DNA of 61,786 bases, filler included, from Platydemus manokwari (taxonomy: Eukaryota), in assembly GCA_037951405.1 (NCBI GenBank). It is 5 parts of 5 records of this genome, joined end to end, with 100 filler letters (N's around TTAATTAATTAA, not from the genome) between each part and the next. Parts side by side here need not be neighbours in the genome. Positions count along the whole stretch, not along the records: positions 1 to 12,655 come from JBBMOY010030013.1; 4 more parts are not named here. One strand, 5' to 3'. Each line of letters opens with the position of its first letter. The stretch's first letter is position 1. A model generated the notes under the pieces. It was given only the letters and a program-made list of their open reading frames with translations. It did no database searches and was not told the DNA's origin. The position numbers and the translations under genes were made by a program. Shown piece by piece: positions 1 through 61,786 of the stretch.

Positions 1-1
1 T

Positions 2-1105
2 AGACATCTTGGAAACTGGATGAGCTCTCGCTATATTTTATTCAAAACCGCTACAATTGCCATGTGTCTCATACAAGTACTTATCATCACATCAATATTC
101 GACATTCGATTATCCAATTTATCTCAAATATTCTCCACAACTAATGATTCCAATAACACGAAATTTCCAAGATCTGTTGTGGGATTCGTTCCCAATGTCG
201 CAGTGTTGGGATCGTACAACAGTTACAGTATCAATTGCATCATGTCTGTTAATATCATCAATGAAAAACTCTTCACTCTTTTACAACCTCTATTCGTCAT
301 TCTAGCATTATGCAATGTTATCAGCTTGATGTCATGGCTCATCAATATTGGAATCAGACAATGTCGACTCAATTTTATCAACAAACATCTCTCCACATCA
401 ATCAAACAGAAAAATGCATTACTAATTGATAACTTTGTCAATCAATTAGTAAGATGGGATGGCTTATTTGTGTTGAGAATGATGAAGAAAAGTTGTGACA
501 ATCATTTAGTTAATCGACTCGTTAATGAATTGTGGTCACAATTTAACGATCCAAATAAATTATACACCGCTGGTGAGGCCAAATCTAAAAATCATTTGTT
601 GTCATCTGATGAAATTTATGCCTTTCTCTGTGAACAAATGAAAAATTCAAGTATAATTGTCATCGATCCATTTTGTTCCACTGAAATTCTGGACGAGTGT
701 GGAGGTTTAATTTCATTGGGTCATAATCAACGCGATTATCAGATGGCAGATTTGATTATCGCTCCTGTCAATATCAGAAATCAACTTTGGGTTCTATTTG
801 TATATAATATTCAATCAAATATCTCCTATATGTTGGATCCATCCCAACAAGCTTTCCAACCAAATCATGTTCATGAAGCAGGAATGAAATTGACTGAAGA
901 AATAAATAAATTCCGTGATGTAGGTGTTGTGAATTATTGCAACATCGATAACAACACTGATAGAGTGAGACAGAATAGAAGTGATGACTGTGGTATAATT
1001 GTGTGTGGATATGCCATTAGTTTGAGTCAACAATTGCCTTTATCAACTCCAATCGATACCGATCAGATGCGAAGACAGATAAAAATTAATATGGCAAATC
1101 AATAA
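2..1105 (+). CDS. Innexin (TM3-EL2-TM4-C-tail) fused in frame to a Ulp1/C48 peptidase-like domain; 5'-partial
   Basis: The frame is open from base 2 (RHLGNWMSSRYILFK, matching the innexin GNYL..LY.F.K motif). Innexin hallmarks: KFPR, NCIMSVNIINEKLF, DGLFVLRMM, LVNELWSQF. The same ORF continues into clan-CE/Ulp1 motifs: LSSDEIYAF, DLIIAPVNIRNQLWVLFVY, YMLDPS, RQNRSDDCGIIVC, DQMRRQI. No introns; stop TAA at 1103-1105. Confidence 0.8.
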   Translation, partial: RHLGNWMSSRYILFKTATIAMCLIQVLIITSIFDIRLSNLSQIFSTTNDSNNTKFPRSVVGFVPNVAVLGSYNSYSINCIMSVNIINEKLFTLLQPLFVILALCNVISLMSWLINIGIRQCRLNFINKHLSTSIKQKNALLIDNFVNQLVRWDGLFVLRMMKKSCDNHLVNRLVNELWSQFNDPNKLYTAGEAKSKNHLLSSDEIYAFLCEQMKNSSIIVIDPFCSTEILDECGGLISLGHNQRDYQMADLIIAPVNIRNQLWVLFVYNIQSNISYMLDPSQQAFQPNHVHEAGMKLTEEINKFRDVGVVNYCNIDNNTDRVRQNRSDDCGIIVCGYAISLSQQLPLSTPIDTDQMRRQIKINMANQ

Positions 1106-1635
1106 ATGAAACAACCAACAAAGTTTTCTAAAAAAATATGATCGAAACTGTAAATATGGATAAATGTGTTGATATAATGTTTAAATAAATATTTGATTTT
1201 ACTGATAGAATAAATTAGAGTGTTAAATATGTTAAATATGTTAAATTAACTAAAACTTGTTACAAATATTTATTAATAATGCACCGATACACAAAAACCT
1301 GTTTAAACAATAAAATAAAATTACAAATGGGTTTAGAACTACAATATACATTAAATTACACTTATAAGAAACCTTACAACTCCCAGAATTAAGACAGTTA
1401 ACGAATTTCTTCTCTTGGAGCATAACCGGTAATCTTCAAGATTTTTGAACAACAAACTCTATAATAGGAATAAAGCAATATGATATATAATATAGATCAG
1501 TATTTTACAGGTTTCGTCTTACTTTGGGTCTTACATTAAATACCGAGCATATATAGGAGTATTGGTCTTCTGTACCAGATGATCTTCTACTGTGCACTAG
1601 ATTGTCTTGCAAAATAACGTGTCTTCGTATAACAG

Positions 1636-1718
1636 TGGCAGTGAAAATTTGAAACGAGAATTATGGCAGTGAAATTTTGTCAGCGAAAATAATGGCAGTG
1701 TTGATTGTGATTACTGCC
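1636..1718. repeat. Three direct TGGCAGTG motifs at 28-29 bp spacing plus an inverted ACTGCC
   Basis: TGGCAGTG starts at 1636, 1664 and 1693; ACTGCC at 1713-1718. A TCGCAGA..TCTGCGA hairpin follows at 1741-1759. Confidence 0.6.
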
Positions 1719-3253
1719 TTATATAGGTAGCATGAATCACTCGCAGATATTCTCTGCGATTAAATCTAATGCCAGTGAATTTATTATTTTATCGATAGAA
1801 TTTACTCACTGGTGAGAGAAATTCTCTCTAAATAAATTTATTTCACAGAGAAAATATCTCTTGATTAAATTTAATCTAGTGATTATTTTTTTTGTGACAG
1901 AAATTTCATGCGCGAAAATAGATGACAATTTATTTGTCGCTGTTAATGCGCGATATCTCATTGCGTATTGATATTTTATAAAATAATTTATTATTTTAGG
2001 GAAGTTCGACCGGTTTCCTCTGGGTAGTTTTACTGATATTATTACTTTACGCATATATAAATAATAATTATTATAAATATCAATATTTCAAACAGGTTAA
2101 TGGTCAAAAATTCCAAAGGTTTTCAAAATATAAAAAATACATGCTGATTAAATAAAAATTGATACTTAAAAAATTGATACACGTTTCACACGTATTATCA
2201 TGTAAATGTATACACATATTTTTCCCAATGTAAATTAATTGTTATGGATTAATTGTTGGGCCAGAACCCCAAAATGTCTGTTATTACTTATTACATGATT
2301 TCTGCTTTAATGATCAATTAGTTTAGTTATTGTCTGGTTATAATAATGGGCCTTATTCTTTAACCATACTGAATTTTTAATTTAATTATTTTTAAGTTTT
2401 CATATCATGTGTTATGATTTATAAAAGAAAATACTTTATTGAGTGGTTTGTAAAGTAATTAAACATCTTATCGATAAATTATATTTTTTCCAAAAGCCTT
2501 TAAAAATAATGTGACTGATAAAGAAATAATTGCAGCTAAGTAAATCATTTAAGGTGCGCAGAAAGAAAGATTAAAGATGTTAATGTTGCAACCAAAAAAT
2601 TTATGTAGCATTGCTCTGCTTTCATCCTTCAGGCTATAATGAATTTTTTTGGCGATCCCTATATATAGTATTTACAAAGAATATATATCAATAAACTTGG
2701 CTTCGAAAAATATCAAAATTAAATTAATCAAAAAAAATAAGCAAATCAGACTTATTACAAATATTATTAGAAAATATGGTGGTGAGTAGGTATAAAACAT
2801 GACGTAATTATATCGAAAAGCAACTACGTCAGATATTATATAACTAATCTAAATATAAACCTGAAATCATACAGAAGAATACGTTAGCAATATTTTAATG
2901 TAACGTGTAATCAATGATTAAAATTATTGATAAATTAAAAGTAAATCAAAATGATAATGAATATACGTGATAATTAAAACTAAATGATAAATTAAAAGTA
3001 ATTTAATTAAAACCATTTTTCATAAAAACAACCAAATTTTCAAAGAAGATAGTATAATATATAAGACTGTATTTATTTTCATCGTAATATAAATTTAATA
3101 AAACTATTTGTTATTGGCATTTACAATTAAAAATATAATGTCAAACAAAAGAAAATTCTAACCTTTCGGTTGTTTAAACGTATCAGTTCTTATCAAAATA
3201 AATAAAAACACTTTGTCATTCTGATTCATTTTTGATTTATTTTTTTTGAAAAC

Positions 3254-3941
<688 letters not shown>

Positions 3942-5149
3942 GTTGGAAATTGTGTTGATATTTGATTTGATTATCATATAAACCATCAGGGGGGGGGCTC
4001 GTGACCCTTAATAATAATATGAGAGCTGGGCCAATTGTCATTTATATAAATCAATGTTTAATGAAAATAATACTCGATATAGCTGATTAATGTTTGAAAT
4101 TTATTATTTTTTTCATTGAAATAAACTGAAAATTTCATTTTTAAAATTTATTGAGCTGGGAGCTAGGGCCCCGGAAGTCGATTATAATACCCATATCGGT
4201 TGATGAATTAATATCTTCAGACTTGATTCGATGTGAAATTGGGGGAAATGTGCATATTTTGTCGATTTCTAATAAAGAAAAATTGATAATTTGTCTAAAT
4301 CTGTCAGCATAATTTTTTGGTATTTCAACCCCCAAACCCCCCTTCTCCATACCAGTTACGTAACACCTGTCATTCCAAGATTTCCCTTTTTGAAATACCG
4401 CTAAATCTGTCGAAGAAAAGGTTTTCAGTCAAAAAATAATTGAATAAATATGTTAATTATGTGCTTAGCTTATTTTCTTTTGGAGGGGGGTCCTTTGACC
4501 AGAAGGGTCTTGGAGTTGTAATTCGTTTTTATTTCAATTTTCTGCTATTTCTGGAAATCGCCGAATGAAATGATCTCAATTAAGAAGTGAATTGAGGGCA
4601 AAAACGATTTTTTTTCGTTAAATTAAAGAAAACTTGTTTATTATTAAATAATGATATTGTTTGCTGTTTAAACCTCACATGGATGAAAATGGCCGGATAG
4701 CCTTGATAGATCGGTTTGTGGATTTCTCTGTCGTCACTTATATATATATTTGAAAGCATGAATCTTCAAGTATTATAGGAAGGGAATTTCCCTTTCCTCC
4801 AACACAATGTATTCAGAGAACACGCTTCCCAGCAGTGCAATGTCATGCGGATAATTTTTTTTTGGGGTGGAACTAATAAATGGAAGCAGAAAAATGACTT
4901 ATTTAGAAAGAATATTGAAGAAACATTTGGAATAATTTTCAAAAATCCTCTTTAATGGGGTTAGATCCAACCATTCTCCATGGTAAATAAGATCCTCCGG
5001 CAATAAAAATAAACTTTTACTGATGTTACCGATTGAAACGTTAAGAAAAAAGTACTTTTTCCCTTGAATAAACTATTTAGAGATGCTTAGATGGGATTTT
5101 TCCTTGTTTTATGAGAATATGGGTGTTGATTCTATCATTTCCTTGAAGA

Positions 5150-5280
5150 TCCAACTTATTCCATATCAGAATAGATTTCATTCTTTTGAATTGTTGTTGA
5201 GGACTATCGTTTCTGTCAAAAACAACTCTGTAAATTCCTTTGTCAGCGGCTATTATATCACCAGGTATGAACAAGTATAT
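5150..5280 (-). pseudogene. Possible degenerate fragment resembling the LIN-9 Tudor-like segment
   Basis: LFIPGDIIAADKGIYRVVFDRND resembles LIN9 LFTG.I.AVD...YRVTFDR. The flanks contain stops and no gene model can be built. Confidence 0.25.
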
Positions 5281-8200
5281 TTAGCTATAATATTTCAGCA
5301 AACCATATCGATTTTTAACAATGAAATATCAAATCTTTAAAATCCTCACCTCCTCCTTTCATTTAAATCTTTTCTTAAGATCTCTTGCTGAATTCTCTTT
5401 ATCTTCTATATTCTTTATATTTTCTATCTTCTTTATGTTCTCTACCTTCTATAATTTCCTGGAATTGATCTTCTCATAATCAAATCAAAATTGATAGTCA
5501 TTTAAAAACGGTTTGCAGAAAAAATTGTTTTTGACGACAACATTTAAACAAATCATATCGTTTTTTAATATAATGGAATTCGATTTGATAATTTAAGAAT
5601 AAAGCATCTCTGGAGTGATCTTGATTATAACAGAATCCGTTTCTATTATTGGAAATCGATTATCTTCTATAAATGAAATGATTTCTGCAATAAAGATAAT
5701 CATTTAAAACAAATATTTAAATAAATTGTTTTTTTTTTAATATTTTATATTGTGATCTACATTTTGATTATAATAATGATTATATATTTGATTAACCCAT
5801 TATTTGCTTGTATTATTCAGTATTATCACGATTGTTTTGATTTTCAAATAAGTTTTATTTGTTATTTTTTCGAATTTTTTATATTATTAAATTAATAACG
5901 ATAATTTTATCGATTTTTTCTCAACAATTATTCCCATTTATTCACGAAAAAACCATTTATATCACGTGAGCATCGCTTTTCATGACATTTTAAACGATAT
6001 TTTTTAAATCAACCCCAATGAAACATTCTCATTTTATTTCATTTTTCTTTACAAATGCTCATCACAAAAATGTTGAAGATAAAAATCTCTTTCCACTGAA
6101 ATGCTTTATTTTTTTTCCTTTAATTTTCTATAATTGTCATTGATTATTACAATTATATTTTTGATGGTTTTTGCCCTTATATTATCTGATTTTGGTCCTT
6201 TTTTACAATAATTTGTCTCCTTAATCCCAATCGCTTAGATGCACTTTTTATATTTTCTCAGCTGTTTTTTCTGGTTTTTACAAAGAATTTATGTTTGCTA
6301 TTTACACTGTATTTGTTTGTTTTGTTGTAATTTTTGACAGAAATCAATATTAGAAAAATAATCATAAATCAATAAAGTTTGAAGAAAAAACAATATTATT
6401 TAGTTTTTTTATTTTCTTTTTAATATTTTTAAATTTTTATTTATCAGTTTATCAGCGTTACAAATCAGTTGTGCTGATCGATCTGTGGGCATGTGATTTC
6501 ACAGTGGCCGGTTGATAGAACATGTTTTATCCCCAATCCTTTCCACTTTTTACTATCTCATTGAAATTCTTTTCAAATAATTGATCGCATAATATCTTAT
6601 TGAAAGACTGAATTTCTCCGCGATATCTGATTTAATTTCCCCATATTTTTCTTTTGTTTAAATTCTGATAATTGATAAAACAGATTTTCACAATTCTACT
6701 GGATTATTGATAACATTATCTTTTCCTGTCTTTTCCAGGACAATCAAATGAGAAAGCCAATATTTTTCAGTTAACGTGGTTTAAAAAGTTTGTAGCTGTA
6801 GATGTTAAAGATTATTAGTTTTGATTTTCCACCGTTTTTTGTCTTCAAAATATTGCTGATAAAATTTCAAAATGATAAAATATTGATTGATTATTCTCTC
6901 TGAATTCCTTAAATTAAAATCACCACTTTATTAATATTTTTATCAAATATATTCCACCAATCATATTCGCTCATAATCGTCACTGATTTCCTATAGCATT
7001 TACATTTGATTTGGTTATGACTAGAAACGGCCAGTTATTTACACAAATCTCTCCTTAATTTTTGAATTAATTTATCAATGTTGCACACTCACCAACATGC
7101 TTTCCGGCTAGGCGATAATTTTTCTTCAGTCACATTTTATCAATAGAAATTGTCGAAGAGACATACTTCAGACTGCAATTTTATCTGTCGAATTTAATAG
7201 AGATACATTAGATAGAAATTGTTTTTATTGTGTCTTTTGTCCTTTCAGTGACAACATTTCATTCGCCCTTTGATTATTGTTGACAATATTTTCTAGCCGT
7301 ACTTTTATGTGTTATTATTGTTATTATCATCAATGGGTATTGTATCGAATGAGGAGCATAAACATGTCTCTGCTTATGGTCAAAGACCAGAGACTTTAGA
7401 TGAATATTTGTTGATTATAAATTGGACCAATAGAATCAAAGGCCAAAGTACATCATTTAAAATGAACATTCAATGAGAGAATGTCGAGCTATGATTGATT
7501 GATTGATATAAACATATCAGATCATTAATATCTATGGATTTTATATTCAACGATATTTAGAAGCACTTGTTGGTTTGAAAGCTTTTTCCAGCTTTGGTCA
7601 ACTTAATATTGGATTTAAAAATAGATTAATAAATAGATTATACGATAAAATATTCGATTTTCGTGTCAACATTTTTCAATAGATTATATTATTGATATTA
7701 TTATTATTTGATCTTATTAGTGGATAGTTCAAGTGATATTCCAATCATCAGATTGAAGATCACTGTTGATATATCTGATAGTTTATGAATGAATGACTTT
7801 TCCGTTTGATAATTTTCTTCCGTGATAAACAAACCCAATACACATTAATATAAAATGTCAGAAAAAATATCGATTCCCCATTATTTTGTATGTGAAATTA
7901 TCGAATTTTATTCATGCCTCATCTCCATACAAGACCTGGAAAAAGATTAAATTAAAATTTTCTTCAGTTTTGGGCATGAATTTATCTAGGAAGCAAGTTG
8001 ACAATGAGTTGGAATTAAAGGATGATGACAAGGAGTTTGGGAGTACGAGCGATATTGAAATTGAGAAGAGTAATCATTATATAGAGTTTTGGAATTTTAA
8101 TTCATTTTTTCGGTTATGGTTTTTGTTTATTTTTATCAATAGCGACCATGTTTTGCAATGGTTTCGTTTTTATTGATTTCACGCCGGTATGGGGATAATC

Positions 8201-11200
8201 ATGAAAAAAAATTGGTGTCGGTCAAAAATAAGATTTGGGATTTCGTATCATTTTATTTTTATATATATTTATGGGTGCTTCAATAATTTTATAAATAATT
8301 ATATTATTAATATCGATTCAAATTGATAATTTCATTGATTTATATTATCATATCAATAAATCGATTTTATTTCAAATTCATCTCAAATTCCAGTGTAATT
8401 ATAAAAAAAAACATTAAACAGCTCTCTTCTAAAAAAAAAGCAATTCATCGATTTAGAAAAATGCCCTTTTATGATCTAAAAATAGATGAGTTTGTTGATT
8501 GGTTAGAATTGGAAAAGTAATTATCGATCTGTGAGAATTGTAGATATTTTCTGTGTAATAGAAAGTCGTGTGGAATAATGTTTTTAGAAAAAAAAACCAG
8601 ATATCGATCGATTCGATATGAAAATTTCCAATGAGATTTTTGAGTTGAAAAACAACCCCATTTAGATTTATTAATATCGATATTGAAATTATAATACGTT
8701 TCGATCATTATAAAGAAAAACAGACGACATATTTTATAAAAGATCATGCCTGGATAGCACATAACGACTCTTGAAATCGTTAATTCCAATTCTTTTACAG
8801 AAAACAATAGTGTTTACATTTTCATGCTAGTCCAATGATTCAATTCTCTTCAGGCCTTAATGTGAAACCATATTTAAAATTGAATGGCGATTTTAGAAAC
8901 GAAATGGGAAATGTTTTGTGAACTGTGACAAATGAAATTTATTAGATCAAAAATATATGTTCAATTCTTTCCCAAAATGATCTTCGAACACTGATGTTTA
9001 AATTTTTTTTTTGAACTTTAGCTCAATCTCAAAGGGTTCACCTTTCAATTGATATATTGATCTTGGAATGTGATTATTGTTTTGTCTAGTATTTTAATAT
9101 GTAAACATTGAGATCTAGATATTCTTGAAAACATTTGTGGAAATTACTTACGATTCAATACACATATATTTTCAAAATATTATGTAATATGGGTCCATGC
9201 AGTTACGCCAATATTAATAGATCTTGTCTATTAATTTATCCCAAATAGAAATAGGAAAATATTCAATGTACCCGCCCAATGCAATGTATTTAATCATATT
9301 ATCGCAGTAATACGATTGTCAATGATTGCTTTTAAATCGTCTATCACTTTATTTCTACAGCAGAATGCGTTGACTTTTCTGACAAATCAATAAGCGACAA
9401 TAAATTTATGATTTCTCGACATATAAAAAACGAGTGAACCAAGGCATGAAACTTTGTACTTTTCGCTAATAGAGAGATAGAGAAAATTCCAATTATGCCG
9501 TTCAATCGGTTCGATATTAACTTATAGTTACTTTTTGGGCATGTAAATTTCTATGATCGATTAGTAAAATTGTATTATTATTTTTTCATCGAATATCGGT
9601 ATTATTTGATATAAACACATTTAAGAATAATTTGTTGAGTAGCGTTTATATCGGATTTATTGAAAGGATCAAGTAGAATTACTCAACAAGGAATTAATGT
9701 CTAAAACTCATTTGTTTATTGAACCAATCAAATATCGATTAGAATCAGACGTCAGTTATGACTTGATTCGATAAATAAACTACTGTTTATCTGTCACTTT
9801 CAATGAGATATATCGTGTGCAGAGAAAAAAAATCAATATCAAAATAATTTATTATTTCATTCATCAATTATTTCTGTTTCAGTTGAACATTTCGATTCGA
9901 ACAAAACCGAATGATTTACCAGGTCCTTGAACAAACATTTTCGATAAACCATAGAACGTTATCATGTCTAGTTGTTGAACAAAATGCCATCAAGTTGATT
10001 CATATTTTCCAGTGCTTGTTATTAGATTCTTTTTTTTGGATAAATTAATTACTTACATTGGGAATTTGGCTAACTACTGGGAATCCATTGATTTTTTTTT
10101 AATTGATTACTTCTCGATATTGACCAATCACATCGCATATAAGTATTTATAATGTGTTATCTCTGTATATTTATTGATCTATAGATGCATGATATCTGTT
10201 ATAATTATTCCCAATTTATGTATTTTATTTATAAATATTTATATAAAATGTATATTTATCGATTTTTGTATGATTGAGTAATTGATTTCGATATAATCAT
10301 ATATTTATTAGCTAGTGACTTCTAACCGTTAATAATAATTTATTTCATTCAATGGTTTTGCTTTTTATTTTTAATAGAAAACTGTTTACTTGTGGTTTTT
10401 GAATGAGTTGTTTTTTTTAATTATATTATTTAAGTAGATTTTGTTTATATTGATTGATTAATAGTAATAATAATATTTGGAGGAGTTGACAATCGAAGGA
10501 TTTAGTCGATTTGTAATTCGTAATGAATGACACTTGAAAGTCAAAGTGTGATTGGTGATTTATTTGCGATGACGTCATCGAGTGCACATTGGATTTTCAA
10601 TCAGGTGTGCGATTCTTGTAGCAAATTGATCGAATATTAAATAATATCAATCAGTGTATGTGATTGTTTAAATAAGTGTCGAGTGTATTTTGTTTTATTG
10701 ATTTGATTATGAAATATATTTCAATTGGTGGAAAATTTCTCATGTCCCAAACGATATGGACTTCAAAATGAGTGATTTGTCGGGGATTTGTTGTGGTTAT
10801 TGAATTGAATATAGATCAAATCAATAAAATAAAATACGTATTATAAATGTGAAGTACTTAAAGAAGCACTGTAATAATTCGAAGACACAATGCGAACATA
10901 TTTCTGTGATTGTTCCTCATGAATTTCAGATTGAAAATATTATTTTTAAACCGTAGTTATTAGTTTCAATCATTAACTCTAACCAATACAGACAAGTTTA
11001 AACAAATCGATTGATTTGTTAAAAAATTTTCGTACGATTTGCAGTGTAGTGATGTCTTCTCTGGATCCAGGTGATTTATAAAGAGGATTTTTATAAATTG
11101 GAGAATTGTTGATATATTTTGAAATAATATATGCTTGACAAATTATTTGGATCATTGATCAATAAAGCCGTCTGGAATAGAAAATATAAACTTATTAATG

Positions 11201-12586
11201 ATATAGTTTTGATTATCGATTTTTATTAAATACACCAAGTGAACAATTTATAAGATATTCCAGGAATTTATATTATTTTCATGAAATTAAACTAATATTC
11301 TCTTGAGATTATATACCATGTGACAAAGCAAGTTACAGTGTCGCTAGTTAGATTAGCTTCTGATTTGAATGAAATCTTATCAATTGGATGCCATGTATTG
11401 TGCTGATAAGAGTCAAATGACAATGGAAACGAGTTATCATTGAAATATAGCTTTGAGAATAATTTCTGCAATACTTCTGAGAGTTTAACCACTCACCGGT
11501 TTCATTTCCTTTTCTACACATCAGCTACTAATAGGATTTCTAATCTCTCATTTGATAATTCGTTATTGATAAACACGAACTCACAGCGATAGCATTGGTG
11601 ATGGTGCTAACTGTTACATACTACCAGACACCTGTTACGATTGTTTTTTGGTTCCATATCAATCAATTCTTTTAAATTTCAGTTATTATAGTAAAATGTT
11701 TTGTGTCATCTTTCATGCCAATGAATCCCATGTTATTCCAATAAAAGAATTTATTTTGAATAAATGTTGTAAAGATTTAATGATATGACTACAAAATATC
11801 AAACACTACACCATTAGTTTAATACTACAATATGAAAGCATTCAGAAGAATCAACTGGTATGAACCTGATTATGATGGACGTGGACAGTTATTTGGTGAT
11901 TATATTTTAGGTCACGCATGGTGTATATGTTGTTTTCTTAAATATTATTCTTGATTTAATATTCGATGAGTTGTTGAGACCAATTAAAGTCATCACTCAC
12001 CATTATTGTTAGAATAATCAATATATTATTGTTCTTAGTTAAAATAATAAAAAAAAAATATATTTATTCTATCAAAATACAACAAAATCTGGTTAAAACG
12101 AATTGTCTGTTGTCAAGAAATGTAATCCGGATTAAATGTGCAATATATTCTTTGCATTAAACAAGGCAGTGATATACCATTTTTAGTGTGATAAAATCGA
12201 TGAAACATGTTACTATGTGAGAGAGATGCAATACGATTGTCAACAGAAATAATCAGTCATATTATTTTTCATGGAGCTTTTAATAATTATGTGATGTGAG
12301 TGAGAATTTGGAAATGGACAGGTGTAGAGCTTTCTTTCAAGGTTTCTGAAAGTACCGGTTATCAATGTTATTAATGAAAACGAAACCAGACTGGAATAAT
12401 TTTTAAAAACCCAGAAAAGCACCAAGAACTCAAACATTCATCATTATAATTATAACAAGATCAAGTGACATCTGTCAGTAATGATAACAATAAAAAGGTC
12501 AAAATAGTTTAAACTATAATAAAACACAGACTTATAATAATCAAAAACTAGAAAACCGATGAAATTTTTAAATAAAAATGTATATA

Positions 12587-12655
12587 CCAGGTTGAGTCAA
12601 AAGTTATTCATGTTTTTATGCAGGTATTTTATTAACACAAATTGTTATAACGCTG
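12587..12655 (+). mobile_element. Terminus of a Tc1/mariner-type DNA transposon, truncated by the contig end
   Basis: TA followed by CCAGGTTGAGTCAAAAGTTATTCATG..., a Mos1-like TA-CCAGGT start. It is the exact reverse complement of 49252-49320, which also ends at TA. Confidence 0.75.
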
Positions 12656-12755
12656 NNNNNNNNNNNNNNNNNNNNNNNNNNNNNNNNNNNNNNNNNNNNT
12701 TAATTAATTAANNNNNNNNNNNNNNNNNNNNNNNNNNNNNNNNNNNNNNNNNNNN
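12656..12755. other. Artificial contig linker (N44-TTAATTAATTAA-N44)
   Basis: 100-bp spacer with a six-frame stop 12-mer at 12700-12711. Confidence 0.97.
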
Positions 12756-14053
12756 ATCACAAATATACAAATTTACCTCCAAACAATCTAATAAAATGTT
12801 CAACATAAACGCAAAATAACATCTAACACTTTAACTCAATGAATCATAAAAACAAACTCAATGGAATTCTAGTAAGATCAAATTAAAATAATAATTAAAT
12901 AGATAGTTCATCCAATTACAAGTATTTAAAATGGATGACAAATAGAATTATCATAATTAGTAATTTCAAACAATATTTATAATTTATACTTGGAAATTAA
13001 TGAGACAGTATAATCAGATTTTTAAATTACAAATTAAAATAAACTATATAAACAATTGTATTCTTCTCCAGTTCCAATAGTTAAGGATGAAGATATTAAT
13101 ATATTATATTGAAACATTATATTGAAGAACAAGAACTAACTGGATCTAATTAGGAATTGAAAAAGTATCATCTGTAATATATGGAGATTTCAAAATCTAT
13201 AATGTTCCTGTTAATACTGAAAATTTGTCATATGAAGTAGTTGATGTGTCATAATTTTTAAGTGTACCGTTTTGAGGTACATTGGTTGAATAGCACTTTG
13301 TTATAATTAATATAGATCAAAGTCTTTTAAATTAATGTCATGACTGCTTTAGGGAATCGTGTCAGAGCAAAATTATATAAAAAATAATTCTGATCTTCAA
13401 ATACTTATAGTAAAAGGCCAATCGATTGCTTTGACACTTTCTTTTCTCAGAAAAAACATTACGATTCACATTACTTCTTATATGCCCTCTAAAATATTTA
13501 TCATTATCTTCCTGATGTGCTAACCAAAATGAACCTGCTATATATACAATTCATCTTTATTGTATAGTACTCCACCGAATTAATATAAGCCAAATAGTAA
13601 TAGGTTTAATTAACCACATATGTATTACAATAACGTATTCATATAAACCCAGTTCCTTGATCGAAAAATCTTAAATTCTTTGAATTTCTACTTATAATTA
13701 TATTTTTCTGATTTCGATTAACAGGTACCAATTCTTTGAAAATATGTGGTGGAATTATCTTATTCCTTACTTACATACATTATTTTTTAACCTTTGAAAA
13801 TTTTCTTAAATCCTCTACTAAATATACCGAGTATTTCCATTGTTTGCTCATTATTTTAAATAAAATTTTAAATCTCATGTTTTAAATTTTGAATAGTTTA
13901 AAAATTATGTTAGGGTGGTTTAATCTCTTAATAATGATTTCATTATGACAATCGCTGCAATAATAATCCAATAAGAATACATAATAATATTTTGTACAAA
14001 ATTGAAAAGATACAAGAATGCAATCAAATTTAAAATTAACAGTAGAGAAAGTG

Positions 14054-14959
14054 ATGAAATTTATTTTAATTATCTTGAACTTGGGATTCATTAAATGTCA
14101 AATAAACTTTGTGGGACAAACTGTTTGCTTGTACTCTCCGTACAGAACAATGAATATGAAAGACCTTCTAAGGTGTGCTACTCAGTGCACTCTAGATAAT
14201 TGTGAAATATTTCAATTTGATAAGAGAACTTTGGCTTGCAATTACTTTATATTTGAAGAAACGTGTGAATCAAGGAATAATTGCAAATACAGGAAAGCTT
14301 ATTTCAACGATAATCATAGGGGAAAGTGAGATTATTTTGAATTAGATAATGGTGGATATTTTAATAATTTTCGTTATAGTTTATAACACCAGTCGATGTG
14401 AGGTATCAAATATTCAAAAATGTTGATTTCGTTTATGGATCTGGTGAAGCATATGGTCTTAGTCTTTCGAACACATGTCGCTGTCGACCAATTAATCATT
14501 TATATATTTGCAGGATTTGGAGAATACAAAAATACTAAATTTTTAGCTTGGACATCTTTTGATATGGTATACACGATGAATAATTACAGTTCTCGTTACG
14601 TATTTCTAGCAAACAATATCGTGAAATATTTGACGGATGGGAAATGTACAAGTTATTATAATTTTTATTATTCGATTGATGAGTTTAATAATCACATTGG
14701 TGAGAAAGATTTGGTATTTGGTTTTGATCCTTCATCGGTATTTGATTTGAAAATTTTAATTGGTTATGCAATTATGTATAAATGGGATTTGATTGTAACG
14801 CCACGCACGGTGACACATTCTCCAACAAATTCTGTAATCAATTTGTTGAAACTGTATGGATATTGCATAACGGATACTAAAAAGCAATACAAATGGAAAA
14901 TACTTGGTAACGTCTGTAGGTTATCTAAGTATCCTCCTGACTCTTATGATTGCAAATGA
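14054..14959 (+). pseudogene. Frameshifted paralogue of the secreted PAN/apple-domain protein at 19247-20167
   Basis: Same two-exon layout (14054-14325, 14380-14959). Exon 1 is 272 nt versus 273 nt in the paralogue, so the spliced frame hits TAA at 14384-14386. A second net 14-nt deletion lies near 14480-14500. Confidence 0.7.
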
Positions 14960-17014
14960 TATTTCCAAATCTTTTATCAATCAATTATGTTGTAGCATCA
15001 TTCGTGTGATTAAATAAGTTTATGACTTCTCTTTTTATTAAATTTCAAATTAAAAAAAAATATAATCAATAAATCAATATAATAATAAATTTACTTTTTC
15101 TCACCTATTTTTGATCCAAACATGAATTACGATTGTTTATAAATGATGATTGAAGCACTGACATTATCGCGAAATTTATTTATTTGCACTTTAACTAATT
15201 ATATTTTATTTATTCTAATTTAAACTGGGATCTTGAGTTATTAATTCAGAATTCATATTCCAATTCCTGATAACCATTAAATATATATTTGAAATTAAAC
15301 ACAAATGTTTTTCGCAAATTCATACAAGATTTAAATAAAAATTTGTAAATCATTTAACTTTAAATTTTACTTTAATGAGATAAATTAATTATTTAATCTA
15401 TTTTTTAATCAATAAATATTAATTGAAGATTGATTATTTTATTTTGTTTAATATTATTCTAATTTAATCTTAAATACTATTTGCAAAGAATTCGTTGCAG
15501 ACTCATATTTTATTATTAGAAAATAGAATAGTTCTGGAACATTGGAGTTGTTTAAATCAATAATAAATAAAGAATTATTTATATTTTATTAGGAAAAAAA
15601 TAGCAAATTGATGAGAAATAAAAAATGGTGTCTCCGTGATTATGCTAATAGAAACTCTGAATCTAAACAAAATGCTGTGAAGTTCATAGCGTGAAAATGA
15701 ATGGCATTTATCAATTGGAATTGTTGGAATCCATTTGATATAAGATTGATTTACGATTTTAATTACAAGCAAAACAAAAGCAATTTAATGCAAATTTATG
15801 ATAATGAAAGATGATGCCCTGGTGATAATAATAATAGAAAATCAAGAACTAACTGGGTTGCTCTATCTTCCGTAAAATAGCAAGCAAAGAATTTCATAAT
15901 TGAAATTGTTAGAATTTATTTAATTTTAATTTTAATCAAGTTTTTAAAAATCAAATGGTAATGGATTTATGAGTAGCTTAAAGTTCATATAAAGCTTGTA
16001 TTATAAAATTGAAAAAATAAATTGAAAATGATCTCGGTAGTCATTGATACCGACCCTCCTCGATATCATTGCCTTTCATATGACTCGGGATTTTTCCTAA
16101 TTCGAAGAATCTATGGAATTTTTACAATATGTCTCTGGCATTTGTAGATTCGGGATTGGCTCGGAGTGGAATTATAGATAGAAAAAAGTTAATATAAAGC
16201 TAATATTATAAAATTAAAAGAATAAATTAAAAATTTATATTATATTAACAAAATACTGTTTGATATCTCACGAGAAAATTTTTTTCTGTACTTAAAATCC
16301 ATTGATTGGTTTAATTCCGAGTAGATTTATTGTATATACTTGCTATTCTTAATCTAAATTTATTAATTTTTACTTCAATAGTGTTATAATTGTTTATTTT
16401 TAATCATATCAGGATTAATTTAATAATTTATTGATAAATTATTGATAACTGCATTTATTTTATCATCATTTTCATTATAATAAATATAATAACCCAAATT
16501 TAAATGTATATTTATATTCATATTTAATTCACAACGAAAAAATGTCTATATATTTCCGGATATTTAAAAAATAAAATATTTGCGGTGCACAGGGTTCTTA
16601 CAAAAAGTGTGTTATCAAATGTTTCCCTAAGCAAAGCAGCAGTCATAAATGGCAATATTTGTGATCAAAATTAAACAAAGAATTTAAAATTATTTATTAT
16701 TTTACAAAATTTGAAGAGATCAGGCCCATGAAGAAAATGCTTTGCATAGAAAAATAATTGGAGGCCGAAATATCTGTGTTGAAATTGCTGAGGTCTTTTT
16801 TAATGGAGCCAAATACAATCGAGAACCCCAAAGAACTGTTATTTGGGTAGGATAAGTACCGGAAAGATATAATAAGAGGAATCATTTCTTATTTTCAGTC
16901 CGCAATCCAAGCATCGTGATTCTAGTAGAAATAGTGAGAAAGCAAGCAGATATTTGATATTTAAAATGATGTTTTTAATTTCATTGTATGTATTAGGATT
17001 ATGTTATTCTAAAA

Positions 17015-17283
17015 CAGTGATTCCCAAATCGGACGCTAACGCCTCCTGGTGAGCCCTGCAGAGGGCCAGTGGTGAAGACAAGCTCATTTGGAAGCGTTAA
17101 TACTATAAGAATGTAAGAAAATGATTATTAAAAATTTTGATGTATCTCGTTTGCTAAAAACGCTTAATTTGTCTTTAAACAACGTTCTGTACGTTCTCAT
17201 TAATTTTATATTAAGTTTGGAGGCGTTAAGTATTATTTATTCCGAAAAGAAAGCGGTACGCCCAAAAAGTTTTGGAATCACTG
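17015..17283. mobile_element. hAT (Charlie/Buster-type) MITE, 269 bp
   Basis: TIRs CAGTGATTCCCAAA / TTTGGAATCACTG. Flanking 8-mers TTCTAAAA / TTCTAAGG form a near-perfect 8-bp TSD with central TA. Confidence 0.8.
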
Positions 17284-19246
17284 TTCTAAGGAGTCCATAA
17301 CGTGATCTTTTTCTTGGCTGTTATACCATGCCAACCCAACAAGTTGGATAACTTCAAAATGTAACCAAAGACTAAAATTCAAATTTAATTACTATTATAA
17401 TATAAAACCAAAAGTTCAAACACAAAAAAGCAACTATTGAAACACAATGACAAAATACAATATTATATTTAATTATCAATTATTTTTCACAATTTAGTAA
17501 AAAATAAAAAAATAAAAAAGAACAAACCTCAATTTTTAACATACAAACACTTTAAAGAAAAGATAAGTTGATATACATAAAATTTCATGTCCAGGTTTTT
17601 AGGTATATTTTCAATCAACCTCTAAAACCTTTACTTTTGTTTATTTTTTTGCAGGTGCGGTTATCTCTAAATTACCTTTCAACCAATTAAGTTGAATAAA
17701 TTATGGTTCTATGTCATAAGCTCAAAATTTTAGATATAAGGAAGATTAGTACATTTGTGAGTGATTTTTATAATTTCCCTACTGGTTATATACTGTTTCT
17801 TCCATAGCACATTATGAATAATCAATTTTATTTTTTCCTATTTGTTTGAAAATCTTTTTTTTTCACAAAAGAAAAACAATTTGCACCATAGATTCCTTAT
17901 TTAAGCACTTTAAGCATTGGAGTCATTCAATTAGAGAAGACTTAAATAGAAGATTATAATTTGGAAAATGTACATAACTACATATGTAGAATGACTAATT
18001 CGGAGCACATACAATCAATAAATTCAATTGGAAATAGAAGATCAAATCAAAACGTGATTCACAAATTACACAAAAATTTCAAGTATACATGCGTATGTAA
18101 AGATTTCAAATGTGAGTTGAAGCCAAGTATTATGACGCTGTTTTGCATTGATTTATGGAACATTATTTTAGCATTGTTTTTGAAAGTACCGTAAAAATTA
18201 CCACCCTCAAGTCTAACTAAATAACGAACTAGCCAAAAGAACCCGCTATTTTTGCACAATAACTAGATTATACATTAAAGTTTATTCTTACATATTCTTT
18301 CTTACAGATTAAGGCAAAAAAAAATTCTTGCGATTTCAGCAAAATAATTATAGGGACGATTATGAAATTAAATGTATGGAATTTATTAATAAATTTAACA
18401 AGATTTTTTTTGTCGTATATAAAGTTTTGGTGAAATAAAATTTTATTAAAATATCTGTGTTGTGTTGTTTCTATAACCGAAGCCACAAGGTTTAGAACTA
18501 CAACAATGAATACATTTATCCTTCAAAAATGCACGCTGTTAGGTTTGACATCCACTTTTAAATCAACACAAGCCTAACAATATCACAAAATTAATAATAA
18601 TAAATACTGATGAAACACCGATGTCCTTTTCAATTTAGCAGATTCCGTTTTAATCAATAGTTGTATGAGTTAAACGGTTTTATTTATTTGATTATATTAA
18701 TGAAAATTTTGTATTTGCTTTGTCGTATTTTATTTTGTAAATAAATATAAAACTATTGGAGTTATACTATTTTCTATAACTGTTAAAGTTTATTATTGTG
18801 ATCCGAAATTTTTTAGCCAAACAGTAAATATTGAAGTACTCACAAATTTATAAAAATAAATTCACAAAATAAATTCACACCGAAACACTTCAAAAAAAAT
18901 TTCGCAAAACAGGTCTTATTTACAATTGAATACATTGTAAGTATTCGTATTGATATTAGTCAATACTTATGATAGAAACTTGTTTCAAACATAAGGAACA
19001 TTGTTAAAGATTTTCTTTTACTAATATTTACACTATTTATTAAGTATTTGAATTACAATGGAATATTTCATGTAAGAAATTCTAAAAAATTTAAAGACAC
19101 TTAAATTTGTTTAATCTCTTATCAATGATTTGATGATGATAATTTCAAAAAAATTATCAACCAATAGTAATTCATTAAAATATAAGGTATAATTTTGATA
19201 TGATAAAAGAATGCATCTAAATTTAAAATTACAATTATAGGAAGTG

Positions 19247-20167
19247 ATGAAATTTATTTTAATGCTCTTGAATTTGGGATTCATTAAATGTCAAATAAGC
19301 TTTGTGGGAAAAATGTCTTGTTTGTTCACTGCATACAGATCAATGGCGATGAAAGATCTTCTTAGCTGTGCCACTCAGTGCACATTAGATAGTTGTGAAA
19401 TATTTCAATTTGATGAGAGCTCTATGACTTGCAATTACTTTAAATTTGAAGAAACGTGTGAGTCAAAGAATAATTGCAAATATAGGAAGGCTTATTTCAA
19501 GAAAAATCATATTGCAAAAGTGAGACGTTTTTGAATAAGATAAAGATGAATATTTTATTATTTTTTGCTGTAGTTTAAAACACCATTCGGACCGCGGTAT
19601 CAAATATTCAAAAATATTGACTTTAAATATGGGTCTGGTGAAGGGTATGGTCTTAGTGTCTCAAAAAAATGTCACAAATGTGAATCAATCATTCGTCTAT
19701 TTGATGGTTATATATTTGCAGGAATTGGAGAACACAACAGTACTAAACTTTTAGCTTGGACAACTTTTGATATGGTTTACACAATGAATAATTACAGTTC
19801 TCGTTACATAGTTCTAGCCAACAATATTGTGACATATTTAACGGATGGGAAATGTACGAGTTATTATGATTGTTATTATTCGATTGATGAATTTAATAAT
19901 CACATTGGTGAGAAAAATCTGGTATTTGGTGTTGTTCCTTCATCGATATTTGATTTGAAAAGTTTTATTGATAATGCAATTATGTATGAATGGGGCTTGA
20001 TTGTAACGCCACGTACGATGAAACATTCTCCAACAAATTCTGTGATCAGTTTGTTGAAGCTATATGGGTATTGCGTAAAGGAATTTAAGCGGTACTACAA
20101 CTGGGTAATAAATGGTAACATTTGCATGTTATCCACGTTTCCTATTGATTTTTATGATTGCAAATAA
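19247..20167 (+). CDS. Secreted cysteine-rich protein: signal peptide, PAN/apple-like domain, unassigned C-terminal domain (288 aa)
   Basis: Exons 19247-19519 and 19574-20167 splice in phase 0 (GTGAG...TGTAG) into an open frame. N-terminus MKFILMLLNLGFIKC; PAN-like core SCATQCTLDSCEIFQFDESSMTCNY. Confidence 0.75.
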
Positions 20168-20679
20168 CATTACCAAGTCTTTTTGTCAAACAATTATTCT
20201 GTAGCAACACTTTTGTGATTAAATAAGTTTCTGATTTCATATTTTTTATAAATTTCAATCTGAAATTATATAGAATCAATATTATAAAAATAACTTTAAA
20301 TTTAATTTTCATCACCTATTTTCTTCAGAAAACAAAATAGATACAGTTATGATTTTTAACAAATATAAATTATGATTAATAATTGACATTATCACAAAAT
20401 GAAACATAGATGTTTCTCGCAAATTCTTACAAGACTTAAATTAAACTTTGTAAATGTTTCAATTTTAAATTCTACTTTAATGAATTCTACTTTAATTAAT
20501 CAATTGAAAATTGATTATTTTATTAAGTGTTCTATTTTATTTGAATTCAATCTGAAATACCATTTGCAAAAGCAAAACATTCATTTTAGATTTACATTTG
20601 ATTATCAGAGAATAGAATAGTCCTGGAATGTTAAAGTCGTTCAAATAAACTAATCAATTATAAAAATTTTGAAATCAAA

Positions 20680-21200
20680 GTCATAAGAAGTCCATTTAAT
20701 TTCTGTTGGATTTACGATTTTAATTATGTACAGAACGATATCAATTCAATACAAATTCATAGGAAATTAAAAACGATGACCTAGTGATAATAATGAGAGA
20801 AATTTAGCAACTCACCAGATTGTTATAAAGTTCATAGCGTGAAAATGTCAACCATTCAACAATTGAAATTGTTGGAATCCACTTGATATATGTTGGATTT
20901 ACAATTTTCATTGGAAACAAAACAGAAGCAATTCAATGCAAATTTATGAAAATAAAAGATGATGACCAGGTGACAATAATCACAGAAATTTTGAAACTTA
21001 ATGGGTTGTGAAGTTCAACAAAAGCACTTTACAATTGAAATTGATGGAATTTATTTTATTTCAATTTTATTTAAGATTTTATTAGAAAAGTAAAAATGGT
21101 AAATTGATGAGAAATAAAAGATGATGTCCAGGTTTTAATAAAGACAATAGAAATATAGAAACTGAACCGGCTGCTGTGAAGTTCATAGAATGACAAGGAA
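20680..21200. repeat. Degenerate ~175-bp tandem repeat, about 3 copies, with related copies at ~15600-15960
   Basis: Recurring AAGTTCA(TAG)...CAATTGAAATTG(T/A)TGGAAT and GATGA..CAGGTGA.AATAAT blocks near 20831, 21011 and 21181, and at 15682. Confidence 0.55.
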
Positions 21201-22492
21201 ATCATCTTGCAATTACAATCATATGGATAAATATCTTTTCTTGTATTATTTGAGAATTTTCAGAGAAGCCTTTTAATTCTATAAAACCTCCATCTTTTTA
21301 AAGAACTGCTTGTATAATCTGAGAATATTGAAATAATTTGAAAGAATATGCAAGTATTATATAACCTTAAATACCCTTCTTCTGATAATGGTAATATTTT
21401 TGTTTCTTCAACGTCTCTAGCAAATTCGTCTCTAAATTTTTGCTTAGTAGTTATGTTATCAAATGAAAATAATTTTTAATCCATTGTGAAAATATAATTG
21501 AAAATCATTTGGTTTTATTGCTGATGAATTACAATTTTTACATGCGACTTTTCTATAGTTATTTTATTTTAAATAATGATGATTTTTAAAATTTTCTGTT
21601 TTTTCTGTAAAAATACAATTACAATAAATCAAATTGGTTATATTGTTAAAATCTTTTATATCTTTAATTTTAAAATCTATTCCGAATTTTGTAATTGGTT
21701 TTATTTTCGATTTATTCTCATTATTGTCAGGTTATTAACAGTAATTTGAATCCGAAAATCTATATTAATCAAAATAATACACTCAAAGTTTCAATAATAA
21801 CAATAACAAATCTCTATGAAATTCACAAAGAAAATCAACCAAGGTGGGATCAGTGCCCGTACGCTAAAAACAGAATGAAGAATAATCACAAAGGCTGATT
21901 ACTAAAATCACACATAAGCTAAGCATTAAACTTACCGACCAAAAGTGACTGGCCAGAATCCATGGGATTCAACCTCTTTTATAGGTTTATCAGGTGTGTC
22001 TGTTGATGTCGCGGATCTTTGTTTTCAATTCGATGAATTTGTTTGTGGATCGATTTATTTGAGATTTTTCTTATATCGTTCATGTCATTGGCGGATATTT
22101 GAGCTTGCTGCCGTTTGTAGGCATGTGCCTGTCAATTCTTAGCTTCCAAATATGGATTACCATCGGAAAAAAACTGATTGGTGAACGGCATGTGTGTTTT
22201 TCAGGTATGTGTGTATTGACCCTTTTAGGGTTTTTCGTTGGTTCTTGGGAGACTTTTGATTGATTTTTTATATACCCAACATTATTTATTAACCATTTTA
22301 AAAGTTGATTCTCACAATTTTCATTTTAAAATAATTTTTTTTCAATCAGAACATCTTGAGATTAAGTTAATAAAAATACTTGATTGAATTTGTTTGTTAA
22401 AATATTCTTAAGAATTGTCTTTGTTCTTATCAACTGAAATATTATTTATATTCAAATTAACTACTATTATAAATGGGGTTGTTATTTGATGA

Positions 22493-22693
22493 TTATGATT
22501 TTGATATTTTTACTACTCTTGTAATTTCTTTGCAGTCTTTATCACATATTCTTTTATGATTTTTAAAACTATTTACTTTTAAAAAACAACTACAACATTT
22601 ATCACAAATATTGAATTTATGATTAAGCCTCAATTTACGAATTGTTTTTCTTTTAATAAAATGTTGAAAAATTTTGTTATAAACACGAGTCAT
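22493..22693 (-). mobile_element. Possible degenerate Maverick/Polinton-type PolB N-terminal zinc-finger fragment
   Basis: KFNICDKCCSCFLKVNSFKNHKRIC resembles the C-x2-C...F......H...C motif found upstream of protein-primed PolB in Maverick-like elements. The surrounding sequence is stop-ridden. Confidence 0.3.
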
Positions 22694-24766
22694 TTTATTT
22701 TCTTCTAAATTTGATAATTTTATGTTTTGATTATATTTAGAAATATAATTAGGAAATTTAGTCTAAATTTTTCATTCATTTCTGGTACCTTTTATATCAA
22801 ACATTTATTTTAGAATAATGAACTTTTTCAAATTTGAGCATGGTCATTACAAAACAGAAATACGAAGAATTTCTTCAATAATTGATGTAACAGAATGTTC
22901 AGACGTGCATCCAATAAAAATTCTTAGTGTTGATAATAAGTACATTTTATATGAAGATCCACGTTCTGATTGAATTTGGTGTCGTAATTTACTTTAAATG
23001 CTGTTAAGGCTGAATTTCATCAATGTCTAATTCTTAGTAGTGCCGAAAAGTATTAAATTAAAAATTAAAGATAATAAATTAAGGCGTGAAAATTTAATTT
23101 TAGACTATATACAACATGATTAGTTAAAATACAATCAAAATAAATAAGTATTTTCTATATATTCGTGCGATACCTCGATATTTTAAAGTAGCCACTGTTG
23201 GGAACTATTGACACTCGGCTCTGAAGGAAAAAGGAAGTCTAGAAACAGCTATTTTAGAAACCAATAAAATATACATTTACAATTTCTGAATTTTCTATTT
23301 TATTTTCCTGTTATTAAAGCAAAAACATATGTTAGTGGTGACGTGTATTTTAATTATGCCTGACTATAGCGACCTACTTGTAAACATTGATTGTAAATAT
23401 GAATTAAAATGATGTTTAATCTTGTATATTATGTTTATAATTTAATGAGATTACATTTTCAAATGATATTTCCAAGCTATTTCGATACGAGATAAACAAA
23501 TTCTAATGTGTCAAATTTTCAAGCCATTTGTAATTTTCAAGATTGGTTTCCTCCAAATGAGTTTCTTTCCAATTAATTTCTAATTGAGTTTCTTGAATTT
23601 TACACTTCCAAAATGTTGATATTCTACAACATTATTCTTTTTCAATTCAGTAACTATGCTGGATTAATTGTCTATCTAGAATAATTATAAGTAAATTATA
23701 AGTAAATAAAAATCTTAAATCCCTTTAGAAAAGTCACTGTAGGGAAACCGATAAAACAACTACCAAACCAGACAAATAATTTGAAATAACAGGTAGTATG
23801 AAGATTATCGATAACTCAGCCAAACTCATATTCAATAATAGGCCCATCAGAATTACATGTGATAATCATCAATAATGAGGAATAAATGACCCAAATACTG
23901 GAAACCAGAACCTAGAGGTTATAATTATTAGAAATATTTGCAATCATTCTATCCACAATAACCAAAAATATCATGATGTAGAAAAAGTGAAGAAAAAACA
24001 AAAGGAAAATCAAAAAAACGAATGAATTGAAAGCAATCGTAAATTCAGAATGATAGAAACTCATTATGCAAGCACTAAATGCTGATGCTGAGTGAAAAAG
24101 GAAAATGAAGATTTATTCACAAAAGCTACTGAGATTTATGGGAAATCCTCATATAAGAGAAATGGTGGAATATGTAAAACTTATAACAAGATTAAATCAA
24201 TCAGATCATGAAATAAAGGGGTGCTAAAATAAATTGGAGACGCAGTGCATATGTTGATCGGTTGTATAAGATAAGGTTGATAGAATGAACTGTCTTGAAA
24301 TTCCAGTCATTGGCAAGGATCAAGGCGTTGGAGAAGTTGCAGTCTCTTTGTCTAAACCATCTCAACAACCTTAGACTCATAAAGGAAAACGTATTTAAGA
24401 GAGATCTGGACTTGCTAAATTAAAATATATTATAATAGATGAACCAATATGAGAGCGTGGAAAGTAAGTTGGTTAAAACAAGATAAGGTAAGCTGATGTT
24501 TTTGTATCTAAAACAATTTATAAAAAATTGAAATCATTTAACTTTATTTGATAGTTCAATTTGTTTTAGAGAAGAGTATCGCTTTCTTAAACTCAAAAAA
24601 TTCTTTAAATGTAAATATTCTAATTTTAAAGTTTTAACGTTTTGTATTTTTTATTCGTGCCTAATTTTCATGAAAGTTGGATAAAAATTAAATTATTATA
24701 ATATAAAAGTTTTAGGAATTTTAAGTTGTTTAAACAATATATTAATATTAATAGTAATTTAAATAA

Positions 24767-24866
24767 NNNNNNNNNNNNNNNNNNNNNNNNNNNNNNNNNN
24801 NNNNNNNNNNTTAATTAATTAANNNNNNNNNNNNNNNNNNNNNNNNNNNNNNNNNNNNNNNNNNNN
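24767..24866. other. Artificial contig linker
   Basis: N44-TTAATTAATTAA-N44. Confidence 0.97.
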
Positions 24867-25946
24867 AAATGAGCCGCTGATTTATGAAGTACTAAGAACT
24901 ATAATAGAACTGGAATTAACTGTGTTAAGTATCAATTAGAAAATATCACAAATTCTTAATACTTCGTTAAATGCGGATATCTTCAGAAACATTGATTGAT
25001 GCAAATTCTTCAAACCTAATTCTCTCCGTTAAAGGTACAACATGATTCGCTGATTCTTTTGGCAATGAAAAGTTTTTCGTATGAAGTTTAAAAAATTATG
25101 TCTAACATTTATGTTGAAAAGTTGTATCTCGAAGATTGTCGTTATGTCTAAACTCGGATATCTTACTTCATAAACAGTTTGTCTATAATTTCCTTTGACT
25201 AAATTTTAAGCCTCGACTTTTCATCAAATACGAATCACAGTTTGAAAAACATTGAACAATTTTTCACTTAGTTTTATGTTTTACTTAATTCCTTATTAGA
25301 TTTATTAATTATGTTTCAATAGATTTCGCAATAATTTATTCACATATAAATATTAATTTGATCGATATCTCCCATTAGTTTTTATTTATATAGTTAATAA
25401 TAATTATTATTATTATATAGAATAATAATAAAATTGGGCTATGTTCATTATATCCATTTAAATAAGCAGATATATTATCATATGTAAAGATACCAAACAG
25501 AATAGCATTAAAAACTATTATATACATAAAAACTCATGATTGCTAAAATATCATTGCTATTTCCGATCATCAATAACTCTTATAAAGTACTGCTTATTCT
25601 ATTAATGAACATCTTAACATTGTATCTTAACATTAATCCACAATCTTTTGGCTGTTAGTTAAAAATATTTATATTTTATATTAAAAAATTATGATTTAGT
25701 TCTAAATGATATCCTTCATAAAAAAACAGACTTAAAAATACATTAAATGACTATTCTTGACAAAACTATTTCAATAGTTTGTTCCAAAACTAGTGTTATT
25801 CAATAAAAATATTCACTAAATATTGTCGTAAATTTTTATATGTATTGCTCTTAAAATGGTAATTTAAATAGATAATATAATATTTATTACGCTTAATTCT
25901 AAAATATTTAATTTGAATAAAAATCTATTGATTATATTAAATACAT

Positions 25947-26567
25947 ATGCCAGACAATAAAAATTCTAAAAAGAAACCTGATAAGGCGGTAAGTAAATCA
26001 GGTAAGCCAACGGATAAAAAGGAAATTGTTGAAAAAAAGGAAAAGGAATTACCACCGCTACCAAAAAATCTAACTGAAGAACAATTAGTTGAATTTAAGG
26101 AAGCTTTCGATTTATTTAATGATTCAGAAGAACCTAAAATATCAGCAATAAGTGTGGTAACACTTATGAGAAAGTTGGGTTTGATGCCAAGTGACAATGA
26201 TGTGCAGGTTTAATTTTGATTTTTATCATTGAGAAATTAAAATTGCTATTTCAAGCAAATCATCGAAGAAATGGATCCCGATGGAACTCTGGCCTATGAT
26301 GGATTGGCTTACGAACATTTCTGTTGTGTTGCCGCTAAAAAAATCGACGAAGTTTATACTACAAATGATATAATTGAAGCTTTTAGAGTATTCGATGAAA
26401 ATGAGCAAGGATTTTTGCATGTTGATGAAATCAAAAAAATTTTACAACAAAGAGGAGATCCATTAACCGAAGAAGAGATGGATGCATTAATCGATTCGGT
26501 TCAACCAGATGCTAATGGAAATGTCAAATATGAAGATTTTGTTAAGGAAATGATGCTAGAATTTTAA
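25947..26567 (+). CDS. Calmodulin/myosin-light-chain-like EF-hand protein with a Lys-rich N-terminal extension (190 aa)
   Basis: Exons 25947-26207 and 26256-26567 in phase 0. Motifs: LTEEQLVEFKEAFDLF, EAFRVFDENEQGFLHVDEIKKIL, GDPLTEEEMDALI, DANGNVKYEDFVKEM. Confidence 0.88.
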
Positions 26568-27164
26568 ATTGTTTATACCATTGATTGTGATTACTTTTGA
26601 TTGACTTAATACAGAAAAAAAATGACATAATGAAATTCAAATAAATAAAAATAAGTACTTTTATTAATCATACATGATAATTGACATTTGCTTGATTCGC
26701 AAATCATTTTTATACAGTCTTTTACAATAACACAAATGCATAGTTATAAAGAAAAAAATCTCTATCATTATTATCATGTCTAAATTCCCACATACGCGCA
26801 CACGTACACACACACACACGAAAATCTACATTCAAAACTGTTGAAGGCATTATGTTCTAAAAAAATATTAAAAATCGCAATTATATAACTAAGAGGTCAA
26901 TTTTCAAAGATAATTCAATGATATTATCAATTTTTTTTTGTACAAGAAATATTTAAAAATGATTTTTTTTGTCAGTCGATAAACACGAAATCAGGAAAAT
27001 ATAAAACTCGAATTGAAACTGATTTTTTTTTTGAAGAATATTAAAATTTGGTCGCATACAAAATCTAAATAAATTATGTACAAATTACAGTTTTACAAAA
27101 ATTAAAATCCAATCAATATTTAGGCACAATTTCATAAGAGTACAAAACCATCAGAAAATGAACA

Positions 27165-37671: not shown

Positions 37672-40600
37672 TATAAATCAATTCTATCTTTTAAATCATT
37701 TGTTTTAATTGAATAAACATTATTTTTGATTTTGTTTTAATTTTGCATTTTATATTAAATACTAGCTTGTACAGCTCGTCTGGCTAGATGAGATGGTTTG
37801 AGAAAACAGATTAAACTTTACCAAAGAAAAAACTAAAATCGAATTGTAAATATATAGTTTTTGTATCAAAAGAAATATAAAACCAAATGCAAGTAGTCTA
37901 GACCGGTAAAAAGATCGATAAAATTGTTGTTATTTTGCTTTGCCTAGTTACCTTTATAACTTTGGATAATAATGTGTAAAGAGAACTATAAAAACTCAGT
38001 CTTGTTGAGATTGTAGTTATCCAAAACCTTACACAGAAAGAAAATACAAATATGATACATTGTAAAGGCTTATAGTTCAGACTTATTTGTTTATAATTGG
38101 AAAAAGATTTTGATCTTATGATTTAGGGAAATGATTATTTAAAAAGATTTTGCAAATTAATTTTCATAATAGTATGGTTTTGGTTGCTTTGTCAAATTTT
38201 TCAGTAACATCAATTTTAAAGCGACATTTAGGGAAATATTTTTAAAATATGAAATGGAAAACTGTTCCAATTTTCTGATTTGTGATTGCACCTTTATTGA
38301 TGCACGTAGTCATGTAATCATTCTATAAATCTATCTGGTTTTTAGTCTGTTATCAATATATAATTTATAAATATTTTTCGGGTGGTAGACAAGCTGATAT
38401 CTAGAGAATTATGTTGCTGAGATAAAATATTTTCAAGATAAAGCTAGAGTGGATAAGAAATATTTTCAGTTTCAGACAGCCAATTAAATATTTCTAAATA
38501 ACCTTAACAAACCCAGACTTAAATGATCAGAGAAATAGACAAATCTAGATTTATGGAAGCAGATTTGATTTTATCTCTGCTTCTTGTTTGGAATGAAATT
38601 CGAAAAAATTTGATTTTATATAATTATATCACAATCAAATTTTAATAATTTCAATAAGAAAATAATCCTAAAAATATCATATTTTCTAGATTAAAATCGA
38701 ATTGGAGACTTATTAAAAATATGTTGCAAATAATAATGACGAAATTAAAGCATAAAAAACGTTTTAATTACAAATAATTTTAACTGATGCCAAATAGGAT
38801 ATAAAAACTGAAAAATTGATTTACAAGAATTTTTGAGAATTTTTACATATTATTTCATTTTTAATAATTACTTGGTGAATAATTCGTCTTCATTGATAAT
38901 ATCCCTTAGCATGAGATTACTTTCATTTTATTTTCGTTTTAGAATTAATATTGAGATTTACAACAATTTTTGATTCGCCTTTGATCAAAGTTGTTTCATA
39001 ATAATTACAAATAGTGTAATAATTAATAATCTAATAATCTTTAATCTAATCTAATAACTCCAAACAGCCTAGTGATCAGAGATGACCAAATAAAAGCACG
39101 AACACGTAAATTTGTACTTTAATAAAATATAATTTTATGTTTACTAAAACCTTTGAAAAAGCCAAATGTTATGATTTCAATTTAATTATAAATTATTCAA
39201 TCCACAGAAAATTATAATAAATGGACCCATAGTGCAGCCAAACTCTTCATTCGAAGAGATAAGATTGTCTAATTCTTAAAATCGTTATTAAATAATGAAA
39301 AAATTAAAAACTATACAAACAGTATAGAGAGTACAAAAATTTTGGTGGAAAAACATGTGCATTATCTTGAAGACACAACTTCACTGATATTGAGTTGGTT
39401 AAATTGGTTAGAGAATTACATGAGTATTTCAAAAGTAAGATTATCAAGATGGTGAGTGAAATTTCATTTTATTTTAATAACAAATTCTAGACAGTCTATT
39501 TATTGATGGAAATCATGAAATGAAATCAGTATAATATTTCAGTGATATACCATACTTTTAATAATTTAATTTTGTTTCATATATTTGATATTTTCTTTTG
39601 ATTATTTTTATAAAATACCTTATAATTAATGTTAAAATTTCTGAAAAATAAACCTTTAATAATAATATTTACAATGATGATGTTAATGGTTACTATGATT
39701 ACAGCGTTAAAATTTTACTGATGTCGGATAGTTCCTTTTGATTGCTACAAGCAAGATTATAAGATTCTTCAATCTGTAAACTCGTTATGAAAATTCCGGT
39801 GAATGATAATAGAATGTTTTATTGGATATGGATACAGGTAGTCAATTCGAATATCTTGGTAACCAATTATTCAGTAAATAATGCGTGGAGAAAATTATTG
39901 TACCGAAGCCTTTGGTGCAAATTCCTCCAGAGACAGTTGTTTGGATTTCTTAAAAACTGGACAAATTATTGGGGTTCAAAAGAATCGAAGGTTGCAATTT
40001 GAATTTCACAAAAACGTACTAATCAGTCCCTACCCAAAATGAATTTAAAACTCAACAAAAACTTCAAAATTCACAATCAACAACACCTAAAACTTGACTT
40101 CCAACTGGTAGTTGGGCATCTTGACATCAGTATTTATCCTTTGGATTTTTTGCTTCACATTTTAATTTGATCTTTAATATTTATTGATCTTGTGTACTCG
40201 GGATTAGTCAATTCCAATTCACATAAACCATGGAAATAACCATCGACACTCGTAGATTCAATATGCAAACACCAATAAGATGTATATCGTGCGAACCATA
40301 AGTCTCCGTCTCTAAAACTAAAATAAAACAAGAGTAAGAACAAATAACGGTAAATAATAAGCAATTTCATAGCAACTGTTCAAAATGTTCATCATCTTGC
40401 TTCAAACAGAGAATAACATTTACGGACGACTTCTTGATTGATGTTAATGAAATTGCTTTTTCAAGCTCGTTGAGCGTTGTATAATTGTTATAGATTGCAT
40501 AAACTCGATCTTTGATATAGCTACATAGCCAAAAGTTGAATTTCGTGTTATTTGGAGATCTTGGTGGTCATTTCTTTGTTCCTCTACAACTAATCCACCG

Positions 40601-41695
40601 CTGTTAAAATGTCTGATTATCGAGAGGGTTAATTTGATTTTACATGATATTAGAATTGATTGAACTCGTTTGTTGGATAGAGTGCATAAGCCGCAAAATC
40701 CAGCAGACATAATCAAAAGATAACAAGTAGTAAAGTTAGATGTCACGTCTCTGCATTAAAGCTCTGTACCACTGTTCACTCCCACCTTCAAATCAAGCAA
40801 TATCATAGTTATATATTTCATTATTTTTATTGTCAGAATAAACTGTTTCTCATGGTTCGAACTGTACATTATTATTTTACTGTAAGTGTTACAAAAGCAT
40901 TACGTGATCCAGATCTGAACATTAATAAGCAAACATAAATTTATCTTACAATGTGCCATTTTATTAGAAATGCTTTGTTCATTTTTTGAAAGAATCAAGG
41001 AATCATAAAATAATTATATAGTAAAGAATAAAATGTAATGATAAAGAAAACTATAAATGATAACAACAAATCAAAATATTGTTGAATGTGCAACAAAAAT
41101 TAAACCTGAAAACAAATATGCCTGATTATAATATAGTATTTAAACAGAGAAAGCAAAATTATCTAAAAAATATTAAAACATTAATTCAAATTTTGTTGGA
41201 AAACAAAATTAAATTTGTTATATCCTCGCATGATTTCTATGGAAACTCGTGATTCTTTACCCTGTAAGATCAAAGTTCAACTCAACTCATAAAAATCTAC
41301 CATTGTTTCTGTTTGCAGTAGCTACCTCATTTAAATTTATAAACTCTCAATAATAAATCATTGAGAAGTTTGTTTGAATTTATTCGAAAATTTTATTTTC
41401 AAAAACATATTTTTAAACAAATTAAAATATTTCCAAGATAACTTTAATTATCGCACATTAAAAATATTTAAATTATTCCAAAACTATTTCACCATAAATT
41501 TTCATTCATTTAAATCATATTTGAAAATTAAAAAAATTCTAAATCATTTTGATCATTTTATTTAACTTCGTTCCATTTATATTTATTAAAATTTTTCTCA
41601 CAGTTTCTATGACAAATACTGAGTAACCCCGAGCAACGTATATATATATACATTTGTTAATAAAAAACTTAAAACGAAACGATATTTATTCGTGA

Positions 41696-44175
41696 TCACA
41701 GTAAAAGGTTTCGAGCACCAGCTGATGCACTGATAAATGCAAGTGCCGTCGAACTGAAGCTGGTGCTACAAAAAATGAATCCCAGACTTATTGGAATCAC
41801 GGCAGTGTAACATATAAGCCAACAGTCGAGATTGGTTGATATTTGTGAGATTTGCATGCAATCATGGGGTGTGACTGATAATACAGACAGAACTAGCATC
41901 AATATATGACAAAGCCCAAGCAAACACGATAACACAAGCTCAAACCAACCCTTTATATTGATTACCAGGTCCAATTGCAGTGATAAATGCTGGGCAGACT
42001 CCAATACCGATCTAAATAACAAAGGAGATTGCTGAATAGTGCTACAGAAGAGGAGTAAAGCAAGGGTAGAAATTATAAGCGAGACGATATTGACTTGTTT
42101 TGAAGCTAGTTCCTTGTATTCACACACACATTTATGGCGCTCTAATAAAATGAGTACCAATGGTAGAGCGAGGACCTGTGGACAAGTAAAATTAAAGCGT
42201 GATGCTATTATTCCGCCAAAGAAGCATTGCATCACTGATATCGTTCGAATCTTGCGTAACACGTTCCCTGTGTCTACCGTTACTGAATTGGACTCAAGAC
42301 CAGAGTCGAGACAGCCATGCCGTTTAGCCAATATTAAAGCAACATTAAGTGGATATCCTACGGTGACGATGTACCGGTTAAATGCATTAGTGCCAAAAAT
42401 CATTTCAACAATCCATATAATCAATCCAAATGTCCAGATACGCATAAAGAATCGTTTGAATATACGAATTGATGATTGCGAAGCCAATTGAAATATGATA
42501 TGACCAATGACAACTATCAAGAACATCAAACAGTGATCAACCAAAATGAGATCGAACTAAATGATGAAATAGTAAAATAAAATTTAGAAAATTGAAATAA
42601 ATTATCGATAAATGGATTTATAATTGGCCTTTATTAAAATTCAATTGGGAAGAAATATAATTATCCACCGTAATATTCCCTAAACAATACGCACTTTCTT
42701 TTTTGGTCGTAAAACATGATAAAATAAAACAAGACTTTGATGTTACAAATTCATGGCCCGTCACGATCTCTCCGTACGTAAACGGGCGCACATCGCCCAT
42801 AAACGGCCAGAAGATAAAGTGCTTGCTTCCCAGAGATGCATTATTACAATAAAAAAGCAGCTGCGGCCGCCTCTGCATGATTGGAATTGCAGATCAAACA
42901 CCGCTGACCTTTGATCTGATCCAGCGAGTTCACGGTACCACCGTAAAAAATAAAATTAAAAGACTCGTGCCTATACAATGCGCTACAAGATTTTTTATCT
43001 CCAGGACTGGTAAAAAAGCGCCTTATCCAGGGAATAAAACGGTACTTTTCAAATATATTGATATATTGATCTCATATATTGATCTCCTTCGATAATAATA
43101 ATTATTATTAATATCAACTTAAAATTTTCAAATATCGCTATTATTTAATTTTCCCCAAATCTGGTAGCATTTTCATTCATTTGTGCTTGCTCTTGAAAGA
43201 TTGAAACACAGAAGTCTCGTAGCATAGATGAAATACCATGTGTGTTATACTTGTAAACGTGAGTTTTGATTTGGTACGATTTTACCGTTATAATTAGCAG
43301 TATTAATATTTAATATTAAATAATATTATTGTTATTTATTATCATTAAAATATGAATGAAAGAAAATAATAAATGATTTATGTAGAATAATTAAAATTGA
43401 AGAAAATTTAAAATTAAAAAAATGTCACGAAAATCGTGCTTTAAAATAGCTGAGCTGTAGAATTGTACAGAAAATGAATCTGGTCGTGTTATCGATATTA
43501 CATATCAAAGATAAAAATAAAAATCGAAATAGATGATTGAAAATATGAGATTCCATTTAGTTTAACGGTATAACTATTCCATTTCATTTAATATATACAA
43601 AAACTAATGCTCAATTTATTTTGGTTTCCGGTTAACCAAATCGAATCATTAGAGTTTTGAATCATAAAATTGATTTGATTAAAAATTACAAGAACGCTTT
43701 GTATATCGCGGGCGCCTCATAAGATCAATCAATCCCGGTATTATGGAAGGCGTTCTTGTATAATTTAATGAAATCATTTTCATCCTTATAAAATATTGAT
43801 TTGGTTAACATTGAGAATCAATTATTTTAACCCAAGACCAAAATATTTTAGACAGAATTCCACATCGATTGTTGGTTTAGGTAATAATATTTATAACTAA
43901 ATCTCTATCATTTATCAATTGATCGATAGAGAAATATTGACAAATATTCTGATCAATGGAACGAATATGATTGTGATAATTTGATCATATAATCATAACT
44001 TTATCAAATATCGAAATGATAAAAAATATCAAATCAAACCGTTGCTATAGCAATCAGAACACAGCCAATTGACAAAATAACACTTCGTTGCAAAGCTCGT
44101 GCCAGAATCCACCTGTCATCTTTTCCCTGTCGATAGATAAAGATTCCCACAAAAATTATACCGAATGGTAAAATC
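41696..44175 (-). CDS. Unassigned multi-pass membrane protein (large terminal exon 42556-41696; candidate upstream exon 44175-44040)
   Basis: A 286-codon open frame after a polypyrimidine-TAG acceptor at 42558-42557 carries about 7-8 hydrophobic segments. Exon 44175-44040 (ILPFGIIFVGIFIYRQ...SVILSIGCVLIAIAT) ends in phase 0 and is compatible with it. The family is not identified. Confidence 0.6.
43631..43809. mobile_element. Imperfect palindromic element (MITE-like hairpin)
   Basis: Outer arms GTTAACCAAATC / GATTTGGTTAAC and inner arms TACAAGAACGC / GCGTTCTTGTA. Confidence 0.6.
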
Positions 44176-45499
44176 CTAAAACGAAATAATGGGATTAATT
44201 TTCACAATATTCAACAGTAGATAGGTTATTATTTATATAAAATCGTTGTATTGAAATAAAGTTATCATTTCTAATATATTATATTGACATTATATTGACA
44301 TCGGCAATTTGTCATAATCGTAATTGAATTAACACAAATATTATTGATTATTATTATTATTTATTATAATTGTCAAAGCTACCACAGCATCTCTACATGC
44401 CACCATAGACATTGACTAAGGCAGAATAATAAATTTCAAATCGATATTTAAATTTGCCAATATTCCGGCTGTATGTTTTGTCAAATAACTTGATATTCAA
44501 AAATCAATTATGTAATCGTAGTAATTTTCTTAAATTTATCTTAATAATTATTATATAAAAATAATCACAATATTTTCGCGACTAAAATCTGCATAACTGT
44601 ATAAGTTACGAGCTTAGTTGGGGATTTTTAAAAAAATTATGTATATATCGGGCTCCACGAATAAGCCTCGTTGTTAAAGTCCAGTGTTGATAAACACGCG
44701 TTTAATTGTTACATCTTTAAAACATTCATGTTTTATCGATTGAATATTATTTTATGAATTAATTATTAAATTATCGATAATAATGATTTGAATGTTTAAA
44801 TTATAATTAGAGTTACGAAAACATCGAATTTCAATTATGGCTGAATTCAAACTATATGTATAAAATATTCGTCAGAAAAATGGTAAATAAGAAAATTTTG
44901 GAGAATACTGTGACATTCTTGAAGCATGCTATATCAATTCTGGCGAAGGATTAGATGGTTTCGAATAAATATTATTTTCAACTTTAATTGCTTCCATAAA
45001 ACAATTTAATAAATTAACAACAATTCCAATTAAAGTTAAAGCTTGAAATAATTATTTACTCTAGAAAATTTTATACTCATCTCGTAGTTTTGAAGTTTTC
45101 GTTATTTTCTGTGTATAACCATGGCATACCGTATCGAAAGTATAATATAATCAAAATCTTTCATTTTACAATAAATTTTTTAATAAATATTCTTCAGATA
45201 AAAATATTGCAATGATTTTTATTATTTAATAATAATTATTATTCCACACGTTCAAAACCTAATGATATTCACTTCTAATTGTCGTTAAGTTTACGATTAA
45301 CCTTCAATGGGACCAAAGCTTTGTTCAAAATAACACATAAAACTTTTGTCTTTTATCCAATACTTGAAATCTAATAAATTCTTTTAAAATTTTTAAAAAT
45401 AAAATTTTTATTTTTTAATCATCCAATTAATTTTTAAATAAATTTTAAATATATAATATTTTATATTTTATTAGATTATTTGATCCAATATATTATTTC

Positions 45500-47400
45500 T
45501 GTCTTTACATTCACCAATTCATTATAAATGCCGGCTAAGCCAAGCCTTTCATTTGCAATAAGCAGGCCCAGAGTTCAGTGAATTTGCACACACAAGAAAG
45601 CTACAATATGGATTATTATAAATAATATTAACTGTTGAATATTGGGAATGAAATATCATGAAAAATATTTCCACAAATGAAATTCTCACCAATTAATCAT
45701 TACACCGTATACCATTGCTATTAAAAGAGCTCTCATCATAATTGATTTGGTGATTTTAAAAATTTTCTGAATTCTCAAATTGGTCATGAAATCCAATAAC
45801 AGTGTGAGGCCTGATAAGAACACAACAATAATTTCAATTGAAGCATTTATTTTTTTTACCGAGGCACTGTAAAATGCTCATCTGGGAAACAACTTCCTCT
45901 CCTGTGACCCCATATGCTAGGAACATGAAAATGGGATCTCTCATCACCAAAATACATAGAAAGAGAAGAATCTATTTAAGATTTAATTAAATCAATTGAT
46001 TATAATATTATTATTACTTAATTATTATCTTTTATAAACACATTTATAATTATATTAATCTATTTTATTGAATCGTTAGTAAATAATTTCTTTATATATA
46101 ATTTTAATATTATTATTAATAAATCAAATTAGATAATTACTCCTTTAACCAATGAGATCGTTATCGATGATTTCGATTTCAGAGAATGCGACAAAATAAA
46201 ACCCGATAAAAGTGTAGCTAAAATCGATGTTGTATTAATGGTGACGCGATTATTAGTAGAACAGTGAATAATGATAATTATCAATTTCAATATCAATTGA
46301 CACTCGATCATTGCACTGGCGATTGTGGATATTCTCGAGCAACTGAAGAAACTATTCACCGGTAAAATATCACACCATCCCATTGAATGAATATCAAAAA
46401 TTAACAATTACCATAATTCCGTCACCAACAGGAAGACCCCAGTGACAAATGTGAAGGTCAATGGAGCCAAATGTGTAAAATAAAGACTCCATTCGGCGGT
46501 GTGAAACACTGAAAAAATACCACAATTTACAAATGAAAAATCATCAAATCATCTTAAAACAAATTTTCGCTTTTCGGATCAAATGTGAATGGGAAAGTGA
46601 TTCGTGAATTTATTTAATTCCTCATTGTCTGGATTGCTAACATTTATCAAGATTTATGTCATCAAATATATTGTTTATAATTATAAAATATCTGCTGTCA
46701 ATTCGATCATCGTGATAAAATTCTTATGAATGCACAATATCTACATTCGAGATCAATATTCGAGATTTAATTGGTATGAAATTCTGCCAATAATTCACAG
46801 AAAATATCAATTAAATAACATTCCCATACTCAATAAAATAGCTAATTTTCGGATTAAAAGATTCTAACAATCAATCTTATATAGTCACGTTTGTCGGATG
46901 CCTTGTTTCTAAGGTAAGTTTAAAAATAAATTCATTTTATTATTGGTTTGGATATCTTAAAACTGTTATTGGAAAAATATTGATATTAACTGAGTGTATT
47001 GAAATAATAAATGACAATTATAAAACTAATAACAACGAAATGAACCATTTTGTACTCACGGATAACCAGAACTGGTTTGGATCAGTAGCTATAATTAATC
47101 AAATTAAAACTCTCTAACGCATCGTTATCTTTAACAGATTTTTAAATAATACACTTCTTTTCCGACGATGATATTAACCGAATTAAATGATATTTGTTAA
47201 GATGATATTATACGAATACTGATATGGAGTGAGATGATATTGATTGATTTTGACAATGGATTGGCGTAATTTATAGCGTGTATAGATTTATGTGGGGATT
47301 GAGTAATAATCAATACTTATTTTGGTCATTATAAATCGAATCAATGAGCGAATAGCAAAGGAGATGAAGATGATAAATCTATTCCTGTATCTCGTCATTC
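45500..47400 (-). pseudogene. Multi-exon hydrophobic membrane-protein gene, apparently disrupted
   Basis: Splice-bounded exons encode VFHTAEWSLYFTHLAPLTFTFVTGVFLLVTELW, ISTIASAMIECQLILKLIIIII...SILATLLSGFILS, ILLFLCILVMRDPIFMFLAYG...SILQCL and GLTLLLDFMTN...ALLIAMVYGVMIN. The putative first and last exons contain stops or frame breaks. Confidence 0.45.
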
Positions 47401-47713
47401 ATTAATATGCCTATCAATATTACAATTAAACTTTTAATATATATTATCAGCCTTGATTATAAATTGATGAATATAATTTGATATTTATTTAAGCAATACA
47501 AATATTTACTTTGGAATTTGGCTTATTTTTTATTTCTCATTTTAATATTTATCGATTAATATAAGTTGGGGTAGAAGATTTATTATTTGATTAAGGAAAT
47601 ATTTACATTATTTATAAACAATGATCACCAAAAATGTATGGTTTATTTATATTTATTATTAATAATATATAAAACCCAAACCGTTCAAAATAACAGCCAA
47701 TTGTATCACATCA

Positions 47714-48699
47714 TTAAAACAAGCTATTACCTGTTACTAGGACTACAAATACAACATCAAAAGCAACCGATTGCTTGAAGCCTCGATTTGGACTGGAAAG
47801 GACTTTAACACCGATCAACGCTGCCATGCTCATGACAATGATGCTCAGATAAATTCTCTCCAGGAAAAATACCGTCCGGGGTAAAAGTCTGATAAAAACG
47901 ATTAGACTGATCGAACAATTATAACGAATAGCTATTACTGAATTCCCCATGGCATTTCCCAAGCGAATGCTATCATCAGCGCAGTAACTGTGGCAATGGA
48001 AATCTCGATCTTAAAACGTGATATCAAACATATAAAACAAATCGATGATTTCTACCCATCGTCGTGGATATGCCGATACCAATCCAAAACTAACACCGAG
48101 AGCTAACATTTCGAAGAAAACCAATCTTGCAGTATGGAAATGGACACCATGTGAATGAAGAACTGGCAACACTAAAGCATAACAAGCAATGCCACCAATT
48201 ATTGTGGCAGATTTTAAGTGGCGTTGGGTGATGGTGATATCTGTTAGATAAATGTAATCACGAATACTGATGAACATCGACTCCATGCCAACGAGGTATG
48301 AAAGGGGATCTAATTCCTTTCACCAGATTGCTAGAATCGATGACTCAATCAAATAAAACTGCAACTAACGCATATCGAGAAATCTACTGGACGGCAATAA
48401 ACAAGTGAATAGCAATGCTAAGGCCCAAATTCCCAAATGGTCGATCTATAAGCAAAGTAAACACAAGAAATACTCAAAAAACCAACAAAAATCTGATTCC
48501 AAGAAACCATGGATTGAAACAATGAATAAACAGTGACTGTCACATGTATAATAATACCACAAACAAATTGCACTAAGCACATAATGAGAGGCACTTCCTT
48601 CTTAGTCAGTGAAACTTGAGATAAAGTGACCATCCCAGCGGATCTCGAGAGAACTTGATAAATAAAAAATCTAAATAATGTCTGTATGGCAACGATCAT
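47714..48699 (-). pseudogene. Three-exon multi-pass membrane-protein gene with frameshifts and an in-frame stop
   Basis: Three hydrophobic ORF pieces are separated by two candidate short GT-AG introns (~48370-48331 and ~48054-48010). Frame breaks occur near 48420 and 47945, and a TGA lies near 48320. Confidence 0.5.
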
Positions 48700-49147
48700 T
48701 TATCATTTGACAAAACTCACACAAACAGTTGAAATATAAAAGGAATGTAAGATAGATCAACGTATAACAAAGAAACATATGACCAAATCGTGGAAATAAT
48801 CAATGGGAAAGAAATAAACAATACCACAGTTATATCGGAAAGATATTCACATTCTTCCTGAAAAATATTTAAAAATCAAACAAATCTGCAACACGATAAA
48901 CCTTTTTTAATTTATCAATTCCAAACTCAATAAACATAAAGGCTCCGTAATGAATGAGAAATATATGTGATATAATAAATATCAGACAATTCGAAAATTG
49001 TAAACTTTAATTATAATTAATTACAATTATAAATAAAAATTACTTACAAAATCTTAGGTAATACATCATAAATTACTTTAATTTCACAAATAGATATACA
49101 AGTAACAATTGTGAAAACGACACTACATAATGGATTAATTTTACTAC

Positions 49148-49247
49148 NNNNNNNNNNNNNNNNNNNNNNNNNNNNNNNNNNNNNNNNNNNNTTAATTAAT
49201 TAANNNNNNNNNNNNNNNNNNNNNNNNNNNNNNNNNNNNNNNNNNNN
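49148..49247. other. Artificial contig linker
   Basis: N44-TTAATTAATTAA-N44. Confidence 0.97.
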
Positions 49248-49320
49248 TGTTCAGCGTTATAACAATTTGTGTTAATAAAATACCTGCATAAAAACATGAA
49301 TAACTTTTGACTCAACCTGG
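49248..49320 (-). mobile_element. Tc1/mariner-type transposon terminus, same family as 12587-12655
   Basis: 69-bp exact reverse-complement match to 12587-12655; followed by TA at 49321-49322. Confidence 0.75.
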
Positions 49321-49387
49321 TAAGAATATTAATTTTAATAATTAAAAAGCCGGCGAACAATCACTATTGATTTACGTACTTAATTAC

Positions 49388-50310
49388 TTAACTTTTTACT
49401 CATATAGAAAGTCCATATTTTGTAAGCTTCGTCGTAAATCTCAGACAAATGTAAAATCACTTGAGCTTGAAATCGCCACGGAAAAATATCCTAATATGGT
49501 TTCATCAAATTTCTTAATAAATATTTATTCAAAATATAACTTGATAGCACCTTGTTACTTCCTTTAAAAATTTATTATCAGTCCAAACGTCGGCAATCCG
49601 TGCTGACGCATCTGTCAGATCAAAATATAACCTAACTCCGTGAATTGAGTCTCTTCTCCGCACTGAATTAGTTCATAGCCCATAAAGAACAATGCCATCC
49701 ATTGTGTTCGAGGAAGTTTATCGGGATCCCAATATTCTGAAATAAAATGCAACGGTATATATTGTTTATGATTTTTAAAACGAGAACCACATCAATATTA
49801 ATTCTGATATTCCTTAACATAATAAAACGTATTTACTTACTGGAACGAAAATAATCATTTCTCCATATTGATTTCTTCCCAATGGTGTAAACATTCTATG
49901 AATCTTAATATGTATTTACATATTTATAATTTCAATCTACTTTGAGTCTAAAAATTCATTAATCATCGCATCATCAATATTGGCGTAATCGAAATGTTCT
50001 GGGGTTCCTCTATGAGAACGTCTAATAGTACAAAATGAATCCAATTGTTTTCGAGCTTCTTTCATATCAAATTTTGTTGATCGTAAAAATCGAAGCAAGA
50101 ATTGAGAATCTATTCAATTCAAATATAATATAATGATGAATATTATTTTATTATCATACCAGTAAGACAATTGAAATGTGGCATCGATATTGCCCATTTT
50201 CGCAGTTGCTCAATTTCTTCATTTATGCGTGCTGGATTTTCTTTTAAATCATCTATAGCAACTTGTTTTGATGATTTGCTAATACCATCATAATGATATT
50301 TATCAGTCAT
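49388..50310 (-). CDS. CRAL-TRIO (Sec14-like) lipid-binding protein, alpha-tocopherol transfer protein/clavesin-like; 3'-partial
   Basis: Five exons encode AIDDLKENP..IEQLRKWAISMPHF, DSQFLLRFLRSTKFDMKEA, TPEHF, PLGRNQYGEMIIF, YWDPDK, EETQFTGVRLYFDL and DIFPWRF. The gene is cut by the transposon end and gap. Confidence 0.85.
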
Positions 50311-51360
50311 GATCACGGTTCGGTTCAATGAAGTCAGAAATTTAATCACAATATCTAATCCCACTGTAATTATTTAAAGAACTGAAACAGCACACACATT
50401 ATATGACAAAAGACTGAAACATTTTTTCAAGGACTGTGGTCAATTGGTTGGATAATGCTTATGTGTTTGCAAACTTTATAAAATCAATATGATAAGCTAA
50501 TGTGTCTGTGTACGATAATTAAGTAAATATCTATAATTTAGGTTATTTAAAAAGACTTTTTGAAATGGTTAAATAATTTTATTACATTGACGAAAATCCA
50601 TAGAATGATTAGGATTAATAATCATGATTTGAAAAAAGTGAAAATATTTGAAACATTTTACTATCAAAATCCAAAAAAAAAAGACAAACAAATCGAACAA
50701 CGAAGAATTTTGGTGATATCGAGATCTCATTTCAATTAGCTAATAAATATGATAATTTTTAGCCACTTCAATTTGAAAAACAACACATTGAAAGCGAACT
50801 GTAAAGTCAAGAAACCGAAACTCTATTTAAATACAAATATTTAAACAAAAAAATTAAATTTTTGGTTAAAATAATTTTATATTAAATTAGAATTAAATTT
50901 GAAATAAACTTGATTTAAAAATTTAATTAATTTAAAGTATCTTTCATTTTCCTTTTTTTTAAAAATTATTGATTTTGTTAATTTTCTCTGTGACGAATAG
51001 TCTTCATACTTCGTTACAATAAAAATCTTTTTCTTTTTACTTTTATTAACTTCTAGTCTACAACGTCTTTATGTCTTCGTTATATCTTCTTTATATGTTC
51101 TCAATTTAATCTCAGCATCTTTCTCCTTCTTTTCTATAATTTCCAGTCTTTGAATTGTACAGAATCGAATCCAGATGCGTGGTAACCATGTAAGCTGCTA
51201 CCAATTTATGAACCACACATTAAAAACGAACTGTAAAGTCAGGACAAGGAAAATCTATTTAAATACAAATACTAAAACAACCTAATTAAATTTCATATAA
51301 ATAAGATTTTATATAAAATAAGAATTAATTTGAATTGAATATTAAATTCATTTAATGAAA

Positions 51361-51598
51361 TGTGCCCTTGATTATGAAAGTGGCATAAGTCATATATTTC
51401 TTGTTTGGAGATATTAAGGGATTTCCATGTTAAAGAATGAAAAAATATTTGTGTATTATGGAATGAAATATTTTCACAATTAATTAGCGCCGGTAAATCA
51501 ACATTTAATATGATTGTGAAATTTATTACCATTTTTAAATGGAAATTTGGTTTTGAAAGGTTGAAATGACTTATACCACTTTCATAATCAAGGGCTCA
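51361..51598. mobile_element. MITE with ~33-bp TIRs
   Basis: TGTGCCCTTGATTATGAAAGTGGCATAAGTCAT ... ATGACTTATACCACTTTCATAATCAAGGGCTCA. A second copy lies at the window end. Confidence 0.8.
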
Positions 51599-52440
51599 AT
51601 TGTAAGATGCCTTGCGGACAAGATTATCAATAATTCAAAATAATACAACTCAGATTGTCAAAATTAGAAGAATAAATAGAAATTCATCTTTCGATCTATT
51701 GATTCATTCAATACATGATTTGCTGTATTATGATGAAGATATTGATTGTAATAGTTGATATTGATGATGAAATATTTGATTATATCACAATCTGATATTT
51801 ATTTCTATAATAAATAAATATTATTATTTCATTTATGATTTTGACAAATGATTATCAAGTCTATTAGCAGGTAATCTGAAATAATGGAATCTTATTTATA
51901 AAAATATATTGTTTGCCCTATTGAACGAGTATAGAAGAGGAAATATTGTAAATCAAAAGAAATAATAAATTCCGAAATATGAAAATTAATTTTTGAAAGA
52001 AAAATATGAAATAATTGATCTGAACAGATATGATTAATATGATCAAAACCATGACGTCATCAACACCATAATATAGACCCACACGTCTTGTATTATTTAT
52101 ATATAATATCTATTGAAGAAATTAGTACAATAATTATAATTACAATCGGCATTATTATTATTTTTATTTGTTATGAATTGATGACATTATTTCTGATCAA
52201 TGAATATAATAGACACATGAGATCATATCTTTGTTTTTGTTATTTTTAGTATCAAATTATGATAATCAATATTGTGGAATTATTCAATTTCGTAACTGAA
52301 ATCATTATCATAAATTAAATGGGCATAATTCCTATTATTTATTTATTATTGCATTATTTATAAAGGATTATCGAAATCTGTTAAAATCACCCTGTTCATT
52401 GCCAGAAAAATAGTGATATTAACCGAAAATTGATATTAGA

Positions 52441-52572
52441 CAAGTATTGATATCGATCGAATATTATTAATATTAATAGAAGGTGATCTTAATATTAAAC
52501 AAGTATTGATATTGATCGAATATTATTAATATTAATAGAAGGTGATCTTAATATTAAACAAGTATTGATATT
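52441..52572. repeat. 59-bp tandem repeat, about 2.2 copies, within a GATATT-rich degenerate array
   Basis: CAAGTATTGATA recurs at 52441, 52500 and 52559. Confidence 0.85.
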
Positions 52573-53423
52573 AATGTACGTGATATTGATCGAATATTTA
52601 TAATGATGGATGTAATATTGACTGAATATTGATATTAAATAAGTATTTATATTAAGACTGATTATATTGACTGGATATTGATATTAACGGAATTGGTATC
52701 GACACAAATATCGATATCAAACGAGTATTGCCATAAAGTGAGGTGACCGAGTTCTACTGTATGTATATATGTAGTAAATCCTTCAATAATAATTCGCACA
52801 AATTGCATAACAAAACTTCTATCAACCAATAATTGAAGTGGAAAATATCATAAATTGATGTTCTTTCAATACCCAGATATATACTATTATATTTTACCAA
52901 GGATAATGGATGATCGGATCAAAATTATGGACAAATGATAAAATATCAGATTAATTATCAAATGATATTATTTTCCAAAAGTAAAATATATCGAAAAATG
53001 AGGATTTCCTTGCACCAGAAGTAGCTCTTTGTCAGACAGTTGATGTGTTAGAAAGTAACAGATAATCTATTTTTATCGATTTATTAATTTCCCTGCCTAT
53101 TTCTTATAGATATGCTTTGAGATTGACATTTTCACACCATTAATTATCGGGATTTCCATTAATATGTCATTGATACGATTGACCAACAATCTATTTATTA
53201 CTCGACCGAACACTACTACACGGACACCAATGAAACAACCTTGTAGATGTTATGTTAGAACCAAGAATTTGAGATGAAATTGCTTATAGTTTTGAAAACA
53301 TATGAGAAAAATGCTAAAATGATCGAATAATTAATAATATATATATAGTCTAAAGATTGATAATATCGATGAAGAATAGAGGAAAATTTAGTGAAGAGTA
53401 AAGATTAATAACAAGAAAAATCA

Positions 53424-53600
53424 CGAAAAAGATCGGATAGTAAATGATAAGTAACCATGGTAATGCGAGGAATATTGGAAGAGCGAAAAAGATCGGATAG
53501 TAAATGATAAGTAACCGTGGTAATGCGAGGAATATTGGAAGAGCGAAAAAGATCGGATAGTAAATGATAAGTAACCATGGTAATGCGAGGAATATTGGAA
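53424..53600. repeat. 60-bp tandem repeat, about 3 near-identical copies
   Basis: Unit CGAAAAAGATCGGATAGTAAATGATAAGTAACC(A/G)TGGTAATGCGAGGAATATTGGAAGAG. Confidence 0.92.
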
Positions 53601-56600
53601 TAGCAGATGTAGGCATACAGCATTAATAATCCAGCACTTTGATTTGAATGAGTTAATTATTAAATTTATGGATAAATCCAGAGGAAATTGTTGTCGTTAA
53701 AATGTAAATTACCCAATATAAACATCTGAATAGATAAGATTAGATGTTATAATGGAATATTGATATTATGAGTGTAATGATAACATAAATGATTACTTAA
53801 TATGTAATTTATGAAAACAAATGTTTAATGAAATAAAGAAATATATTTATCAAGATATCTCATTTTTAATGTCAAATATGCGATTATCAAAAGTCTTGAA
53901 TTTAAAAGAATAATTGTGACAAAATATTTAAATATCTGAATATGAACAAATTTAATCATATAAATAAATGTGTTAAAAATTCATTCAGATTAATCAATTT
54001 ACAAGACTTACGTTCCATTAAGTGGGAAAAATCTCATAATAACAGCAGACATCCGATAATCATGATACTCTTCCTTTTTAAGCATGCATTTCGTGGTTGA
54101 TGCTTCCTATGATTATGAAAATAATACAAAAAATATCCAAATTAAACATTATAATACCACGTATGAAGTAATGCTGCCTGTCGATGATAAATCTAAGGTA
54201 AATCCAAACTAAAAGTCAATAGTTTAAAATGCATTTAGTCTAAAAAAATTAACATACTATAAAATTAGGGTCTTTAGGAAGGTCAAGCTTTTTTATGGAC
54301 AAATACAAATATCCATTAGGATAATACCCGAAATGACTTAACAAGATGGATTGTCTGTTGTCATTCTATAAAAGACATAAATACCTAAATATTTTTAAAA
54401 AAATGTACCTTAATTGTAATGTCATGATTTCTGCAAAAAATAACACTGATATTTATTAGAGATAATAAGAAGTAGATTTTGAGAACACTATACATTTAAA
54501 AATTTTGAAAAGTTTACAAGTCTTTTATGAAAGTGAAGTATTAAAACAGAAATGAATAAAACTGTATTTTATTTAAACATTGTCTAATATTATTATAAAT
54601 ACTTTAGTTGATAATTTATTTAGTTAAATTGATTTTAGCTAAATGGCTTCGAATTAATAGTAATTATCAACGGTTTTTACTTAATAAAATTGATAAATTA
54701 ATGACTTTAAATATTATCACTTCAAAATTACTATTTTGATGTTTAAATTCTAAAAAATCAGCAATATTAGGCAAATTCAAAGTCTGTAAATTTAACATTT
54801 ATTTTCGCATTAAAAATATTATTTTTTTACAAGTTCGATTATTTCATTGAATAATTTAATTAATATAATTTTATTGAACAAATGTGTGGAGCATGAGACA
54901 TAAATGTACCTACATAAACCATCAGAATAACCCTTAAAGTGTTGTTACCCACAAGCGCGACAATCATAAGGACCAGTATAAAGTTATGGATCATCAAATA
55001 ATTAATCTCTAATTTTATTTTGATTTTCAATTGACACACACTACCAGAATGTAAAGATCATTGACGTTCATAGACAGGCCAATAAATTAGACTTCGGAAG
55101 GATTTAATTAAAAGAAAGGTGTAAGATAACAAACCAGTGTACACGTCTCTGTGTCTGACAGACAATCGCAGTCTTCTTCATAGTGTTGGGTATAAAACAA
55201 AACTTCTGACTCCCATTTAATGTATATTAATCAATCTACAACTACAACAACCAACGTGCAACCACAATAATCAATATACAAGTACAGTATATTCACCCAA
55301 ATCTAGCTTCCAACTGGCAGTTGTCCATCTTTACATTTCTTTTTATACTCGTGGTCTGAGTGTATTTCTCTGTGTCATGTTGTACTACAACGTGATTTGG
55401 TATTTGTGTTGGGATCCCCACTCCTCACAATCCATGCACATAATATCCAACAAAATACGCCTAATAAAATAACATACAGCATGCAGAACACACAAGCCTT
55501 TAACTATGGAAGTCGAGATCCCAAATCAAATTCAAAAAATCACAAATTCAAATGCAGTTCTGATTCTTCAATCCAATCGAATCTAAAATAAAAGGAACTA
55601 TTGAAAATTATTTCGGGGATTTTAAGTCACAGGCGCAAACTAGTCAATAAGAGGAGCAGATATTAAATCGACAAAGGAGCTATTGGAAATTATTTCAAGG
55701 AATTATTGGAATCATTGAGAAGTAGTAAGAGCTAGTTCATTTTGTAGTTTTTTTCAATTTCATTAAATCATCTTTTAATTAATCGTAACGTTAATTTCAT
55801 GATAACATATATTTATAATAATCATTAATAAAATAATATTATTGCCAATTTCTCATCTCCACCGCGCATCTTTCTTTCGTCCGCTTCGGATTTTTCGCTG
55901 GCTACTTGTTGAGGCAACGTGCCGGCTATTTGACAACCTTTTTATTGTTCACGGTTTCGGTCGTTTATTGTTCCTTTTTGATTCAGTAAATAAATATTAT
56001 TAACACTATTATTGCTTTTTGATAATTACACTTTAACAATTTTATCGACAACTTGAGGGTTAAAATAAACTCAGTTGTGATTTTGCGGATAATAGTTTGC
56101 TTATAGCTACTCCACGTCGAGAGAATAATGGATTAAATTTTACAGGCTCAAAAAGGTGTCATCGTCAAAGGATTCAGTCAACGTCTGACCTTTAGAGAGC
56201 ACTAACATTAATTTTCCAATAACGTGGTCATCATACCCGTTGTTGAAGCACCTTAGGACCAGACGAAATCAAATCACTCACACCAAATAACATTTCATTT
56301 AATATTTGTCTTTCTGGGTTCTTATTGGATTTTAAGGTTTTTACATGAATGGGATTGGTCAATCCCTAGATGTATGTTTTTTGTAGTTATGCCTTTTTCC
56401 CCGGAATCGTCAAAGAACTAAATAAATTACTTGCGAAGGTCAGAACGAAGCCATTTCAAATATGTTTTTCAGAAGCAATTAGACGGAATAAATCTTTCAA
56501 CCCACAAGAGGAGCGTTGCGGATTATCGCCGATATACTTTTTTTCAAGCGCAAATTAGAGTAACAGTAAGGGTTCATTTATTTTTGTATATCTTTTCTCA

Positions 56601-57499
56601 TTCATCATTATAAAGTAATTAGTTAATATAATTTAGTCATTTGTTCACCAGTGTCAATAATTAAAATCCTCTATTTAAACTAAACTCTGCTTCGTCCGTC
56701 TTATGGATTTGCTGGTTACTTGCTGAGGCAAGGTATTGGCTATTTTGCACATTCTCTATTAGTCATTCTTGTTTTTCTCAAATAAATTTTAATCATTGAA
56801 TCAAGTGCATTTTATCATAATAAAGTTTATAACTGATATTGAATTTTCCACGCAAATAACTTGAAAGTGCGTGTCAAGGGTCAAAGCATAATACCGATAA
56901 GCCTAGGGTGTTACATTTGTGATAATATCAGTTCGTTCCAAATTTTAGTCACTTATCTAACGCAATTAAATCTTATTCAGGCTCAGCGCAGTCCCAGTTC
57001 TTCTGTGAAAAATTTTTAGAATTTGTTTTGTCATATCAAAATTAAAATTGTTCAATCGACCTCAAAATCATAAGAGAATTCAATCAAAATCTATAAATAG
57101 AAGTCGACTGATGTCCAAAAATAGCAAAATCACAAAATTTACTAAAAATGACTACTGCAACTAAAAATAGTAGCTAGTGCATAACATACACTCAAAATAG
57201 TAGCACATGCTACTAAGCATAGAATGTCACTATAAATATCGACATGACGTATAAACTAGAATAGAATATCATATATAAATTATCAATATTTTAACAATTT
57301 AGTGAGCCCGAAGTGATTCTGAAGCTTCTGACATAGTTTTAAATTTAATTGATATATTATTGCAAACTATTTTATTATAAATTACTGTATCTAATGAAAC
57401 TAATAAAGTGCCTTTGGTGTGAATAATACCTACAGAAGATGACAGATTTATAAAAATCCTTGTTAAACCTTTACAAAAATGACTATTATCGACTCTCCA

Positions 57500-57900
57500 A
57501 TGTGCACGTATGAGTCAAGAAGAAGGGGATATGATCTCTTATTTTGAAAATAACTAAAGCAAAATTCGACCGCGCAAGTGTTCTCAGTGCCTAGATCACA
57601 TCACGCAATGTGAAGTTATCTACTGAAGTCTGTAATAATGTATTTGTTCAATGAAAATAAAAGGGTAGACAGAGAAGTCTCCTTCACGACCAAAGTTGAA
57701 AAAAGGCTAGGGAAATCTATAACTCATGATGGACAAATTAAACCCAATAGAACATGCACAGTTAGAGTCTAATTCAGACAAGGGAACACACTCTTATCAT
57801 GTTACAGATATTGGAGACTACACAGTTAAAAGGTTTAATATAAAACCTGGGGTAGATGCCCAAATTGATGAAGCAGTCTTAATAAATTAAGCGAAACAGA
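57500..57900 (+). mobile_element. Highly degenerate LTR-retrotransposon pol remnant (Gypsy-like)
   Basis: LGKSITHDGQIKPN at ~57707 resembles the RT C-terminal LGH.IS.DGIKP motif. FNIKPGVDAQIDEA at ~57833 resembles the RNase H end motif. Many stops. Confidence 0.3.
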
Positions 57901-59281
57901 ACACCTATGATGTGCCTTTATTAAACGAATACGTTTTAACCCAAATAACGAAACAGCATGGTGTTAAAGACTTTCATAATTCTTCTAAGTTGGTTGATAA
58001 CATAAGATACGAGTCAACAATTTATGAAGATATAATGATTAACTTGTATATTTATATAAAAAGGATAATTTTAAAATATTTAACTTATATGGACTCTAAC
58101 AGCAAAGATTGTTGTTGCAAAAAAATCATCGGGTTATAATAATTAAAAAAGGTATTTAAAATATATATATATATAAAATATAAAATAACATAATAAAGAT
58201 GAAAACAGAACCAACCATAAAGTTAAGGTTGATAAATTCAAGAGAAAAACTGATATATCAAGCTCTTAATCAGAAAGGATAAGGATCAGCGCCACAACAA
58301 AAAGCCGTTCCTCAGCATTATTCATTCAAGGCATTGCAGCAACACTGTTGGTCTACATCCACAGAACCTTTTGAATTACACCGAATATCATTAAATGATA
58401 TAGGATACAAGGATACTCAGAAATTAATTCTTATGGAGCTCAACCGACATACAGTTTTTGCCATAATATACACGAGAGCAGATTCAACGATTATCCTCTC
58501 ATGAGTGATTAATATGTATGAACTATAAAAAATGATTAAACGCACATCACAGTTAATTAAATAAATGGTAGTTCGTTACCCCTACTTGGGGTAATGAATT
58601 TCAAAATATGCCACCAAACATTACCAATCTCTGTCCATATGACTGCATAGTTAGAAAAGTCGTACTGAGACAATTTAAAGATATCGCTAATGAATGTACC
58701 AAAGGAATCTTAGTTAAACTATGCAGAGATAAACATGAGTTTGGAAATCAAGCTTATATAGAGAAAAAAAGCTTTGGATTGGATCTAATTAAATCCGAAT
58801 CACTTTTGGAGATTCTGAGATAACGTAAAGTTGTTTTGTAAAACAATCATTTAAAATCACAACTAGTGCACAAATCGTTTTAAAAATATCAGTAAACGAT
58901 TGAGACTAGTCGTACTGGTACATATCATAATTTACATGTAAAATTTAAAAAATTATATTGATTAACCGTCTAACTAATCTGTTTGTTGCGATCATTTAAA
59001 TGATTTTTAAAGTTTCTAAAATGGCCATTGATTCAATTTCAAAGTATTTGATATATTATAAATCCTAATATTTCCATAATTTTAATAATAATTTAAATAT
59101 AAAACTTAAAGTATATAGACAAGACTTTTATTACTATATATTAAATAATTTTGAAAATTAATATATTATTTAAGTAAGTTTTTTAAAATTATAATTATTT
59201 CTTTGTGCGATTTCTGAAATTATCACATTTTGTTTCAATAAACGCTATCTGCTTAATTTAAATTTCAATCTAAATTTAATA

Positions 59282-60873
59282 ATGTCTATTGAAACGTATG
59301 ACGATATTCTCGATGAACACAAAATTTGGAAAAGTAATTCACCTCTAATTTACAATTTGGCTGATTTTCAAACTCTGGATTGGCCTAGCTTAACTTGCCA
59401 GTGGCTTCCTTGCGAAAGACAGTAAGGCATTTCATTATTTAATCAATCATTAGTCGAATTAGAAGTAATCCTAAAGTTTCGAGATTAATTCTTGGAACTC
59501 ACACAAAAGACGAGGAAAATAAACTAATAATATCCGAGTACGCAATCGAAGACAATAAGGATGATTTACAGTTGCAAATCAATGGTTAAATAATTGAAAT
59601 TTTTAAAATATTAAATACATTATTGATAGAACCAAATAATAATTTGAAATGTTCTCTCAAAGGAAGATTTCAAACAATCAAAATGTTTGATCACAAAGGC
59701 GAGGTTAATAGAGCTCGATATATGCCACAAAATCCAACCTTGATTGCAACTCGTTCATCAGAAAACGAATCATTTATCTATGACAAAGAAAAATGTATTT
59801 TAACATTGCAAGGTCATTCTGCTGAAGGTTATGGTTTGTCTTGGAGTGTTTTTAATGAAGGACGTTTGTTAACTGGATCATTTGATAAAGTTGGTTTGTT
59901 GTTTATTTTTGATTTATCAATTGAGCGGATCAGTTAAAATAGTTATGAATAAATATTTATAAAAATTATTGATTTCACAGGGTTTATTGGATAAAAATGT
60001 TTCAATTACATATTTGTTGATCAAGACATGTAATGATCACCAAGAATGATTTGTTTCAATCACCTTGTATTCTCTTTTGAAATTATCAATATTAATTATA
60101 AAATTTAATATTTATAATACGTTATAACAATGATAATTTATAACAATAGAATAATAATTTGAAAATATTTTGCAGAAAATTATATCTTGGGATATCCAAC
60201 GATCTGAGGCCGGTATTGCCACACCCGTCCATGTCATGAACGGTCACAGCGATAAAGTTGAAGATGTTTCATGGCATCCGTTAGATCCGAATACGTTTGC
60301 GTCTGTCGGTGATGACAAACAGTTACTGGTTTGGGATTATCGTAACACTGGTGCAGCTCAATTGCGTACCGTTGCTCATAGTGACGAGGCCAATTGTGTC
60401 AGTTGGCATCCAGTCACGGATCATTTATTATTGACAGGAGGCAGTGATGAATTAGTACATTTGTGGGATCGACGAAAGCTGGTCAATTATGTTTACGCAT
60501 TCGAAACCGGTTCACCAGTTTATCGTGTTGCTTGGTCTCCAATGCAGGAAACATTATTCTTGTCCGCTGGTTTGCAGCACAGAATACACGTTTGGGATAT
60601 TGAAAAGATTGGCGATGAGGTTTTTTCGCATGACGAAGAGGATCTGTCACCACCGGAACTGGCATTGATCCATTCTGGACATACGGATGCTGTAACTGAT
60701 ATCGATTGGCATCCTCATTTGAAATCAACTGTTGCATCGGTATCGGAGGACAATATATTGAATGTTTGGCAAATTGTTAGTGGTTATTGTTGCTATGATA
60801 CTGGTATTGGTGTTAGATAATTATTGATTGGTATTTGTTTTTGCAGAACAATTCGATACTCGATGATGACTGA
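59282..60873 (+). CDS. RBBP4: RBBP4/RBBP7 (RbAp48/46, p55, MSI1/Hat2)-like WD40 histone chaperone, divergent (385 aa)
   Basis: Exons 59282-59421, 59454-59584, 59630-59889, 60176-60775 and 60847-60873 splice into an open frame. Motifs: EHKIWKSNSPLIY, LDWPSLTCQWLP, RLILGTHT, HKGEVNRARYMPQNP, GHSAEGYGLSW, VEDVSWH, PPELALIHSGHT, SVSEDNILNVWQI. Confidence 0.9.
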
Positions 60874-60964
60874 AATTGCCCGGCCAGCCAATTATTAGCT
60901 TGCATTTATAGATGTTCTATAATAAATATTAGCTTTGTTTTTCTGTTTGGTGATATCTTTTGAT

Positions 60965-61195
60965 TGTATGTATGTGTGTGTGGATATTTATGGATTGTAC
61001 ATTTGATATTGATGTGACGGTGTGTGTGTGTGTGTGTGGATATTTATGGATTGTACATTTGATATTGATGTGACGGTGTGTGTGTGTGTGGATATTTATG
61101 GATTGTACATGTGATATTGATGTGATGGTGTGTGTGTATGGGTATTTATAGATTGTGTTTGCGACATTGGTGTGATTGTGTGTGTGTGCATTTAT
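60965..61195. repeat. Minisatellite: ~50-56 bp unit containing a variable (TG)n tract, 4-5 copies degrading 3'
   Basis: GGATATTTATGGATTGTACATTTGATATTGATGTGACG followed by (TG)n, repeated. Confidence 0.88.
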
Positions 61196-61650
61196 ATAGA
61201 TTGTGATATTGGTTGTGTGAATATCAATGGATTCTGATATTGTTTTATTTAAATTTAAAATATAGTAATATTATTAGTGATATTTTACGTTTGTTTGTCA
61301 TTGTATTATGTTGTATTGAAAATAAGGATCATTTTAACTAATAGTGTATCATGGACGAATAAATTTGATATTTATCGATAAAAATTATTGAAATAATGTC
61401 TATTGATCTTTAACTGACGTATTTTTCTGAAGTTAGCTAGGATGATGTGTAAAAATGAAAACAATGAAATATCGATTAAAGATTAGACTAGCCAAACAAA
61501 ATAAATTTAGAGATTGATTTCTTATTTTTGTTTTGATGTCATTTTGAATATTTGTAAATAAATAATTGAATTTGAAAAATTATCATTAATAAACTTATTG
61601 GAATTCGAGGTTATTTGAGATAAAAATGTCTGTGTCGATATTCTGATCGA

Positions 61651-61786
61651 TTGATTATAAAAGTGGTATAAGTCATTTCAACATTTCAAAACCAAATTTC
61701 CATTTAAATATGGTAATAAATTTCACAATCATATTAAATGCTGATTTACCGGCGCTAATTAATTGTCAAAATATTTCATTCCATAA
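61651..61786 (-). mobile_element. Partial second copy of the 51361-51598 MITE in opposite orientation, cut by the window end
   Basis: Near-identical reverse complement of ~51457-51592, including GATTTACCGGCGCTAATTAATTG. Confidence 0.85.

What the first reader, a model, noticed from the sequence alone, without database searches (positions are those of the whole stretch)
2..1105. Intronless innexin fused to a Ulp1/SENP-like (C48) pseudo-protease domain
Seen in sequence: one uninterrupted frame carries the second half of an innexin and then a complete-looking Ulp1-type domain where the cytoplasmic tail would be, joined by a short linker (NDPNKLYTAGEAKSKNH). Established: innexins form invertebrate gap junctions and hemichannels and do not normally carry enzyme domains. 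Ulp1-like C48 domains are recurrent cargo of eukaryotic transposons (MULE, KDZ/Zisupton, Ginger), and virally encoded innexins (vinnexins) occur in ichnoviruses. Inference: this is either a new channel architecture that places a SUMO/Ubl-recognising module under an intercellular pore, or cargo of a large selfish element that uses an innexin to affect or reach neighbouring cells. The lack of introns and the location at a contig start (contigs here tend to break at repeats) favour a multicopy mobile origin. I know of no described innexin-C48 fusion, but I cannot search for one.
Basis: partly seen in the sequence, partly recalled or inferred. Interest (0 to 1): 0.9.

Follow-up and report, generated by a model that had tools for sequence, protein, structure and literature searches.

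The report
Innexin fused to inactive Ulp1 domain
One uninterrupted reading frame at the start of this contig joins the second half of a gap-junction (innexin) protein to a complete SUMO-protease-like domain that lacks its catalytic histidine; that domain's nearest relatives sit in retrotransposons, so this is an apparently undescribed gene architecture, so far seen at one locus only.

Summary
Window 2-1105 (+) is one open frame of 367 codons, cut by the contig start.

- **Innexin half:** residues 4-181 match the last 178 positions of the Pfam Innexin profile (E 9e-23).
- **C48 half:** residues 244-361 pass the Peptidase_C48 gathering score. A profile, an AlphaFold model (pLDDT 78) and Foldseek all show a full Ulp1/SENP fold.
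- **Catalytic residues:** Asp, Gln and Cys are kept. The His position holds Leu.
- **Origin of the domain:** its closest relatives are not cellular SENPs. They are the first of two tandem C48 domains at the N-terminus of an R2-superfamily non-LTR retrotransposon protein, the kind reported for NeSL and Utopia elements.
- **Closest innexin:** at 52% identity, it stops four residues after the innexin domain.
- **Search for the architecture:** none of 30 innexin-containing proteins scanned with Pfam carries C48, and no paper pairs the two.
- **Context:** the 11.5 kb downstream holds an ordinary intron-bearing REEP-like gene and no transposon or virus genes.

Best reading: a chromosomal, intron-free innexin gene that took up a retrotransposon protease domain as a cytoplasmic, probably non-catalytic tail. 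Expression, copy number, orthologues and the source organism remain untested. Interest is moderate.

The parts
2..1105 (+). Single open frame for the innexin-C48 product, 367 codons plus stop. The 5' end is cut by the contig start, with about 198 residues missing.
2..550 (+). Innexin half (residues 1-183): third and fourth membrane helices, second extracellular loop and cytoplasmic C-terminal region.
   Evidence: Pfam PF00876 E 8.6e-23; 52% identity to P0001 residues 199-378; INX-6 5h1q E 5e-4
32..115 (+). Hydrophobic stretch, residues 11-38: third membrane helix of the innexin.
   Evidence: Kyte-Doolittle scan; alignment to INX-6
116..253 (+). Second extracellular loop. It holds one of the two canonical cysteines; the other column holds Gly.
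254..355 (+). Hydrophobic stretch, residues 85-118: fourth membrane helix.
551..586 (+). Linker of 12 residues matching neither family. It is predicted to be disordered.
   Evidence: End of innexin homology; start of C48 homology; pLDDT below 50 for the first 15 residues of the model
587..1102 (+). Complete Ulp1/SENP-fold (C48) domain. Asp, Gln and Cys of the active site are kept and the His position holds Leu. It is of the 'first copy' type found in retrotransposon tandem C48 pairs.
1103..1105 (+). Stop codon, overlapped by an AATAAA hexamer at 1101-1106. GC falls from 0.34-0.39 to 0.16-0.22 straight after it.

Best explanation
This is a chromosomal, single-exon gene of an AT-rich invertebrate that could not be identified. 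It encodes a divergent innexin subunit whose cytoplasmic C-terminus carries a complete Ulp1/SENP-fold domain after a 12-residue flexible linker. That domain belongs to the clade of C48 proteases found at the N-terminus of R2-superfamily (NeSL/Utopia-like) non-LTR retrotransposon proteins. The simplest history is that a host innexin gene took up a piece of such an element. Shown: the open frame, the two domains, the fold, the residue pattern and the relationship to the retroelement proteases. Inferred: because innexin C-termini are cytoplasmic and innexins assemble into rings of subunits, each channel would hang a ring of these domains under the pore. With the catalytic His replaced by Leu, the domain most likely does not cleave. 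It would instead act as a binding module for SUMO or another ubiquitin-like protein, or as a scaffold that influences channel partners, gating or turnover. The absence of introns over 1.1 kb, next to a neighbour with an intron every 95-155 bases, fits an origin by retroposition, but that is inference only.
For: The frame is open against chance. Both Pfam profiles are passed. A profile of the domain and its relatives hits SENP1 (4e-9), Ulp1 (3e-8) and SENP2 over nearly the whole catalytic domain. The AlphaFold model has pLDDT 77.9 and pTM 0.79, and its Foldseek top hits are SENP2, Ulp1, SENP5 and SENP1 with TM 0.6-0.71. In the catalytic columns Asp, Gln and Cys are kept and His is Leu. In an exhaustive phmmer of 1.84 billion representatives, the only C48 hits among the best 150 are P0003, P0026 and P0048. 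All three are collinear tandem-C48 proteins. P0026 continues into a reverse transcriptase that matches R2 proteins at 7e-60 against 1e-22 for LINE-1. A profile of the first copies scores the window domain at 85 bits; true first copies score 65-77 against each other. N-terminal Ulp1-like proteases are reported for NeSL and Utopia-1_TSP (PMC4640811). GC is even across the junction at 0.33-0.34 and drops only after the stop. The neighbour is a normal host gene with introns of 58, 54 and 62 bases.
Against: This is one locus in one unidentified genome. No orthologue with the fusion was found in two protein word searches, one exhaustive search and two metagenome scans. The closest innexin, P0001, ends four residues after the innexin domain. 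There are no expression data. The N-terminal half and everything upstream are off the contig. An assembly chimera cannot be excluded without reads. No constraint test is possible without orthologues. The binding or scaffold role is inference from a missing residue, not a result.
Confidence: 0.55

Rival explanations
1. A young, functionless chimera. A fragment from the 5' part of a retrotransposon happens to lie in frame at the 3' end of an innexin gene or innexin retrocopy. The frame is still open only because the event is recent.
For: The fusion is absent from the nearest innexin and from every other protein examined. The catalytic His is already lost. The domain is of retrotransposon type.
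Against: Nothing else of an element remains: no second C48 copy, reverse transcriptase or endonuclease by tblastn or Pfam. The domain starts 12 residues after the innexin ends and stops cleanly at its own C-terminus. It is only 19-27% identical to the known element copies, although resident elements of this genome could not be examined. Fold-defining columns are all kept, and the model is confident.
Confidence: 0.25
2. Assembly artefact: the contig joins an innexin locus and a transposon-derived C48 fragment that are not adjacent in the genome.
For: The feature sits at a contig end, and no reads are available to check it.
Against: The join is in frame with no stop. GC and coding character run smoothly through it. 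No repeat lies at the junction. The homology boundaries leave only a 12-residue gap.
Confidence: 0.07
3. One reading: the gene is cargo of a large selfish element or virus that uses an innexin to reach neighbouring cells.
For: The C48 domain has mobile-element ancestry. The gene has no introns. The upstream side is unknown.
Against: The 11.5 kb downstream contains a REEP-like host gene with introns and no mobile-element or viral domains. There are no long terminal or inverted repeats. The named innexin relatives are from worms and a mollusc, not insects or viruses.
Confidence: 0.05
4. The domain is still a working protease that uses a non-standard active site, which would make the protein a channel-tethered deSUMOylase.
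For: Cys, Asp and the oxyanion Gln are all kept, unlike the second copies in the retroelements, which lose His and Cys together.
Against: The general-base His of the clan CE triad is replaced by an aliphatic residue. From established knowledge of papain-like cysteine proteases, this is expected to abolish or greatly reduce catalysis.
Confidence: 0.08

Closest known systems
Innexins (Pfam PF00876; solved example C. elegans INX-6, 5h1q)
   Same: Profile match over the C-terminal half. Two hydrophobic helices flank a ~46-residue loop, followed by a cytoplasmic C-terminal region. The relatives P0001 and P0074 supply a matching N-terminal half.
   Different: Highly divergent: 30% identity or less to named innexins and E 5e-4 to INX-6. 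It lacks one of the two canonical cysteines in the visible loop, and its relatives also lack one in the first loop. It carries a 170-residue folded domain after the usual end.
Ulp1/SENP SUMO proteases (Pfam PF02902, clan CE)
   Same: Full catalytic-domain fold. Asp, Gln and Cys are in the right columns.
   Different: The His of the triad is Leu. The single sequence finds no solved SENP at E up to 10; only the profile does. The domain is attached to a membrane channel rather than to a nuclear or nucleolar targeting region.
N-terminal Ulp1-like protease of NeSL/Utopia-type non-LTR retrotransposons carrying a restriction-like endonuclease (PMC4640811); here P0026, P0003 and P0048
   Same: These are the closest sequence relatives. 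The window domain scores like a true member against the first-copy profile.
   Different: The window has one copy, not a tandem pair, and no reverse transcriptase or endonuclease. It is fused to a host channel. It lacks the His that the elements' first copies keep.
LRRC8/VRAC subunits (a pannexin-related four-helix channel with a cytoplasmic leucine-rich-repeat domain; PMC9399500)
   Same: Same design idea: a large-pore channel subunit of the pannexin/innexin kind that gained a folded cytoplasmic C-terminal domain, which then forms a ring under the pore.
   Different: A different appended domain, a different animal lineage, and LRRC8 is ancient and conserved. This is an analogy only; no homology of the tails.
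Vinnexins of ichnoviruses
   Same: Innexin genes without introns, outside the usual gene structure.
   Different: Not compared directly (see referred steps). No named relative among the 30 looked up is viral or from an insect, and no viral genes lie in the window.

Membership tests
Innexin (PF00876) | Match to the family profile above the curated score | tested here: met
   81.5 bits against a cut-off of 25, profile positions 156-333
Innexin (PF00876) | Four membrane helices with cytoplasmic N- and C-termini | tested here: inconclusive
   Only the third and fourth helices are on the contig. The first half is seen only in the relatives P0001 and P0074.
Innexin (PF00876) | Four conserved extracellular cysteines, two per loop (PMC9949713) | tested here: not met
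   In the second loop one canonical Cys column holds Gly in the window, P0001 and P0074. In the first loop one holds Ile or Val in P0001 and P0074.
Innexin (PF00876) | Forms gap junctions or hemichannels | not testable with these tools
   No functional data
Peptidase C48 (Ulp1/SENP) | Match to the family profile above the curated score | tested here: met
   22.3 and 25.2 bits against a cut-off of 20.7; profile-to-PDB SENP1 4e-9
Peptidase C48 (Ulp1/SENP) | Clan CE catalytic-domain fold | tested here: met
   Model pLDDT 77.9; Foldseek SENP2, Ulp1, SENP5 and SENP1 with TM 0.6-0.71 over about 180 columns
Peptidase C48 (Ulp1/SENP) | Catalytic His-Asp-Cys triad with the oxyanion Gln | tested here: not met
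   Asp, Gln and Cys are present; the His column holds Leu
Peptidase C48 (Ulp1/SENP) | Binds or cleaves SUMO or another ubiquitin-like protein | not testable with these tools
   No functional data
NeSL/Utopia-like non-LTR retrotransposon | Reverse transcriptase and restriction-like endonuclease in the same element | tested here: not met
   No match to the P0026 regions beyond the C48 domains anywhere in the window. No reverse-transcriptase Pfam hit in the 30 open frames (51-115 aa) scanned outside the gene.
NeSL/Utopia-like non-LTR retrotransposon | N-terminal Ulp1-like protease of that clade | tested here: met
   85 bits to the first-copy profile, as high as true members. The window holds the domain only, so it is a relative of the domain and not an element.
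Vinnexin / polydnavirus segment | Viral genomic context and close kinship to insect innexins | not tested
   Indirectly, the window holds no viral genes and the named relatives are non-insect.

The most novel reading that the evidence does not exclude
The fusion is a working, lineage-conserved gene. In that reading an innexin channel displays a ring of retrotransposon-derived, catalytically silent SUMO-protease domains at its cytoplasmic mouth, coupling an intercellular pore or hemichannel to the SUMO/ubiquitin-like system. It would be a protostome counterpart to the way LRRC8 arose from a pannexin-like channel, and a clear case of a mobile-element protease recruited into a membrane channel.
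Probability: 0.25. Interest if true: 0.75.

Novelty: new variant of a known kind. Interest (0 to 1): 0.5.

Why it matters
Innexins and pannexins are normally plain four-helix subunits. The one well-known case of this superfamily gaining a folded cytoplasmic domain (LRRC8) produced a new class of channel. An innexin with a SUMO-protease-fold tail would be a second, independent example. It would also be a documented case of a retrotransposon protease domain being taken into a host membrane protein. If it is expressed and conserved, it offers a direct route to ask how ubiquitin-like modification is linked to gap-junction channels in invertebrates. If it is a one-off chimera, it is still a clean snapshot of how mobile-element domains are grafted onto host genes.

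Tried and rejected
- **Further relatives, all blank.** Word-based search with the C48 region. Alignment-based search, which returned only P0001 and P0074. Two metagenome locus scans. Exact look-ups of the window's product and of P0001 on public contigs.
- **Source organism not identified.** P0001, P0074, P0014 and P0019 carry only UniParc numbers without names. There are no Rfam families and no tRNA genes.
- **Hidden intron in the linker, rejected.** A GT with a good donor context lies in the linker. The only nearby AG gives a 79-base interval, which is not a multiple of three. It would also delete residues that align with the N-terminal part of the retroelement C48 domains.
- **Domain derived from the inactive second copy, rejected.** The first-copy profile scores 85 bits against 62 for the second-copy profile, and the window keeps Gln and Cys.
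- **Whole-product fold, not run.** A mixed alignment (A3) misplaced the C48 pieces at 8-16% identity, so no whole-product fold was run.
- **Database 'innexin fusions' set aside.** P0131 (receptor plus innexin plus EF-hands) and P0141 (lipase plus innexin) look like merged neighbouring gene models, so they are not precedents.
- **REEP-like neighbour.** Its exons were searched apart by reference. The joined exon model was left out.

Full report
**Observation.** The + strand is open in one frame from base 2 to a stop at 1103-1105, 367 codons. The frame runs off the contig start. Pfam places residues 4-181 on positions 156-333 of the 333-position Innexin profile (E 8.6e-23). It places residues 244-361 on Peptidase_C48, at 22.3 bits for the whole product and 25.2 bits for the C-terminal half alone, against a cut-off of 20.7. 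The quoted linker is at residues 182-198. The C48 part has no stop in its frame, against 7-21 in the other five frames, and none of 20,000 shuffles stayed open.

**The innexin half.**
- The only solved relative found by sequence is C. elegans INX-6 (E 5e-4).
- The closest protein anywhere is P0001: 382 residues, 52% identity over window residues 1-183. P0001 is a complete innexin that ends four residues after the domain, so it has no C48 tail.
- P0074 is a second relative at 51% identity, but it is cut short. Both carry only UniParc numbers, so they name no organism.
- By alignment with them, about 198 residues of the window's protein lie upstream of the contig.
- Two hydrophobic stretches, residues 11-38 and 85-118, flank a loop of about 46 residues. 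These are the third and fourth helices and the second extracellular loop.
- From established innexin topology, everything after the fourth helix is cytoplasmic, so the C48 domain would be too.
- The next-best named relatives, at 30% identity or less, come from nematodes, flatworms, an orthonectid and a mollusc. None of the 30 looked up is from an insect or a virus.

**The C48 half.**
- The single sequence finds no solved protease.
- A profile built from it and its four available relatives hits SENP1 (4e-9), Ulp1 (3e-8), SENP2, SENP5 and others across almost the whole catalytic domain.
- An AlphaFold model from the same alignment is confident (pLDDT 77.9, pTM 0.79). Only the first 15 residues, the linker, and one loop fall below 50.
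- Foldseek returns SENP2, Ulp1, SENP5 and SENP1 at TM 0.6-0.71 over about 180 columns. The domain is complete in fold.
- In the catalytic columns the window keeps Asp, the oxyanion Gln and the Cys, but has Leu where the His stands. 'Pseudo-protease' is therefore a fair description.

**Where the domain comes from.**
- An exhaustive phmmer search of 1.84 billion representatives gave 683 hits. Among the best 150, the only C48 hits are P0003, P0026 and P0048.
- All three share one layout over about 450 residues: two C48 domains in tandem, followed by a conserved segment.
- In P0026, a 1318-residue product on a 5.3-kb metagenome contig, this layout is followed by a reverse transcriptase. That reverse transcriptase matches R2 retrotransposon proteins at 7e-60, against 1e-22 for LINE-1.
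- The first copy in each pair has the full catalytic set. The second lacks both His and Cys.
- A profile of the first copies scores the window's domain at 85 bits, as high as genuine first copies score against each other (65-77). The second-copy profile gives 62 bits.
- N-terminal Ulp1-like proteases are described for NeSL elements and for Utopia-1 of Trichinella, both non-LTR retrotransposons with a restriction-like endonuclease (PMC4640811).
- The window's domain therefore belongs to a retrotransposon protease clade, not to the cellular SENPs.

**Context.**
- Nothing else of such an element is in the window. tblastn with the three proteins finds only the one domain.
- Pfam scans of 30 further open frames (51-115 aa) outside the gene find no reverse transcriptase, transposase, integrase or viral domain.
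- About 2.1 kb downstream on the same strand lies a REEP-like (TB2/DP1/HVA22) gene. It has at least four exons between 3254 and 3941, with introns of 58, 54 and 62 bases. Its exons were searched apart; the joined model was left out.
- Against that intron density, 1.1 kb of intron-free coding sequence stands out.
- GC is even across the junction at 0.33-0.34. It falls to 0.16-0.22 right after the stop, which is overlapped by an AATAAA.
- No long repeats bracket the gene.

**Is the architecture known?**
- No paper in the library holds both 'innexin' and 'Ulp1'. Papers holding 'innexin' with 'C48' or 'sentrin' are unrelated.
- I scanned 33 of the best 150 hits with Pfam, chosen for length, for two matched stretches or for an alignment running past the innexin domain. 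Thirty contain an innexin domain and three are the C48 proteins. None has both domains.
- Hits below rank 150 could not be inspected, and domain-architecture catalogues cannot be queried here. 'Undescribed' is therefore likely, not certain.

**Mechanism.**
- The best-supported reading is a host innexin gene that took up a retrotransposon protease domain as its cytoplasmic tail.
- Because innexins assemble into rings of subunits, the channel would carry a ring of these domains beneath the pore. This parallels the leucine-rich-repeat ring of LRRC8 channels, which are held to descend from a pannexin-like ancestor (PMC9399500).
- Without the His, I expect no cleavage. The domain would more likely bind a ubiquitin-like protein or serve as a scaffold.
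- The elements themselves keep an inactive second copy beside the active one, so non-catalytic copies of this fold are tolerated and perhaps used in this clade. These functional steps are inference.

**Rivals.** They are a young neutral chimera, an assembly chimera, cargo of a larger element, and a still-active protease. Each is listed with its evidence in the rival explanations.

**Limits.**
- A scan of the viral contig collection with the innexin half was left out, because it could fetch contigs of insect viruses that carry innexin genes.

**Verdict.** The selfish-element-cargo reading is not supported by the visible context. Interest is moderate until expression and conservation are shown.

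Noticed in passing
window 3254-3941 (+): A REEP-like (TB2/DP1/HVA22) gene with at least four exons (3254-3377, 3436-3529, 3584-3722, 3785-3941) and introns of 58, 54 and 62 bases. Its 3' end was not found.
   Followed up: partly
window 116-253; P0001 and P0074: This innexin subfamily lacks two of the four canonical extracellular cysteines, one per loop. That suggests one disulfide instead of two and possibly altered docking between channels.
   Followed up: partly
window 3960-5100: A stretch with G and C runs and a GC of 0.32-0.34, which is higher than in most of the non-coding DNA around it, directly after the last recognised REEP exon. There are no Pfam hits in its open frames and only weak inverted repeats. 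It may be a decayed repeat inside an intron.
   Followed up: partly
L001 538-1527; L002 113-1240: The retroelement relatives carry a tandem pair of C48 domains. The first has the full catalytic set and the second lacks both His and Cys, so they form a natural active/inactive pair.
   Followed up: partly
P0131, P0141 (database proteins): Two predicted 'innexin fusions', one with receptor and EF-hand domains and one with a lipase domain, look like merged neighbouring gene models. They are a caution about architecture searches in automated proteomes.
   Followed up: no
window 1636-1700 and 2931-3013: Short tandem repeats in the AT-rich spacer between the two genes: 29 bases x 2.3 copies and 17 bases x 5 copies.
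   Followed up: no
P0003 contig (no DNA held): The element reading frame on this 2.1-kb contig is called as three separate genes on one strand, so that copy may be interrupted. This was not analysed.
   Followed up: no
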